From Dimorphilus gyrociliatus (lineage: Eukaryota; Animalia; Annelida): DNA of 64,000 bases. Numbering within the stretch: the stretch's first letter is position 1; each line of letters begins with the position of its first letter. Under the pieces are notes generated by a model, which was given only the letters and a program-made list of their open reading frames with translations, was not told where the DNA came from and did not search any database. A program made the position numbers and the translations under genes. This document shows positions 1-64,000 of this stretch, piece by piece. Location of the stretch: positions 1,232,916-1,296,915 of the forward strand of contig CAJFCJ010000020.1 in assembly GCA_904063045.1 (NCBI GenBank). The letters run 5' to 3'.

Positions 1-537
1 GAATTTTTTTTTAAAAGAAAAAATAATATATAGTATACTAAGTACCAAAATTTACCAACTAATAACTACTAATAGCCGTTAACACTCCTAAAAAAAAGGT
101 TAATTCACTAATTCGACTGATAGATTGAGGTATTCGCACTATTCTATCAGGGGTTATGAGGTCGTCACGTGTTCTCATTAATCCTATGCTATTGCTTCAA
201 AGGCGCAAAAATTTTCTTTCTACTACCTACTTAACACTGTTAGGAACCGTTCCCCTTTTGCAAAGGGACTATTTACACAATTGTTACAACCCGCTGCGAT
301 CCACTTTAGCCGTCTACGAGCGCACGTGTTCCTAACGGAGACCGTCTCTTTATTTAAATAATAAACAGACGACGGCTATTAATCAAAATCACGCCTCGCC
401 AATAATTGTGTAAAATTGTGTATTGAATTACTCTAGGGAACGTTTGCTGTTCACCGACCTTTGACTTGAAACCCGTATCATTAGAGAAGCAAGGCGTGAA
501 TGATTATGATTGATATTCATTATTAATCTTCTAACAG

Positions 538-2423
538 GAGCGTTTCACGATCTCTTCTACGTCGCCAACGGGACAAAGAAGGATTATTCTCTCCGCTTCC
601 AAGTTCCTATACAATATGAAACCAGAAGGCTTAACTTTTATTGGCAAAATACGGGCCGTCAAGTAAGTGTATTGAGTTTATCCCCAATTCATTTAATTTC
701 CGGCTCCCTTCTTTACGAAGTATCAGAGTTAATTTCATCGGCTTTTACAAGTTTAAAAATCCAAAGCAGCTGCATAATTGACACTTCACTGACTTGTGTC
801 GGACAGATCTTGTCCGAACAAAATTCTTTCCAGATATTTACCAACTTGTTGCTATGATATATGCGAATTTAACAAGTGTTCTTTTTTCTCTCTTTCAATT
901 TAGGATATTTTCTACGAGTTAGATACTAGAATTCCGAGAGGACCCAATCATGGATTGAATATACTTTACGATAAATCTCTGAGATCCGGAGTTGTTCCGC
1001 GCAAGCTTTCCGGTATGTCACGCTTCTCCCTTTATTCTTTTATTTGTAATATAAACAATACCATTTTGTTCCCAACAGCCTTCGCCATTGATCCATTGTG
1101 CACCGGAAAGGAACAGCGATCAATAATTTTCCATATTTCCGTCAATTTTACTCAACGAAATAAAACAACTCAATTGATTTTGAAACGTTCAAAGAATTGT
1201 AAATACGGTTTACCCCAGGAGCGAAGGTCAATTGATGCTTTTGATGTTCACAAAACTAAAAATAAAGGAAGAGAAAAACAAAAAATATGGTTCTATTCTG
1301 GAGCAGGGCTTTTCTGTGGTTTAGTTATAATAGTGGCAACAGTGATAGCTGTTTGCTTCGCTAGGTCGCGCAGGCCAAAGAAAAAGCAAACTTTTGCTGA
1401 TAGAGCAAGGTAAAGCTTATATGTAATCGCTTAAAGACTTACTAAATCAACTATTCTTACAGTGAGAACGGATCAAAATACTCGCAAGCACTATTGCAAA
1501 ATAATACATCAGACTCTTCTCATAGTCATGCGAGTACTGGCTATAGCTTGCAATTATCTCCAACCCAAGTCCGAGCCGCTCTTTCTGAATTGATGATCGA
1601 TAAATCTCGTCTGACATTAACACAAGTACTGATGGAAGGCACTTTCGGTCGTGTTTCCCACGGTCTTATAAGCGTTCATTGCGAAACGGATGAAATGGGC
1701 TTTATCATGGTAAAGAGCATGACAGAGGCTGCTGAATCGGATCAAGTTGAAACCTTCCTAAGGGATGCTTGCTTATTGAGGAACGTTTTGCATGAGAACA
1801 TTCAAAAATTGGCTGGGGTATCCTTAGATCCTCCGATGCTAGTCTACGCTCGCTCAACTCATACTCAAAATCTAAAGACCTATCTTCTCGATAGAAAAAC
1901 TATGGTTCTCAGCACACCAGAAGTTGTGTATATAGCTCTACAAATAGCCAGAGGGGCTATGCACCTACACAAAATGGGCATTATCCACAAAGATGTAGCG
2001 GCTCGCAATTCTACAATAGACGAACAGTTTAAAGTAAAGATAGCTGACCCCGCTCTTTCATCGGACCTTTTTCCAGACGATTACCAACGCGTAGGGGACA
2101 AAACTGATAAGCCAATCAGATGGCTTGCTATAGAATGCCTTAAAAAGAACTTTTTTTCTGGGGCCAGCGACGCTTGGGCAGTCGGAATAACGATCTGGGA
2201 GATCATTAATCTCGGCCAGCAGCCGTATCCCGGCATTAATCCATTCGATATCTGTGAATACTTAGAGGCCGGTTACAGATTATCGCAGCCAACATTGTGC
2301 CCAGACCATTTGTTTACAGTCATGGCACATTGTTGGTCGGCTGAACCTCGGGACCGACCTACACTTAGTCAAGTCGTTGTTTATTTAAGGGATTTTTATA
2401 CGACTCTCGGTTGTTTTGTGTAA
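538..2423 (+). CDS. RYK: RYK/Derailed-type receptor tyrosine (pseudo)kinase, multi-exon; 5' end (signal peptide exon) not resolved
   Basis: WIF-like ectodomain (DLFYVANG...LNFYWQN; AFAIDPLCTGKE), TM segment (IWFYSGAGLFCGLVIIVATVIAVCFA), kinase domain with MEGTFGRV, HKDVAARN and DPALSSDLFPDDY in place of DFG (RYK-like). Kinase exon ends TAA at 2423. Confidence 0.88.
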
Positions 2424-2930
2424 AAAAAAAAAAAAAGATAAAAAAGAGAAAATAAGAAAGAAAAACTATGAATATCAGATGAAATCAAATGAAAAAGACT
2501 GCGAACTATCAGTATTTATTTTATATATGTATTTATTCTATTTTTTTGTACTAATATCTGTTAAGAAAAATAAAGTCTAGCGTTTTGCTTTGGAAATTAA
2601 GCACGTTCGAAAATCCTTCGGTTTCATAATTATTTCAGTACAAATGAATAATTTTGGTTAGTAATCATCCGATTTATCGCTGCTTTTCTACATCATTAAT
2701 TTTCTTTTTGTTTAATAAACTCAATTACAAAATCCCTCATTTACAATTTAAATCTAAGTAACAAAAAAAAAAACGAACGTCTTTCTTCAAAACTTATAAA
2801 AAAAATAAGTAAATTATGATAAAATGTACAAGTTTTGGGAAAAAATATTTATATAACTATTTTTTAGGCTTACATAATAAATTTAAAAGATATTTTTAAT
2901 TTAATATTTAATTCAAGTTTTTTTATTTGT

Positions 2931-2960
2931 ACGCATGCGCGGGTAAAACGGAACTTCCGG
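2931..2960 (+). promoter_or_regulatory. NRF1-like (ACGCATGCGC) plus ETS-like (ACTTCCGG) motifs upstream of the USP gene
   Basis: Motifs read directly at 2931-2940 and 2953-2960, about 200 nt upstream of the ATG at 3161; typical housekeeping promoter elements. Confidence 0.45.
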
Positions 2961-3160
2961 TGAGAGCAGAAAAAATGGTTGTGTAAAAGAAATGATGAGG
3001 AACAATGCTATTCCTGTATTTTACCAATATTTCCTTTTAATAAATTGAGTTTAACGTTCTGTAAAATTAGAATATTCATTGTATATCCTCAGTATTTATC
3101 GCTTAGTGAATTTCTCTTCGCCTATGGTTAGTTCAGGGCTCAATCGTACTAAGAAAAAAT

Positions 3161-6100
3161 ATGGTTGACCAATGTCAAAATCAAGACTCTGATCAAAACT
3201 TCTCCGCAAATGAGACTTGCGAGAATGCAGATCAGCCATCATTTACCACAATGACAGTTCCTGGTGAGATTTTTCTTTTACAAACAAAGGATTAGGTATA
3301 GCACAGTCTCTTTCAGCTGCACCGCGGTCGAGTCCAACAAATTTTGAGCCGATTCTCAGTGATCTGAATCATTCAGATCCAAATCTTCTTCCTACAGGTA
3401 ATCTTTTAATAGTTAATTATTAATTATGAATAATGTTAAAGGCAATCCTTCTATTTCCTATATTTTGTCTAAAAGGAACAAGAGGCCTACGTAATTTAGG
3501 AAATACGTGTTTCATGAATTCTGGCTTACAATGTCTTTTTAATAATTCGAATCTTACAAAGTTTTTTTTGGAAAATTATAAATATGATATTTGTTCACCT
3601 GAGACATTGTGTGGCCAATTTGCGCATCTTGTAAAGAAAGTATGGACCGGATCAGGGAGCCTTTCTCCTTCAGAATTTAAAAAAGTCTTGGGTCTTTCAT
3701 ACGCTCAATTTTTAGACTATAGACAGGTACTATTTATTTCTATAATTATGCATTTGTTTGGTGTAAATTTGAAGAAATTTTAATTAATATTTTTATTATC
3801 TTTTCTTATAGCATGATTGTCAAGAATTTTTGGCAATTTTATTAGATGCTCTTCATCAGCAACTCTTAGAATTGCTCTGTAACTCTAGAACAAATGAAAT
3901 AAATTTAATAAAAACCAGTGTGCCAATAAGGTCTTGTTCCAGTAGAAAGTGCAGTAATGACGATAATGAGGACCTCGATTACAGTTCGCCCGCTTTTAAA
4001 AAGAGAAGAGAAACTTCACCAGATATTTACTCAATGGCCTCTTCAACAAGAAATAGCCCTTTTGTATCTGGAACTTCGGAGTGTAGTGATGCGCCCGATA
4101 TTTCTCCCAAAGCTCAAGATGAATCTAATATACTTGATCTCCAAATGTTAATCGAAGGGGAAACCATGGATGAAAGCGATTGTATAAAACCCGAAATTGA
4201 TTTAGATGATCTCTGTAAGAAAGATACAAAAACCTCAAATACGAACGTCGATGGTATTTTAAACATTGATAAACCTAAATCTGACAGCGAAAAGTTTGCC
4301 ACAGCTGATACTTATTTAACAGACGATCAAACTATTACAAAGCTGGATAATGCTAACATAACAAAGGAGGAATTGACCACTCGAAATACTAATTTAACAT
4401 CTTGTGTTTATGAAAAATTCTCTCATCTACCATCAAAACAATTGTTACCTGATTCTGTTTTGGACAAAACGGACAACTATGATACTTGCAAGATAGAAGA
4501 AGAAAGAAATAATACAAAGAGTCTAAGATCATCAGATAGTGACAAAAATGCTAGAATGCAAGCAAAGATGAAAGTGAATACCGATAAAAATATAACTAAA
4601 GTAAACGGATATTCAGCTCCTACGTCAACTGCTATTGATATCAGTCAAATAACTTCAACTCAAACAACACCTGATAGTGCAATTGGAATAGAGGAAAAAG
4701 AATACCAACCATCCCAAAGCGATGATGAAGAAATTTACATACCAACAAAATCAGAAATTCAACAAGCAGAGAATGACTGGAACAAGTATTTACTTAGAAA
4801 TAAAAGCGTTGTTGTCGATACGTTTCAGGGCCAATTTCAGAGTAGGGTAAGATTTACAAATTAAATAACATTATTATACTTATCTTTCTCTAACTGATAT
4901 TAATATTTTAGGTAAAATGCAAAAATTGCGGCCATTTGTCTGTGATGTATGAGCCTTTAATGTACTTGTCTGTACCTTTACCTCATGCAATGGATAAACA
5001 AGTTGGTTAGTAGATTGTTTATGTCTTTTTTAGATCTGTCACTTAATTGTAATAAAAATTATTTTCAGAATTTGTCTTCGTTCCTCTCACTGATAAAGGT
5101 TCACCGATAAGACTCCTCCTAAATCTTCATATTCAAGATAATGTCAAGAAGCTAAAAACAGCTTTAGAAGCTCTATTGAATTTACAAGAGAATATCAAAG
5201 TAATCGTTTGTGAGGTATTCGATTTTAAGATATCTCGCGTATTGGATGATTACGTATTATTGCGAAATCTTAACGATATGTATCGTTACATATATGTGTT
5301 CGAAGTTTCAGTAGATAATGGAAATGAAAATTTTGGAAATACTTCATTCTCTTCGCCTATGGCGGATGATTCCGTTTCTGCCACAGTGTCTCCAATGAGT
5401 GCAGATGGTGAAGAATCTCAGAAAGAGTCTTTCAACTTTCCGTCACAGAGTAACACTCTTGGTGATCAAGACAGAGATAGCAATTTAACAAACTGTTTTT
5501 CTTCAGTGGATAATGAATTTGACTTTTTACCACGAGAAGGACGTAACTCACCAGTCGTTGATACTTCAATTGATAAAACGACTTTAGACGTAATAGAGCC
5601 AAGAGAAAATAGTACTGTCTTCTGGCCTGAGAACTTTGATAGAATGGGAGGTGGAGGCGATTGGTTGTCGACTGGTGATACTAAAGGTAACACATCTCGT
5701 TTCCCCATGTCTATCGATGTAAGGCAGTGCACAATATGTTTGGAGGACAAGGAGAGTGACGTGCTCAGTGCACATAGAAAATGTCGCGGAATAGTGTGTA
5801 GAGAATGTTATCAAGTTAGTCGAAAATTAACCAATATAACTTTGCTAATACTAATTGCTACGTTCTTCTAGAATCTTGAAAGACAGTTCCACAAGTGTCC
5901 AGTTTGTCAAGTTGATCTCTCAGTAGCAAAGGACGATTTTGTTCCTGTCGCCGAATTATCGTCTAATCCTTCTGATATTCAAGTTCTTCAAGTTCATGTA
6001 GCAGTTAGAACTGATCATACAGAACCTTTTACAAAAGAGTATCGGACTGCATTATGTGCCTATCCTAATTTGCTTTCTGTTCCCGCTCTGACTACTGGCC

Positions 6101-7134
6101 AAAGAATACATGATCTGATAAGGACTATTTATAAATTCTCTGATTCTTTAAGTTATGATATTCTTATTACGAATAGAGAGGTACTTTTAAATAATATAAT
6201 TAATTACTTATTTTCTTAATTAAAAAAAAAATTCATTTTTAGCATCAAAGTTGTTCTCGTTGTGAAGCCTCTTGCTTTGGTTGCTGTATAGACAACAGTA
6301 GTCAAGACATTTCATTGTCGTCAAGAGATACTCTCACTGTTAGGTTCACTGATGAATTACCATCTTTCAATATCGTGGAACACGAGTCTTTAAGTAAAAG
6401 ACGAAAGACGGAAGAATTAACTATCCATTCATGCCTAAGAGCCTTCAGTAATACAGAGATATTAGATGAAAACAATCCCTGGTTTTGTCCAAATTGTGAT
6501 AAAAATCAATGTGCTGATAAGAAGATATCTGTCTGGCGATTTCCTGATACTTTAATATTACATTTAAAGAGGTTTGACCCTTGCACAGAATAAAAAATAA
6601 CAGTCTAAAGTTTTTTTTTTAGATTTGTGTTTCATGATTTGAGTAGTACGAAATTGGAAAATAAAGTTATTTTTCCTAAAGATGACTTGGATCTCACTGA
6701 CTATCAATGTGGCCCTGTTGATAAACCAATGCAATATGATCTAGTCGGATGTGTGTGTCATACAGGAGGTGGGTATAATTCATAGATGTATCTTAAGTAT
6801 TTAGTTAAAATTGTTATAAGGTGTCAACGCTGGTCATTATACTGCCTTTGCTAAGCACCCTATAACGAACTCTTGGTTTGAGTACAATGATGAAAGAGTG
6901 AATTATAAGGAACCTCAAGATGACGATTATTATAATGCCTATTTGCTATTTTATCAACGTCAAGGAAGCAGCCAAGACTTCACTGCTCCGATGCACAATG
7001 CTCTTCATATATCAAACTCATTTGAACTGTTGCAACAAGAACAAGACTCTGTCCCAACTAATTCTCCTCTAACTCCAAGCTATCAAGAGAGAAGAAAAGA
7101 GCCGGAGGAGGATGACGAAAAGACAAAATATTGA
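3161..7134 (+). CDS. Ubiquitin carboxyl-terminal hydrolase (USP family, C19), multi-exon, with a long insertion containing a RING-like finger
   Basis: Cys box GLRNLGNTCFMNSGLQCL; TFQGQFQSRVKCKKC; WFCPNC; ISVWRFPDTLILHLKRF; His box HTGGVNAGHYTAFAK...EYNDE reconstructed across a GT-AG intron; stop TGA at 7134. Orthology not assignable by eye. Confidence 0.9.
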
Positions 7135-7269
7135 ATATTGTATCAGTTTCTGGCGGATTTAATACAGATTGTTTATTGATATAACAAAATGACACCATTT
7201 TTTTATCAATAAACAGTTATAAGTATAGAATTTGTCCGCTAATTTCTTCCATTTCCAGTTCTTGAAGAA

Positions 7270-8115
7270 TTACTGTAAAAAAAAGTAACTTTGTACTCTT
7301 AAATATCAGATCGCTAAATTTTAAATTTGCGATAGGCGATTTAGATTTAATTTTGCATCATTAGCGATTCATTAGAAAGAAGTTATTTCTAACGAACTAT
7401 TATAGATGCTACTTACTTGTTTCTCTTCATATAGGCCGGCTTTAAAGTAGTAACACATTGGTGTATCAGAGCCATCAATCTCTTCATGTATAACCAGAAC
7501 AACGAGGGAGTCAGGATTAAATGATTCTCCTAAAATTGTATTTGCATATTACTATATAATATTTAAGGGAATAATTTGATATTTACCTTGAAAGAATCGA
7601 AGATCATTAAAATGTTCGATAACTTTCTTCATAAAGTCTTGACAGTCTTTTTTAAAAGCATCAACCTTTTCAGGATTCTTCTCCTTTACTTTCTCAAGTG
7701 CTGCCTTGGCGTAATCCTTAAAATATCTCTTGAAGGTCTTTTTGTCTTCAAAAGATGTCTCCTGGAGTCTTGTTGCCAAAATACAGTTGATGCCTGTTGT
7801 TGTTGCTACCTCACATTCTTCTTCGTTGGCCTCAATACCTGCTACTGCGTTAGCGTCACTTTCGGTTGTATACTAAAAAGTTCCAGTTGTTTTAATAAAG
7901 TATATTTAATAGAAACAGCACTTACCTTTCCAACAATTTTGTATACTAGACCATCCCAATCTTCAGTAACCTTGTAGGAATCAGTCATAATTTCGTCACC
8001 TAAAAATTTTAAAACAATACCATTAAAATTTCTTTTAACAACAACTTTGGAAAATTTCAACAGATAAAATCATGAAATATACCATACCAGTGACATAATC
8101 GTGGTATACAAGCAT
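7270..8115 (-). CDS. TPT1: Translationally controlled tumour protein; the last exon begins directly with the TAA stop codon
   Basis: MLVYHDYVT|GDEIMTDSY start; FKRYFKDYAK...LRFFQ|GESFNPDSLVV...YFKAGLYEEKQ; donor GTAAGT at 7416, acceptor ...TTTACAG|TAA at 7272. Confidence 0.93.
7289..7410 (-). ncRNA. Candidate box H/ACA snoRNA in the last TCTP intron
   Basis: Minus strand reads hairpin 1 (GCATC/GATGC lower stem, 11-bp upper stem TTCGTTAGAAA/TTTCTAATGAA, internal pocket), H box AAATTA 14 nt after the pocket top, hairpin 2 (TCTAAAT/ATTTAAGA, ATCGC-AAATT/AATTT-A-GCGAT), then ACA 15 nt after the pocket top followed by AAG. The intron is 144 nt against the usual ~55 nt. Confidence 0.7.
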
Positions 8116-8567
8116 TTTCGGAAGATATTTTCAGATTTCCTAGATTTGCTGATCAGCAACTACCTCGTTTCACAAGCCAAGCGGTAAGGAACGAATGTAT
8201 ATCCGGTTGGTAAAATATCCGCGGTCCTGTTATTTTTGGCGGGAAATTTCAAACTTTTTATTGTTTGAACAAATTTGTCCTGATTTAGCTGATTATTTTT
8301 TTTATTTGAAAGACTATATGTAGAATTCATTTTAAAAATGATTATGAGCTAAGAAAATAAAAAAAACCCTTTTTTAGCCAAAAACTCCTGAATTCTTTTC
8401 TCCAGGCAAAAGCTCTTGCGCTATGTGGCGCAATTGTACAAACAATGATGACTATTAATAAGTTAAATAACTGTTCCTCAGACATGAAAACTTTAATATA
8501 TAATTTAGTTTGTATTTAGAAACAGCTCTTGACGGTCTTAATAAGCGGAACGAACTTCAGAATAATC

Positions 8568-8570
<3 letters not shown>

Positions 8571-8603
<33 letters not shown>
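8571..8603. repeat. (AT)n microsatellite
   Basis: About 16 uninterrupted AT units. Confidence 0.95.
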
Positions 8604-8604
<1 letters not shown>

Positions 8605-8725
8605 CTGAATTCTATTTTCACTAGTACGTCTTTTTGCTCAGCGAGAGCATTAAAATCACAAATATTAAAGTTTACTACGTAAACAATCGCATAACAAGTC
8701 ACCAGAGTTAATTATCTCGAAATTT

Positions 8726-10046
8726 TTAGAAATAATTCAGAGTTGTTAATAATATAATTAAAAACATGGCAGTATAATTTTGGCAGACAGCACTAACGTT
8801 ATTGTAGAGCTGATATAAATCAGTGCAGTTGGATTTAAAGTCGATATTCTTTACACTATTGACCATTCGTGAGATTTCCCATGCGAACTTTAGCTTTGGA
8901 TTTGAAGGCATTTCAGGTTCAATTTCGTTGAAATAACGTAAAGTCAATTTTAGCAGACTGCCACCTTCCAGCTCATGCCCTCTACAGAATTTCAATGTAT
9001 CCAATCTCTTGCTATAACCTTTCCTAGCTCTCACTTGATATACGTTTAGCAACCATAATGCGTGACAATCACATGAGGCTTGTATAATAAGTTTCCCAGG
9101 TGTATCAGTTAAATAGCTCTCAATTTCAGATAATTGATTTATCGTAGCATTCTTAAATATTAAAGATGATAGTTCTAGTTGTTCCGAAACTATGAAAGGT
9201 AATTTTCCAGTCAACTGATCATATCCAGTGAAGTAGAATATAGCAATTTTAACAACTTCAATTTTCGGTTTCACTTTACATTTTTGTCCGTTAAATAACT
9301 GATCCACTGAATAATTTACGCCTGTATCATCATCCGATGTGATCACTTCTAAATAGCACACAGTTTTAAAATTTGCATTGCAAAGCGCAGAAGTTGAACG
9401 ATATATTTTGAAGTAAGGAACTGATAAAATATTCATTTCTAAATTAACAGTACTCAATGTATCACTCTTACAGTCATTTATAGCAATTGGGGGAGAATTT
9501 CTACAATACATTGCATTCGTGACCTTTGACGGTTTAATTAAATTCTTTACTAAAAGATGATCAGGTTGTTCGGAGCTGAAAAAAATTAAGCCTATTTGTT
9601 ATTTGTACATATTATTTATATGATGAAAAAAGTAGTATTTTCAAAGCATTTTAATAAAGAGAAACAGGAAATTGATAAAACCTCTTATTCAAAGTGTATA
9701 TTTCACTTTCTACACATCTTATATCCAATCCAAGTAAAGTTCTATTATTTTGATTGAATTCGCATTTTTTCACTTTTTGAAAATCCTTTTCCTCCGCACC
9801 ATAGCCATCTCTTATTCTCTCTATTTCACCCTTGTTTACAACATCAGGGCCAAGCATCTCTAGTTGTTTTTCAAATGTTAAGTACGGCCATAAACACTCT
9901 ATAAATAACATTTGAGGATTCTTCAATACTTTTATCGAGTCAGTTGATTGTAAATTACAGAAGCAGCCAGCACCGGGTTTGTAAATGGTAGCTTCAGATA
10001 TGAAGAATATCTTGAAAAGGAAAAAATAAACTATCCATACATCCAT
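8726..10046 (-). CDS. Orphan secreted or GPI-anchored-type protein, probably two exons
   Basis: Signal-peptide-like start MDVWIVYFFLFKIFFISEA; ORFs 9651-10046 and 8726-9511 can be joined by an intron of about 9681-9576; C-terminal hydrophobic tail MFLIILLTTLNYF; no recognisable domain. Confidence 0.6.
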
Positions 10047-10356
10047 ATTACTGGTGTACTCTTCAAGCCTAAACCAAAAAATGAAAAAGTCTGTTATAGG
10101 CGCAACTTTGTTAAATATCCAAATATATATATTTCTAGTCTATAATACTGGCCTAAAAACTATCCCATTGTTCCCATCTAGCATTTATTGCAAAAGTACT
10201 CTAAAGGTATAAAGCGCCATCTACGATAACAGAATTTTATTACTGTTTTTATCAATTTTTGTAACTATTCAGAATAACTTATTCGATTAAAATCGATGTT
10301 AACATATAAACTATATTATTTTCTTTGTTTAATGAATATTGGATATTGTAGGCTTA

Positions 10357-10361
<5 letters not shown>

Positions 10362-10394
<33 letters not shown>
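10362..10394. repeat. (AT)n microsatellite
   Basis: Uninterrupted AT run. Confidence 0.95.
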
Positions 10395-10397
<3 letters not shown>

Positions 10398-11160
10398 TTT
10401 TTTTAAATTAAAATATCTATTGTCTATTTAATATTGATTTAATTAAATCTTAATTGGTAAAAAAAATATCAGTATTTGAGGATAATTTATTGAGATCCTT
10501 TTGTTTTTATATGTTAAACTTTCAGCGTATTTGAAGTATCTATTTCTACATATTTTATTAGGTGTTAACTTTAAATACGAATTAAATGCTTTATATATAA
10601 ATATTTTCAATATTTTCAACAATTATACAATTGTGTAAGCAAATGGATTTGTCAACTTATAATTACCTTTAGAGGAGTTTGCTTATCTTCAGTTCAATAT
10701 TCCTGTATCAAATTTTGAAGGCCATTAATTAATCAATAGTTGTCTTTGTTTGGATTGTAAATAATAAGTAAAAATTAACTTTATTAATGATTATATGGAA
10801 CGTTAATTGTTTTTTTTTTTCTAAAAAAAATTTTAAGCATCAATATAAGCTATTTAAAGTACGCGAATTCTAGAAAGGAGTTGATGAAAATTAATATCTT
10901 CATTTCGTGCTGTTTTCTATAATAAAAACTTCTTGGTAGTTTTCATTGTTTAACAATCATGCCTTAGAATCCTAAAAATAACATAAAAATTGTGCAATTT
11001 TTGCGAAAAACTCTGAAGCATGTCATTGTATTACTAAATTAATTGTGTAATATTGAGTGTAAACTGGTAATTCGAAAATTTCAGCGTGTTAGCACACACG
11101 TTTAATAGTCTTTATTAAATCATAGATCCTGTCGCACTTTGGTACGATAATTGATCCATC

Positions 11161-14049
11161 ATGCAGGTCTCTAATCCAAACGATGTAAAAATATATAATC
11201 TGAGCGTTGGAAAATCATTACCGGAGGTAAATGACAATTTTTTAAATTTAAGAGCGATAATAGAGTGAATTTACTTACAGTGGCTTTCTGATAGAGCTAA
11301 AAGAAATTTATTAAAAAAAGATATAGGTAAATATCCTATATAATGCATAATGCTAACCCAATTCTATAATATTTTCATATTCCTATATTTATGAAGATGT
11401 CAGAAGACGTATTGAACTTATTCAAGATTTTGAGATGCCTACAGTTAGCAATTGCATCCAAATCACACCAGACAAACAATATATACTAGTGACTGGTAAT
11501 ATATCCTAAACTTTAATTATATTTCCTTATCTCTAACTAAATCCAGGGATATATAAGCCTCGTGTCAAATGTTATGATGTTAATCAACTATCTTTGAAAT
11601 TTGACCGAGGAATGGACGAAGAAGTCGCTCAGTTTCAAATAATATCAGAAGATTACTCGAAAATGGTATTTCTACAGGTAGATAGATTTGTTGAAATACA
11701 TGCTCAGGATGCTAAATACTATAGACTCAGACTACCAAGAGTTTGTAGAGATTTTCGATACCATAAACCAAGTTGTGATTTATATTTTGTAGGAAAAAGG
11801 TAGAACCTTTAGCAACATTTTTTTAATTTATTTAAACAAGTTCGTTGTTTATTTTTTAGCGACGAAATATACAGATTGAATTTAGAACAAGGAAAATTTG
11901 TTACTTCATTACAAACAGATGCTACGTAACTATTGAATATGTTATAATCCCAAAAATACCTCCATTAATTATATATTTCAAAATTCTAGAGATATAAATT
12001 GTTGTGATATTAACCCTCTTCATGATCTGTTTACTTGTGGAACAACAGAGGTTTCTTTTTTTATATAAGCCTAATTAGGATTTTTATTAATTCTGTGTTT
12101 CCTATACAAGGGCCATGTTGAATGTTGGGATCCAAGAACTAGGAGGAGGGCTGCTAAACTTGATTGCGGCTTAAGTACTCTCATGGAAAACGATATTGAG
12201 TACGTTAAATAACTTATTTTCAATCAAATTTTTCTTCAAAATTCCAAAAATATTAGCACAAAGAAAGTTCCGGCGATTACTCATATCAAACATCGAGATG
12301 GACTAAACATGGCTGTTGGAACGTCGACCGGTCACATTCTTCTATATGATATCCGATCTAGTAAACCTTTATTGGTAAAAGATCACAACTATGGCTTGCC
12401 CATTAAAAGTATCAACTTTAAGAGTGATCCAGATTTAGTTTTGTCTTCTGATACGAAAATTTTAAAATTATGGCATAGAAATACGGTAAGTCACAAATGA
12501 AATCGTAAATCAAATATATTTAATCACTCTATTAATATTAGGGTCAAGCATATACTTCAATTGAACCGGGAAGTAATCTAAATGCCTGCTGTACTTTTCC
12601 CGATAGTGGTCTTATTTTTATGGCAAACGAAGCTCCGAAAGTTTTGGCTTATTATATTCCCGTTTGTCTATTAAGTTAAAGCGGCTTAATTATAGTTATC
12701 TAGGTTTTTTTTACAAATAGGCTTTAGGAGCAGCTCCCAAATGGTGTTCTTTCTTAGACAACTTGACAGAAGAACTAGAAGAAGATCCAGAACCTACAGT
12801 TTATGATGACTACAAATTTGTAACCAGAACAGAACTGGAATCATTACATTTAAGTCATTTAATTGGCTCTAAAATGTTACGAGCCTACATGCATGGTTAT
12901 TTTATGGATCTAAGGCTATACAATAAAGCCAAATCAATAATTCAGCCATTTAAATATACTGAATACAAGAAAGCTAAGATTAAGGAAAAGATTGAGAAAG
13001 AGCGAGAAGAAAGAGTTAAAGTAAAGGTAAGTAAAGATATATGTTTTTTTAAATAATAGAACATCACAGAAAACTAACATAACGCATTCAAATCAGAAAC
13101 TGCCTAATGTCAACAAAGCTCTTGCTGAAAAGTTAACATTTGCAGAACAGGAAGGAAGCAAGAAAGAGAAATTGGTTAATATTTTTCTTCTAATTTATAA
13201 TTAAGATACTAAAAGATACTAAAAATATATTTTATTTTAGAGAGCTGAAACTTTACTTAAAGACGACCGTTTCTCCAAAATATTTAAAGATCCTGCTTTC
13301 CAAGTTGATGAAGAATCGGAAGAATATAGGTTATTGAATCCTGTAGTTTCGAAACTAGATAAAAAGAAAAAAAAGAGTACGCTGCAGGATCAATTTGAAG
13401 AAGTTGAAGACGAATCAGAATCTGAGAGCTCTGATGACGATCGACAATGGACTGAAGAAGTTAAAAAGCAATACAGGTAATAATTATATATGTTTCATCG
13501 TCTCAAGTTAACAAAATTATTTTTTTTATATATATCTAGAGAGATTGCTAGAGCGAAGAAAGGCGAAAAAATGAGAGAGAGAGATGATTTACGAGACGAA
13601 GACTTAACAATAAGGAAAACTAAACTTATGTCACTAAAGGATAATCATTTTGAAACTGACAGTCGGGAAGCGAAGCGAAAAAGAAAGCTTGCAAAGTAAG
13701 AGTTGATATTCTGACGAAAATTGTTCATTGACACAAAATGTTTAATTTCTTTTTAGGAAAACTTTAGGAGAATTGGTGAAAGAAGAGAATGAAGGAGGTA
13801 TGATTAGTCAGAGAAGAAACATGTCTGGAAATATTGAGATGACATTTTCGTTAAGAAAGGTACTTAAAAATTCACAAACTTTTAGTTGAATACGTTTAAT
13901 ATAATTTTTCAAATTGCTTATAGAATAAAAAGGATGAAGAGCAGAAAGAAGCTTTGCGAGAACATCGAAAAGAAAGACAGAAAATAAGAAGATCGGCCGG
14001 CCATCTTACTAGAGGGAGAGGAAAATCAAATTTTTGGAAGAGAACTTAA
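11161..14049 (+). CDS. NOL10: Nucleolar protein 10 (Enp2 homologue; WD40 + NUC153), many short introns
   Basis: MQVSNPNDVKIYNLSVGKSLPE|WLSDRAKR start; RRIELIQDFEMP; YKPRVKCYD; APKWCSFLDNLTEELEE; LRAYMHGYFMD; DDRFSKIFKDPAFQVDE; TAA at 14047-14049. Confidence 0.95.
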
Positions 14050-14186
14050 TTGTTAAAGTTGTAGATTTCTTGTACATAAAATATAATTTAGAAAAAGAGT
14101 TAATTTAATTGTACAAAGAAAATTCTTACACATGAAAAATTCTAGTCTATAAGGCAAAACAGAAAAAAAAACAAAATAATATAAGT

Positions 14187-17100
14187 TTATTCGGTTTTCA
14201 AAATGGGCAAATCGATAACCCGGAGCTGATAACCAATTGAACATACAATTGATCCATCTGTCAACTGCTGAATATTAGTAACTTTTTCTGAAGAGTTATC
14301 AAATTTCAAACCCATCTTGAATTTAACCGAGGCAGTGTCCCAGATTTCGATTGATTCACAAAATCCTAGTACAAAAAAACGGGCAGAGAGAAGAGTAGAA
14401 GATATCTCATTTGAAGAGGCGCATTCGCCAATTTTCCCTGTGTCTCTATCACAGACATAGACTTTATCTTTGTCCGTTGCAATGACCATAGCAGTTTGAT
14501 TAGCAGATATATGTAAAATACAGCCTGAAAATGTACTCCTTAACCATCTGGTGCATGTTCCAGTTGACACATCCCAGAAACGAATGTGGCCATCGGAGCA
14601 AATGCTCATTGCGCCATGTTCATCAAGATATACTTTAGTAATAGGAGATGAATGCCCACGTAGGTTAAATTTAATATTAAAGGTATCAAGATGAATAACT
14701 TTAACGGCTTCATCTCGGCCACCAGTAAGGAGATGAGAGCGAAATTTTGAAATTGAAGTGATTTCAGTCCTATGTGCCTGTATCGTTTTGTGACAATCAT
14801 TATCGTCAAAAACAGTGATTGTGCCATTCAGTCTGGCAGCTAAGCAAGTTTTGCTGCTTATGGATACATAGGTAACACCGGATCTGCTATCAGAATACTC
14901 AAACAGCAAATTACCGCTCATCATGTCCCATATTTCAATGACTCCATCCTCACAACCTGCGGCCGCTTTACTTTCAAATAAGTCAATGCACCATATACTA
15001 GGAGCTGACTTACAAGAGTCTTCCTCCTCGGTCAGAACAGATGAAGAAGAAGTCTTTAAGTTTGAAAATTCTCGTGATAGTCGTTGAACATTATCATTTG
15101 TAACGTTAAAGTCATAATGAATTCCATCTAAAGCAGGTTCTGGTTTAGGTCTTTTTCGAAATGATGTATGCCGTTTAACAACAGTCTTTCGATCAATTGT
15201 ATTCAAACAACGACTAGCCAATGAGTCGAATAAAGCAAGTTTTCCAGAGAGACAGCAGGATAAGATAAAAGTACCATCAACAGCCATTAAATCTATTGAA
15301 CATGAGTGACTAATAAGGACTTTTGGTTCTCCATTTAGAGTGACATTTCTATCTACTGGTTTTTTGCCATACCACCAATCACGTTGGGATTTTTCATATC
15401 GTCTGGAGCACATAAAGCGACATAATCCAGCGCACATGTAAGCTATTATTACCGACGAAAGTATGACGAAAACGATGGTAACAACTAGTTCCTTCTGAGT
15501 GTTCGGATAAAATCGTATCATATCTTCTTCTTCTGAATTCTCTGTTTTATCGTCATTGGAAGTTTCAGATCTTCCTTCTTCTTGGTGTCTCAATTCAACT
15601 GCTTCATTAGGTGTTTGAATGACCGAAAAATGGCGTGACGGCAAAACGGATATATAGCGACCATCTAATGAAATATTATAATATGAAAATAAACCAGGGA
15701 AATGATTATGAGATAGAGAACGCCACTGTTCGAAGTTAGAATGGGTCAATTGTTGTTTAAGGATGTCATCAGGAGTTATCTGAGGTTTTAAGTCCGGACC
15801 AACAGATATAAAACCCGCTATTTTCCCCATAAGACCACTCTTATATAAAAATAGTATCACCCAAACTATGAAGCAAACCATTAAAGCTCTTTGCATAAGC
15901 CTAGTTCTAGCTAAAAAGTCCATGACACGTATTCTTTTAGCTTGACGAGGTACATAATGAAATTGTGGACCGCTTTGTTTACCAACGTAATTTGACGATT
16001 TTGAAAGTCGTCTCGCACTTGGCGAGGTCGCTGATGAACTGCCAAATATGGATTTGACGGGACATTCAAACACAGGTAATGGATCATCTTTTTCATTGGT
16101 TACTCTTAATTCGGTTTGATGTTTAGCTAAATCGGAAAGCTAAACAAATAATATTATCAGTAAGCTAATTAGCTCAAATAATTTTAGCCAAAAGTTCTAC
16201 CTCAAGTCTACGCATATCAACAGATAAGACAGTTGCATAAAAAAACATTTGCAGAAAAAAATCTGTAAGCAGACCAACAACGGCGAATAGGCAGAATTCC
16301 TGAAAAAAAAGATATTTTATTACTCATGGGTAAATAGTGTCATCTTTTCGAAATTTTTCATTCTCTTGATAAGGTTAATCATTTTAGAAATACGAGTGTT
16401 ATCCTACTTAATTTCTACACGTGCACCAAATAGATAAGATTTAGGAACATGTTAAAAAATACCGAAGTCTGTGTTAAATATACACAGGGATATTTTTAGA
16501 ACTAAATCGTACGATATTATTGTTAGTACCTGTATTGCCTGTACGAATGTTGCAAAACCAGCAGCCAAAATTGTTAATTCTATAATAAGATTTTTAAATA
16601 TCGGCCATCCTTCCTTTCTTAGACCCTTTGCTACACGATATTTGACTTCAATATCAAATGGTGTTGATACAACCGATTTCGTAACAACAATTGTATTTTC
16701 AATTCCAATAATAACGACCAAATATGGTAAGATTTCGCTGAATGATTATTTTATTATAAATACAAAGTATTTATTTCATTATAATTTATCCAACAAACCT
16801 TCCACTAAGAGTTGGTGACATTCCAAAAAAAGTACATATACCAATTGACATTAATAAAGAGCTTAGGACTGTAAAAACAGCGCTAAATGCCAAACCCCAT
16901 TTAGATTTTACCATCTCAATTTTACCTATTATAAATACACAACATTTAAAAAGCAAACTTCAACTTGATCTTCAGTTTAAAGTTAATTAATAAAAGTTCA
17001 TATTGAAAGTTTTACTTACTGACTGAGAAATATAAGTACAGGAAGAGGAATATATATGGAAGAATAAGGGGCGTATAGTCAACTAATAAATTTTTATTTT

Positions 17101-18095
17101 TGAAATGAAGATGGACGACATCATTTATTTCGGATTGATTAAAAGATATAGAAAGTGGATAACTTTTTCTTAAGTATTCATCCAATTGTCTCAAGTATTC
17201 GGTATTTGGCTTTTTCAAAAACAATGTAAAAGCAAATGAAATGATTCTTTGACGGTTCCTAAAGTATATTCGATTTATACCGGTAACCGATAATGGCAAA
17301 CCGAACAGATGGTCTGAAAATGAATATCACTTTTATATGCTTACTCTAAATAACTGATTCATTTAAAATAAACCTCTGATATTTGGAGGATTTTCCAAAA
17401 TGCTACCATAATTATTAAAAATCGTTTTAATAATCTCAGCATCTTCCATAAACCTATTTTATTATAATGTTATACTGTATAAATAGTTATTTGAATACAA
17501 GACATTCCTTTACTTAATATACCTGTATTTATTATTTCCCCAGAAGTTTGTTGGAGAAAGAATTAGGCATCCAGATTCTGGGAGTATATTCAGTTTCTTA
17601 ATAGCATCTATAGTTTGCGAGGCATGATAACATACGTCAGATAAAGTTAATGTTGAAGCATTTCCCCTGCAGAATAATATTGCTTTGTTAATAGAATGAC
17701 AGAAATTAAAAATGAACAATTTCGTACGCGTTGACTGCTTGAAAATTACGAATTTGGTCAAGAATATCGAATGCTTTAGATATAGTTGCTCTGAAAGCAT
17801 CTGTCTTTACTAAGAGTTTCTTATTCCATGGAGAAACAGTCGTCTTGAAAACGAATTGAGTAGCATATACATAGGGGTAACCATTGAACCAACTTGGTCC
17901 AGAACCCTGATATTGATCGTCAATATGAGTTTGATATTCCAACGGTGCGTTACTAAGATATGATAACCCCGTAAGGGGATACCAAGTAATCAGCAATATA
18001 GATATAACAAATGTTATTATAGCAAAAGGGTGGCTGGCACAGACTAAACCGTGGTAATAAAAGATTGATGATACTTTGTTTTGTAGTCGCTGCAT
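14187..18095 (-). CDS. SCAP: SREBP cleavage-activating protein (sterol-sensing domain + WD40 repeats)
   Basis: N-terminus [17 protein letters not shown]; YLYF motif; [22 protein letters not shown]...[12 protein letters not shown]; RRLE|LSDL (MELADL-like); C-terminal WD40s ([15 protein letters not shown]). Confidence 0.93.
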
Positions 18096-18815
18096 TCAGT
18101 CTGAAAGAGCGAAAATAATGATATTAGCAATTATAGTTTCTCATTGTCATACAGTTAGTGTGATCGACTAATTAGATAACATAGTTTAAAGGTATTCTAT
18201 AGATGAAATAAAGCAGAAAAATAAAACATTATTCAAGGATAAAGTACAGCAATCTTTCCTATCTTATTGGTATAACTTTTTTGTTAATTTATAAAGAACT
18301 GATGAGTCAGATTTAGGCTCTAGTAAATAACTGATAAAAAAACTAAAAAACAGATTTCTACTATTTTTCGCTCACCATTTAAAGAAAGCTTTTTCGAGAG
18401 GTTAACAAATGCGTCGTTGGAAGTTAAATTCATGAAACACCATAAAAAAGCAACTGTCTGTAATTTATGTATTTTGAATGATTTACAGCGTGTACACTAC
18501 ATGAATTTTAAGTGAAACTCTTAAATTTCCGATTTAACAGAACCACAGGAAAACTCTGTCGCTAAATTTAAAGAAACATATATTTTACGGTAATGTTTTG
18601 CATATCTACCGGAGCGATATTAGGCAGTTTCGTAATATTTCAAAATCGTTTTTTTAAATAGTTGTAGCTTATATGCTACTTAACTATATGTTTTCTTTTA
18701 TTAAACACGTACCAAATACCCCATAGTATTTAGATAATTTTTGGTAGGATTTTTTAATTCTTCTTTGTGATTTACAAATGGATATGGTATAATTTCTGCT
18801 GAGCGATAAAGAGTT

Positions 18816-21800
18816 ATGGGAAAATATAAGAAATATAGAAAAGAGGCAAGAAACTATGCGAAAGAAGTAAGCAACGAACGAAATGATGAAGATAATAAAT
18901 CAGATAGAAACGAAGATGACGATGAACAAGATCATTCAACTGAAGATCCTCGATCATACTATAAATCCTCGTTATCTTCTTCTAAGCAACAAGAAAAAGA
19001 ACAAAAAATTCCTTGCTCTTGGGACAGATACAGAACTTCTCTTCGCAAAATGTTCTTTACGGAAAGTGAAATCATATCAGGGTAAATATGATTAAGTTCT
19101 CTATAACATATATAATAAATAATTTTCTAAATTCATTTTAGTGAAAAAGAAGAAGAAGACTTCTGGGCATTTTTAAGGAAATATGAAGCTTTTCAAAAAA
19201 AACGAGGACAGAACAAGTCTTACAAAGGTAAGGTTAATTATTTCATTAGAAATATAAAATATAAAAGAAACTGATTTAATTAACAATTTTAGATGAAGAT
19301 AACTCAAGAAAATTATCTAAAAAATTTTCTCTACCTCTAAATTATGAAAAAAAGTTCAAAATGAACTATTCCCTATCAAGACATGCGCTAAAATATTTAG
19401 CCGTCTCCCAAAGAGACTATGGTAAGGGTTATAATGAAAGTTATAAATTTAATTGTAAATTCTTTCAGATAGAGGTTTAACCGACGAAAAAATTAAGGAG
19501 TTTAAGCAAATTCTCCTTTATTATGTGGATTTTTGTCAAAAAGCAAAATTTGCAAAAGTTCAAAAGCTTAGAGAAGATCAAAGAAATTTGCCTATATTTG
19601 CTTATAAGGAGAAAATCCTAGAGGAAATAAAGCAAAATCAAGTTGTAGTGGTGGCTGGAGATACTGGATGCGGAAAATCGACCCAAATACCACAGTATTT
19701 ATTAGAGGCTGGTTACTCTAATATTGCTTGTACACAACCACGAAGAATTGCGTGCATATCCCTATCAAAACGTGTTGGTTATGAAACATTTAATGAATAT
19801 CGCACTCAAGTTGCATATCAAGTAATTGAAATTATATCTTCTATATCTCTGATAAATCTTGCTTATATTATTTATCATTTTAGGTTCGTTTTGAAAAAAG
19901 CAGAACTAAAGCAACAAGAATTCTTTTCTTAACTGAAGGTTTATTGTTACGCCAACTTCAGAATGATCCTCTCTTATCTCAGTATAGCGTAGTTGTTATT
20001 GACGAAGTGAGCTGAAAATTAAAAATTTTGGATTTTTATAACTAACTTTTCAAATTTTAGGTTCACGAGAGGCACATTCATACTGATTTTCTTTTGGGTA
20101 TTATGCGCTGTATCATGTTACAAAGAACAGATTTAAAGATTGTTTTAATGTCGGCTACTATTAACATCGATTTATTTAGTTCTTATTTTGAAGACTGTCC
20201 AGTTTTAAGAGTTCCTGGAAGGTTATATCCTATAACATTGAACTATAAGCCCATTGGCATAGAAGAGAAAGCTAGCAGAAGTGAGAGACTCAATCCTGGT
20301 CCTTATATTCGTATTTTACAACTGATTGATCACAAGTATCCTGCAAATGAAAGAGGTGATTTGTTAATGTTTTTGAGTGGTATGGCAGAAATAATGGCTG
20401 TTGTTGAGGCTGCTCGAGCTTACTCAGAACACAATAAGAGATGGATTATTCTCCCTTTGCACAGTTCATTGTCTATAGAGGAACAAGACAAAGTGTTTGA
20501 CATTGCTCCCGATGGGGTTAGAAAGTGCATCGTTTCCACCAATATTGCAGAGACATCGGTAACAATAGATGGCGTCCGCTTTGTGGTTGATTCTGGTAAA
20601 GTTAAAGAGATGAGCTATGACTCAAAATGTTCTATGCAAAAACTTCAAGAATTTTGGATCAGTCGAGCCAGTGCAGAACAAGTAACAATCATTTTCAGTT
20701 TTATTTATTTTGTGACTTATTATAAATTTATGTAGCGTAAAGGAAGAGCAGGTCGAACTGGACCAGGTGTATGCTATAGGTTATATGCTGAATCGGATTA
20801 TGATGCATTCCAAGAGTATTCAACTCCCGAAATTAGACGAGTCCCCCTAGAGTCTTTGATTCTTCAAATGTGCGCTATGGGCTTAACAGATCCTCACAAG
20901 TAACTAAAAGTTTAATTCTTAATAGGAAAAGTTTTATTGTATAATCTATATCATACGAAAACAGGTTTCCTTTCATAGAACCTCCAGATTCTGCTTCTAT
21001 TGAAAATTCTGTAGTCTTTTTAAAAGAACAAGTAAGTTTGGCTATTACCTTGTTGAATTAATAAATTTCAATTGTCTCTAAATAATTTTATTAGAAAGCC
21101 CTTACGGAAAATGATGTATTGACACCGATAGGACAAATGTTGTCCCAACTACCTGTTGATGTTGTAATGGGAAAAATGCTAATCATGGGTTCTATATTTC
21201 GAGTAAGCTTAAATTAAAACTTAAATAAAAATTTACATAAAAGTTTAATAAACCTTTACAGATGATTGATCCAGTTCTCACAGTCGCAGCAGCTTTGAGC
21301 ATACAGTCCCCTTTTACAAGTAGGGCCCATACCGATCTCGAAGCTACAGTAATACTTTCAATTTATGAGATATTATACCAATAAAAGTAATAAAATTATT
21401 TAGGAAGCAAGGAAAGACCTGGAATCTGATCATGGTGATCCATTTGTATTGTTAAATTTATATGACGCTTGGTTGGAAATTAAAGCTGAAGGAAGTCAAA
21501 CAAAAAAATGGTGTAAACGACGCGGTCTTGAGGAACAAAGATTTTACGAATTAAGTAAATTACGTAAACAATTTCAGCAATTACTTCAGGTTTTAATTTC
21601 ACATTAAATTTCTATAAGTATGATTAAAAATTGTTCAAAATTGATTACTGAAGGACCATCAACTCATGCCAAAGGACATTTCTGAAAGTAATGAGTATAT
21701 GACAGCAGATGAGAGAAAAAAAAAACATGCTGAAAGGCGAATGTTACATAAATTAAAGAGAAAAGAACAGCAGAGTAGTAGAAAGCGTAAAATATTAAAA

Positions 21801-23430
21801 TTGGAGGATGATGTTTGTCTTTTTAAATTATTTTAAGTAAAAGTTTAAAAGATATAATGTATTTAATTCAGCGTTACGAATTAAGCGAAAATGAAGGAGA
21901 TAAGGATGAAAACTCTGGCGATATAAGAGATATCGAATTTAGATTAACTCATAATCTTGATAAATTGCAAAGCTCATCAGCTCGAAAAAGAAAATTAACT
22001 GCAAGAGATTACAACTTATTGAAAATAATCATATCAAGTGGTCTTTACCCTCAAGTTAGTATATTTATCTAAATATACTGTATAATTTTTCGCAGTTTAA
22101 AAAAATCGCTTGTACTTTCTATTTTTAAAAGATGGCGATAGCTGACAACCACAATAATTTCAAACCAAATAGTGAACAAGCATTCCATACTAAGGTATTT
22201 TATTTTTAGCCTTAAACAGACGTAATGATTTATAAATATAAACTGGGATAATGAGTCATATTTTCCAGAACAAGCAATTTGTTTTATTGCACCCTACTGG
22301 AACATTTTCGAGTAATCCGGAAGTTTTGCAGTTAAAACATCACGACATAAAAAAAGGATTAAACAAAAAGGATTTATATAGTAATAGTCATCAATTATTG
22401 GCTTATGTGTGGGTTTTTATATCTTAGCAATCGACCGTTCTATATATAATTTTAATTATAGATCACTCTTAGAAACAACTAAACCTTACCTAATGGGAAC
22501 CATGAGAGTTCCAGCTCTTCAAACCCTTTTACTATTCGCTTCATCTATCGATACAAATTCGAATTGTAGCAGGTAAGAGTATAATAGGTCTTTTCCTTAG
22601 TTCTTTTGAAAATTGAGTATTTAAGGATACTTTGTGACGGATGGATGGAATTAAAAATTGAAGATGTATCAGCTGCACAGAAGCTCGTTACTAATGTCGT
22701 AGCATTGAGAAATACTTGGTTAAAACTCATACAAATGAAATTGGATGATGCTTGGAATAAAACCGAGCAAGATACTATAGTTTACAGAAAAATGAAAAAA
22801 CTACAAGAAATTCTAACTGAAAAATTAGGAGATTTCCTTTCTTGTGATATTTCTTATTGTATAAGAAGAGTATTTGTTGCTGAGTTGAAAATCTCTTATC
22901 GAGGACCGGAAGAAGGTATTCTAAACAAACACTTCTATATACAATGACTGATATTTATCTCAATCAACTAATGTTTTATTACAGACTTTTCTGATATCAA
23001 TACTGAGAACAAACCGATTCATCCTCTCAAAGGCGGAATTAGAGTTAATGATTATTGGACTCACGCATGGTAAGTGGTAATAAACTAATTATAATGTAAT
23101 TATTTACTTATAAGGAAATATTTGTCTAATAGTTTATTAGAAGATTCGAATAGCTCCGCTGATTTGACGAGGTCTTACATGAAAAATTTATGGACCTGTC
23201 CATCTTGTAATCACGACTTCGCTTTTAATGTTCTTCAAAGGGTTAGTCATGAGGAGGATTGTTGTAAGAGCAAAGAAGAAGAAGCATGCAATGAACTAGA
23301 AGATAAGCTACGACAAGAAGGTCATGAAAAACTTCGGAAAAATTTCGAATGTGATAAATGTCAAAAGGAATTTAATTTTACGACTATTGAAGCATTAAAA
23401 CACAGGAAATTGTGTTCGATAGATAACTAA
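18816..23430 (+). CDS. DHX34: DEAH-box RNA helicase DHX34 (NMD factor), multi-exon
   Basis: [16 protein letters not shown]|[23 protein letters not shown]|[13 protein letters not shown]2/OB regions and C-terminal CxxC...HxxxC fingers. Confidence 0.9.
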
Positions 23431-23909
23431 CCTTTATTGGTCAGATATTTATATATTTATGCTTATATATTTATATTGTATATAAATAAGGAATATGCAT
23501 ATTTTATATATTTATGTATGATACTTTCAATTTCCTCCCTTCTTGGGTAAAAGCCAAAAACAAAAAGACAACATCACTCTGTACATTATATACAGTTTAT
23601 ACAAGTTATATATACTGTTTATACTGTTTTATGTATATATTATGCATCTATTTTTAAATATTATATATTTGTACAAAGCATTCTTGTATTACAGTATTAT
23701 ATTACAATACATATACTAAGTATATAGATTATTTGTCAACAACATATTGAACCAGACGGAATTGGAAGAAAGTAATTGAAGTAAATTGTATAAGATTTAG
23801 ACTTTTTGAAAATTCGCGCGCTTTAAAATATATTCAATGCGGTATCACAATGTCCTTAGGTTTGCGATAATAGGAGTTACTACTCGAGAAAACCGTATTA
23901 ACTATCATA

Positions 23910-26081
<2,172 letters not shown>

Positions 26082-26435
26082 TATTTACCTAATTCTGAAT
26101 GGTAAATTGGGCTTGTCATGGTCTTATGTGTTTAAAATGTCTTGTTCTCTGAAATAAATTGATATATAGAACAAAATGCACTATAATTTGTACATTGATC
26201 GTTATAATATCATAAATGGAATATCGTCAGTCACGTTCAGTCATACTTAGTACTTTATGAGCACTAGATGCTTTTCTAGCCTTTATAGAGAAGCGAGACA
26301 GAGGTCTTAGGTATGAGCAATACTAATAATGCCATTTGCATATTTGAGACTGACAATATACATAAAGTCGTCAGCAGGTGTCGCTCCATATATATATATC
26401 GTTTCATAAAGATTTAAGTTCTCAAGTAATTCAGT

Positions 26436-27209
26436 ATGAGATTTTTTTTTCTAATCAGTCTTTTTTTGCTTAACTTGCTGCGAAATGCCGTTCAAGGTTA
26501 GTATGTTTGTCAACTTGACAAATTATTTACCTACAGAATATTTTTGTCAATTGTTCGTTGACAAATTCTTTCATTGAATTATTTACGATACCGTACGTTT
26601 ATTGTTGTTATCAATTTTATAGATCAATCTTTCCATGGATTACAATCGATAGATCTCAGTAAACTTGCTGAGAAGTTACTAGAAAGAAGAGGTAAATAAT
26701 ACAGTGAAGTTATATTTACTTTTTAGGGTGAAGATGACTTAATAGGAATAGTTCTTAAGCTGAACATAAAGCGTTTTAGACTAACATGGTTTGTTTAACT
26801 AAGGGGCGTTTGATATATTTATTAAGTTCAAGATTTAAAGTATTGTTAAAAGGTTACCTGTTTGCGATATAGAATTTTTACCGTTAAGTCCCTTTTAGGC
26901 CTTTTATTACGTTAGCTCCACTGTTTTTATCAGAAATTCAGAGGACTTTTGAAAAGATACAAAGGCAAAAGTTGGAAGATATATTAAGGAGATTGGAAGA
27001 AACGTCGCGGACTACTACGACGAAACCCATTGAAAGTACAAATGAAGAACTGCTAAGGCTATTAATAATGGTTCGGAAAGAGTTACAGTCTCATGGTATA
27101 TAATTTCAATATCAGTATATGAAAATAGAAATTAATTCATCATTTGTTCTAAAAAAAAACTATAGAAATTCAAAAGAAGTACGAAGAAATCCATCCTATC
27201 CGAGGGTGA
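26436..27209 (+). CDS. Small secreted protein or peptide precursor (111 aa, 4 exons), absent from the ORF track
   Basis: Exons 26436-26496, 26623-26691, 26934-27095 and 27166-27209 join in frame with GT-AG phase-1 introns; signal peptide MRFFFLISLFLLNLLRNAVQ; dibasic RR/RK/KK sites; ends ...KKYEEIHPIRG-stop. Confidence 0.65.
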
Positions 27210-27495
27210 GAGAGCACCGAAGACTAGCATAGACGTAGTCAAATTGAGGAAATGAGTTCTAAATACACATTAAAAAGCGGATAAATGTAAAATATTGTCT
27301 TAATAGAATGCTTAAAAAATACAGGATTACTTAAAATTTCTATAATAAGTGAGTAATGACAATATCACATTTATGACTATAAAAGATTTAACTGTTCACA
27401 AAAGTATCGTTTACAGATTAACTTTATCAAAGATCGTTAACTCATTAAACACATACTATTAAAAAAAAAAAGACAAGTTGTATCCATTAATAAGC

Positions 27496-30400
27496 TTAGT
27501 GATGTCGCTGCAATCTTTTTCTCATATCTTGAAGGGTCGACTTGATCTCTTTCTGTAAAGAAGAACAGTTAATAAGTTGAAAAATACTTAATAAATTAGA
27601 AATGATACTTTAAGGATATATTTCAAATTAATGTATTATATATAAAAACTGTATATACTTTTTAGTATAATCAATTATTCATTCTTATAAATAACCGACA
27701 GAAAAAGAAAGCTAATAATTGATAATTACCTCGCTGTGCCGAATATATAGTTTACTATTTCTTGCAACAGATTTTTTCGAACAAACTGCTAGAGCAGCTT
27801 CTAAAGATAAAATTCGTTTTTCTTTGCAATCTTCTATGTAGGACATATAACAAATTGAACTTGTAACATCGCATAGTTCCTCTTTCGTTATCTTTCCCCC
27901 ATCTGACACCCCCATGTTTAATAGTTGCTTTCTATATTGTAATTCTTTATCGCAATATGATTGAAATAAAGCACTGGCAGCCCATAATACACTTGGAGAA
28001 GCTGTGTAAAAGAATGATGCAATTCAGAAAAGGTATTATAGCATATGACCTTCAAGAAATTTTAGTCTAGAAAGACCAACCTTTCGGTGAGCTAGCGATA
28101 TTCCATAAAAGTTTTTCCATACAAAGAGCGCATTCTTCACCGGCTTTACGTAAAGCCTTTGTTGCCCTATCACCAATCGGTAACCAATCCGGGGTGGCAA
28201 AATGTAGGGATTCAGCAATTGAATATCCAGTACTCACAGTTTCCGTGAATGTCGAAGAAAATACGACAACAAATTCCCTAGCATTTTGAACAGTTCTATA
28301 CACTTTTATTCCTTTTGGGGATAGTTGTTGTGGATGAACCATAACAGTGTCCTCAGGTAACCAACATCCGCTGTGAGCTTCATCATCCATAACAGCATGT
28401 GGACTTATTGATTTAATTGCCGCTTTGAAAGATTTCTCCTCACTAGCCGGAACAGAATACCTGAAAATTAAAATTGGTTGTCAAAAGAATCAATTTTAAT
28501 TAGCGATAACAAACCATATTGTAGGTTCTCCAGTATGAATGTAGTGAATATATGGTAGATGATGGGGTGTTCGTTGCCAACAGGATGCCGTAAACATCAT
28601 TGCTAAGTGAAGTGACGTTGAAGAGACACCTCTTACTTTGCCCAGATATGATAGTAATGTGCAAGGACTATTCTGCAGCGCGTGGAGATTCCACGAATGT
28701 TTGGCAAAAGCGGACGACTTACTAGTAGGGAACGCGCTTTGAGTTGTACCTGAGTCCATGTGAGCACCCTGAACACAAATATGTCTTTCTCCTTCATCAA
28801 CCAATTTCCAAAATTGCCTTTCGACATCTTCAAGATGAGGTTGACTCGGAAACCAACCGGCGGAGACATTTTGTCCCATTTTGTAAAATTCTGCTAAAGA
28901 TTTGCTTTTTCCGCATTCAATGGGTTCGTTTCTTTCTATAGTATTTTTTTTCAACTTTTCCTTTATATTTTGCTCGCATTTAATTTGATCTTCTTGACTG
29001 AGGCCATCAAATGATATAAGAAATGTACAATATGCTTCATATAATTTCTTTTCAACAATACTTAGTGTAGCGTGCAATTTTAGTCCTTGAGCAATTTTTG
29101 ACCATTTACTTTTGGTCATTACATCATTCATTCCGCCATTTTTCTTTATTAAATCTCCCAAAGTAACCAGATCTAATTCAACACCTCCTATTGTTGGAAT
29201 ATTATCAAATTTTGATATGATCTCATCCAGAGCTTTTCTCTTTAATGTCGATTCATAGTGGTTTTTTATCTGCTCTAGTCGAATATCAGCCGGTGGATGC
29301 TTTAGTTTAAGTCTTTGGATATACTGATTGTGTGGTATAATACGTAAATCTTCTGCAATAGTACACTCGGGCTGCCATTCGGGTGGGGGTACAATCCGAC
29401 ACATACCATACTTTTCGGCGTCTGGCCTTATGGATTCAATATAGGCTATAGCATCGTGGAATTGCTCTGAGCTTGGATGATATACTGGAACTTCAGAAAT
29501 TCCATCCATACTTGGTAAGCCGTTTTGTTTTACAGGTGAGGTAAAATGGGTGCGAACCAACTTTCCAGGGGGTCTTCCCCTTCTCCGTTTGAGTTCTGGC
29601 TGAGGAGGAGATGGTATTATGTCACCTTCTAATCTTTTTACTCTGACGCGCACGTCCCGTAATAGCCTTCTGTTTTTAGAATCGCCAATATTACGACGCC
29701 ACTCGCGTTCTGTAATTTCCTCCTCATATTCTTCATCGCTACCATCTACGCTATCAGATTCTTCAATAATTTCTTCCTTTCGACGTTTGATAGGTGATGG
29801 AGCGGGAGAGGAGGAAACACTCCGAACCCGTTTATAAGGGGAGACCGAGCGACGACTCAATCTTCGAGAAGGTGAAGGAGAATGTTGATCAGATTTTCTT
29901 CGTTTTGCGGCCAAAGCTGCGGTTTTAATAGCTCTTTTAACCTGCTGCTGTCTAACTTTTTGATTATTTTTGGTAGTTTCAATCTTTCTTGTCGATTCTA
30001 CTTCTTCAGACTCCTCTGATGCGTTTTCATCAGCATAGAAATCTAAATGTGGAGGGAGATCATAGGACGAAGTTCTTAGACATAAAAACGTTAAAAAGTC
30101 TTCAGTCTTAGCTTTTCTTTGAGATAGAGCTAGTTTCCTTGGACTTTTTGCATTTGAATGTAAATTTTGATTTGTATTTGCTGCAAATTTGCGCTGAGCA
30201 CGGATACGAAAATTATTCAGAGTAGACATTGAACTATCCGTTGAGTCTCGACTGGCAGCGTCTTCTGTTTGTTGACTATTGCGACTTTTTTGAGGTGGGG
30301 GTTTCTTTTTACCAATATTGATGGAAGCTAATAGAGCTTTCTGTAACTGCTGCTCTTCTTGCCAATGTAAACCGGTTTGTTGTTCTCCTGTCTGCATTTT

Positions 30401-30661
30401 TTACACTGATATTAAAAATCTATGAAGATGTTGTGCTCTTACCCTGTTCCTTACAGCCGTAGACCTCTTTGGACGCGATCTTACGTTAAACGATTCTTCC
30501 TCTTCTTCTTCTTCTTCATCTTCCTCCTCCTCCTCCTCCTCCTCCTCTTCATCATCATCATCTTCGTCTTCTTCTTCAGATGTAGCAGATTCGGGTTCAC
30601 ACTTTAGCTTCCCATTAGTAGCGGGAGTAGTAGATCTACGTCTACCTCTTCTTGTAGGCAT
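27496..30661 (-). CDS. JARID2: Jumonji/ARID protein JARID2 (PRC2 cofactor; catalytically inactive JmjC)
   Basis: RAQRKFA and TEDFLTFLCLR motifs characteristic of JARID2; JmjN (VPVYHPS...EKYGMCRIVPP), ARID, JmjC lacking the HxE iron ligands, degenerate C-terminal zinc finger; acidic E/D tract in exon 1. Confidence 0.92.
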
Positions 30662-30930
30662 GCTTCACCTGCTTCTGAGGTTAATGTAGCAGATTTTTCT
30701 GTAAAACAAAACAATTTTGTTCAAAAGGTCTAAAATACCTTCTTTGCCGTATCTCTTTATAATAATATCTATAATTATGGTTACTTTGTGGACTATCCTT
30801 TCCCAGAATACGAAAGTTAATTGATCTATCAATTTAAAATCGGCTATGAAGATAAGTATGTTGCTGGTTATCTCAATATATTGTTTTTTTTGCTATTTAT
30901 TACAACTAGTTGTACTATAAAGAGTTCTAA

Positions 30931-30991
30931 CCGGAAGTGGTAGTTTACAGGTAGCGCCCCACAAGCATAATAACAATGGATTTCTGATTGG
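30931..30991 (+). promoter_or_regulatory. ETS (CCGGAAGT) and CCAAT (ATTGG) motifs upstream of JARID2
   Basis: Motifs read directly in a GC-richer patch about 270 nt from the JARID2 ATG. Confidence 0.4.
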
Positions 30992-32127
30992 ACGGGGGTT
31001 TTGAGCGCCTGTTTTTAAAAATTCAAGTCGTTTTTAATTTTAACAGTTTAGTTGCAGTACAACATTTATTGTATTTTCTCGTCAAAAAATAAAATTGTAA
31101 ATTTACTCTGTAAACATTCCCTGTTATATTTAGAAGGCCTCCGTCTGGCCAAAAAAATAGCAAAGAATTTCTATCAGATTTTATAGTTGGGTTCTTGTTC
31201 CATGCGACCGTTATAAAACCATTAAGTTTAAAGCTATTTGTTAAAACTTGTCTTAAATATCATTGACTTAGTTGTATCACAAAGAAGGATGTTTAAAATG
31301 AGTCATAGGATAACTGTATGTAAAGTTTATGATGATCAACATCTGAACGATTGTTATGCAAAATAATTTGGAGAAACGTGATATTTTTTGTATTGCTCAA
31401 TCAGCAATTATTCGTAAAGTTTTAAGCAAGAGAAAACACAGTGATTATATTTAATCACGTTTTCGCGTTATACGTCAAACAAACAAAATAAAAATTTTCC
31501 TATAACTAGCAATAACTAGTACCAGAGCGACATCTATAGGTTGTCTTCATTAAGACTTTTCAAACTATTAAATATTTAAGAGACATAAGATAGAACTTCA
31601 AGACCATCAATTTATTAATAGAGAAGTTAAAACTTCATCATTAGTAAATTCTCTTATTCAAGTTGTAAAAGAATATTCTTTGAGAAATTCCCGTTAGATA
31701 AGTAGCTATTTTACTAATTTATAAAGATTAACTATGCATGTAATTTTGAATTAGAAACTATGATTGTCTTTTTGTGTATGAAGATCTAAGAGTAATTAGA
31801 TTCTCGGTAAGCGAATATGGCATTATTAATCTAAAAATAGGTTGAGTACTTACATTATGCATACAGTATAAAGATATATTGTATTGTGTTGTTCATTGAT
31901 TATACATTTTTCAATTATTATTTGATAGATAATAAATTATTCAATTAAGTCAATATTCAATATTTGAAAAAAGTTTCTTTGATCTTACCGATGTCTACAA
32001 ATCGTTTCAATCAAAATATTTGTAAAAAGTGGAAAACTGGTAAACTTTTGATAGTCATTTGACCTTGATCTTCAAAGAGAAATCATTTTTTTATATTTAC
32101 TTTTCGTTTGCCATTACAAGCAAAAAT

Positions 32128-32922
32128 ATGGTAAGAGCTGCAGTTTTACTCCCACAAGGTGCGGAAGAGATGGAGGCAGTTATTGTGCAAGATGTCTTAA
32201 AAAGGGCTGAGGTATATTTATGTCATAATTTGACCTCTCCTGTTTTTAAACTGTTTTTCTAAACAGTTCGACACGATTTTGGTAAGTCTTGATGAAGCAA
32301 AAATGGTTACGTGTAGCAGAAAAGTTGGTATTGCAGCCGATAAATGTTTAAATGAGATTGAAAATGAAATATTTGATATTGTTGTCTTACCTGGTGGATT
32401 GGTGGGAACTCAGAATTTAAAAAAGGTAAAAACAACTCTATATTTTATTTCATATAATTTTTTAACAGTTCTGTATCTGAACATTTGAATTTTCAGTCTA
32501 CGAAAGTGAAAAATTTTGTGGAGACTCATATAAAAGCTAACAAATATATTGGAGCTATCTGCGCTGCTCCATTAGTTTTAAAGGAGTTTGAATTCTTTAA
32601 ACAAAAGGATGAACGAAAGTTTAGAGCAACCTACCACGATTCGTGTGACAATGATCTCAAAGATTGTTAGTAGATTTTGTTAGCTTTTAAAAAATCTTAA
32701 TTTATTCTATTATTGACTGCTTTTGCTTTATTTTCAGATTTCGAGAGACCTAATGGGGAAGCCGTTGTTCTGGACGATAAGCTAATAACCAGCAAAGGAC
32801 CAGGAACTGCTTTCGATTTTGCAATTAACATAGTTAAACTCCTTAAACCAAATGTTGTTAATACGATAGTTCCTCCAATGATGTTCGAAGGCGAGAATAA
32901 GATTTTCTTTGTAGAAAATTAA
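32128..32922 (+). CDS. PARK7: DJ-1/PfpI family protein, 4 exons
   Basis: MVRAAVLLPQGAEEMEAVI; DIVVLPGG; IGAICAAP (catalytic Cys); LITSKGPGTAFDFA. Confidence 0.93.
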
Positions 32923-33075
32923 AGCCTCTTTCTTAATAAATAAAACTATTAGCAATGATAAGAGACTAAAATTATTTTGTATTAAATCCTATTCAAAGTG
33001 TTTTTTATCACATCTATGCTGAAAAGATAATCGATATGAAGAAAGAATTACATTTTAATTACGCTAAAGTTACAA

Positions 33076-34521
33076 TTAAACTTTAGACAGGTCAGATCCA
33101 TTTTTCCCCTTGACCACAACTTCCTCAAGCCTCGATTTCTCTTCGAAATCTTTTTGGTTCATTTCTTTCTTTTTCAAATATGTGTAAGCAGCGCTTGCGG
33201 CTAGAACAATGGCATTAGATGCCCACCATAATAATGGTTTAACATCATGATTGTAGGAGGTAGCAATGATAGTTTGAGCGCAAGCTTTGGCAGTTCCACT
33301 TATATTATGTGTCAGAGGACTGGTAACTTTTATTTGAAGTCCAGTTACAAATCCTATAGCAAATCCAAAGACACCCGCTATAGTCATTGCTGTCCAGAAA
33401 TATATACTAGTAATTTGGTTGAAGTGAATAACTTTTGAAACTTCCCCTGACAAAATCATCAGGGGTAAAAATAGAACACAAGCATTTACATTGTTGTACA
33501 GAGTAAGCCTCCAAACATTCTCATCAACAACAGCTAGGAATTTTTTGGTGTAAATAGCGTTTAAAGCAACACATGCAGATGCTCCAACTCCAAATAACAC
33601 GCCCAAAATAGACAATGAACCTAATGTTTAAAATTATTATTTGAGCACATGTTACGAAATTAAAAACATCCTTACCAACTAAACCCTCTTGATCAACGCC
33701 TAGAAGGAAACCAAAAACCAACACGCCACAGCATATCAATAACTTGAACGAAGTCTTTTGTTGTAATATTACATACGATAGAATCTATTGATTTAGAATA
33801 GGGAAAGAAACAAGATATATTGAATGTTTCCTTAATAAAAAATATTAAAAACAAAGATAAACTGTCTGAAAAGTTTCTTTACTCACCACATTGAAAACTG
33901 TCGTCAAAGATCTGACGACATAATAGAATGCAACACCAACATACGTCAAACAGAGATTGTTAAACGTTATCATTCCAACAAACACAAGAGACAGTGGAAG
34001 AATCTTAAAATAATGGGTTGATTGAGATTATTTAGGTAATAATAGTAATAATAATATATATATATATATCTTTTAATAAGATACGAACTTGTTTCAGTAT
34101 GTCCAGTTTGATGACAAAAGCAGGAAATGATATTTGTTGAGGTGCCACCCTAGATAACTGAGAAAAGACGAAACAAGTACCAACAGTAACGACACATTGA
34201 AACCATGTAACAAATAACGGGCAATGTAGGTCTAAAGATGGACTACTTAGTAGGTACTTGTTGAGAAACACCAATGATATGGAGACAAACCTGAAAAATA
34301 GGTCAATTTATTGAATTTTCAATAAAAATACTCAAGTTAATTCATTTTACCAGTATAGAGCAACAACTGATGCTATTTTGAAACTTTTTGATGAGGTAGG
34401 CTCCATCTTCTCTTTATTATCTTCAATTAAAGGCTTAGTGTGTGCGTTTTCACCAGCTGTCAATCAATTAAACTGTTAAAAACTGCTTTGAACAAAAAAA
34501 GGGACAACACTTACACGACAT
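33076..34521 (-). CDS. SLC35C1: GDP-fucose transporter
   Basis: ATG TCG T|intron start; IASVVALYW|[14 protein letters not shown]; [12 protein letters not shown]; [19 protein letters not shown]. Confidence 0.92.
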
Positions 34522-34798
34522 ACCGCTTCTCACCGATCTATTGGTAACCGGTTGACCGGTTTGAAAAAACTGAAAGCGGAAATAGGAGGAGCGTAATTAA
34601 AACTAGTCTTTCTTTTTACAATTCACATTTTTCACTCGAACTGTCTACGTTTCACATTAAGTTTCTCCATCAAACTAAAACGATATATGGATAAAATGAT
34701 TCAATATTTAATTAATTAACTCTTCCTGGCTATTCAAATTTTGTTTGCTTTCTCATGACATTTTGATATATCTATGACAAACCAGTTAGCTTGAGAAA

Positions 34799-37700
34799 AT
34801 GTCTGATACTGCAACGGCATTCCTGCATATAGGAGACATTGTCTCTCTTTATGCAGAAGGGAGCTCCAGCAATGGATTTATGTCAACTCTCGGGTATGTC
34901 AAGTTTTATAATTGCGTAATCAACAGTCGCTGAAATTGTGACTTTTCGCTTGCAGATTAGTAGATGATCGATGTGTAGTACAACCAAGTAGCGGTGACTT
35001 GAATAATCCACCAAAAAAATTTAGAGGTAAAAACATTCTATTTGCTTATAAGGTTATCGATTATCAGTTATCTGTCAAATGCAGATTGCCTTTTTAAAAT
35101 ATGTCCTATGAACCGTTATTCGGCCCAAAAACAATTTTGGAAGGCCACGAAACAACATGCTCCCCATACAGACGGAACATTATTGAAGAAACTACAGGTT
35201 CGTTAAATTGTAAATTCCCCCTGGCTTTCCAAATAGCATCAATTTTATCTATAATTTAAGTAGTTTTATCTAAAACTTTGATAAGCTGTAAAGAATCGTA
35301 ACTGATGAGGAATTTCTCTTGATAAAATTTATTTGGATTTGAGAGAAATTGTATTATTAAATTATAGAAATTCATATGTCAATTAGGAACGTTGTAAATG
35401 CAACGTACAAATAGATTTAGTTATGGCAGTACTCTGTCGTAATTATGCATTAATTGATAAAATATATATAGCACTGTGGAAATTAACGTATATATATATA
35501 TTTATATAAGTATATATATTCATATTCATTTTCATAGCATGCTGCCGATTTGGAGAAGAAACAGAATGAAAATGAAAACACGAAGCTATTGGGTGATATT
35601 GTCCAGTATGGGGGTGTTATTCAGGTAGAAAATTAGCTTTTATTTACGAAATTCAATGGTCTAATTGACATTTATAATTCAGCTTCTTCACGTTAAATCA
35701 AATAAATATCTTACGGTCAACAAAAGGCTTCCGGCACTTAAGGAAAAGAATGCAATGAGGGTAATGCTTGATGCTTCTGGAAATGAGGGATCTTGGTTCT
35801 ATATTGTTCCATTCTATAAATTACGTAGTCCAGGCGATAGCGTTAGTTTAAATCGCTTTTAGAATTCAGTTTTAATCCGGGTGTGGTTTTAATATGAATC
35901 CTACAGGTTGTTGTTGGAGATAAAGTCATCTTAAATCCTGTAAATGCTGGGCAACCTTTACACGCTAGTAAAGCGGAACTAGACGATAACCCAGGTAAAT
36001 TAATTAGCAATTGGTTTGAAAAAGATTACCAAGCTTAAGATGGACAGTTGATGCGACTTAATTGTATTACATAGGTTGTCGCGAAGTAAATTCAGTACAA
36101 TGCAACACAAGCTGGAAAATTACCCTCTTTATGAATCATAAGGAAAACAACGACGACTATTTAAAAGGGGGTGACGTTGTTAGGTTATTTCACGCCGAAC
36201 AAGAAAAATTCCTCACTGGGGACGAATACAAGAAAAAGCAATATGTATTTCTTAGGACTACAGGGCGTACTTCAGCTACAGCAGCTACGTCCTCAAAAGC
36301 TCTCTGGGAGGTAGAAGTTGTTCAATTAGATCCTTGTAGAGGAGGTGCCGGACAATGGAAGTCGTTGTTCAGGTTTAAGCATTTGGCAACTGGTCAATAT
36401 TTGGCAGCGGAGGTAAATAAAGAGAATGAATCTTGAAACTTTTTGGATATCTCTTATTTCTTATTGAAGAAATCTCATAAAATATTTACAATTACAGGTG
36501 GATAACGACGAAACACCAGATATTATGCGTTCAAAGCTAAAGGCTGGTTTCCAAGTACTTCATCTAGTATGCGTTCCCCACGGTAATGATCCAGCTTCTG
36601 TCTTCGAATTAGATCCTACAACAATGACAAAGCAAGAAAACTTTGTACCAAGGTTTGTACTTTCCACTAAAGATTTATAACCTTTTATAAATGCAAAAAA
36701 AAGATGCCATCGCAATAGGTTCTGCAGTGTAAACTGCGTCGTCTAATGATGATTTTTCAGACAATGTCACGTTCGTTTACGGCACTACGAAACGGAGCTA
36801 TGGGTCCACAGCACTAATTTGCAATTGCATTATCATTTCGATATAAATCAGGACGGCGACAGAGCATGTTATAAGGTTATTGGTCATTTGGCTTATGAAC
36901 ATTTTTTTTAAAAGAATTCTGTAGAACCTGTTGCTGTGGGCTTCTTTTTCGTTAATTACTTTTCAACACTGCTTTCGATTAGCATGATTTTTTTTAATTC
37001 TACTTTTTAAATAATCAAAAAAAAAACAACGATTGGCAGTTTATAATATTACTAACTGTTTGCAATTGCGGTGCTGCTTGTTTTTTTTACGCAGATCGTC
37101 CTTCGTAAGGCTTAGACATTTGTTCACGAATACGTGGGTACATTCCACGTCGATTCCGATTGATAAAGAAGAGGAAAAACCTATTATGAGTAAGGTAGTA
37201 ACTAATTTTTCTTCACTCTGTAACTACTAATTGCTTGTAGCTTATTAATTCTCATTCCATAATATGATTTTTATAGCGTTAATATTTTGCTGGATTTTAA
37301 GTCTATATCTATTTAAATAGGATCTAATGCAAAATTAATATTATGAAATAACATCTAACACAGATTGACTTTAAATCCAGTTTTTTACGTATTGTCTATT
37401 CTATATTTAAGGTGGTAATATAATATTGCAAACATTATAGCTTGGATGTGCTAGAACGAAAGAAGACAAGGAAGCTTTTGCAATTGTTCCCGTTTCCCCT
37501 CAAGAAGTAAGGGATTTAGATTTTGCAAATGACGCTTCGAAAGTTTTGCAAGCAGCTGCTAATGAGTTGGATAGGGGGAATTTAAATCAAACTCAACGTC
37601 GTTTAATTGAACAATTGCTGAGAGAAATAATATGCTTTGTGGCCCTATTGGATACACAATCAACGGTTGATCCATTAGAAGTTGTGATCATTAAACCTGA

Positions 37701-40700
37701 CAGGGAACGCCCAAAGCTATTGAGAGAACAAAATGTTTTGAAGCAACTTTTTAGGATTCTTCAAGCTCCATTTCAGGGTGATAATCCACAATTTCGTTTA
37801 GAAGATTTAAAAGGAAATAAACACGCTGGCTATAAATATATATGTAAATTATGCTATCGAATACTTAAACTATCACAACAAAGTTATCGAAAAAATCAGG
37901 AATATATCGCAAAACATTTCGCCTTTATGCAAAAGCAGATTGGTTATGACATCTTAGCAGAAGATACAATAACCGCCTTGTTACATAACAACAGAAAATT
38001 ACTAGAAAAACATATAAATGAATCAGAAATAGAAACTTTTGTAAGCTTAGTTAGGGAAAATGGAGAATCTAGGTAAATTATCAACTATTAATCTTTTTTT
38101 TTCTTTTTTAAATTAACTGTTTAAGATAATTAGCTTTAATGATAAATATTTTTTTAAAGAGCTAATTATTTTATATCTCTTTTCATTTTAAAATAAATTT
38201 AGATTTCTTGATTACCTATCGGATTTGTGCGTCTCCAACAATGTAGCCATTGCTCGTACACAAGAATTAATTTGCAAGTCAGTCTTGTGTCCAAAAAATC
38301 AGGACATTTTAATAAATACGAGGTAAGAAATGTTCTCGAAAAGAGAGATTAGTTATTTTAAGTATTTTATACATTGTAGGAATTTAACTATAAATGTATA
38401 CCGTATATATATATTTATATATGTTCTTCTGTTGCAGCTGTGCTAGAGAAAAAACCGAAATTTTGCAAACTGAATATGAGAATGGTGTTGAAAAAAGAGT
38501 ATTTGAGTCAGAAGGAAAAATTGAACAAATTTATATAAAGATTACGAATAGGGAAGATCCCACTGGACCGAGAACAAATCTATTGCTACATGAAGTTGCT
38601 GATGTTGTGAAAGGTGGCATTTTAAGATATCCGAATACATTCGAAAAGCAAAAGAAGCTATTAGATTATTATCAGTGAGTTAAAGATATATGCACTATAT
38701 ACATATATACAGTATACACTGTATATTTTATTTTGTCTTGTTTTTTATACATTTATAAATATATAAATCTAATCTATACAGGCATCAGCTAGACTTGTTC
38801 GCCAATATGTGTATGGATCGTCAGTACCTGGCTATAAATAATATTCAATTTAAAATCGAATTAATGCTAAGGTAAAAATCCTTTTTATACTTTTAAGAGG
38901 CATTAATATTTAAAAAAAAACGAAACAAATAGATGTATTGCTGATGAAGAGTTCCCGGATGACTTACGAGCTTCGTTTTGCCGTCTATTCATTCATATGC
39001 ACGTTGACAGAGATCCACAAGAGACTGTTACCCCAGTTAAATATGCACGTCTTTGGGATGATATTCCGACAACTATATCAATTGACAATTATGAAAAAGG
39101 TAAAGCTAAAGAGAAATGTGAAGAACGAAAGAAATTTCAAAAAACAATTAAATTCGTTGAGGAATATTTGACAAACGTTGCTGTGTCTGCAAAATCTTTA
39201 TCAAGTATGGACAGTGGCAATAATTCTTTAACTTTAGAAGTTGTAAAATTAGCTAGACATCTTATATATTTTGGATTCTACTCTTTTAATGAATTATTAA
39301 ATTTAACAAAAACACTTCTTTCAATTTTGGATTGCGTAACTAATAGTACTGCTCCTACTGCTCAAGTTGATGTTAATTCCTTAGCTATGATGAAACCTGG
39401 TTTACATAATATAGCTAGTGTACTAGCTCAAGCGCAAAAAACGGTTCAGAAATCTGACGAAGAAGACGTTATTGTAATGAATACTAAACTGAAAATAATA
39501 GAGATCCTACAGGTGAGTATCATAAATACAATTATTAGGACATATTTCAATAAGTTTTTAGGAAAGACGCATATTTTCAAATAAGTTATTGACAGTTTAT
39601 TATGGATGTGAGGAAGGATTATCGCATCACGTGCGTCTTATCAATATTTAAAAAAGAATTCGACGCCAATGCAATGCAATCTGCAGGTTAAAAAAATTAG
39701 AAGCGCTACTAGATTTATTAACACTATTCTTAAAAAACACGCTAATCTAAATTTTTACTAATCTGCTTAATACGATATTTTCATTGATTTTATTTATAAA
39801 AAAAAACAAAACACTATTCATGTATACGCACTAGGTTTAAAAAAAAGAAGTCAGTAATCAAACAGATAGTATAAAGTGGAAAAAAAAAGAAAAATTGTAT
39901 TAGTTAATTGTATTAATAATCTTTTGTTCTTGAATGAAAAATCTTTTTCTTTTTTTTTTTTAAAACACATCAAAACGTAAAATTGCTACAGTTTATATTG
40001 AATGTTCGATTGGACTTTCGAATTTCCTGTATTCTATCGGTCTTCAAACGAGATCACCGAGCCGGAAACGGTGAGAGGAGGATATTTTCAGTTCATTTCG
40101 TTTCCATTTTTTCCTGCACGTTTAAAAAAAAAACGGCATGTCTGCACGTATACCTTTTTTCTCATACAATAGAAAAAAATTTATTTTTATTCCTTGGAGA
40201 AAACAGGAATAAATGGGTCATGTCTGAAAATAAATCTAAAAGGGACGAGAGATTATCTAAGGAATAATAATTCTAAAAAGTCCTTTTTATATTTAAAATA
40301 GAAAACATTAGTTGCTTATTGTGCCTTTTTCTCTTTATATGATTAGCCTTATACAAGTATATTAATGAGTATAAGCATGTAGATATTATATTTATATAAT
40401 TTCTACATGTCTCTATAATTTACAATTTAATGTATATAGAGTGGTAAAGAGCTCTTATGTTGATTTATCTTATATCCATCTATCAATCTATTGTGCTGTC
40501 TTTGCACAGATATATATATATATATAACTGTATTATATATTAATATATATATATATATATATATATACAGTATACTGTATATATAACTACAGTATATATC
40601 TACATATATAATATACCTTATATCTATAATAATAATAATTCACCTTATACCCTTACATGTTTATACCTTAAACAAATTATTTAAATATCCGTATTTTATT

Positions 40701-43700
40701 AATATATATTTTGTTTTCAACTTTAGGTTTGGATTTGGAGAGTATAGCCGCACAAGCCGAAGATATATTTGGCGGAAGGTAGGTTAAATATTATTTAAAA
40801 ATTTACAATAGATTTATAAATAATTAAATGAAAAAAAATAATAATCTATTCGTGTCCAGCAACTACAGAAGGTATTGTAATTATTAAATTATGTTAGGGC
40901 ACATTTTGGCGCACGAACAACTTTTTTTTTTCTTTTTGTTTTTTAAAACATTTTTTTCTCATTATATATATTTTTTAATATATGAAAAATTGAGATTATT
41001 GTTGTTTATTTAGTATTTACATATATAATATACACATATACTGTATATTTATAATGTACTCGATATTAATTATTTTCAATTATATAATTGTTTTTTTTTA
41101 ATTTATATTTACTTTTGAATAAAATAGTGACTACAGTGCGGAATTGGATCTTGATCGACAAGGGGGTAGAATGTTTTTGAGGGTTCTACTCAATTTGGTT
41201 ATGCACAATTACCCACCGTTAGTCTCTGGGGCTCTACAGTTGCTCTTTAGACATTTTTCTCAAAGGCAAGAAGTTCTTTTAGCGTTCGAACAAGTTCAAT
41301 TATTAGTTCAGGCCGACGACGTCGAGAATTATAAAGTTATAAAATCAAATCTTGATCAACTAAGAATTTTGGTTGAGAAATCTGAATTATGGGTATATAA
41401 ATCCAGCAAAAAGAAAAAGAAATCTGATAGTTCGAAGGATGAGAAGAAAAAGGAGAAGAAGAGACCGTTAGATATAATTACACCTACTTTGGGGATGTCT
41501 CATATCGATTTGAATCATGGTCCAAAAATTGATTCTACAGCTGCCGAAAATTATAAGTCAATTCAGGAGATATTAAAGACATTTATAGCCTTATGTTATA
41601 ATGATGCAACAGCAGCCCCTAAAGTATACGAACAGCGTTTGCTAAGGAATATGAACGCTCATGAAGTTGTTTTGGAACTTTTGCAAATACCGTACGAAAA
41701 AAGCGAAGATCATAGAATGATTGAAATTATGCAAAAGGCGCATGAATTTTTACAAAAATTCTGCCTGAGCAATGCCCCAAATCAACAGCTATTATTTGGA
41801 AGTTTAGAGTTATTTTTAACGCCAGGTTTATTGGAAGCTCAAACAGCTAAAGCAATATTTAAAGATAATCCAACTCTATGTAACGAAGTATCGGAGAAGG
41901 TTGTTAATCATTTTGTCCATTGTATTGAAACGAATGGAACTTACGTTGAATATCTACATTTTTTACAAACAATTGTCAAATGTGACAAACAATATATAAG
42001 GAAAGCGCAGACGGCAGTAATGGCAGAGGTTGGTAAATTATTATACTTTTAATAAGACATACTTTAAATTATTATAAATTAGGACTCAGCCTAAAAGAAA
42101 AAGAATAAATTATATTTGTTTTTTTCTTTTTTTAAAATATTAATATCTTTATTAATTCTATAAGATATAAATAATTTATTATTATATTTAACGTTTTTTT
42201 TTTCCTTTTTTTTTGGTTTACTTTCATTTTTTTTTTTGCCTTATAAAATAGATTTCTCGTATAAATTCTCAGGTATTTTCACATAATAATTTTTTTCATT
42301 ATTTCTCTCTCTCTCTCTCTCTCTTATTTCTTTCTTTTTTTTTTCAACAAAATTTCCTAATTTTCTCTTCTTTTTCATTTTTAATACTACGAAAAGAAAT
42401 TAAAAAAAGCCTTAAAAATAATTCATTTTAATAATTACTATAGCTTATATACTTTTTCTTGCTATAGTTTATCATTCGTTCATTTTCTTCTTTCTATCTC
42501 TCCATCTTTTTAACTTGTACAAAAACGCAAAACCATACAATTACAATTTAATTAGCTAAACTAATTCATAAAAATAGAAATAAAATATTTTTTTCTTATG
42601 GAAATTCATCCAAAAAAATCAAAAAAAAAAATCATTAATGAATTTACTAATTACAATTTCATGAATGCTTAAAAACACTCTTATTGCATCTCTGAATTAG
42701 CGCAACGCTGAAGTGATATATAATCGAAAAGCTCAAGATCTAGTTATGGCTTCCGTTAGTACTAATCGTAGAGTATTCGCTTTATTGTTTCGTTTTACAA
42801 AAAAAAACAGAAATTTTTGCACTTGATTATTCTTTTATTTATTATTGTTATAGTTATTTTGTTTTTTTCGTTTCGTTTATGTACGGTATACATTCATTTA
42901 TATATTTATATATATATATATATGTATATATATATTTATATTTATATATGTATATATTTTGTCACTATGTTATTAATGGTTTAGAAATTTGATGGCTTAA
43001 GTCTAGCGAAAGTAGCAAGAATTGACAAAAGTATTAAATATATCGTGTTGCAATTTTGTAGTTTTTTTTTTATATAGCTAAAGAAGATTTGTATTATTTT
43101 CACCACAAAAAAGAAACACATTAGCAATTATTATTTTACTTTACAGACTACACCAAAAAAGGAGTATTTACGTTGAGGGAGGGTAATGTCACTGGGGAAA
43201 TGAGAGGTTTGGGAGAAATTTTAAGCTAGACTTAAGCCTTTTTTTTTTGATTGATTTTAATTCAGGAATTTCTTTTTTTCCCCTTCTCTTTTTAGCTGAT
43301 TAATGTTGGGGAAGATGTATTAGTTTTCTATAATGAACAAAATTTTGGCAAGTTGGTCACGCTGATGGAAGAACAAAAGAATAAACTACTCGATCATAGA
43401 TCACCATTAAATTATCATATTAACTTGGTGAAATTGCTGTCTTGCTGTACAGAGGGGAAGAATGTTTATACCGAAATCAAATGTCAATCTCTTCTTCCTC
43501 TAGAGGATATCGTCAGAGTTGTATGTCACGATACTTGCCTGGTTGCCGTTAAAGAAGCCTATATTAACTTTCTAAATCATTGTTATGTTGACACCGAAAT
43601 GGAAGCAAAAGATATATACAGTTCAAACTATATGTGGCAATTGTTTGAGAATTTCATTGAAGATATGAATAAAGTTTTGAAGATTGCTGCAATGGATTCG

Positions 43701-45188
43701 TCAAAAAAAACCCCGGAAGATATAGAGATGGAAAATTATGTTACATTCACAGTAACAAGCGTCATAACGACGTTCTTTTCGTCGAAATTCGCTGAGCAAG
43801 TTCAAACAAGACAGGGAATATTTGCGCATTTATTAGAGACGGCTTTTGACATATTACAATTACATTTAGGATCTTTGGAACAATCGCAACTAAGTGAAAC
43901 AAAGAAATGTGTTGAATTGTTGTATCAAGTAGGTCTGTATTGTTTTCACCTTCAAAAACTCTCTTTCATTCATTAACTTTAACTAATTATGTTCTTAAAT
44001 ATTAGGCAAAGATAGACATATAGCAGTAAATCCTGACCTTCAAGCTCGTATTGAAAAAACCTTAAAAAAACCAACTAAAGCTATCAAATTAGCAGCAGAT
44101 AAATTTGCAAGAAAGATAAAAAGCAAAATGGAACAAAATTTAAAACTATCTCAGAGTAATCGATCAATTCTGGAAGGTTTACAAGATATTGTTAGTCTAC
44201 TAAGTGATCAACTGAAACCTCTTGTGCAAGCCGAACTTTCAGTCCTAGTAGATGTTTTACATCATCCAGAACTACTGTTTCCCGCTGGTACTGATAGCAG
44301 AAAGAAGTGCGAAAGTGGTGGTTTCATATCCAGGTATAGTATTTACGCCCTTTATTGTTTTCTTAATATATCCTTATTTTGTATAACAGATTAATTAAAC
44401 ACACGGAACAATTGTTGGATGAAAAAGAAGAGAAACTATGTATAAAAGTTCTGCAAACTTTAAAAGATATGATGACAGTTGATATAGACTACGGAGAAAA
44501 GGTAGGATAGATTTATTAGGATAACAATCATAAATAATGATAAAAGCTTAAAATTTCCTTTAAAATAATAATTTTACCTTTTCTTTATACATAATATTTT
44601 TTTTCATCTGACATTAGAATTAAAAATAATAATTTTGCATTTAATTTTGCCCTTTTTTTTACCTTTAACCCTCCAAAAAATAACCTTAAACCTTAAAAAA
44701 GAGTACAGAGGTGCAGTAATTATAGACATCGTCGTATTTTCAATATTTTTATATTTATAGCACGATATGATCACTTGAAATTGAGCATTTTTTTTTCTCT
44801 TACCGTTTATCATAGGCCATCACTGAAGAAACGAGCACGCACAAAGCGGTGAGATGTTGATTATCCAACATATTTTTTTTTTATTATATATTTAACACTT
44901 TTAGAAGTATGGTAAATAGAATAAAAGAAATAGGTTTCCATTATCCTCCCAAATAACCATTCGTTTCTAGGATTAATTTTATTTTTATACTAAATATTTT
45001 TGGTTGAAAGGCAGCTTATTGCAATTTAGTTATTACTTTTTACTTTTGCTTTGTTTGTCTGTTTTTTTTTTTTGCACTGGGTAAAAGTATTTACACCTTA
45101 GATTGATTTGTGGAACAAAATTGGTTGGGAATCTGGTATGCAATTCTCGGAATTAGGGAGACAAAGAGTATGAAAATATGTTGTATTA

Positions 45189-45236
<48 letters not shown>

Positions 45237-48200
45237 TATATATAAATGTATATATATATATACACCTAGTTATCTGTTTGTAACATACTTAACAGTGTAC
45301 TTTATTTTATTTTTCTCTTCCAGAGTAAAAGAATTTGCTTTTTCTTGCTCTCTTTTACTGACGAATGTTTTTTTTTGTTATATTTTATTAGGGTGAAGCT
45401 CTTAGACAGTCTCTCCTTACACGCTATTATGAAGGATTTGGACAGTCGCGTAGAAGGAGTAGTATATCTTTTACTGCAGACAGAATTAAGCCAAATGTCA
45501 TTTCTAGGGCAGAAATGACTCTTCACCATGTCCAGTGCCATTTAGATCGGGAAGGAGCTACTGATCTTGTTGTTGATTTAATTATAAGTGACCATTCCCA
45601 CCGAATCTTCTTAGAAACAATTGAACTTGGAATAGCCTTATTGGAAGGTGGTAATAGAGATATTCAAAAATCCTTATTGAAGAGATTACAAAATGATAAG
45701 AATTCGGAAAAGTTTTTCAAGGTTTTCTTTGATAGAATGCAATTGGCTCAACAAGAAATTAAATCCACTTCTAATGTTGGAACATCCGATGGCCTTGGCG
45801 AACAAAAGGATGAAGAAAAGGATGTCACACAACAAATACACCAGTACAAACAGACGAATGGGAGTATAATGAGCCATAATATGAAAGAGGAAATGAATGA
45901 AGCTGCCGTTAGCACTAGTAAAGCTATTCTTACAGTTAGAAAGCAGAGGCTAGATACCCTAGCTACCGGCAGTCCGGATGAACTTCAAACGGACGATGGT
46001 TTGGATAAAGACAAACACAGGGATGAAAAAAAAATGTCTGCAGATATTCTAGTAATGCAACCAATACTAAGATTTCTGCAGTTGTGTTGTGAAAATCATA
46101 ACTTAGAGCTTCAAAATTTCTTAAGAATTCAAAATAACAAAAATAATTATAACTTAGTTTGTGAATCTTTACAATTTCTTGATTGTATTTGTGGATCTAC
46201 CACTGGAGGATTAGGCCTTTTAGGTTTATATATTAATGAGGAAAATGTTGACTTGATTAATCAAACATTAGAAACCTTAACGGAATATTGTCAAGGTTCT
46301 ATTTCTTTTACTTTATTGATATTTTATTAATAAGATACATTTTTTTTGCAAAATAGGACCATGTCATGAAAACCAAGATGCTATTGCTAGACACGAATCA
46401 AATGGTATTGATATCATAATTGCCTTAATATTAAATGATATAAATCCTCTTGGTAAAAAGAGAATTGATTTGGTATTGAAGTTGAAGGTAGAAATAGCAT
46501 TTTTCTATAAAACGTCAACTAATTATTTTTATTTGTTTTAATACAAATGAATGAAACGATAGAACAACGCGTCCAAATTGTTACTTGCCATAATGGAGAG
46601 TCGTTACGAAGGGGAAAACGCTGAAAGAATACTATATAACATGAGCCCTAAACAATTAGTAAGTAAACAGGTCTCCCATAAATACTTTGTTTCTCCCTTT
46701 TTTGATATGTCAGTATTTAGTTCTCAATTATGGAATATGGTTTTCAAGATTTTGAAAAGGTTACGCATGATATAGAAAACACACGCTTTATCTTACACTT
46801 TTTGCCCCAATAAAAATACAAATATGAGTTTTTTAATTTCAATTTTATATTTTAATGTTTTTTCATCACAAATTATAGGTTGACGTTGCCGTGAAAGCCT
46901 ATAATCAATACGAACAGTTGGAAGAAGAAGATTGTTTAGAAGACGACGACGATGATGATCAAATTAATCCTAGAGATGTTGGTCATAATATTTATATTTT
47001 GGCTCATCAATTAGCCCATCATAATAAAGAGTTGGCAGCTCTCTTAAAGAATCCTGATCCTCCAAATCCGGCTCTAACCTATTACGCAAAGCACACCGGG
47101 CAAATTGAAATTGTAAGGCACGATAGAACTCTGGAACAGATTGTCTTCCCCATACCTGAAATTTGCGAATACCTTACAGCAGAAACAAAAGTAAAACTTT
47201 ATCAAACAGCCGAAAGGGATGATCAAGGTAGTAAGGTAACTGACTTTTTTGAGAGACATACAACTTTGTTTGATGAAATGAAATGGCAAAAGAAATTACG
47301 TTCAAATCCAGTATTATTTTGGGTATCTTCCCATATGAGACTTTGGAGTGGAATAAGTTTCAACTTGGCCATACTCTGCAACTTAATTGTAGCCCTGTTT
47401 TATCCCTTCTCTTCTGGACCAGGAACTTTAGATAGAAGATTATCGGGTCTGATATGGATGGCTATGATTGTGTCATTGGTTGTCGTTATAAGTACATCAA
47501 AAACTATTGGTTATCGGACATTGGTTGCTTCTGTAATATTACGGCTTATATTTTCGATTGGTCTTTCGACAACTTTATTAATAATTGGTTCCTTACACGT
47601 TCTGAATAGTACTATATTTATGATTGCTCTGATGGGTAATAGTGGAACATTTACGAAAAGTTTCAGAGAAATATTAACCGACTTCGAGTTTGTCTACCAT
47701 ATCGGCTATATAAGCATTTCACTTAGTGGAACTTTCTTTCATCCTTTCTTCTTTTCACTCCTCTTGCTAGATGTTGTATATCGTGAAGAGACGCTAGTAA
47801 ATGTCATAAGGAGTGTTACAAAAAATGGTCGCTCTATCCTCTTGACAGCAGTACTTGCTGTTATTCTGATATATTTGTTCTCGATAATCGGCTTTATATT
47901 CTTCCAAGATGATTTCCTTATGGAGGTTGCTCCCCTGGAGCCGATCGTAAACACTGACTTGGTTAAAAATGCTGCTAAAATGGCGACGAACCTCGGGCAA
48001 ACTGAAAGTTGCTCGTCTGAGAAAGAGTGTAATATGACATCGACAGAAGCAAGCTTATACGGAGTCGAAGATGATAGCGAAGTTCGAGAAAGGCATTGCG
48101 ATTCGTTGATTATGTGTATTGTAACCACTCTAAACGAAGGTTTACGTAACGGGGGCGGCATTGGTGACATTTTAAGAAAACCTAGTCAAAAGGTACGTTC

Positions 48201-49620
48201 TATTAAACATTTAAAGCTACGCTCCTTAAACAATAACGTTTATTTACCATGCCTAATATATTTTTATTTATATTATATTTAACTAATTCATACTAATCGG
48301 AATATTAAAAATTTTGGAAACGGTTTTAGGAACCTCTCTTTATAGCTCGTATTATTTATGATCTCCTCTTCTTCTTCATCGTCATTATTATCGTTCTAAA
48401 TTTGATTTTTGGAGTTATCATCGATACGTTTGCCGACTTAAGAAGTGAAAAGCAAAATAAAGAAGAAATATTAAAGAATACATGCTTCGTTTGCGGTTAT
48501 TATTAAGATATCGTCGTATTCTGCACGGATAATTCTTTTGTTTAGCTGTTTTATCCGTTTTAAAAAGCAATCATAGTCAATAGATTGTCATTAGATCTAC
48601 TTTATGTAGTTCAAACGTTAACCTTTTTTAATGGCAATAATTGAGAGTTTTTCTACCTTTTTTTTAAAAAAAAAAGGATGTACTTACCCAGCCACGCATC
48701 TATTCTACTCACCTAAACGATTGTCTACTTTCATTAATCTTGTTTTTTTTTGGTTTTTGAATGTTGTATTATTTTAGGAATCCCTCTTCATATTCCGAGT
48801 TATCTACGATCTTCTCTTCTATTTTATATTAATCATCATCGTTCTCAACCTTATCTTTGGAGTGATCATCGATACGTTTGCCGATTTGAGAACAGAGAAG
48901 CAGAATAAAGAAGAAATTCTTAAGAATACTTGTTTTATTTGTGGTTTGTTTTAGTTTGTAGTAATTTTTTTTTGCTTGTAGTTAATTTATTGTTGTGTAA
49001 ATTAATAATTATTAAAGAAAGAACACATTCCTTTGTAACCCTCTTATAATAATTTTTTCTCTTTTAAGGAAATCGTTAAGCAATTATTTTTTTAAGCGGA
49101 TATCCTTTTGGTTTTTATTCATTTAACAGGTTTGGATCGTTCATCATTCGATAATAAGTCGATTTCTTTCGAGGAACATTGTAAATCGGAACATAACATG
49201 TGGCACTATTTGTACTTCATTGTTTTGATTAAAGTAAAAGATCCAACCGAGTATACTGGACCAGAGAGTTTTGTGCACTCTATGATAGCCGAAAAGAATC
49301 TAGATTGGTTTCCACGCATGCGTGCCATGTCATTAGCGGCAGATGAAGGTGAATCAGAGCAAAATGAGTTGAGAAATTTACAAACAGCATTGGACGACAC
49401 TAAAGATTTAGTAAAACAGCTTTGCTCTCAACTGAACGAACTGAAAGATCAGGTAAGATGATTTTCTTTTGAAAAAGTTGTAAAAGTTAATATATAATTT
49501 ACTGATTGATTAATTGAATAGATGATGGAACAAAGAAAGCAGAAGCAGAGGTTTAATCTTATGCAGCCATCAATGAATCCTCTTTTGCCTACCCCAAACA
49601 CTTTAGATAACGCGCAATAA
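34799..49620 (+). CDS. ITPR: Inositol 1,4,5-trisphosphate receptor, about 27 constitutive exon positions plus multiple alternative exons
   Basis: [21 protein letters not shown] start; FLRTTGR and QSYRKNQE ligand motifs; RIH domains; [10 protein letters not shown] selectivity filter; [14 protein letters not shown] gate helix; TCF[VI]CG...HCKSEHNMW zinc finger; TAA at 49618-49620. Confidence 0.98.
36761..36875 (+). other. ITPR mutually exclusive exon 1A (115 nt): [39 protein letters not shown]
   Basis: TTTCAG acceptor, AAG|GTTATT donor, phase 2 to 0 like 1B; homologous VRLRH...WVHST. Confidence 0.85.
37095..37194 (+). other. ITPR mutually exclusive exon 1B (100 nt): [34 protein letters not shown]
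   Basis: ACGCAG acceptor, AAG|GTAGTA donor; canonical IP3R sequence. Confidence 0.93.
39596..39686 (+). other. ITPR mutually exclusive exon 2A (91 nt): [30 protein letters not shown]
   Basis: GACAG acceptor, G|GTTAAA donor, phase 0 to 1. Confidence 0.85.
39992..40070 (+). other. ITPR mutually exclusive exon 2B (79 nt): [26 protein letters not shown]
   Basis: CTACAG acceptor, G|GTGAGA donor, phase 0 to 1. Confidence 0.88.
42701..42754 (+). other. ITPR alternative exon 3B (54 nt): [18 protein letters not shown]
   Basis: AATTAG acceptor, GTTAGT donor; homologous to and the same length as the last 54 nt (41975-42028) of the upstream exon. Confidence 0.7.
44816..44848 (+). other. ITPR 33-nt cassette microexon [11 protein letters not shown] at the SII-equivalent position
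   Basis: Polypyrimidine...CATAG acceptor, GCG|GTGAGA donor, in frame phase 0, between DYGEK and GEALRQ. Confidence 0.75.
45195..45233. repeat. (TA)n microsatellite in an ITPR intron
   Basis: About 19 TA units. Confidence 0.95.
48330..48495 (+). other. ITPR mutually exclusive pore exon 4A (166 nt): [55 protein letters not shown]
   Basis: TTTTAG acceptor, G|GTTATT donor, phase 0 to 1. Confidence 0.93.
48778..48943 (+). other. ITPR mutually exclusive pore exon 4B (166 nt): [55 protein letters not shown]
   Basis: TTTTAG acceptor, G|GTTTGT donor, same length and phase as 4A. Confidence 0.93.
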
Positions 49621-49884
49621 TGTAGTATCTGGTGCTCTTTTTATTCCTGTTAGAAATCGAAGAATGATAAATTTTTGGAAAAAAGATGATTCTAATGAAA
49701 AAAATGTAAATGTATCTTTTTTGGGAAAAAGGGATTTTCAAAATGCTGTAATACAATTATAAAATCTAATAATTTTGTTTCATTACATTTATTTGTGAGA
49801 CAGGTAAGTTCTACGGATCGGACGCCAAAGCAATAAAATTCTACTAATACCCAATGTTCATATGTGTCCCTTAATTGTTTCCTT

Positions 49885-52011
49885 TCAAAAAGTGCTTGGA
49901 GAAGGTGTGTAACAAGCGTTACCTGAGACACCACCCATGTCACCGAATGTGTTTGCGTAGCTTGTTTTCAAAAAGTTGACATAGTTATGCATAGATCTGT
50001 TTGTAGCAGTAGATTGCTCCAACCTTTCTTTTAGATCGTATAATTTAGAATTCATTTTCCTTTCGGATTCATCTCTCTCTCTCCTAACCCTGGCCACTTC
50101 TGCCCTTGCAGCAGATAGTTCAGCCTCTAATTCACTAATTCTTGCTACTGCGGCCCTTTCTTTTCCGCAGGACTTTTGCCTAGCTTGTTCAGTTATTCTT
50201 CTTGATTCTGTAACAGCCGTCTCAAGCTGACGAGAAAGGCCCGCAACTTCTTTTGACCGTTCCTCCAATTGAACTTGGATTCTGTGCACCGTCTCATCTC
50301 TTTGAGCCAAGGATGACTGTAATTCTACATTCCTCGCCTCCAATTCTCGAACCCTTCTTTCCACATTTGATAGTTCATGCACGTGAACGTCGTTTTGTAT
50401 TTGACGATGTTGAGATGTTTGATGAAGTTTCGATTTCAGTTCATTTTCTTTCTTTTCGGATTCATTTAACTTCTGTGAAACATCGGCTAATTTTAATTCA
50501 GTTGCTTTAAGCAACTCTGGGACAGGTTCAAGCTGAGCCAGACGTTGCTGAACGCGGGAACGAACCTCTTGCACAGCTATGCCGCACTCCTTTTGTAACT
50601 TCGCCGTTAGACGTTGCTCTTCTTCCAGCCTCGATAACGCGTCGTCAGCTTCTTCTCTGGCCTTTTTCAACTGTTGTTTATACTCTTCTAATAAGCGTTC
50701 AGCCTGACCAAGACTTTCCCGGGCATTGTGAATTTCAGTCTCGGCTCTTTCATACTCCATTCGAGACATCCTCTCTCTTGAAATGGCCTCCCTTTCTCTC
50801 TGTTCCATTCTATCAATATCAACTTTGGTATCTTGTTCAATGTTCAGCAATCGATTGTGTAGAGCGGTAACTTGAGCATCTAAAGCCGATTTTTCTTTCC
50901 TGAGTAATTCATTTTCGGTTTTTAATTCCATTACATCAGCATCCCTTTGGGTCACTTGTTCATTAATAATTTGCAGTTTTTGCTCGCTTGTATTAGCTCT
51001 TTCTTTTTGTACTCTTGTTGCTTTTTTTAAAGCTTCTTTATTCTTTGTATACTTTTCGCGTGTTGATGCCAGCATATTTCGAGCATATTCCAGGTCTAAT
51101 CGGGCAGTAGCTAGGTCAGATTCGAGGGTGCGAACCTGAACAGCTAAACGATTGCAATCGGCCTCTTTCGCTTTGAAGGCTTTTTGTAGATGAGCTCTTG
51201 TTGTTTCTAAGGCTGTTTGAGCTCCCGAGAGTGCTAAATTTTCATCTTTTTGGGCTTCAGCTGTCATATGAACTTCTTGCATAGTTCTTTCTTGTTGAGA
51301 CAACGCTTCCTCAGCTTTCGCTAACTTATGGAGAAGTAAATCGCGTTGCTCTATAAGGCGATGAGTAGCAGCTTCAGAGTCGTGCGTTTCATGCAGTAAA
51401 CTTACCAAAATTCGAGCTCCCCTTTCGAAATCTCCCAATTTGGATACCAGTAGGTCTCTTTGCTTGTTAATCATATTCCAATCGCTACCACATAGTTTAC
51501 GCTCATCTCGAAATCTCCTCATAACATCACGAAGACCATCGGCATGACGAATTGAAGCTGTTGCATCTAATTCAACAGAGACAAGTTTGTGGAGAAGAGC
51601 CTCCTTTCCCTTACTTTTAGCGACATCGTCAGTTTCTTTCCTCAAGGATCTCTCAAGAGCAACCTCTGCTTTCAAAGACCCAACTTCAGAAACCAATTCT
51701 CCTACCCGACTTTCGTATTCATGCATCTTTACTCGGACATTATCTTCTTCTTCCGTTGAGACTTCAACTACTCTTGGACCGCCCGGAGCTGGTTCACTCG
51801 AAGCTAAACATCGAGATCGTATAGAGCTCTTTGCAGGTGGAGGTATCCATCCATGCTCTCTTTCCTTTATAGCTCTTCGAACGTCAGATTTCGAATGGGA
51901 TGAATCTAGTCTTTTTTTTACGTGTACATGAACAGCAGTATCCTCAGCAACATGCACATGTACTGGTGAGACTGCTCCCCCTCTTTCAACAGTCATGATG
52001 AGTTTCTGCAT
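49885..52011 (-). CDS. ODF2: Outer dense fibre protein 2/cenexin-like coiled-coil protein; CDS appears intronless (true start may be the MTVERG ATG)
   Basis: SPVHVHVAEDTAVHVHVKK and WIPPPAKSS motifs typical of the ODF2 N-terminus; long coiled coil; C-terminal MHNYVNFLKTSYANTFGD. Confidence 0.85.
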   Translation of the reverse strand: MQKLIMTVERGGAVSPVHVHVAEDTAVHVHVKKRLDSSHSKSDVRRAIKEREHGWIPPPAKSSIRSRCLASSEPAPGGPRVVEVSTEEEDNVRVKMHEYESRVGELVSEVGSLKAEVALERSLRKETDDVAKSKGKEALLHKLVSVELDATASIRHADGLRDVMRRFRDERKLCGSDWNMINKQRDLLVSKLGDFERGARILVSLLHETHDSEAATHRLIEQRDLLLHKLAKAEEALSQQERTMQEVHMTAEAQKDENLALSGAQTALETTRAHLQKAFKAKEADCNRLAVQVRTLESDLATARLDLEYARNMLASTREKYTKNKEALKKATRVQKERANTSEQKLQIINEQVTQRDADVMELKTENELLRKEKSALDAQVTALHNRLLNIEQDTKVDIDRMEQREREAISRERMSRMEYERAETEIHNARESLGQAERLLEEYKQQLKKAREEADDALSRLEEEQRLTAKLQKECGIAVQEVRSRVQQRLAQLEPVPELLKATELKLADVSQKLNESEKKENELKSKLHQTSQHRQIQNDVHVHELSNVERRVRELEARNVELQSSLAQRDETVHRIQVQLEERSKEVAGLSRQLETAVTESRRITEQARQKSCGKERAAVARISELEAELSAARAEVARVRRERDESERKMNSKLYDLKERLEQSTATNRSMHNYVNFLKTSYANTFGDMGGVSGNACYTPSPSTF

Positions 52012-52193
52012 TTAAATCAATCAAGCCAATTAAGTTGAATTATTTATACTGTTTAGAAAAATTTGACTAAGTTTGTTATGCATGTTCGAAATACCTTCTC
52101 CCCGCCTCTTCGACTCTTTCGAATCATTGAAATTTTCTCATCAGTTGACTGATCTAACTGTGAATCAGTATTTTTAACTTATTAATTATCTGT

Positions 52194-52477
52194 TTATGTA
52201 AAGCATGCAAGTTTTTTAAATGTAAAAAACTCCATTCCAAACGGCGGGCAACAAGACCGAACATGCATAGGAGTAAAGCGATCAGTACAATAACATCCAA
52301 GTAAAAATAAGAAGCTAATTACCTTTATGATAAGATTAATGTATTAATAAATTATAATGACCAATTTACACCTAAAACCAATACACTTAAATAAAAATAC
52401 ACATAGTTTCTTGGCAAACTCGGAGCAGTAAACAATTTACTAGTATGGAACCCAGCTCCAATTGCAGCTGGCGCCCT
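52194..52477 (-). CDS. Candidate small single-pass membrane protein (two exons seen, start unresolved)
   Basis: Exons 52477-52370 and 52322-52194 join across a 47-nt GT-AG intron to give 78 stop-free codons with one continuous hydrophobic helix, YVYFYLSVLVLG|VISFLFLLGCYC. Confidence 0.35.
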
Positions 52478-52977
52478 CTGTATTATATTAAAATAATTAG
52501 CTAGAGAATTCCATTAAAAATTTACAAAAAATATGCTAAATAAAAAGTATTATTTTGTAAATAAATAATTCCTCTCACCTTAATAGGAAATAGAGAAAAA
52601 GCGAAACTTAAATGACGTAATAAGGATATTTTCCGAGCTGGTATGGCGGCTCAAGTATATTTAAATGACTGGGATAATAAATTGCAGCAGACCAGGTTAC
52701 CTGCTTTGTGAAAATATTCCCGTTCATAAAACTAGTAAAACTGATCTCAAAATTCATTATTACTATCAAGTTTTCATTAGTTTTCATTTAGTAACAAAAG
52801 AGGATGTGACAGAGAGAAAGAGAGGATGTGAATGTCTATCACACAATAGATAGATTAATGAGAAACTTGTAATGAATTTTTAATAATAATTCCAATTTAT
52901 TTGTTAATAAAGAAACATATAAGGAGACTTTATAGGGAATAATAGTTATTATTTTACTTAATATAGTTAATATGTAT

Positions 52978-53991
52978 TTAATTGTATTCTTCTTCTGCTT
53001 TATGCAATCGCTCAAAAAATTGACGTTTCGCTTCCTCGACAGCTTCCTTTACTTCTTCATCTTCCAACCACGAATAGAATATATTACATCGAACAGTAGC
53101 CGTAGAAGTAGGGTCACGTTTATTTACGATTGATTGATATAATAATCGAAAGAGAATAGCAAATGTAAAGTCTCCAATGCTTAGTAGAATTGTTATAAAG
53201 TTAACCATGAAGAAATTGTAAGTGACTGATTCCCTTAAAGGTTGAGAACAACCTTCTTTATAGAGTGATAAATGTTTTTTATAATCATATAGGGAAGTAG
53301 ACGTTTCTACGTTTTCACTAATACATGGACGCGGAGACTTAGTACTACAACAACTAAATGGGACGTTCTTATTATTCATTAAATAGTTCTCCTGAATTTT
53401 GTTGTTAGCAATACTTTTCGGATTAATCCAATTAGTCCTAAACCAATCAGAATAAGTTCTAGAGCCACAACATCTAAAAAGTATTTGCATTTCGTCAAGT
53501 TGTAATTTAATAGTCGGTTCCCTGTCGTAGTTATGCATAGCATTATAGAGATTATGGCGAAAATCTTCAATAGTTGGAATAAAGAAAAGGTATTTCGCAG
53601 TTATAATTGAAACTCCGAAATGAAATGCCCATGTTAAAGTTGTTAGAAAGAAATGTAATAAAACCATTGTTTTTACTCTCCCTCTTGTTGAAGGAGTTAT
53701 AAAAATCAAGGCTAAAACAAATGTAAAAGAATTGACAATAACACCTAAAAGGGAGCTTGTAACATATAATTTAACAACGATTGATGTATTTGTTGTTAGA
53801 AATTCGGAAAATCTACTATGCTTAAATAAAATATATGTACCATGAACTAATCCAAAAATACTGATAATTATTAATAGTTTTGTTGAAACCAACAAAATCC
53901 TACACCATTTTGTACGTTTTTCCTCTGTAAATTTTAAATAGCAATTAGAATTCGATGAATGGTCTTTATTTAAGTAATCGTTTTCCTCCAT
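52978..53991 (-). CDS. Peripherin-2/ROM1-like tetraspanin, single exon
   Basis: Four TM segments; EC2 with CCGSRTYSDWF...W, VPFSCC...SPRPC and EGC, matching the peripherin/RDS subfamily pattern. Confidence 0.8.
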   Translation of the reverse strand: MEENDYLNKDHSSNSNCYLKFTEEKRTKWCRILLVSTKLLIIISIFGLVHGTYILFKHSRFSEFLTTNTSIVVKLYVTSSLLGVIVNSFTFVLALIFITPSTRGRVKTMVLLHFFLTTLTWAFHFGVSIITAKYLFFIPTIEDFRHNLYNAMHNYDREPTIKLQLDEMQILFRCCGSRTYSDWFRTNWINPKSIANNKIQENYLMNNKNVPFSCCSTKSPRPCISENVETSTSLYDYKKHLSLYKEGCSQPLRESVTYNFFMVNFITILLSIGDFTFAILFRLLYQSIVNKRDPTSTATVRCNIFYSWLEDEEVKEAVEEAKRQFFERLHKAEEEYN

Positions 53992-54821
53992 CGTTCCTTT
54001 GTAATTCGCAGAGATAATTAATGAAAACTATTACTTTTTTATATAGATTTAGGCTGAATTAAGCTTAAATTTATTTATTATTTTTTAAATATTTATATTA
54101 TTATATTATTAAAAATAATAAGAAAGCGTTTTTATATTTTTTGGAAAAAGTTAAAGTGTTGAAAAATAATTTAAATTTCCTTGTACAACTAATAACCGAA
54201 TTATCCGAAATATTGATCACTTTGAGTGCCAATTTTCGATCGTTACTTTTTGAATTGAACTCACTTGTTTACTAGCTGGTTTTTTCTTAATTAAATAGGA
54301 TTCTTCGTTTTTCTTATCTTAATATATTAGTTAATGAATTTGAATACTTTTGAGTATTTTATTTGTAAACGTTAACTACCTACCATACGTCAAGGTACAA
54401 TTTTCTCAGAATGTACAATATCAAATTGAAATAATTTCATGGAGTTCTTACATGGTGTACTTCCTATATTTGTTATTCTACATCAACTAAAGAATCTTTT
54501 ATGTAAAAGAATACGATAACGAATAATAAGAGCTATGAGATTATTCTACTGGCTTTCGCTTAAGAAATATTGAGCTCTAGATCTCATGGAAAAATAGTAA
54601 TGAGGAGAAAGAATCCATGTACTTTCATTTGAAACTCAATTAGTGCTTCAGATAACAAACTAATATGAAAGCTAAAGGGTAATTTTTCATTACAAGTCAT
54701 CATTCGAAGGGAACAAGGTGGAACTATAGTAATTAAATGTAGTATCCAGGTTAGGGTTGTGACAGGTAGCCGCGCTATTTTCTCGGTATGTAGATTTATC
54801 ACAGAAAACTTCCGGCTGGAA

Positions 54822-56032
54822 ATGGAGACGGGCGAACACGCAAGGTAGTGACAAAAACATCGTTAATAAATGAATTTAATTGTTCTATTTGCAATTATTG
54901 AATGGTGACAGTTGAACAAATTTGTCGCAATCGGATAATACGGTTTTAAATGGCCAACCTTCTGATATTTTATTGACATACGCGTATTTTTTTGTGTATT
55001 TCTGTAATCGAATCGATTTTTATTTTAATCTGCAAAAGTTGAGTCATGTATTGAAAAACGTTTTACTTAATTTGTGTTTGGTCTTTAATTATTTTTTTTT
55101 TATATGTAATAACGGCGAAATTTTTCATTTTTTTTTAAAGCCCACAAGTCAATCTAATTGTCAACTACCTTCCTCAAACACTAGCCGACAGCGAACTCGC
55201 CGAAATATTTTCTACAGTTGGCCCACTTCGAAACTGCAAAATCGTACGTGACCGCAAAACAAACTTAAGCTTTGGTTTCGGTTTTGTTGAATACGGTAAT
55301 CCTCAACATGCTAGTCAGGCGATTAATCGTCTTAATGGGTTGGCTCTGAAGAACAAACGTATTAAAGTTGCTTATTCTAGGCCGTCTGGCGAAAAATCTG
55401 GGAATTTGTATGTTAAAGGATTCCCAAAGCAGTGGGGTGAAGATAACCTAATCTCTCTCTTCCAACAATTCGGAAGTATAGTGCAATGTCGCATCCTAAG
55501 AGAGAAGTCTGGATCGAGTAAAGCTACAGCCTTTGTTTTGTACGATAAATATTCAAGCGCTCAACAAGCCATAGAAAGTTTAAATAATTTGCAATTAGAT
55601 GCATCTTGTGAGAGTCTGTGTGTCAAACTAGCACAAGATATAAATGAAAAAAGAGAAAAGAACGAGATGCTCAATAACTACAACAGACCAACACCTAGTC
55701 CTCTTATGCGTCAACTTAAAGCAAATTATCGCTATAATCCATTTCCGGCAAAAACTCAACCTGCGCCGGTCCCACAGCCACCGCCCCCTTGTTTATTCGT
55801 TTATAATATTGGACCGTATTACAATGAAACCGCTCTTATACAGTTATTTAGTAACTACGGAAACGTATTAAATTCGAATGTAATTAGGGAAGCAGGAACT
55901 GGAAAATCCAAAGGTTACGGATTTGTAACAATGTCGGATTATCAACAGGCCGTGCAAGCAATTCAAGCTCTGAACGGATATACCATTTATGATAAACCCC
56001 TACAGGTTTCATTTAAAACTGATAAATACTAA
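54822..56032 (+). CDS. ELAV/Hu/Sxl-family RNA-binding protein with 3 RRMs (304 aa; exons 54822-54844 and 55141-56032)
   Basis: NLIVNYLPQ, SFGFGFVEY, NGLALKNKRIKVAYSRP, NLYVKGFP, CLFVYNI, KGYGFVTM, LQVSFKT. Confidence 0.9.
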
Positions 56033-56058
56033 GTTGTTATAATTATTAGTGTATAATT

Positions 56059-57605
56059 TTATTCATCATCGTCGTCCTCTGGCTCATTGTCGACGTTATC
56101 TAGAATGTCAATAAATTTCTTGCATTTAGTCATTAACACTTCGATGGCTTGACAAATTAGGTCATAGACAGGTAAACAACCCGTTGATTCAACGTTAACT
56201 GTAGATTAGAGAATATAATAATGCGTGAAAATTTTTTTTTTGGAATTATTAATAATGAAGACTTACAAATAAAGTGATCGCGAATACGAGATAATTGTAC
56301 GTGGTTCTTTAAATCTTCGTGGCGTAGTACTTCTCTACTGCAGTTGTCTCTTCGAGCGTCTTTAACGTACGCTTCGCCAGTTTGATCTGTCATTTGGTAA
56401 TTAAGTTAACAAATAGAATGCATCTTTCGAAAATTATTACCATTTATTCCAATGACCCCATTAGCGAAACATTTTTTCAACATCTTTGCTAATTCTCCTT
56501 TTATTGGCTCTAACAATGAAATATCAGGTAGGAGTCGATAGGTTGCCGTGGCTAAGGGAAATTTGTATTCCTTAGTTTTAGAGCTAAAATGCATAATATT
56601 TATCAGCTTACCGACGGGAGAAAATTTAGCATGAGTTTTTCCCAAACCTTTAAAGCAATACATTTGAAGATCTATCTCCTGCCCAGGTCTTAACTTAGCA
56701 ATTAAAATGTCGTTGTGAACCGGATGAATATCTCCCTTCTTAAACTGCATATAAATAATAGTAATTATAACCCTTACAAGCCGAAATCAATATATGAGCT
56801 ACCATGTTCGCCTGATTTCCCAGAGGTTTCCATTTAAAGTCTGCTGTTGTAACTAAAAGTAACCACTTATTGAACAATTGACTTGTGTAACATATTACAA
56901 TATAATTTACCTTTATGATTATTATATAAATGATCAGGATCACTAGTTTCTCCACTAGAATCTGATTTACGTGTACACTTTACTTTTAAATTAAATTGAA
57001 TTGAGTCGTGTTCAGTGGGTTCTGTGTCATCTGCGCTTCGATATTCAAACATTCTTGGATCGGCTTTTATTGGAATTAAACCTATTCTGTGAGCTAAGAC
57101 TTCGTCTTGTATCAAAGATGTGTTGTTGAGGATGCACACCCTATCTATTGCCATTGTAGGAACTTCACTGAGTAAAATTCTTCTAAATGCATTCGCTACA
57201 GAGCAATCAATGTGTACCATGTCAAATTCGATATCATTACCATTATTACTGATTTCTTTAATATCTATTTGGAAATTCTGTAAAATTTTCTCTAATTAAC
57301 AAAATATTATTCAAGTGAAAAATAATGATCAAACTTTTTGAAATTTTTTTAAACTCCATGCATCGTCGTAGTCGTGATAACTTCCAGGAAAATCGCTTGT
57401 TTGTGGCTGTAAAAAACCATGTGTTGATCGATAATTGATGAAACTTACGAAAAGTGTATTAGTCTTGAAATAAATAGAACACAAGGAAGAATCTATGATA
57501 TTTCTATTGAATTATAAATTTCTCAGAACAAAATCTTACATGAGAGACCCCGTATTCACCAAGTATAACTTTGTTTCGCATATCTTCAATATTTTTTTTC
57601 GCCAT
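56059..57605 (-). CDS. POLR1C: RNA polymerase I/III shared subunit RPAC1 (AC40)
   Basis: [15 protein letters not shown]; [16 protein letters not shown]; [13 protein letters not shown]; [13 protein letters not shown]; HAKFSPV; RIRDHFI|FNVESTG. Confidence 0.95.
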
Positions 57606-58339
57606 TTTTACAGCGTGGTTCAGTGTCCCAAACCGTTCAAGTTATATCAAACGTAAATAGTTCTAAATTCGAATTTTGCTTTCAAGATAATATTCTTTCT
57701 TATGAATTTTTATTATTTATTTTTGTAAAATATATTCTTGCGAATTTAATATGCGCTATTAGGATCATGTAGGGAAGGATTAATTGGATTAATTAAGTTA
57801 ATCCAGAGATTTTGTCAAATAATGTATCTAATATAATATTGTATCAAATGTTTAAAATTGAATTTTTTATCAATTATACATAATTAAATATTACTATTCT
57901 TTTCAATTTGGCTTAATACTTTTGCTAATTTGAATACTTAATTTAAAAGAGTTACTACGTTTTGTAGACACCAGCTGCATCATAAACGTATTAAGTCTCT
58001 AAGCAACTTTTGCTACATCCTAAGATATTACTCGCTCCCATTGGAATTTGGATTGTAAACGCACGATAATAGTATCAGGTTTCATTATCTGTGTTCTTAC
58101 AAGTTAATGACATTTCCGGTTAAGTGCTTATTAGAGAAAGGCTAAGGTTATTTGACAATAAGAAAAGCCTTTCTTTTCTAATAATTTTCCTGTTTTGCTA
58201 CTTTCATATTGTTTGTAAAAAGTAAATTGTATTTTGTAAAAACTGAATATGCATTTCATAACTCAGGCCACTTTGGATAAATTGTAACAAACTTTAAACT
58301 GATTAGACGTACTGTCAAGTGTAGTTAATTTATATAATT

Positions 58340-59941
58340 TTAACAGCCGAACCACCAGGATCCTGTATCTCTTGCGAACCAGGGCTGTGTACGGAATTTG
58401 TTTTCATCGAATCTGTAGTATTCTTGATTTGTAAAAAAGTAATGATAGCCAGAGTTTAACTGGAAAACGGCGTCAACCTTTTCGGGAAGACCCCTCCAAT
58501 CAGTAAGACGTTTAGGATAGTTGTTTGCAACTTTTCCTCTTTTGAATAAATATTTATAAATGTTATTGTCCTTAATAAAGTACAAATGATCATCTTCGGA
58601 ATATATGAAGGCTGCGTCGACGTTATTTGGAATTCCAAGGAAGTCGTCAGATCCAATAATCTTAGGTGAGTCTGGCTTCATATTGAATCCTTCGAACTCC
58701 CAGAATTTATCACCTTTAAAGAAATAGGTTGTATCTGTTTTCTCATAATAAAATGAGGCGTCTAGATTTCCTGGTAAGCCTTTCCAGTTGTCTGAGATCT
58801 TTTTCGGATTTTCGAAGTAATAGACAGATATTGTCCAATAATAATTTCCTTTAAATGCATATATAGAGTCATCATAAGCTTGCAAGATCGTATCAATTTT
58901 AGCGTCTTGACAAACATCTGCTGGCGTGTCTGGTGCTTCAGGTGTTACCGGTTCAATAGTAGATGGAACTTGAGTCGGACAGGTACATGGCATGTCAGTG
59001 CTCTCACCTTCCTTTGCAGTTTTTAAAGAGACAGTTGAGGAGGGTGCTGTAGTGGTTTCAATACTAGGTTTAGTAGTTGCGTCTACTTTCTTCTCACCGT
59101 ATAAAGCTTGAATTCCTGCTATATCGTCACTATGTAATTTAAAATCAGATTGATAACCGTTAAAATAGGGTGCCATTAATGCATTTTGATTATCACTATG
59201 TTCCAGCCCTAAACTGTGTCCAAATTCATGGGCCGCGACTTGAAAGAGATTTATTCCATCGAAACTTTTATAAGTGAATTCTTCATCATTATCGAAGTGG
59301 GCATCACCTGAAAGTTTCGAGAATTGGCTTGGCAAGAACGCGTGAGCTAAAACATTACTTGGTCCATCAAAAGGATTTTCATCACCGTGTTGTCTTTTTG
59401 CAAAGAAGATAACAAGATCTACTTTGTACTCCTCCGATAGTGGTATATTGAACTTTTCTTCAAAAGTTAACTCAGTAACATCAGACCAGACTTTTAAAGC
59501 TCTTGCAATTGTTTCATGAACTTCCGTTTTTGTCATTTTGGAGGGCATCTGATTTGGACGAATATAGTATGTAAGATGTTTCTTATTCCATTTTTCACTA
59601 TGCAGAGAATAATTAAGCAGTGACTTTTTAGATTGTTTGTCAGGTAAACCACATCTTTTACCGTTCTTTATTTTATCAATTGTTTCATCATCCAATTTGC
59701 CAGTCTGTTGTAAACCAGCAAATCTTTGCATTTCTTTTAACGCAGCAATAAAATTTTCATCTTTTAGCGGATTCTTTCTATAAGAATTTGCTTCATTTGA
59801 TGGCAAATGATAGTCGTAAAACTTTTCTAAATACACTTCGGCATCGTCAAGTGAAAACTTTGATAACTTCTTTGGCGTAGGAAGGGAAGAAATGGATACA
59901 GCTAAAACAGCCATAGAAAGTGCAATGAAACTTTTTGCCAT
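58340..59941 (-). CDS. Matrix metalloproteinase with hemopexin domain, single exon
   Basis: Signal peptide, cysteine switch RCGLPD, HEFGHSLGLEH zinc motif, Met-turn ALMAPY, T/P-rich hinge, hemopexin repeats ending WWFGC. Confidence 0.95.
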   Translation of the reverse strand: MAKSFIALSMAVLAVSISSLPTPKKLSKFSLDDAEVYLEKFYDYHLPSNEANSYRKNPLKDENFIAALKEMQRFAGLQQTGKLDDETIDKIKNGKRCGLPDKQSKKSLLNYSLHSEKWNKKHLTYYIRPNQMPSKMTKTEVHETIARALKVWSDVTELTFEEKFNIPLSEEYKVDLVIFFAKRQHGDENPFDGPSNVLAHAFLPSQFSKLSGDAHFDNDEEFTYKSFDGINLFQVAAHEFGHSLGLEHSDNQNALMAPYFNGYQSDFKLHSDDIAGIQALYGEKKVDATTKPSIETTTAPSSTVSLKTAKEGESTDMPCTCPTQVPSTIEPVTPEAPDTPADVCQDAKIDTILQAYDDSIYAFKGNYYWTISVYYFENPKKISDNWKGLPGNLDASFYYEKTDTTYFFKGDKFWEFEGFNMKPDSPKIIGSDDFLGIPNNVDAAFIYSEDDHLYFIKDNNIYKYLFKRGKVANNYPKRLTDWRGLPEKVDAVFQLNSGYHYFFTNQEYYRFDENKFRTQPWFARDTGSWWFGC

Positions 59942-60263
59942 TTTGCCGTCGATTTTCTCGTCGATATTTCTTGAATGAAATATGCGTAAGCGAACCCCCT
60001 TTAATAATAGCTAAAAAACTGCGTCATCAATGAATTTTCTTTGTAAGGTGAGTAATTCAAATGCATTGGCCTTCGTAAATGCATGACTAAATTGCAAGAA
60101 ATTGAATATGCCTACCTTATATTTCAAAAAACATAATATTTAGTATATTATAAAAAAAGGGGGTCAATAAACTTTTACACTTCCGTTACGACCACACACT
60201 TAAAACACAAATCGTAAGTCATCAATGGGATGAGTATTCATACGGGTATGATTTTCTTATGGC

Positions 60264-61658
60264 TCAAAAGCAATTCTTGTATTTAACTTCTAAGTCCTTA
60301 TCCAAATTCGGCAATAATGAGCCAGTCATTGGACATTTGAAATAACCAGTTTTCCAAGTCCGTTGAACTGATCTAACTGAATCATGGAGTTTATAGAAAG
60401 TAGCCTCTGAATTTTGTTCATCGAATATTTTAATAGATTGTGTTTCATTAGTAGTCCTCAAGTACAACAAACTTCCGATATTAATATCATTTTCAGTAAA
60501 AAGGCTTGAATTATTAATATTTGAAACTGGGTCACAGTTAGGATTGGTGATATTGTATTTCAATCCGTTGAAACGAATGTCGCCATATGGTAAGGTAACT
60601 GATTTTTTTTCATGAAAAAAAGTAAAAGAAATAGTATTCATAGTTCTTTGAGCGTTGAAACAATTCGTTACTTGAACTTCGTTAATGGAACAAGTGGACA
60701 TAAACTTTACATTGTAGCATTGAGGCTTCTTATTTGCTGATCCTTCCGAAAACGCATAAGCTTCTTCTGACAAATTAAACGAATAAGTAAAGTGAGAAGG
60801 ATTATTATTATTGTTCTTGTCTGTAAGATTGTAAATATATGCCGCTTGTAGCCAATTCAGCTCCGATGTTATTGAGCATAAAGTAAATGATGGATGTGAG
60901 AAAAATATACCAGCTTTATATAGATATCTTCCGGAATCAATAGTATTCGATCTAGATATTGTTGAAGTCAGTATTGTAGGATTCTTTGGTGTATACGTGA
61001 ATATAAAGAGAGTTAAGGAAGCAGCAAATATATATAGAGAAGATAAAGAAAGAATAACCCTCTCCACATAAGCGCGAAAGCCTTTATCATGCTTCTGGAG
61101 ATAGTGAATAGCAACGGAAACAGCATGAAGGAAGGACCCCAATAATGCTATTACAGCTTTTATTGTTTGAAAAATGCTGAAGGGCTCATCTCGGCACATG
61201 GACAGTATAAGAGCCAGTGTTATTGCAGGGACTTCATAGATGAGGGACGTAATACCCTGAGCTAAGTCCTCACTTATAACTCCTTTTTTGGTTTCTTCTT
61301 CTCCATTGTAAAAGAAAACGAGACGAACGAGATTAATAAAATCCAAAATTGATAGGAGGGTTCCAACTGATATAATACCTACAAATGCTATTCGTAAGGC
61401 TTGTGACGGGGGACCAAAAACAAGACCCTGTCGAGCTCTTAGTACATCTCTCACTAAAAGCCAATCCGTTACTAATGAAAAAACCATATAACCTGTTGCT
61501 ATAAAGAAGAGAATTTTAGAAACAATGGGATTGTTGATTATTTGCTCAAGTTTAGAAGGTTCAGTCTCTTCTTTATTTTCCTTCTCTTCCTTTTCCAAAG
61601 CTTCTCTTTCATAATCATCAATTTCTTCTGTCAATCGTGACCACTGATTGACACGCAT
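60264..61658 (-). CDS. Uncharacterised multipass membrane protein (about 5 TM) with a Cys-containing C-terminal extramembrane domain
   Basis: 464-codon ORF with several hydrophobic helices and a charged N-terminus; may extend 5' by an upstream exon. Confidence 0.7.
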   Translation of the reverse strand: MRVNQWSRLTEEIDDYEREALEKEEKENKEETEPSKLEQIINNPIVSKILFFIATGYMVFSLVTDWLLVRDVLRARQGLVFGPPSQALRIAFVGIISVGTLLSILDFINLVRLVFFYNGEEETKKGVISEDLAQGITSLIYEVPAITLALILSMCRDEPFSIFQTIKAVIALLGSFLHAVSVAIHYLQKHDKGFRAYVERVILSLSSLYIFAASLTLFIFTYTPKNPTILTSTISRSNTIDSGRYLYKAGIFFSHPSFTLCSITSELNWLQAAYIYNLTDKNNNNNPSHFTYSFNLSEEAYAFSEGSANKKPQCYNVKFMSTCSINEVQVTNCFNAQRTMNTISFTFFHEKKSVTLPYGDIRFNGLKYNITNPNCDPVSNINNSSLFTENDINIGSLLYLRTTNETQSIKIFDEQNSEATFYKLHDSVRSVQRTWKTGYFKCPMTGSLLPNLDKDLEVKYKNCF

Positions 61659-62124
61659 TGTATTAGATGGGCGTACCTTAGAAACCTGAATTACGAAAGA
61701 AAAAGCTTATCAAGTGCCACGTACCTATGGCAACTATTGATAAGAAGTAAATTGTAGTCTGGTTTTTGTCTTTTTTATTTTGTAATAATAAAAAATTGAT
61801 AACTTCTATATAATTGAAAATATAGATATGGCGAAATAGCTTGTTTATCAGTTGATAACCACTCTTAAACTTTTCATTATTAAAAACCTACATATAGAGT
61901 ATACCGTTACTCATATTCATTCTGAGTTTATTAATGTACACGATGTTAGGTGCATTTTGGGAACGGCACTTGCTTACTCAGACTTGTTTTCTCCCTTGTT
62001 CTTGCTTTAGTGAATTAATTTTACTAATTTTCCGCTTGAATGAAGGATATAAAAAAGACAGTAAATGACGCTGTTTTTTTCATTCTACGTGCACTTTGAT
62101 GTAGAGATGTTTGTTGTATGACTG

Positions 62125-62170
62125 TGAGTGACAGTGAGATGATGAGAGTGATAGAGAGTGAGAGAGAGAT
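62125..62170. repeat. GA/GT-rich low-complexity tract
   Basis: gtgagtgacagtgagatgatgagagtgatagagagtgagagagaga. Confidence 0.6.
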
Positions 62171-63086
62171 ATGCTAAAATTATTTTTCTGCCTTAATATC
62201 AATATTTGTTGAAACAACACGCTCGATTTTATTAATAAACAAAAGAAAGGACTATTATATTCATATTCATTAACACTTTGGTTTTTATTTAGACTTCAAT
62301 ATATGGGAATGGTTTTTAAGCATATTCAATAGAGTTTGCAATATAACTTATTAGTAATAGGATAGTCTCTTTTAAATAAAAGAAAACTGCATTTTAGTAC
62401 TAGTTTTATTTGACTCTTTGGTCTTTTAGGTTCTAAGGGAACTGATCAGAATATTTTCCTCATCAAAATAAAATAGAAAGAAGTTTACCTAGTCTATTAA
62501 TAACTCCATTGGCAATGGGCCAAATGATGTATTACTTTTATAAGACTTTTAATAAAGCAAGTCAAATCAGATTCGTCTTGTTGAAGAAGCAGAAATAAAT
62601 TATTTAATTAATATTATTGAACAAAAGAAGAAGAAACTCAAGCAGCAAATAGAGAGTTATTTTGGAAAAAGTCACGAAATGCTTGCTTTATGACATTATT
62701 AATTAAGGTAAGACAGGAAGTGTACATGTTCCTTGTGGGGAAGCGAAATTTCAAACAAAAGGCTTTTTCTTAACAGCACGATATTTTTGGTAATGAAAGG
62801 CAAAGTGTAGATGCCATTATTACTATTACAACCATTACGCCTACTACCGTCTAACGACTTTTCTTATAATAAAGTCTCTAGTCTAAACTAGTGTCATCTA
62901 TAGTCAGCCACATGAGATTTTCTTTTTCTTTGCCAGAAGAGTTTCTTTACAATTTTTATTGTTACCAGTTTTTTGATCAATATAATAGGCCTATATTAGG
63001 AAGTTTTTAATACCGATTAGGCTTTAATCATATAGTATAAATATATTCAATTGAATAGGAATATTTACAAAATTGCACATTTGAAT

Positions 63087-64000
63087 ATGCTTTACCATCA
63101 AATTTTCTTCCTTGTTTCAACTTTCGTTTATGGAATAGAAAGTAAAGTAGAACTGTTTAACAAAACTGGTGTTAGATTTCCTGGTAGAGTGTTTGGAAGA
63201 TGCGAAAAGACTAGAAATGATCAAAATATATCCGTTACCTATAACAACTGTCATCATCCAGATTGCTCTTGTCCCTCCACTTCTATACCTTATTTTTTGT
63301 TAAAAGAACAGACGCCACAATTTGTCATAATAATTCTAGAAGGACCGATTACCACTAAAGTTTCCTGTGACATTAATAGAATATTGGGACATAAAAGGAG
63401 AAACCCTAACGGGTGTCCTGTTGCTATTACTCTTGTACCTCATCACATTGGAACTGACTATTGTGTTTTAAGGAAGCTTACTAATCGTGGATACGATGTT
63501 CTGCTTCACCCGGAAACTAGAGAATCAGAAATAGCAGACGAAGAAGAAACCGATGTAGCCAAGTATTGGAAAGCTGCAGATTTCGATAAGTGGAGAATAA
63601 AACTTCAAGATGAGAAGGAACGACTGGAGAAATTAGCTCAAATCAAAATAAAAGGTAATTTCAATATAGACTAGGATTCATTCTATTAGTGTAGCTGTGT
63701 TATTTCGTCAATAGGTTATCGAATGTCTAGAGTAGTCACAGCGACAGAAGCTCAAATGAGAGCAGCTAAAGAAGTAGGATTTGAGTTTGATTCGACTAAT
63801 CGAGAAATTCAAATAGATAGACAACCACTGGGATCATACGTGTCAAAAGGGGATAAAGATAAAATACCCTTTTTCTATTGGCCTTACACCCTAGATAATC
63901 AAGATGCTTTACCATGTAAATATAATGAAGATAATGTTAAATTTTGTCCAAAGACAGCAAATTTTAAAGGGATGTGGGAATTGCCTAAATATATCTTGGG
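63087..64000 (+). CDS. Secreted chitin-deacetylase-like (CE4/NodB fold) protein with degenerate catalytic motifs; runs off the window
   Basis: Signal peptide; CHHPDCSCP, TPQFV, RRNPNGCPV, TDY, WPYTLD and GMWELP match animal CDA patterns; intron 63655-63714. Confidence 0.75.

Follow-up and report, generated by a model that had tools for sequence, protein, structure and literature searches.

The main calcium-release channels in animal cells are the IP3 receptors, whose diversity has been studied chiefly through the three paralogues of vertebrates and a small number of optional inserts. Vertebrate ITPR1, a member of the same gene family as the locus described here, is spliced at three sites (SI, SII and SIII). 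SI lies in beta-trefoil 2, as does one of the exon swaps described below. The vertebrate sites are optional insertions; none is known to exchange one homologous exon for another or to lie at S6, unlike the present gene. In voltage-gated channels (CaV1.2 exons 8/8a, NaV exon 5N/5A and insect para), equal-length tandem-duplicated exons exchange a pore-lining or gating helix for one that differs in few residues. At the gene level these channels form an unrelated superfamily, whereas the swap reported here falls in a tetrameric intracellular release channel. The ryanodine receptors (insect RyR, human RYR3) are the sister calcium-release family and do carry tandem-duplicated either/or exons, but they are another gene family. 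Human and fly lists of tandem-duplicated exons name RYR3 and RyR and no ITPR. According to an insect review, the common splice site of RyR lies in the second SPRY domain; the review mentions none in the pore. For IP3R mRNA the same review reports alternative splicing at one site, conserved in human IP3R1, and the term "mutually exclusive" is absent from it. No description of an either/or-exon layout for IP3 receptors was found in the literature searched. The initial annotation of this DNA had supposed the architecture to be undescribed for IP3 receptors, and the exon lists and the insect review are consistent with that view.

The window, a 64,000-nt stretch of Dimorphilus gyrociliatus DNA, contained an ITPR coding region on the forward strand (34799..49620) with 27 constitutive exon positions and a base isoform of 2,672 aa. 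An ITPR gene had been proposed at this place, and structure and protein matches, Pfam and the annotated protein (CAD5124255.1) agree. The protein was 52-55% identical to vertebrate ITPR1-3 and matched solved ITPR structures (E 1e-147) far above RyR. Pfam placed Ins145_P3_rec, MIR, RIH, RIH_assoc and Ion_trans on the annotated protein. The architecture was that of the ITPR family: an N-terminal suppressor/beta-trefoil part, a MIR domain, two RIH regions, an RIH_assoc domain and, at the C terminus, an ion-transport domain of six helices, all in about 2,700 aa; exon 24 ended with the selectivity-filter motif GGGIGD. The gene model was identical to CAD5124255.1 except for a single 15-aa alternative-donor difference. 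In the annotated model an alternative internal donor removes a 45-nt stretch of exon 11 (38278..38322, forward strand), and the annotated protein lacks these 15 aa; in RNA contigs from runs X5 and X1 the donor used is the downstream one, at 38322. As an EvidenceModeler consensus, the annotated model is no proof that each exon is used.

Three tandem pairs of homologous exons were found, all on the forward strand: 9A/9B (115 and 100 nt), 15A/15B (91 and 79 nt) and 25A/25B (166 nt each). Exons 9A (36761..36875) and 9B (37095..37194) encode the final strands of beta-trefoil 2 (MIR domain), 9A being a diverged alternative and 9B the canonical version and main form. Exon 15A (39596..39686) encodes the helical linker after ARM1, with 15B (39992..40070) as its alternative version. 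Exon 25A (48330..48495) encodes the S6 inner helix and the start of the zinc finger and is the version closest to oyster and to ITPR1; exon 25B (48778..48943) encodes an alternative S6, with 7 of 55 residues different from those of 25A. Homology within pairs was E 2e-5 for 9A/9B, E 3e-8 for 15A/15B and 87% amino acid identity for 25A/25B.

Each of the six paired exons had its own AG..GT sites, the splice phase of its partner and a length of 1 mod 3, and the members are interchangeable without a frame break. One member per pair gave an intact frame of 2,668-2,677 aa. Because all six exons are 1 mod 3, mRNAs with both members or neither hit an early stop a few dozen codons downstream (codons 413/391, 1029/961 and 2575/2509), in every case more than 200 nt upstream of the last junction. 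These computed stops bear out the frame argument of the initial annotation. The reading frame itself enforces the either/or rule, and nonsense-mediated decay would be expected to remove the both-or-neither mRNAs.

Five homologous pairs had been counted originally. Three of them stand at the coordinates and lengths given above, the fourth proved to be an in-frame cassette copy of the end of exon 17, and the fifth was not recovered: when the peptides of exons and introns were searched all against all, only TA/Ile-Tyr low-complexity stretches matched. One further match, 8 aa long at 40307-40330, is probably due to chance. With three frame-enforced pairs and not five, the either/or part of the gene therefore gives 8 combinations, not the 32 channels first calculated, and in-frame cassettes could raise the number of variants beyond 8. 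Apart from the overstated pair count, the core reading of one ITPR gene diversified by either/or exons and RNA stems was upheld. The explanation that we consider likely as a whole is that three ITPR exons were tandem-duplicated long ago and that each pair is spliced either/or, with the frame enforcing the choice and RNA stems probably steering it.

The resulting products would differ at three sites: the hinge-side end of the beta-trefoil, the linker helix after ARM1 and the luminal half of S6. The 9A/9B variation falls where the IP3-binding beta-trefoil ends beside the hinge, and may affect channel function, as may the other exon swaps. The third pair had been assigned to the pore helix; the residue map places exon 25 instead at S6 and the first zinc-finger cysteines. 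Exons 25A and 25B share the gate motif LIFGVIID, which corresponds in the alignment to 3jav residues 2585-2592, and have the same S6 gate residues (F2586 and I2590 in rat IP3R1). An F/Y difference between 25A and 25B parallels that between solved ITPR1/ITPR3 (F) and ITPR2 (Y). It is the one hint towards the suggestion of the initial annotation that a putatively single-copy gene, whose variants might mix in heterotetramers, may stand in for the diversity that vertebrates draw from three paralogues. Such natural minimal-difference channel variants, with seven S6 residues altered and the gate unchanged, could reveal what is contributed by S6 in its luminal half and by the strands on the hinge side of the binding core.

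Intron sequence was compared with that of a close relative, whose contigs were taken from members of one cluster (short-read assemblies, four runs). Conserved intron blocks gathered around alternative exons and cassettes. The 219-nt intron between 9A and 9B (36876..37094, forward strand) was unusually conserved, with 84-86% identity to the relative against 40-77% for most introns. Three conserved stems, all on the forward strand, folded better than shuffles. The first, a long-range stem of about 20 bp (arms 36707-36727 and 36919-36939), loops out 9A with both of its splice sites; RNAalifold on the two species kept 20 of 20 pairs, with two A-U to G-U changes, and folding each species by itself gave the stem again (z -4.3 and -3.0). 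The second, a hairpin in the intron between 9B and exon 10 (arms 37289-37303 and 37367-37381), was shared by the two species (z -2.1 and -3.2), and one of its pairs had undergone a compensatory change from A-U to C-G. The third surrounds the 15A acceptor (arms 39561-39572 and 39631-39642) and was identical in both species (z -2.6 and -3.2); its arms are invariant and hence show no covariation. Long inverted repeats had been reported from several introns; these three stems substantiate that report in part, and most of the other repeats were TA or polyA/polyT low-complexity sequence. A hairpin at the 15B donor, which folded no better than shuffles, and a 14-bp repeat (42994/43225) with no conserved upstream arm were rejected as supported structures. 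An Rfam search of the gene returned nothing.

Conserved intronic complements also flank the alternative exons of Dscam, 14-3-3zeta and MRP1, which use docking/selector or looping-out stems (PMC6071210), and one stem here likewise loops out one exon. In contrast to those systems, no single docking site competes here for several selectors; each stem would act on a single exon, as seen in two species only. Searches for competing docking-site/selector structures of the Dscam type gave only exon-specific stems, none common to the members of a pair, and around the pore pair they gave a single 12-nt complement, weakened in the relative, with no docking/selector pattern. The introns between pair members measured 219, 305 and 282 nt and no donor had the U12-type form ATATCC or GTATCC; intron lengths and donor sequences exclude steric and U2/U12 incompatibility as explanations. 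Conserved intron sequence and RNA stems would probably steer the choice of copy. The 20-bp stem, by looping out 9A, would favour 9B, and the hairpin enclosing the 15A acceptor could influence the choice between 15A and 15B. The gene is compact (15 kb, with short introns) and suits studies of the coordination of several either/or choices by RNA stems and frame rules.

A serious alternative, which we nevertheless judge the less probable course, accepts the pairs as real and leaves the choice to splice-site strength and protein factors alone, the stems being by-products of conserved intron elements that bind protein. Little covariation was seen, as this alternative would have it; the comparison covers two species, in which most pairs are invariant and speak neither for nor against pairing. 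The lack of significance of the 15B donor hairpin, the missing upstream arm of the 14-bp repeat and the weakened complement at the pore pair point the same way. Against it, the 9A stem was recovered independently in the two species, both of its changes are A-to-G opposite U with pairing kept, and the 9B-exon 10 hairpin has one compensatory pair. On balance, steering by stems together with conserved intron sequence remains the preferred reading.

The relative's genome retained all six paired exons with frame and AG/GT intact. Exons 9B, 15A, 15B, 25A and 25B, together with the cassette described below as E17x and the 12-, 33- and 66-nt cassettes, were 91-100% identical to the relative, and 9A was 87% identical; constitutive exons ranged from 74 to 94%. 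Codon changes (synonymous, non-synonymous) numbered 10 and 5 in 9A, 7 and 0 in 9B, 6 and 0 in 15A, 6 and 0 in 15B, 14 and 1 in 25A, and 14 and 0 in 25B. This pattern indicates that all six paired exons are under purifying selection relative to the close relative. Evolution has kept both homologous versions of three structural elements that are swapped for one another, the pore-lining helix included.

RNA of D. gyrociliatus uses 9B, 15A and 15B, and RNA of a relative uses 9A. Exon 8 was joined to 9B and 9B to exon 10 in the same-species run X5 (depth 555), and the 9B-10 joint was also present in X1 and X2. The 9A-10 joint was found in run X2, from a related worm, at a depth of 14.3 on a short contig that extends just 28 nt to one side of the joint. 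Run X5 contained 15A joined to exon 16 at depth 188 and 15B joined to exon 16 at depth 201, and exon 14 was joined to 15A in X5 and X1. Among the joints listed, each member of this pair went straight to exon 16 in X5, as expected if exactly one is used; a rare 15A-15B product may occur alongside the single-member products. For the pore pair, no splice junction of 25A or 25B was seen in public RNA contigs, and the word share of 0.83 for the pore stretch in X5 includes intron and cannot discriminate 25A from 25B. The annotated protein uses 9A, 15B and 25B, and it is the only transcript or model support for 25B; the use of 25A in mRNA would be expected from its conservation.

These data bear on the suggestion, very unlikely in our view, that only one member of each pair is ever used and its partner is a pseudo-exon, decaying since an old duplication. 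Exon 9A had depth 0 in the same-species run X5 and is the least constrained copy (10:5 synonymous to non-synonymous), and 25A has no RNA support at the level of junctions. Decay should bring frame breaks, loss of splice sites and changes at all codon positions, yet all six exons keep frame and AG/GT, and changes are nearly all synonymous (28:1 in the pore pair, 12:0 in the 15 pair). Moreover, 15A and 15B were both spliced in one run at similar depth. The initial annotation had named two findings that would weigh against it: RNA with only one member of each pair in use, and extra exons absent or disrupted in related species. The second is contradicted by the intact exons of the close relative; for the first, the exon 15 pair gave a clear answer in D. 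gyrociliatus, the exon 9 pair gave one split between two species, and the pore pair gave no junctions. An assembly error (collapsed haplotypes or a misjoined repeat) that makes a gene with a single copy of each exon look duplicated is next to impossible, and nothing in its favour was found: independent short-read assemblies of a different species, from four runs, show the exons in the same arrangement and at the same distances, the nucleotides of A and B copies differ by 24-62%, and RNA contigs join the copies to flanking exons.

Synonymous differences separated 25A from 25B at 24 codons and the two species at 14, which dates the duplication to before the species diverged. An oyster had a single pore exon, 87% identical to 25A. 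The bryozoan Bugula had two 97-nt copies of exon 15, at a locus that as examined stops short of exon 9 and the pore. The Lingula locus ended too early, and its upstream flank did not contain exon 15. Single copies were found in two or three intron-poor ITPR loci (L006, L009 and L016; exon 9 lies outside L009), which are uninformative on annelids. A vertebrate pore-region query matched vertebrates only and says nothing on invertebrates. A joint reading, offered tentatively and with more doubt than assent, is that either/or exons are an old and widespread lophotrochozoan device for making distinct IP3 receptors from one gene. The exon 15 pair would then predate the annelid-bryozoan split, given the two copies in Bugula; the S6 swap would alter conductance or gating, echoing the F/Y difference of ITPR1/3 and ITPR2; and the 9A swap would alter IP3 sensitivity. 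If so, cells would adjust calcium release through splicing and through tetramers of mixed subunits, as vertebrates do with three paralogues. If the exon 15 pair of bryozoans has the same origin, it is a trait of IP3 receptors in invertebrates that none of the papers or gene lists searched reports.

Long introns had been said to occur almost only where alternative exons sit. Twelve introns measured 56-85 nt, and all introns of at least 186 nt flank or hold an alternative exon or candidate; the sole exception is intron 3 (340 nt). Cassette microexons had also been noted, and a conserved 33-nt exon together with conserved in-frame candidates of 12, 21, 39 and 66 nt is in line with this. The cassettes of 54 and 66 nt and the candidates of 12-39 nt would bring further variants.

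E17x (54 nt; 42701..42754; this and all following features are on the forward strand) duplicates the final 18 codons of exon 17 (901 nt), with which it is colinear (8/18 identical). Its length is 0 mod 3, which makes it a cassette and not a frame-enforced either/or exon. E17x was 93% identical to the relative (two synonymous changes and one non-synonymous) with conserved flanks. It is included in the annotated protein, and the main X5 contig skips it, joining exon 17 straight to 18. True substitution for the end of exon 17 was rejected: GTCAAA at 41975 is a weak donor and no joint was seen there.

Intron 16 held a candidate microexon of 12 nt (40860..40871), in-frame and adding 4 aa between AG and GT, with 12/12 positions identical in the relative and about 65 nt of conserved flanks within an otherwise unalignable intron. 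Another candidate, of 21 nt (42252..42272; ISRINSQ), lies in intron 17 with AG/GT and is open in phase 0; 33 nt here were 100% identical to the relative and the surrounding intron had diverged. The weakest candidate, a 39-nt cassette in intron 23 (46721..46759), kept length, frame and AG/GT in the relative with five amino acid changes. A candidate cassette microexon of 33 nt (44816..44848), encoding 11 residues, had one synonymous change, and its acceptor and 34 nt past its donor were conserved. The same intron contained a 66-nt cassette exon (45102..45167; 22 aa), present in the annotated protein and 94% identical to the relative, with two synonymous changes and one non-synonymous. Both the 33- and the 66-nt cassettes align at the vertebrate SII region, a further likeness to ITPR1.

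The IP3 receptor (ITPR) gene of Dimorphilus gyrociliatus carries a real multi-site either/or splicing architecture, with three exon pairs rather than the five claimed in the initial annotation. Its coding region, placed there at 34799-49620 (+ strand), was confirmed by protein and structure matches, the exon model and Pfam domains (Ins145_P3_rec, MIR, RIH, RIH_assoc, and Ion_trans). A 430-aa exon matched the solved ITPR1, ITPR2, and ITPR3 chains at E ~1e-147, and ryanodine receptors far more weakly; the closest protein among 1.8 billion representatives was of the ITPR1 type (54% identity). The 90%-identity cluster reached from this exon included CAD5124255.1 ("DgyrCDS12552 [Dimorphilus gyrociliatus]", 2,698 aa). 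The exon model, built from ungapped tblastn anchors and a script enumerating GT/GC..AG junctions, contained 27 constitutive exon positions, and the base isoform had an uninterrupted frame of 2,672 codons. The model equalled CAD5124255.1 apart from a single 15-aa alternative-donor difference in exon 11 (38278-38322), where the internal donor of the annotated protein removes 15 conserved residues and RNA contigs take the downstream donor. Either the internal donor is a seldom-used alternative 5' site or the annotation is in error here.

Comparison of translated segments with one another yielded three clear homologous pairs, all on the + strand: 9A/9B (36761-36875 and 37095-37194; 115 and 100 nt), 15A/15B (39596-39686 and 39992-40070; 91 and 79 nt), and 25A/25B (48330-48495 and 48778-48943; 166 nt each). 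Coordinates and lengths agreed exactly with those first read from the sequence. All six exons were flanked by AG and GT, and both members of each pair shared a phase. With a single member per pair the frame was intact (2,668-2,677 codons). Inclusion of both members or neither had been predicted to break the frame, and each such combination tested gave a premature stop, at codons 413/391 (both/neither) for exon 9, 1029/961 for exon 15, and 2575/2509 for exon 25, every one >200 nt upstream of the last junction. The fourth claimed pair held as to homology: the 54-nt exon (42701-42754, + strand) aligned colinearly with the 18 codons that end the 901-nt exon 17 (8/18 identical). A length of 0 mod 3 makes it a cassette, whose inclusion would duplicate the exon 17 helix segment, and not a member of an either/or pair. 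No fifth homologous pair was found in peptide comparisons of ITPR gene segments. CAD5124255.1 includes 9A, 15B, the 54-nt exon, a 66-nt exon and 25B and, being an EvidenceModeler consensus, lends weak support to the use of any given exon.

RNA contigs of four runs were compared over 36761-42760. Contigs from X5, a same-species RNA run, matched the window exactly and were spliced. The main X5 contig joined exon 8 to 9B and 9B to exon 10 at a depth of 555, with a loose end at 37093 corresponding to the end of exon 8; 9A had zero depth in this run. Joints of exon 14 to 15A and of 15A to exon 16 were found at a depth of 188 and the joint of 15B to exon 16 at a depth of 201, while unspliced contigs in this region had depths of 8-13. 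Thus, 15A and 15B are both used, at similar levels and each directly joined to exon 16; use of one member only in RNA, which the initial annotation had set against its own reading, does not apply to this pair. Exon 17 was joined straight to exon 18 in X5, skipping the 54-nt exon. For the exon 25 pair, whose either/or use is predicted from sequence, the word share in X5 was 0.83, a figure that includes intron and does not tell 25A from 25B. In X2, a related worm's run (~93% identity), 9B was joined to exon 10 at a depth of 26.3 and 9A to exon 10 at a depth of 14.3, the latter joint having just 28 nt on its shorter side and so being fair, not strong, evidence. Exact matches in X1, a coral metatranscriptome, covered the joints of 9B to exon 10 and exon 14 to 15A. 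Words of the D. gyrociliatus ITPR occurred in three coral or marine metatranscriptomes (X1, X7, and X8; exact spliced match checked for X1), and Dimorphilus or a very close relative was probably present in these samples.

Sequence of a close relative was obtained from Logan assemblies (runs SRR23372216, -28, -29, and -31), found via short ORF proteins in the same 90%-identity cluster. Contigs of the four runs were 100% identical in overlaps and jointly spanned the whole ITPR gene with order preserved. Constitutive exons were 74-94% identical to the window and most introns were hardly alignable. Loss or disruption of the extra exons in related species would have counted against them; all alternative exons were intact in the relative, each with AG/GT and an open frame. 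Synonymous to non-synonymous codon changes numbered 10:5 (9A), 7:0 (9B), 6:0 (15A), 6:0 (15B), 14:1 (25A), 14:0 (25B), and 2:1 (54-nt exon). Neutral decay yields mainly non-synonymous changes and frame breaks. The observed changes are unlike such decay, so both members of each pair encode functionally relevant protein. Most alternative exons were 91-100% identical to the relative (9A 87%), closer than the constitutive exons, as is usual for regulated exons. Members 25A and 25B differed from each other by 24 synonymous and 7 non-synonymous codon differences, more than either differed from its own orthologue; the duplication therefore came before the two worms diverged. A stretch of ~240 nt preceding the start codon (34555-34798) was conserved in the relative at an exon-like level and is probably promoter or 5' UTR.

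Exon 9 encodes residues ~370-408 within the MIR/beta-trefoil 2 domain (232-422), directly before the hinge segment KEDKEAF. The canonical version is 9B; 9A retains VRLRH..WVHST and diverges after it. Exon 15 codes for the very conserved FILDVRLDYRISCLLSIFK helix following ARM1. Exon 25 had been labeled the pore helix, which sits instead in exon 24: exon 25 aligned with the 3jav ITPR1 chain at residues 2560-2614, a span that takes in the S6 inner helix as well as the first two cysteines of the zinc finger. The gate motif LIFGVII was the same in 25A and 25B, which differed at exon residues 2, 6, 8, 15, 18, 39, and 54. At residue 15, the solved ITPR1 and ITPR3 chains have F and the solved ITPR2 chain has Y; both states are widespread in animals. 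From these positions we infer that the swaps may affect channel function. A Chelonia mydas ITPR1 model (P0154) had a double score and carried the S6 motif twice, probably an assembly or annotation duplication.

Twelve ITPR introns were 56-85 nt and five were 107-137 nt; the long introns were 340, 219, 246, 305, 656, 349, 1267, 890, 220, 282, and 186 nt. Conserved islands within long introns were in-frame candidate exons with AG/GT, all on the + strand: a candidate 12-nt exon (40860-40871; 12/12 identical to the relative, flanks conserved), a candidate 21-nt exon (42252-42272; 33 nt 100% identical), a 33-nt exon (44816-44848; one synonymous change), the 66-nt exon present in CAD5124255.1 (45102-45167), and a weaker 39-nt candidate (46721-46759). 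The 33- and 66-nt exons occupy the place to which the vertebrate SII region aligns. Only intron 3 (340 nt) was long without an exon candidate, so the proposed association of long introns with alternative exons holds for all others. A 54-nt block of intron 3 (35231-35284), conserved in the relative and containing stop codons, may be a regulatory element.

The inverted repeats noted in the long introns were mostly TA runs or polyA/polyT, leaving three conserved stems. The first encloses 9A (arms 36707-36727 and 36919-36939, + strand; ~20 pairs). Every pair was retained in the relative, with two changes, A-to-G opposite U, and the stem folded independently in each species (z -4.3 and -3.0). The 219-nt intron between 9A and 9B was 84-86% conserved. 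Looping out of 9A by this stem would favor 9B, consistent with 9B as the main form. The second, a hairpin enclosing the 15A acceptor (39561-39572 with 39631-39642, + strand), formed in the two species alike (z -2.6 and -3.2), with no covariation. The third, in the intron between 9B and exon 10, included a single compensatory pair (z -2.1 and -3.2). A 15B donor hairpin was rejected as not significant, and a 14-bp repeat (42994/43225) as lacking a conserved upstream arm. The ITPR gene showed no sign of a docking/selector arrangement, of U12 sites or of steric constraint, and an Rfam search of the gene gave no match.

The initial annotation had suggested that the architecture was undescribed for IP3 receptors. 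Published catalogs of exons duplicated in tandem in human and fly named RYR3/RyR and no ITPR, and full-text searches on either/or exons and the IP3 receptor returned nothing relevant. A review of insect channels reports a single alternative splice site in IP3R mRNA, which human IP3R1 also conserves, and does not contain the term "mutually exclusive." As far as checked, either/or splicing is new for the ITPR family, though of a well-known kind. The oyster Saccostrea echinata had a single pore exon between the exon 25 neighbors, nearer 25A, and two to three intron-poor ITPR loci (L006, L009, and L016) had single copies of whichever exons they span. The bryozoan Bugula neritina (GCA_010799875.2) had two 97-nt exon-15 homologs (locus L015, 11042-11138 and 11774-11870) in the same phase, with AG/GT and ~640 nt apart; they may or may not have arisen together with 15A/15B. 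The second copy was strongly diverged, and the annotated protein contains the first only.

Tail-to-tail with the D. gyrociliatus ITPR gene, ~265 nt past its stop, lies a 708-aa coiled-coil ORF (49885-52011, - strand), whose copy in the relative matched ODF2 domains and had the same order and strand.

What the first reader, a model, noticed from the sequence alone, without database searches (positions are those of the whole stretch)
36761..37194. Alternative exon pair in the IP3-binding beta-trefoil, with one strongly diverged version
Exon 1B is the canonical [26 protein letters not shown]. Exon 1A keeps VRLRH and WVHST but replaces the acidic DKEEEKP loop with a 5-residue-longer His-rich loop ([17 protein letters not shown]). 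This lies in the beta half of the IP3-binding core (established domain layout), so it could alter ligand affinity, coupling or partner binding (inference).
Basis: partly seen in the sequence, partly recalled or inferred. Interest (0 to 1): 0.74.

Follow-up and report, generated by a model that had tools for sequence, protein, structure and literature searches.

The report
Alternative exon pair in IP3 receptor
A small marine worm's IP3-receptor calcium-channel gene carries two swappable copies of one exon in its ligand-binding head. The spare copy keeps the fold but has a different, longer surface loop, and RNA of a close relative shows it spliced in, so this is a new but ordinary example of mutually exclusive splicing whose effect on the channel is untested.

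Summary
Exon 1A (36761-36875, 115 nt) and exon 1B (37095-37194, 100 nt) are tandem homologues (11/19 identical, E=1e-7). Both have AG/GT sites and the same phase. Exactly one must be used: both together, or neither, gives an early stop.

1B is the canonical exon. It corresponds to rat IP3R1 residues 385-417 in beta-trefoil 2 and is 82-94% identical to other spiralian receptors. 1A keeps the two beta-strands and 7 of 8 (near-)invariant residues. It replaces a 9-residue acidic loop with a longer His/Asp-rich one.

RNA contigs of the same organism and of relatives use 1B. In one related organism the 1A donor is joined, GT..AG, to the downstream exon at about a third of that junction's depth. The upstream exon-to-1A junction was not seen.

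Five differences in 1A between relatives are four synonymous changes plus Tyr to Phe (P=0.005), which points to selection on its reading frame. No second copy exists in a brachiopod, a bryozoan, a moth or unnamed metagenome animals, nor in annotated nemertean or mollusc isoforms. Other annelids were not tested.

No IP3-contacting residue lies in the exon. The nearest known site is the Ca-I(LBD) calcium site (D426).

Verdict: probably a real, lineage-restricted, minor alternative exon; functional effect unknown. First readers noted this same stretch before, and many such pairs are noted in this genome.

The parts
36498..36652 (+). Upstream constitutive exon (155 nt). It ends in phase 2 with 'AG', and the first base of 1A or 1B completes an Arg codon.
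   Evidence: Spliced contigs of X1, X3 and X5 join 36412|36498. X3 and X5 also join 36652|37095. Sequence.
36697..36727 (+). 5' arm of an intronic inverted repeat that brackets exon 1A. Its core is a 16-bp stem, 36712-36727.
   Evidence: the repeat finder I1: 31 nt, 74% complementary. Paired in both the MFE and the centroid fold of the 442-nt intron. Duplex energy -44.3 against shuffles -35.7+-4.4, with 19 of 500 shuffles as good.
36742..36747 (+). Candidate branch point for the 1A acceptor (TCTAAT). It lies only 14 nt from the AG and is followed by a short pyrimidine tract.
   Evidence: Read from the sequence; inference.
36761..36875 (+). Exon 1A, the diverged alternative copy (115 nt, 38 codons plus 1 base). 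Its donor is the weak GTTATT.
   Evidence: Its donor is joined to 37441 in run X1. Substitutions against relatives are 4 synonymous plus Y to F.
36919..36949 (+). 3' arm of the inverted repeat that brackets exon 1A (core 36919-36934).
37050..37056 (+). Candidate branch point for the 1B acceptor (TACTAAC). It lies 39 nt from the AG and is followed by a long T-tract.
   Evidence: Read from the sequence; inference.
37095..37194 (+). Exon 1B, the canonical copy (100 nt, 33 codons plus 1 base), equivalent to rat IP3R1 residues 385-417. Its donor is GTAGTA.
   Evidence: Spliced on both sides in X3 and X5, and to the downstream exon in X1 and X4. It is 82-94% identical to spiralian orthologues.
37441..38072 (+). 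Downstream constitutive exon (starts [13 protein letters not shown]). It holds the Ca-I(LBD) acidic loop equivalent and the start of the RIH domain with the IP3-binding Arg/Lys helix.
   Evidence: Joints 37194|37441 and 36875|37441. Pfam RIH, E=3e-45.

Best explanation
Exons 1A and 1B are a mutually exclusive alternative exon pair in the single IP3-receptor gene of this animal. An earlier scan note names the animal as the annelid Dimorphilus gyrociliatus; I did not verify that.

Splicing (frame logic shown; regulation inferred). Each exon alone keeps the reading frame. Including both, or neither, gives a premature stop, so only single-exon mRNAs are productive. This is exclusivity enforced by frame, and presumably by NMD. 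It is not steric, because the 1A donor lies about 180 nt from the 1B branch point. 1B is the default: it has a TACTAAC branch point, a long T-tract, a better donor, and is the only form in most contigs. 1A is the minor, regulated choice. It has weak sites and sits inside a loop closed by an intronic stem (36697-36727 paired with 36919-36949) that would hide it. I infer that opening this stem, or an activator, lets 1A be used.

Protein (structure placement shown; effect inferred). Both exons encode the third MIR-type hairpin of beta-trefoil 2. 1A keeps the two strands and the residues that are invariant across animal IP3Rs. It replaces the 9-residue acidic loop (IDKEEEKPI) with a loop about 5 residues longer ([13 protein letters not shown]), then rejoins the next strand. 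No IP3-contacting residue is changed. The loop sits one strand before the acidic loop that holds the Ca-I(LBD) site (D426, shared with D180 of the neighbouring subunit). My best guess is therefore that the swap tunes Ca2+ inhibition, inter-subunit coupling or a partner contact at the top of the channel, rather than IP3 chemistry itself.

1A arose by tandem duplication of 1B within the annelid, or a narrower, lineage.
For: - Homology, phase and splice sites of the two exons.
- Frame logic: upstream+A+downstream and upstream+B+downstream are open; both exons give a stop at local codon 96; neither gives a stop at codon 74.
- RNA for 1B: in X3 and X5 (X5 matches the window at 100%, X3 at 90-95%) long spliced contigs join the upstream exon to 1B to the downstream exon.
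- RNA for 1A: in X1 a contig joins 36875|37441 with GT..AG ends at depth 14.3, against 26.3 for 37194|37441 and about 50 for constitutive exons. No 1A-to-1B joint is listed. The neighbouring introns 36413-36497 and 37195-37440 have essentially no depth, so the 1A signal is not genomic DNA.
- Selection on 1A: five differences from organisms A/B are 4 synonymous plus Tyr to Phe; P(>=4 of 5 synonymous)=0.0046.
- An in-frame TGA at 36750-36752 means 1A can only be translated in this frame if its predicted acceptor is used.
- Fold-critical residues: a 22-sequence alignment gives R, L, H, W, H, S, D, K as (near-)invariant in this exon, and 1A keeps 7 of the 8.
- AlphaFold model of the orthologous beta-trefoil (pLDDT 83 overall, 92-95 in this part): strand FVRLRH, turn, strand TWVHSTSIP, loop IDKEEDKPI, strand MSKVGCA. 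The conserved part of 1A is the strands and the replaced part is the loop.
- Stem bracketing 1A.
- The intron between 1A and 1B differs from the relative at about 3-4% of sites plus indels, against 13% at third codon positions of the neighbouring exon (15 of 113). That fits regulatory constraint.
- Ca-I(LBD) site and IP3 contacts: PMC9663519.
Against: - The junction 36652|36761 (upstream exon into 1A) was not seen in any run. In X1, 1A is contiguous with at least 80 nt of its upstream intron (contig 36681-36875) and with the downstream intron (contig 36846-37122). Much of the 1A signal is therefore partly spliced RNA.
- 1A has no depth in X5 (the window's own organism) or in X4.
- The data are assembled contigs, which drop minor forms and give no tissue, stage or strand.
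- X1 and X3 show identical differences in 1A, so there is only one independent comparison, with five substitutions.
- 1A was found nowhere outside this lineage.
- The stem is only modestly better than chance (P about 0.04), and its conservation could not be read from the truncated difference table.
- The functional effect is entirely inferred. The 1A-containing domain was not modelled.
Confidence: 0.68

Rival explanations
1. 1A is a decaying exon duplicate (pseudo-exon). Its donor is occasionally used as splicing noise, and no 1A protein is made.
For: No upstream-to-1A junction was seen. 1A is absent from the main contigs of X3, X4 and X5. The second half of 1A resembles no known IP3R. It is absent from all other phyla examined. 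It has a weak donor and a short pyrimidine tract.
Against: The frame is open (P about 0.05 by chance). Four of five substitutions against relatives are synonymous and the fifth is Tyr to Phe (P=0.005). Seven of 8 (near-)invariant fold residues are kept while the loop is replaced; uniform decay would not give that pattern. The 1A-to-downstream joint carries about a third of the junction depth in X1.
Confidence: 0.15
2. 1A works at the RNA level only. It would be part of retained-intron or otherwise unproductive transcripts that lower the amount of productive IP3R mRNA, or of a transcript that starts inside the intron.
For: In X1, 1A is contiguous with both flanking introns at depth 17-21, while other introns have none. 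The contig with 1A stops about 25 nt downstream of the upstream donor and does not reach the exon. An in-frame TGA lies at 36750-36752.
Against: An RNA-only role does not explain codon-level conservation of the 1A frame, nor retention of the fold-critical residues. 1A has no in-frame ATG, so an internal start would not use it as coding sequence. No 1A-to-1B joint, the poison-exon form, is listed. In X3 the unspliced contig does run from the upstream exon into 1A, which looks like plain pre-mRNA.
Confidence: 0.12
3. The second copy is an assembly artefact or a strain-specific duplication with no general meaning.
For: None specific. Tandem duplicates can be assembly errors.
Against: Independent runs from two other coded organisms (X1, X3) contain 1A with its flanking introns at 93-96% identity. 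The two copies are far too diverged (11/19 identical in the best stretch) to be a recent misassembly.
Confidence: 0.02

Closest known systems
SI splice region of vertebrate IP3R1 (ITPR1)
   Same: Alternative splicing inside the beta-trefoil half of the IP3-binding core of an IP3 receptor. It changes a surface segment without touching the IP3-contacting residues. The 'SI splice region' is named in PMC3685217; its position at residues 318-332 is from my own knowledge.
   Different: SI is a cassette (present or absent) about 55 residues further N-terminal. In this gene that position is an ordinary intron boundary (36412|36498). The present case is a swap of two homologous exons at residues 385-417. 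It was not found in any vertebrate-type locus or isoform examined.
Mutually exclusive exons a/b of insect ryanodine receptors (SPRY2 domain)
   Same: The sister family of giant Ca2+-release channels. A pair of homologous exons of about 33 residues is swapped within a cytosolic beta-rich domain. The copies are strongly diverged (13 of 33 residues differ) and usage is stage- and tissue-regulated (PMC3342285).
   Different: A different gene family and domain (SPRY2, not the ligand-binding trefoil). The insect pair is conserved across insects and both forms were cloned as cDNA. Here the pair is lineage-restricted and the 1A form is only half documented in RNA.
RNA-structure-guided mutually exclusive splicing (Dscam1 and similar clusters)
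   Same: Intronic base-pairing is proposed to decide which tandem exon is used (PMC3535345 and PMC7430681, listed). Here a stem flanking 1A is predicted in both the MFE and centroid folds.
   Different: Dscam uses docking and selector sites competing among many exons. Here a single stem would loop out one of two exons. It is only marginally better than shuffled controls (19 of 500) and has no tested covariation.

Membership tests
Inositol 1,4,5-trisphosphate receptor (gene level) | N-terminal MIR/beta-trefoil domains followed by RIH domains, with high similarity to solved IP3R structures | tested here: met
   Pfam MIR E=7e-36 on exon 36074-36412 and RIH E=3e-45 on exon 37441-38070. 1B matches IP3R1 residues 385-417 with E=2e-14 and also matches IP3R2 and IP3R3 chains. 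The best database relatives are IP3Rs.
Mutually exclusive exon pair | Two adjacent exons that are homologous, with the same phase and similar length | tested here: met
   115 and 100 nt, both 1 mod 3. BLASTP E=1e-7. Both match the same Pfam MIR positions.
Mutually exclusive exon pair | Functional splice sites on both copies | tested here: inconclusive
   AG/GT is present on both. Both sites of 1B and the donor of 1A are seen used in RNA contigs. The acceptor of 1A was not seen used.
Mutually exclusive exon pair | Each exon alone gives a productive mRNA; both or neither do not | tested here: met
   Local frame check: A alone and B alone are open; both give a stop at codon 96; neither gives a stop at codon 74.
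Mutually exclusive exon pair | Transcripts contain one or the other exon, never both | tested here: inconclusive
   Upstream-1B-downstream is seen in full. 1A-to-downstream, skipping 1B, is seen in X1. No 1A-to-1B joint is listed. However, contigs cannot show absence, and an unspliced 1A-intron-1B contig exists.
Conserved (ancient) alternative exon pair | The same pair at the orthologous position in other phyla | tested here: not met
   A single copy in Lingula (L025), Bugula (L001), Operophtera (L004) and metagenome animal loci L006-L024. All annotated isoforms of Lineus and Liolophura, plus Argonauta, Tubulanus and bivalves, carry only the canonical form. Other annelids were not available.

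The most novel reading that the evidence does not exclude
1A gives the channel a splice-selectable metal- or Ca2+-sensitive loop. Its His/Asp-rich insert contains D-I-N-Q-D-G, a DxDxDG-like calcium-loop pattern. It sits one strand before the acidic loop of the inhibitory Ca-I(LBD) site, at the contact between beta-trefoil 2 and the neighbouring subunit's beta-trefoil 1. One IP3R gene could then make channels with different Ca2+-inhibition set-points, or with pH or Zn2+ sensitivity, in different cells.
Probability: 0.1. Interest if true: 0.6.

Novelty: new member of a known kind. Interest (0 to 1): 0.38.

Why it matters
Most invertebrates have a single IP3R gene. Splicing is therefore their only route to the channel diversity that vertebrates get from three genes plus the SI, SII and SIII splice sites.

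I found no published case of homologous exons being swapped inside the IP3-binding core. If 1A is translated, it is a natural experiment. The trefoil scaffold is held constant while one surface loop next to the inter-subunit Ca2+ site is replaced, which could show what that loop does.

The case is limited in reach. The exon seems confined to this worm's lineage, 1A is a minor form, and duplicated alternative exons are noted many times in this genome.

Tried and rejected
- **1A as a protein query.** I corrected it to a contiguous 40-aa genomic reference, 36759-36878. That found no candidate of 22-70 aa. This says nothing about longer proteins.
- **Word search with the 210-aa downstream exon.** The best hit was only 66% identical, so no fragments of close relatives turned up.
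- **Whole-library search with the same exon.** All 37 cluster representatives that cover the region carry the canonical acidic loop. Representatives hide isoforms.
- **Priapulus locus L002.** The region is a run of N, so it is uninformative.
- **Lineus and Liolophura genomic loci.** Not on record.
- **A cephalopod transcript (P0410) that differs inside this exon.** It looked like a second exon version, but it is simply another species, with 91 scattered substitutions.
- **A nematode-type longer loop (P0037, P0142) as a possible relative of the 1A loop.** No significant similarity.
- **Single-sequence fold of the orthologous trefoil.** Failed at pLDDT 32; repeated successfully with an alignment.
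- **Steric and U12-type explanations of exclusivity.** Rejected from the sequence: the 179-nt donor-to-branch distance is too long for steric exclusion, and all sites are GT-AG of the U2 type.
- **Paper searches.** No description of mutually exclusive exons in an IP3R.
- **Vertebrate-type material.** Loci L007, L017, L018 and L022-L024, and proteins P0002, P0121 and P0122, were not pursued once recognised. The human ITPR1 entries listed were never fetched.

Full report
**What is there**

The window holds an IP3-receptor gene on the + strand. Around the finding the exon chain is 36498-36652, then one of 36761-36875 (1A) or 37095-37194 (1B), then 37441-38072. The upstream exon ends with two bases of a codon. 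The first base of either alternative exon completes an Arg.

- 1A translates to [38 protein letters not shown].
- 1B translates to [33 protein letters not shown].
- Both are flanked by AG and GT, and both have length 1 mod 3.
- They are homologous: 11/19 identical, E=1e-7.
- A tblastx self-comparison of the gene finds this pair as one of only three genuine tandem exon duplicates.
- Both hit the same part of the Pfam MIR profile. 1B scores above the curated cut-off and 1A below it.

**Where it lies in the protein**

1B aligns to residues 385-417 of rat/mouse IP3R1 in the crystal and cryo-EM entries, with E=2e-14. 1A aligns only over residues 387-406, with E=0.02. Beta-trefoil 2 spans W226-V435 (PMC9663519).

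I aligned this domain from 22 invertebrate and protist IP3Rs and predicted its structure (pLDDT 83 overall, 92-95 in this part). The exon encodes, in order:

- a strand (FVRLRH)
- a turn
- a strand (TWVHSTSIP)
- a 9-residue acidic loop
- the start of the next strand

1A keeps both strands and 7 of the 8 invariant or nearly invariant residues of the exon. The one it lacks is the loop Asp. It replaces the loop with one about five residues longer, carrying two His and three Asp.

The residues that contact IP3 (T267, R269, S274, R504, K508, R511, Y567, R568, K569) lie outside the exon. The Ca-I(LBD) site residue D426, which binds Ca2+ together with D180 of the neighbouring subunit, lies nine residues after the exon's end, in the next loop.

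**Is it spliced?**

A local frame check shows that either exon alone keeps the frame open. Both together give a stop 96 codons into the local model, and neither gives a stop at codon 74. That script printed only stop positions, and no joined sequence went to any search or fold tool.

Public runs were laid on 36000-38100. All are assembled contigs.

- **X5** matches the window at 100%. It holds a 5.2-kb spliced contig using 1B.
- **X3** (a related organism, 90-95% alike) holds a 7-kb spliced contig using 1B. It also has a low-depth unspliced contig running from the upstream exon into 1A.
- **X4** (a coral metatranscriptome, over 99% alike) shows 1B joined to the downstream exon.
- **X1** (a related organism) shows the upstream exon joined to 1B, and 1B joined to the downstream exon at depth 26.3. 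It also has a contig joining 36875 to 37441 with GT..AG ends at depth 14.3. That is the predicted 1A donor spliced to the downstream exon, skipping 1B.

The neighbouring introns 36413-36497 and 37195-37440 have essentially no depth in X1, so this is RNA and not contaminating DNA.

Against this, no contig shows the upstream exon joined to 1A. In X1, 1A is also contiguous with part of its upstream intron (36681-36875) and with the intron towards 1B (36846-37122). Much of the signal is therefore incompletely spliced RNA.

**Selection**

Organisms A and B differ from the window at five positions in 1A. Four changes are synonymous and one turns Tyr into Phe. With 18% of possible changes in this exon being synonymous, four or more of five has P=0.0046.

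A TGA stands in frame three codons before the exon (36750-36752), and 1A has no in-frame ATG. Selection on this frame therefore implies use of the predicted acceptor.

This is one independent comparison, because X1 and X3 share the same five changes.

The intron between 1A and 1B differs by only about 3-4% plus a few indels. Third codon positions of the neighbouring exon differ by 13% (15 of 113, all 15 differences at third positions). Such conservation is typical of introns next to regulated exons.

**How the choice may be made**

- 1B has a TACTAAC branch site 39 nt from its AG, a long T-tract and a GTAGTA donor.
- 1A has a CTAAT 14 nt from its AG, a short tract and a GTTATT donor.
- An inverted repeat (36697-36727 and 36919-36949, with a 16-bp core including two G:U pairs) brackets 1A. 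It is paired in both the MFE and centroid folds of the intron (z=-2.2).
- The best duplex between the two introns flanking 1A beats all but 19 of 500 dinucleotide shuffles. The introns flanking 1B show nothing of the kind.

This fits a default of 1B, with 1A looped out unless the stem is opened. The signal is modest and untested.

**Distribution**

- The tail of 1A has no relative among about 270 fetched IP3R sequences.
- None of 37 cluster representatives has anything but the canonical loop.
- Genomic loci with a single copy: Lingula anatina, Bugula neritina, where the exon is fused to the upstream one, Operophtera brumata, and the unnamed metagenome animals whose contigs reach this region.
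- All five annotated Lineus isoforms, both Liolophura isoforms, and the Argonauta, Tubulanus, bivalve and cephalopod transcript sequences carry only the canonical form.
- 1B is 82-94% identical to these sequences.

So 1B is ancestral and 1A is a lineage-restricted duplicate. Other annelids could not be reached with the tools.

Other notes list many duplicated alternative exons in this genome.

**Literature**

I found no paper describing mutually exclusive exons in an IP3R. The nearest precedents are:

- the SI cassette of vertebrate IP3R1, in the same domain
- the mutually exclusive a/b exons of insect ryanodine receptors (PMC3342285)

**Verdict**

This is a real tandem exon pair and very probably mutually exclusive. 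1B is the main form and 1A a minor, selected, lineage-restricted form whose inclusion is half documented. The effect on the channel is unknown. I favour tuning of Ca2+ or inter-subunit coupling at the trefoil ring over a change in IP3 contacts.

**Rule-bound omissions and handling**

- Vertebrate-type loci and proteins that turned up were not followed.
- The human ITPR1 entries listed were never fetched.

Noticed in passing
window 39593-39667 / 39989-40063 and 48324-48521 / 48772-48969: The same gene has two further tandem exon duplicates. The second pair, in the pore and last transmembrane region, is 82% identical at protein level over 66 residues. Both were already noted by first readers.
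   Followed up: partly
window 36876-37094: The intron between 1A and 1B differs from the related organism at only about 3-4% of sites plus four small indels. Third codon positions of the neighbouring constitutive exon differ at 13%. The intron looks constrained.
   Followed up: partly
L004:16230-16322 (Operophtera brumata, protein P0130): The deposited moth gene model skips most of the canonical exon (it reads ...VPQSSY|LGCSQIKEDKEAF), although the exon is present in the genome. This is probably an annotation error.
   Followed up: no
L002 (Priapulus caudatus, protein P0041): The partial gene model lacks this exon. The genomic interval between the flanking exons holds 3,144 N, so the exon is probably lost in an assembly gap.
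   Followed up: no
window 36653-36680: Run X3 carries small insertions at 36678-36679, and both X1 and X3 have a 2-nt deletion at 36695. The X1 contig that holds 1A ends just here, so a polymorphic indel may have broken the assembly graph and hidden what lies upstream of 1A in that run.
   Followed up: no
window 36833-36850 (within exon 1A): The new loop contains D-I-N-Q-D-G, which fits the short DxDxDG-type calcium-loop pattern at positions 1, 3, 5 and 6. Later EF-hand positions do not fit. A motif this short can easily be chance.
   Followed up: no

What the first reader, a model, noticed from the sequence alone, without database searches (positions are those of the whole stretch)
36712..36934. 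16-bp intronic stem that brackets exon 1A
GCAATAGGTTCTGCAG (36712-36727) pairs with CTGTAGAACCTGTTGC (36919-36934) at all 16 positions (14 Watson-Crick plus 2 G-U), extendable by several more pairs outward. It encloses the branch region, acceptor, body and donor of exon 1A. Both differences from a perfect repeat are wobble-compatible on the sense RNA, as expected for RNA-level selection. RNA pairing is an established control of mutually exclusive splicing (for example Dscam docking/selector); here it predicts default skipping of 1A.
Basis: partly seen in the sequence, partly recalled or inferred. Interest (0 to 1): 0.72.

Follow-up and report, generated by a model that had tools for sequence, protein, structure and literature searches.

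The report
RNA stem looping out IP3-receptor exon
In a tiny marine worm's calcium-release channel (IP3 receptor) gene, two intron segments can pair into an unusually strong RNA stem that encloses one of two swappable exons and probably makes the splicing machinery skip it, a known kind of control that could not be tested here with RNA data or related species.

Summary
GCAATAGGTTCTGCAG (36712-36727) pairs with CTGTAGAACCTGTTGC (36919-36934) at all 16 positions: 14 Watson-Crick, 2 G-U, -25.4 kcal/mol. It extends outward to 28 pairs (-38.1). The 191-nt loop holds the branch site, acceptor, body and donor of exon 1A (36761-36875).

It is more than chance. It is the strongest non-repetitive local helix in the window and in 200 kb of control DNA from the same genome. 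No shuffle of the two flanking introns reaches it (0 of 14,174). Pair probability is 0.99 in every context folded. The next-best helix bracketing any exon of this gene is -16.1. The region is single-copy and matches no Rfam family.

Exons 1A and 1B (37095-37194) are old tandem copies. Both are 1 mod 3, and their shared residues use different codons. Exon 1B is the universal type and has stronger splice signals.

Best reading (about 0.5): a loop-out stem that hides the proximal exon 1A and shortens the path to 1B. It is not a Dscam-type docking/selector system, because no second partner exists.

Conservation and exon usage could not be tested. This is a new member of a known kind. Earlier notes of this scan describe similar stems elsewhere in this genome.

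The parts
36712..36727 (+). 5' arm of the core stem (GCAATAGGTTCTGCAG). It lies in the 108-nt intron upstream of exon 1A, 33 nt before the acceptor.
36919..36934 (+). 3' arm of the core stem (CTGTAGAACCTGTTGC). It lies in the 219-nt intron between 1A and 1B, 43 nt after the 1A donor.
36698..36711 (+). Outer 5' extension of the stem: 12 further pairs in two blocks separated by single unpaired bases.
   Evidence: Pair probability of the outer block is 0.91-0.94.
36935..36949 (+). Outer 3' extension of the stem.
36761..36875 (+). Exon 1A, 115 nt, the diverged copy, enclosed in the loop. Its 3' splice signals are weaker than those of 1B (CTAAT branch candidate 14 nt from the AG, a run of 5 U). Its donor is GTTATT.
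   Evidence: The reading frame is open. 11 of the first 19 residues match 1B, and 9 of those 11 use different codons.
37095..37194 (+). Exon 1B, 100 nt, the canonical copy ([10 protein letters not shown] type found in all other IP3 receptors examined). It is preceded by TACTAAC (37050-37056) and a run of 8 U.
36498..36652 (+). Constitutive upstream exon. Its donor at 36653 lies 45 nt before the extended 5' arm.
37441..38076 (+). Downstream constitutive exon (begins [13 protein letters not shown]...). It is in phase with either 1A or 1B.

Best explanation
The two intron segments pair in the IP3-receptor pre-mRNA into a 16-bp stem (28 bp with its extension). The stem closes a 191-nt loop around exon 1A and all of its splice signals.

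Once formed, it is inferred to do two things. It withdraws the proximal, weaker exon 1A from the spliceosome. It also brings the upstream donor (36653) close to the strong branch site and acceptor of exon 1B. The effective length of the 442-nt 1A-skipping intron falls to about 190 nt, in an animal whose introns are typically about 66 nt. The result would be default use of the canonical exon 1B. Exon 1A would be included only when the stem fails to form or is opened, for example by a helicase or an RNA-binding protein on one arm.

Shown here: the stem, its stability, its position and its rarity. Also shown: the exon pair's frame logic and the relative strength of the splice signals.

Inferred: that the stem forms in vivo, that it lowers 1A inclusion, and that it is kept by selection.
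For: - The stem is exact and is the strongest complex local helix in the window and in the control DNA.
- In local shuffles, 0 of 14,174 reach it. In window-wide shuffles, 10 of 467 do.
- Pair probability is 0.994 in all contexts folded. MFE z-score is -3.8.
- Among 22 internal exons of this gene, the helix bracketing 1A is -25.4. The next is -16.1 and the rest are -12.9 or weaker.
- The region is single-copy, is not a repeat family and matches no Rfam family.
- Exons 1A and 1B are each 1 mod 3 and code the same beta-trefoil segment. Their synonymous sites are saturated while the residue core is conserved, so 1A is an old, selected exon.
- Exon 1B is the universal type and has the stronger branch site and pyrimidine tract.
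- The introns around 1A (108 and 219 nt) are longer than most introns of this gene, many of which are 43-80 nt, and longer than the species median of 66 bp (PMC7854359).
- Literature: looped-out exons are included less, and more so with more stable pairings (PMC8052449). Exons with weak acceptors are especially prone (PMC13019027). RNA pairings can offset the advantage of the first-transcribed exon (PMC8791459).
Against: - No RNA evidence of 1A or 1B usage could be obtained.
- There are no orthologous introns, so neither conservation nor covariation is known.
- Real DNA of this genome has about five times more strong local helices than shuffles, so a non-selected mutational origin is plausible (PMC8794818).
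- The other duplicated exon pairs of the gene have no comparable stem, so this is not a general device of the gene.
- The model does not explain how 1B is skipped when 1A is used. The only helix bracketing 1B is 10 bp, -10.6 kcal/mol, and not significant.
- The antisense strand of the same 266 nt also folds with z = -3.7.
Confidence: 0.5

Rival explanations
1. The stem is a non-selected inverted repeat. It arose by chance or by a local mutational event such as replication template switching, and happens to flank exon 1A. It has no maintained regulatory role, although it may still perturb splicing passively.
For: Strong local helices are about five times more frequent in real DNA of this genome than in shuffles. 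Template switching creates near-perfect stems de novo (PMC8794818). No conservation data are available. The other duplicated exon pairs of the gene lack such stems. The other strong helices seen in control DNA lie in coding sequence and look incidental.
Against: The position is very specific: both arms lie in the two introns flanking one alternative exon. The empirical chance for the alternative exons of this gene is below about 0.01. The two differences from a perfect repeat both keep pairing on the sense strand. A 12-pair extension outside the core also pairs. A compact genome with 66-bp median introns tends to lose useless intron sequence (PMC7854359).
Confidence: 0.3
2. The flanking complementarity promotes back-splicing of exon 1A into a 115-nt circular RNA. 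Linear 1A skipping would be the by-product.
For: Reverse-complementary intron matches close to the splice sites of a single exon are the classic arrangement around circular RNAs (PMC8052449 notes that conserved pairings circumscribe circRNAs). The arms lie 33 and 43 nt from the splice sites.
Against: The pairing of 16 to 28 bp is at the short end of what is usually reported for circularisation, and a 115-nt circle would be small (my own knowledge, not tested). No back-splice reads could be sought.
Confidence: 0.07
3. The stem is half of a docking-site/selector switch of the Dscam, 14-3-3 xi or srp type. One arm would pair alternatively with a second selector next to 1B.
For: Tandem homologous exons with mutually exclusive frame logic. 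Such clusters often carry competing structures (PMC6071210).
Against: An exhaustive list of helices of 7 bp or more in 36400-37700 shows no second partner for either arm near or beyond 1B. The only alternatives pair the 3' arm region with exon 1A (36802-36813, -18.8) or with the upstream exon (-15.3), and their probability is about 0.
Confidence: 0.04
4. The duplex serves as a double-stranded RNA platform, for example an ADAR substrate or a site for a dsRNA-binding protein, rather than acting by topology.
For: A duplex of 28 bp is long enough to be bound by dsRNA-binding domains (my own knowledge). An alternative 12-bp exon-intron helix (36802-36813 with 36932-36943) resembles an editing-site complementary arrangement.
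Against: Both arms of the main stem are intronic, so no recoding would result. The alternative helix has a pair probability of about 0. No RNA data are available.
Confidence: 0.04

Closest known systems
Loop-out exon skipping by complementary sequences in flanking introns (conserved complementary regions in human genes, PMC8052449; inverted Alu pairs, PMC13019027; conserved intronic stems in Drosophila, PMC2724269)
   Same: The arms lie in the two introns flanking one alternative exon. The duplex is predicted to be stable. The enclosed exon has the weaker acceptor, the condition reported to favour this mechanism.
   Different: The arms are short unique sequence, not transposon copies. The loop is only 191 nt. 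The enclosed exon is one of a homologous, frame-exclusive pair rather than a simple cassette. No expression or conservation evidence exists yet.
Docking-site/selector competing RNA structures in mutually exclusive splicing (Dscam1 exon 6, 14-3-3 xi, srp; PMC6071210, PMC4691838)
   Same: Intronic RNA pairing sits next to tandemly duplicated, mutually exclusive exons.
   Different: There is only one pairing and no set of selectors competing for a docking site. Here the pairing would repress the enclosed exon rather than activate the adjacent one.
Balancer RNA pairings that counteract first-come, first-served exon choice in Dscam1 (PMC8791459)
   Same: The proposed role is to offset the advantage of the exon that is transcribed first and has the shorter upstream intron.
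   Different: This is a single two-exon cluster in an annelid calcium-channel gene, and nothing has been tested experimentally.
Reverse-complementary matches that drive exon circularisation
   Same: Inverted intronic repeats sit immediately around a single exon.
   Different: The complement is shorter than is typical, and back-splicing could not be examined.

Membership tests
Loop-out exon-skipping stem | Complementary arms located in the two introns that flank the exon | tested here: met
   Arms at 36712-36727 and 36919-36934. Exon 1A at 36761-36875.
Loop-out exon-skipping stem | Pairing that is stable and beyond chance | tested here: met
   Core -25.4 and extended -38.1 kcal/mol. Pair probability 0.994. 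0 of 14,174 local shuffles reach it. Best helix in 528 kb of strand sequence.
Loop-out exon-skipping stem | The enclosed exon is alternatively skipped in RNA | not testable with these tools
Only the frame logic (115 and 100 nt, each 1 mod 3) indicates alternative use.
Loop-out exon-skipping stem | Arms conserved or covarying in related species | not testable with these tools
   No relatives in the genome search. The closest protein fragments are 57-67% identical. The exact open reading frame is not on record. A metagenome pattern scan gave 0 hits.
Loop-out exon-skipping stem | Disrupting the arms changes splicing and compensatory changes restore it | not testable with these tools
   This is a bench experiment.
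Docking-site/selector system | Cluster of tandem homologous exons with mutually exclusive frame logic | tested here: met
   Exons 1A and 1B code the same VRLRH..T..WVHST segment. Both are 1 mod 3 and in the same phase.
Docking-site/selector system | One docking site complementary to two or more selectors, one per variable exon | tested here: not met
   No second partner for either arm in 36400-37700.
circRNA-promoting inverted repeats | Reverse-complementary matches flanking the circularised exon | tested here: met
   Same arms as above.
circRNA-promoting inverted repeats | Back-splice junction present in RNA | not testable with these tools
Transposon-derived inverted repeat (MITE-like) | The element or its arms are repeated elsewhere in the genome | tested here: not met
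   The 440-nt region matches only itself in the 77.9-Mb genome. The 16-mer with up to 2 mismatches gives scattered, unrelated hits: 45 against 14 for the control.

The most novel reading that the evidence does not exclude
The stem is a regulated gate, not just a default repressor. In particular cells a helicase or an RNA-binding protein would open it. A candidate site is the UGU/CUG-rich stretch UGUUGCUGUGGG (36929-36940), which overlaps the end of the 3' arm. Opening would switch the IP3 receptor to a lineage-specific ligand-binding-core variant, in which the last loop of the second beta-trefoil is replaced and is 5 residues longer. That would be the first RNA-structure-controlled isoform switch described for an intracellular calcium-release channel. 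It would also be an example of structure-based mutually exclusive splicing in a spiralian, outside arthropods and vertebrates.
Probability: 0.2. Interest if true: 0.6.

Novelty: new member of a known kind. Interest (0 to 1): 0.4.

Why it matters
If the stem works as proposed, it shows how a compact genome tuned to very short introns lets the spliceosome bypass a proximal duplicated exon to reach the canonical one. It would extend RNA-structure control of exon choice to annelids and to the IP3 receptor, whose ligand-binding core would then exist in two versions. In practice it gives a small, clean test case for RNA-structure effects on splicing: a 16-bp stem, a 191-nt loop and a two-exon choice. 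If it is only a neutral inverted repeat, it is a reminder that even very improbable-looking stems occur in real genomes without being selected.

Tried and rejected
- Close relatives: the genome search has none for this genome. Word searches with the exon-3 open reading frame and the 302-aa open reading frame gave at most 57-67% identity. A degenerate exon-1A pattern found nothing in metagenomes.
- Distant IP3-receptor loci: L030 and L032, both from compact genomes, have one 1B-type copy inside a larger exon and no 1A. L034 is too short upstream. Two further contigs had no DNA available.
- L033 turned out to be a vertebrate, possibly human, IP3R1-type transcript. I looked at it once and did not use, save or search for more of it.
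- Transposon origin is rejected: the region is single-copy.
- A known RNA family is rejected: no Rfam hit at E up to 1.
- A docking/selector arrangement is rejected: no second partner.
- RNA.duplexfold on whole introns gave unrealistic giant interior loops and was set aside.
- Two shuffle scripts timed out before a faster version ran.
The 1A and 1B isoforms were therefore neither folded nor compared as whole domains.

Full report
**What is there.** The window is a eukaryotic stretch (G000 contig 20; genome 77.9 Mb in 349 contigs). Earlier notes of this scan name the animal as the miniature annelid Dimorphilus gyrociliatus or a close relative. I did not verify that. An IP3-receptor gene runs on the + strand from about 34.8 to 49.6 kb.

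The exons around the finding are as follows:
- A constitutive exon at 36498-36652.
- Exon 1A at 36761-36875 (115 nt).
- Exon 1B at 37095-37194 (100 nt).
- The next constitutive exon, starting at 37441.

Both alternative exons take the same incoming phase and end on a codon boundary. Each is 1 mod 3. Using both, or neither, breaks the frame, which is the arithmetic of mutually exclusive exons.

Both code the same segment of the second beta-trefoil of the IP3-binding core (VRLRH..T..WVHST). Of the first 19 residues, 11 are identical, but 9 of those 11 use different codons, and nucleotide identity is 42%. The duplication is therefore old, and 1A has been kept as coding sequence.

Exon 1B is the universal type ([10 protein letters not shown]). 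All 21 library IP3 receptors in which this segment could be read carry it. So do two distant compact genomes, where it lies inside a larger exon with no second copy.

**The observation.** The two 16-mers are at the stated coordinates and pair at every position: 14 Watson-Crick, of which 7 are G-C, plus 2 G-U. The core duplex is -25.4 kcal/mol. Outward it extends to 28 pairs with single unpaired bases (36698-36727 with 36919-36949), at -38.1 kcal/mol. The 191-nt loop holds a CTAAT branch candidate (36743-36747), the acceptor, the exon and the donor of 1A.

The minimum-energy folds of 266 nt and 451 nt both keep the stem, with z = -3.8 and -2.8. In partition-function folds of 266 to 2000 nt, the mean pair probability of the 16 pairs is 0.994, and that of the outer extension is 0.91-0.94.

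**Is it more than chance?** Several independent checks agree.
- It is the most stable ungapped local helix (loop 30-400 nt) on the + strand of the whole window.
- Only 10 of 467 block-wise dinucleotide shuffles of the window hold any helix as good.
- I added 20 random 10-kb pieces of the same genome and scanned both strands, 528 kb of strand sequence in all. It is still the single best helix once microsatellites are removed. The other strong helices in that control lie in coding sequence and look incidental.
- Shuffling only the two flanking introns, 0 of 14,174 trials reach -25.4. A Gumbel fit gives about 5e-5.
- Among 22 internal exons of this gene, the best bracketing helix is -25.4 for 1A and -16.1 for exon 2B. 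It is -12.9 or weaker for all the others, including both pore-exon copies.
- The 266-nt window ranks 7th of 1677 for composition-corrected folding energy. Most of those above it are AT microsatellites.

One caveat applies. Real DNA of this genome holds about five times more strong local helices than shuffles do. Shuffle p-values therefore overstate the case for selection. Using the empirical density instead, the chance that such a helix brackets one of the few alternative exons of this gene is still below about 0.01.

**What it is not.**
- The region is single-copy in the genome. The arm is not a repeat family, so it is not a transposon relic.
- No Rfam family matches.
- There is no second partner for either arm near or beyond 1B.
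- The only alternative pairings join the 3' arm region to exon 1A (36802-36813 with 36932-36943, -18.8) or to the upstream exon (-15.3). Both have a pair probability of about 0 at equilibrium.
- On the antisense strand the two wobbles become C-A mismatches, and the core drops to -16.4. The antisense 266-mer as a whole still folds with z = -3.7. Two sense-compatible wobbles have a prior of about 1 in 4, so that argument is weak.

**How it most likely works (inference).** Exon 1A is transcribed first. It has a short upstream intron (108 nt) but weak 3' signals. Exon 1B has a perfect TACTAAC and a run of 8 U, yet reaching it from the upstream donor means removing 442 nt. The species median intron is 66 bp, and its splicing favours short introns (PMC7854359).

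The 3' arm is made 43 nt after the 1A donor, about 160 nt before the 1B acceptor. The stem can therefore close before 1B exists. Once closed, it encloses all the signals of 1A in a loop. It also brings the upstream donor (45 nt from the stem) near the 1B branch site (about 105 nt from the stem).

Looped-out exons are included less, the more so the stronger the pairing (PMC8052449). Exons with weak acceptors are most prone (PMC13019027). Pairings that offset the first-come advantage are known from Dscam1 (PMC8791459). I put this reading at about 0.5.

One point remains unexplained: how 1B is skipped when 1A is used. The only helix bracketing 1B is 10 bp and not significant. Frame-shifted double inclusion may simply be removed by mRNA surveillance.

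**Rivals.**
- A non-selected inverted repeat, for instance from replication template switching (PMC8794818): about 0.3.
- Promotion of a 115-nt circular RNA: about 0.07.
- A docking/selector switch: about 0.04.
- A double-stranded RNA platform for editing or protein binding: about 0.04.

**What could not be done.**
The use of 1A and 1B in RNA is unknown to me.
- One fetched contig (L033) is a vertebrate, possibly human, IP3R1-type transcript. I looked at it once and did not pursue it.

**Verdict.** Earlier notes of this scan report similar stems at other exon pairs of this genome (GPDH and FBXL). I did not test those.

Noticed in passing
window 42994-43007 and 43225-43238: A perfect 14-bp inverted repeat (GGCTTAAGTCTAGC / GCTAGACTTAAGCC, -23.4 kcal/mol). 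It is the second-best local helix of the window and lies in the unusually long intron (about 1.26 kb) of the same IP3-receptor gene. It is single-copy in the genome. Its 217-nt loop holds a short segment flanked by AG and GT (about 43147-43182).
   Followed up: partly
window 36802-36813 and 36932-36943: A 12-bp helix (-18.8 kcal/mol) between the inside of exon 1A and the intron just after the 3' arm, overlapping that arm by 3 nt. It is the second-best helix of the locus but has a pair probability of about 0 at equilibrium. It could matter only once the 5' arm has been removed or blocked.
   Followed up: partly
window 39916-39931 and 40241-40256: A 16-bp helix with 4 G-U pairs (-16.1 kcal/mol) brackets exon 2B (39977-40075) of the second duplicated exon pair. 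It is the second-strongest exon-bracketing helix of the gene, but helices of this energy are common by chance.
   Followed up: partly
window 37057-37066 and 37425-37434: A perfect 10-bp Watson-Crick helix runs from just after the TACTAAC branch site of exon 1B to just before the acceptor of the next exon, so it would loop out 1B. At -10.6 kcal/mol it is not significant.
   Followed up: partly
window 36761-36875: Exon 1A replaces the conserved [11 protein letters not shown] loop with a longer, unrelated [20 protein letters not shown]. No 1A-like segment occurs in the 21 library IP3 receptors where this segment could be read, nor in two distant compact genomes. The copy appears to be lineage-specific.
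   Followed up: partly
window 45886-46151: This 266-nt window, inside a long coding exon of the same gene, has the third most negative composition-corrected folding energy of the window (z = -4.2). I have no explanation for it.
   Followed up: no
window 38393-38414 and 38699-38720, minus strand: A 22-bp AT-rich helix (-24.8 kcal/mol), seen only on the antisense strand, within an intron of about 450 nt of the IP3-receptor gene.
   Followed up: no
window 48330-48497 and 48778-48948: The duplicated pore-helix exons have no notable bracketing helix (-8.8 and -6.8 kcal/mol). Stems are therefore not a general feature of the duplicated exon pairs in this gene.
   Followed up: yes

Follow-up and report, generated by a model that had tools for sequence, protein, structure and literature searches.

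Pore-lining helices of calcium channels can be exchanged by splicing. In the calcium channel CaV1.2 (CACNA1C), exons 8 and 8a are mutually exclusive and encode alternative versions of the pore-lining helix IS6, and the choice between them is made by PTB at flanking pyrimidine-rich elements (PMC3060452). Splicing has also been described for IP3 receptors, namely at the sites SI, SII and SIII of vertebrate IP3R1 and at a conserved insect site at about residues 922–929, while the common splice site of insect ryanodine receptors (RyR) is located in the second SPRY domain, i.e., in the cytosolic part of the protein (PMC8301844). When we searched the literature for IP3 receptors with mutually exclusive exons or with splicing in the pore, nothing comparable was found. 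Within IP3 receptors, no other part is as conserved as the channel domain, and a selected exon pair that swaps transmembrane helix 6 (TM6) would, as far as we could find, be the first case of splicing in the pore domain of this family. Here, we analyze a 64,000-nucleotide stretch of genomic DNA from the annelid Dimorphilus gyrociliatus, in the following termed the window, which contains an IP3 receptor gene with two adjacent versions of the exon for TM6 and the gate. These two versions are most likely lineage-specific mutually exclusive exons.

The gene and its duplicated TM6/gate exon

The window harbors one canonical IP3 receptor gene, which extends from 34.8 to 49.6 kb on the + strand, the strand to which all window coordinates given below refer. 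Along 36062–48192, Pfam domains are found in the order MIR, RIH, RIH, RIH_assoc and Ion_trans, each of them above its gathering score, and this order, with the ion-transport domain at the C-terminal end, is that of the IP3 receptor (ITPR) family. The GGGxGD filter, present as RNGGGIGD at the end of the exon preceding the duplicated pair, is followed by a TM6 with the F...I hydrophobic gate, another family characteristic. In alignments, the channel domain is much nearer to IP3 receptors than to ryanodine receptors (E ~3e-149 for ITPR1 and ITPR2 chains vs. ~1e-14 for RyR chains), and the same is true for the two variable exons taken alone (E ~1e-25 for exon A and ~1e-23 for exon B with IP3 receptors vs. 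~1e-8 to 1e-9 with RyR). On the basis of domains, filter and gate, and alignment, the predicted gene product is assigned to the IP3 receptor family as a canonical member.

The constant exon upstream of the pair (46879–48192, phase 0 to 0) encodes TM1 to TM5, the pore helix and the GGGIGD filter and ends with ...ILRKPSQK. It could be aligned with the ITPR2/ITPR1 chains over residues 2079–2509 and 2127–2558 (again with E ~3e-149). Its acceptor AG occupies 46877–46878, RNA contigs begin at 46879, and its donor is strong (AAG/GTACGT at 48192/48193). Downstream of the pair, a second constant exon (49130–49452, phase 1 to 0), delimited by RNA junctions and homologues, contributes the C-terminal helix and, with H...H, the second half of a zinc finger. 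This exon is not the terminal one, as RNA contigs from three runs (X1, X2 and X3) contain a junction across a 69-nt intron (49453–49521) to a final coding exon (49522–49620), which also passed a frame check and carries the stop codon TAA at 49618–49620.

Between these constant parts lie exon A (48330–48495) and exon B (48778–48943), each 166 nt long, each leading from phase 0 to phase 1 and each equipped with its own acceptor and donor (TTTTAG/G ... G/GT). The first-pass annotation had given exactly these boundaries. Exon A encodes an ancestral-like version of TM6 and gate (...RSEKQ...CFVC), and exon B, for which RNA junctions exist, a derived one (...RTEKQ...CFIC). Being neighbors, homologous (76.5% DNA identity) and matched in length and phase, they have the anatomy of an exclusive pair. 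They belong to a direct repeat (48324–48505 and 48772–48953, 77% identity) that is the sole repeat of at least 60 nt in the region 34000–50000. No further close copy is present in the whole 77.9-Mb genome, where the next TM6-like loci are paralogues of 40–46% identity.

Both exons align without gaps and from end to end with residues 2560–2614 of rat IP3R1 (3JAV). This span takes in all of TM6 from its luminal start onward, including the gate formed by F2586 and I2590, as well as the zinc-finger CxxC, and it places the luminal end of TM6, the gate and the first zinc-finger half in the two exons, just as the first-pass annotation had proposed. Together with the two histidines that the following exon supplies (...EEHCKSEH...), the CxxC at residues 52–55 of the exon makes up a CxxC...HxxxxH arrangement, which we take to be the zinc finger of IP3 receptors. 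The loop after the filter is also encoded by the variable exons; the selectivity filter itself resides in the constant upstream exon and is common to both versions. In exon numbering, N24, F27 and I31 correspond to N2583, F2586 and I2590 and are identical in A and B. N2583 has been described as the luminal Ca2+ ligand, and F2586 and I2590 as the two hydrophobic gate residues (PMC9663519).

The two translations differ at seven of 55 residues (P/S2, A/F6, I/V8, F/Y15, V/L18, S/T39 and V/I54), which are precisely those listed by the first-pass annotation. Its statement that A and B share the gate residues and have five of their differences luminal to the gate is likewise confirmed by the translations and the IP3R1 alignment. 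A core of 16 residues is the same in both. At the DNA level, 29 of the 39 base differences fall on third codon positions, and codon by codon the full exon shows 24 synonymous differences and seven replacements; a recount from the DNA also reproduced the eight codons with purely synonymous differences that had been claimed for a stretch of 19 residues.

Reading frame and RNA evidence

Inclusion of a single exon, be it A or B, keeps the reading frame open to the TAA at 49618–49620. Joint inclusion of A and B, in contrast, leads to a premature stop 43 codons into exon B, and when neither exon is included, a premature stop follows after 32 codons. Joint inclusion and joint skipping are thus both non-productive, as is expected for an exclusive pair. 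Since each exon measures 166 nt (3n+1) and the constant exon before the pair ends in phase 0, a productive mRNA would carry exactly one of the two. Nonsense-mediated decay generally removes mRNAs with such broken frames, and the A+B and the double-skipped forms are probably degraded.

RNA covering this stretch comes only from metatranscriptomes and from a small number of minor runs. We evaluated four of them (X1–X4) as shallow Logan contigs with a depth of 2–12, a type of contig that loses minor forms. A junction from 48192 to 48778, by which exon A is skipped, occurs in contigs of X2 and X4, and a junction from 48943 to 49130 occurs in one X3 contig. Exon B is used in mRNA, and exon A is skipped there. 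The form with B and without A is documented in X2, X3 and X4, whereas none of the contigs from the four shallow runs contains exon A alone; in the same shallow contigs there is neither a junction nor any cover for exon A, and depth is zero across 48255–48739. The first-pass annotation had named the junctions from 48192 to either exon and from either exon to 49130 as one way to verify its proposal. For exon B these junctions exist on both sides; for exon A none was seen at the depth of the four runs.

One X1 contig runs unspliced through 48944–49129, a form that would stop within a few codons. Three variants within exon B (48828, 48867 and 48876) appear in X1/X3 contigs, and all of them are third-position, synonymous changes. 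A protein-database search with exon A yielded nothing above 93% identity, in a database that is devoid of RNA-derived fragments of the lineage and from which exon B is likewise absent. When the next exon was used as the query, the sole match from the lineage was a genomic ORF of the relative considered below.

Conservation of the pair and its splicing signals

A Logan contig from a related species (L011) contains both exons in the same order, exon A at L011:3528–3693 and exon B at L011:4095–4260, with all four splice sites kept. The large upstream exon of this relative exhibits 94% protein identity, and its tandem arrangement was assembled independently in four runs. Between the two species, exon A shows 14 synonymous codon changes and one replacement (V/I54), and exon B shows 14 synonymous changes and no replacement. 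In exon A, 13 of the 15 substitutions are located at third codon positions, and there is neither a stop codon nor an indel. For each exon compared with its counterpart in the relative, dN/dS (NG86) amounts to ~0.013 at a dS of 0.60, and not one of 200,000 neutral simulations, in which the same number of substitutions was placed at random, had so few replacements. Intron identity is 60% in total and drops to 52% outside a few conserved blocks. This pattern of substitutions is strong evidence that purifying selection on the protein has maintained both exons, in line with the first-pass annotation, which had read the pair as an old duplication with both copies under purifying selection and had named a non-conserved second copy, combined with functionally indistinguishable variants, as an observation that would speak against it. 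Both copies are conserved in the relative.

In DNA sequence, orthologous exons agree at 91% of positions, as opposed to 76.5% for A and B within each species, which rules out a recent duplication as well as gene conversion. The pair is present in both species and therefore predates their split (dS ~0.6), and, judged by the saturation of synonymous sites in the A/B comparison, it is far older than that. Six A/B differences, those at residues 2, 6, 8, 15, 18 and 39, are unchanged in both species. Given that one single replacement has occurred in the two exons together over the same dS, their fixation indicates that the exon-specific residues themselves are under selection. An assembly artefact that placed two haplotypes or paralogues side by side is of negligible probability. 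The relative, with its four independent assemblies, has the same tandem with diverged introns, the only two close copies genome-wide are both within this gene, and 76.5% identity together with saturated synonymous sites is well beyond allelic divergence.

Outside this species pair, a single TM6 exon, placed between the filter exon and the exon that follows, was found in seven other contigs (L013, L014, L015, L016, L018, L019 and L020) that represent at least six other taxa, with the qualification that L019 and L020 look like one taxon and that L018 ends soon after its TM6 exon, so that a downstream copy is possible there. In L013 and L016, the TM6 exon is fused with the next exon. A KELILK motif shared by L013–L016 matches moth sequences, and these four contigs may originate from arthropods rather than from close relatives.

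The comparison with the relative also brought out conserved intron sequence around the two exons. A block of 31 nt just 5' of exon A (48299–48329) is near-identical in L011 and makes up a purine-rich, weak 3' splice-site region. Two further blocks (48496–48518 and 48534–48556, within 48496–48556) follow 3' of exon A and include a weak donor (GCG/GTTATT). The 3' splice-site region of exon B (48753–48777, with a conserved block at 48753–48768) is U-rich and strong, and a GU-rich block that is conserved in the relative is situated at and after the exon B donor (48944–48961, GTG/GTTTGTTTTAGTTTGTAG). At positions -23 to -4, the pyrimidine fraction is 0.40–0.45 for the acceptor of A vs. 0.65–0.75 for that of B, and this asymmetry between a weak A and a strong B acceptor exists in both species. 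A weak A acceptor embedded in conserved blocks and a U-rich B acceptor fit a scheme in which B is the default and A is a regulated exon in need of an activator. In such a scheme, exon B would be chosen by virtue of its strong U-rich acceptor, in agreement with the form found in RNA, and exon A would probably be included in some cells, stages or sexes only, through a splicing activator.

With respect to the means by which exclusivity is enforced, simple steric exclusion would require a shorter intron between A and B than the 282 nt found in the window or the 401 nt of the relative. A search for competing RNA pairing of the docking site/selector kind revealed no conserved complementary intron elements in the two species compared. 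The best intron duplexes fall outside the blocks conserved between them, and duplexes between conserved blocks reach -8.6 and -8.3 kcal/mol vs. a mean of about -9 for shuffled sequences and are hence no stronger than controls.

Two readings that deny exon A a role in a working channel have to be weighed against these data. Exon A could be a dead or unused duplicate, a pseudo-exon in a gene that makes the B form only, and its weak acceptor and its absence from the contigs of four shallow runs would agree with this. We nevertheless consider it very unlikely, because the single conservative residue change (V/I) among 15 mostly third-position substitutions, the intact frame, the retention of both splice sites and of the flanking intron blocks, and the outcome of the neutral simulations are not what a decaying sequence would show; gene conversion from B offers no explanation either, as A and B are 76.5% identical in each species. 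Alternatively, exon A could act as a 'poison' exon that is joined to B in order to shift the frame and to cut output by mRNA decay and that is never translated into a working channel. The premature stop of the A+B form does lie upstream of two exon junctions, and regulated exons typically have conserved intron sequence on either side. A poison exon, however, needs no amino-acid conservation, while exon A is near-perfectly conserved and is the version closest to the general animal TM6 consensus, with 51 of its 55 residues identical to a cuttlefish ITPR; the poison reading appears scarcely credible on these grounds.

Selection on exon A at the protein level requires translation, and this is the main reason to hold exon A to be a working alternative exon. 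The argument for its alternative use is thus an evolutionary one throughout. With exon B documented by RNA and exon A by evolution, A and B almost certainly constitute a real, selected alternative exon pair.

Functional reading and comparison with known systems

In our view, the locus is likely to contain a tandem mutually exclusive exon pair for the C-terminal pore domain, with B as the default and A as the conditional exon and with products that differ in the tuning of gating. The two proteins would have the same filter and the same gate residues and would be distinguished by the six fixed differences, five of which belong to the luminal half of TM6. With a constant filter, and with N2583 and the gate residues shared by both versions, a change in selectivity is unlikely. 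An effect on gating or packing is more plausible from the positions of the substitutions, and exon choice would probably alter the packing of TM6 and the energetics of gating rather than ion selectivity. One of the differences, V/L18, corresponds to residue 2577 and falls within M2576–V2581, and it is the sole difference that can be tied to a described functional element: this segment alternates between an alpha- and a pi-helical form, and a role as the gating hinge has been proposed for it (PMC9663519). F/Y15 precedes the hinge by two residues, and at A/F6, close to where the helix begins on the luminal side, the B form has the bulkier side chain. The first-pass annotation had inferred two alternative pores that would differ in conductance, selectivity or gating; a functional switch between the two putative channels is plausible.

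The residues that are derived in exon B are S2, F6, Y15, L18 and T39. Parts of this combination recur elsewhere as the sole TM6, namely in one protein group and in nematodes (...YYRIIYDLSFYVVL...RTEK). The variation of TM6 was surveyed by a representative search with exon B, whose matches were mostly short exon fragments. In a set of 153 distinct TM6 sequences, Y15 and L18 co-occur above chance with each other and with an aromatic residue 6 (Fisher p 1e-5 to 3e-3, with shared ancestry ignored), a hint that the luminal half of TM6 may be packed in two alternative ways. We tentatively extend this to the idea that one gene may hold two solutions for the gate helix that are switched by cell type, the packing with A6/F15/V18/S39, near-universal in animals, in the A form and a second one with F6/Y15/L18/T39 in the B form, though we would sooner bet against this specific version than for it.

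The pair could also be a genuine exclusive pair whose two channels are functionally equal, the duplication having split regulation only and the residue differences being neutral. F27, I31, N24 and the 16-residue core are indeed identical, the replacements are mostly conservative (I/V, V/L, S/T and F/Y), and two ITPR2 sequences of solved structure are likewise distinguished by F/Y at exon residue 15. On the other hand, six differences have stayed fixed in both species while just one replacement occurred in the two exons together, and the association of the aromatic residue 6 with Y15 and L18, its neglect of ancestry notwithstanding, suggests a coupled packing state. Functional equality is accordingly a reading that we regard as rather improbable, and we retain a difference in gating between the products as the preferred one. 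If one gene indeed switches between two solutions for the gate helix, as outlined above, the two forms would be natural minimal chimeras for the question of how the luminal half of TM6 sets the gating of IP3 receptors. The pair amounts to a natural six-residue swap, with one residue in the proposed alpha-to-pi hinge, that could be transferred to a mammalian IP3 receptor.

Among the described cases of splicing in the same family, SI, SII and SIII and the insect site resemble the present pair in that receptor diversity is drawn from one gene. They differ from it in being optional cytosolic inserts in ligand-binding or regulatory regions that leave the channel domain untouched and do not form an exclusive pair. 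Insect ryanodine receptors, members of the sister family of Ca2+-release channels, do have mutually exclusive exons, but their common splice site is in the SPRY domain and not in TM6. In vertebrates, diversity among the paralogues ITPR1, ITPR2 and ITPR3 and among orthologues affects the same protein positions as in the A and B versions, a small number of TM6 residues with F/Y15 among them; unlike the two exon versions, the paralogues are whole-gene duplicates that are able to hetero-tetramerise, whereas here one 166-nt exon is duplicated within a single gene.

The closest analogue, judged by the likeness of exon arrangement and encoded helix, is the CaV1.2 pair 8/8a. Both cases involve tandem homologous exons for the S6 pore helix of a Ca2+ channel, and in both the isoforms are a few residues apart. 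For the pair described here, only exon B and not exon A has so far been seen in RNA. CaV1.2 is a voltage-gated four-domain channel of the plasma membrane, while the IP3 receptor is a ligand-gated tetramer of the ER, in which the exchanged helix would be present in each of the four subunits. The mechanism is of a known kind, and the gene and the site at which it would operate are, as far as can be told, new.

The 3' end of the IP3 receptor gene and its neighbour

In the first-pass annotation, the coding sequence from 49130 onward was treated as the final exon of the canonical IP3 receptor gene. This had to be corrected, as the plus-strand sequence contains a further GT..AG intron of 69 nt (49453–49521), whose junction is present in RNA contigs of three runs and which sets apart a short last coding exon (49522–49620) ending with the stop codon TAA. 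The adjoining gene is encoded on the minus strand by a single long open reading frame of about 705 residues (49885–52011). Its counterpart in the related species (contig L011, positions 5248–7362) matches the Pfam families ODF2_N and ODF2_C; on that contig, the next gene after it encodes a tetraspanin.

Sequences downstream of the tandem TM6 exons

The conserved blocks located 3' of exon A (48534–48556) and exon B (48944–48961) have a GU-rich motif in common (UUGUUUAGCUGUUU and UUGUUUUAGUUUGU), which may have persisted from the unit that was duplicated or may serve at both sites to bind a splicing factor. One contig from the metatranscriptome run X1, with a depth of about 8, spans positions 48786–49158 and leaves the intron after exon B unspliced; within this intron, its sequence shows several base changes and lacks a single nucleotide at each of two places. 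The contig represents either DNA from a strain that differs slightly or RNA with a retained intron; in the latter case, translation would stop within a few codons.

TM6 in paralogous loci and in other taxa

A search of the whole genome assembly with the exon retrieved at least five further loci with a TM6 of the IP3R/RyR type, 40–46% identical to the exon (L003–L007; contigs C3, C19, C1, C6 and C7), and none of these showed a tandem duplicate of the TM6 exon. The animal therefore has several paralogous release-channel genes besides the canonical IP3 receptor gene. Two other taxa have the TM6 exon joined to its downstream neighbour in a single continuous open frame (L013:12612–13097 and L016:1738–2223), having lost the intron that follows CFxC-G; contigs L014, L015 and L019 retain this intron, with a length of 52–58 nt.

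An aromatic residue at position 6 of the 55-residue exon translation combined with Y15 and L18, as in exon B, recurs in the sole TM6 of one protein group and of nematodes (P0014, P0017, P0065, P0156, P0199; P0093, P0120). This combination may mark a second way for the TM6 helix to pack, one that recurs among taxa. Nematode TM6 sequences also share T39 with exon B.
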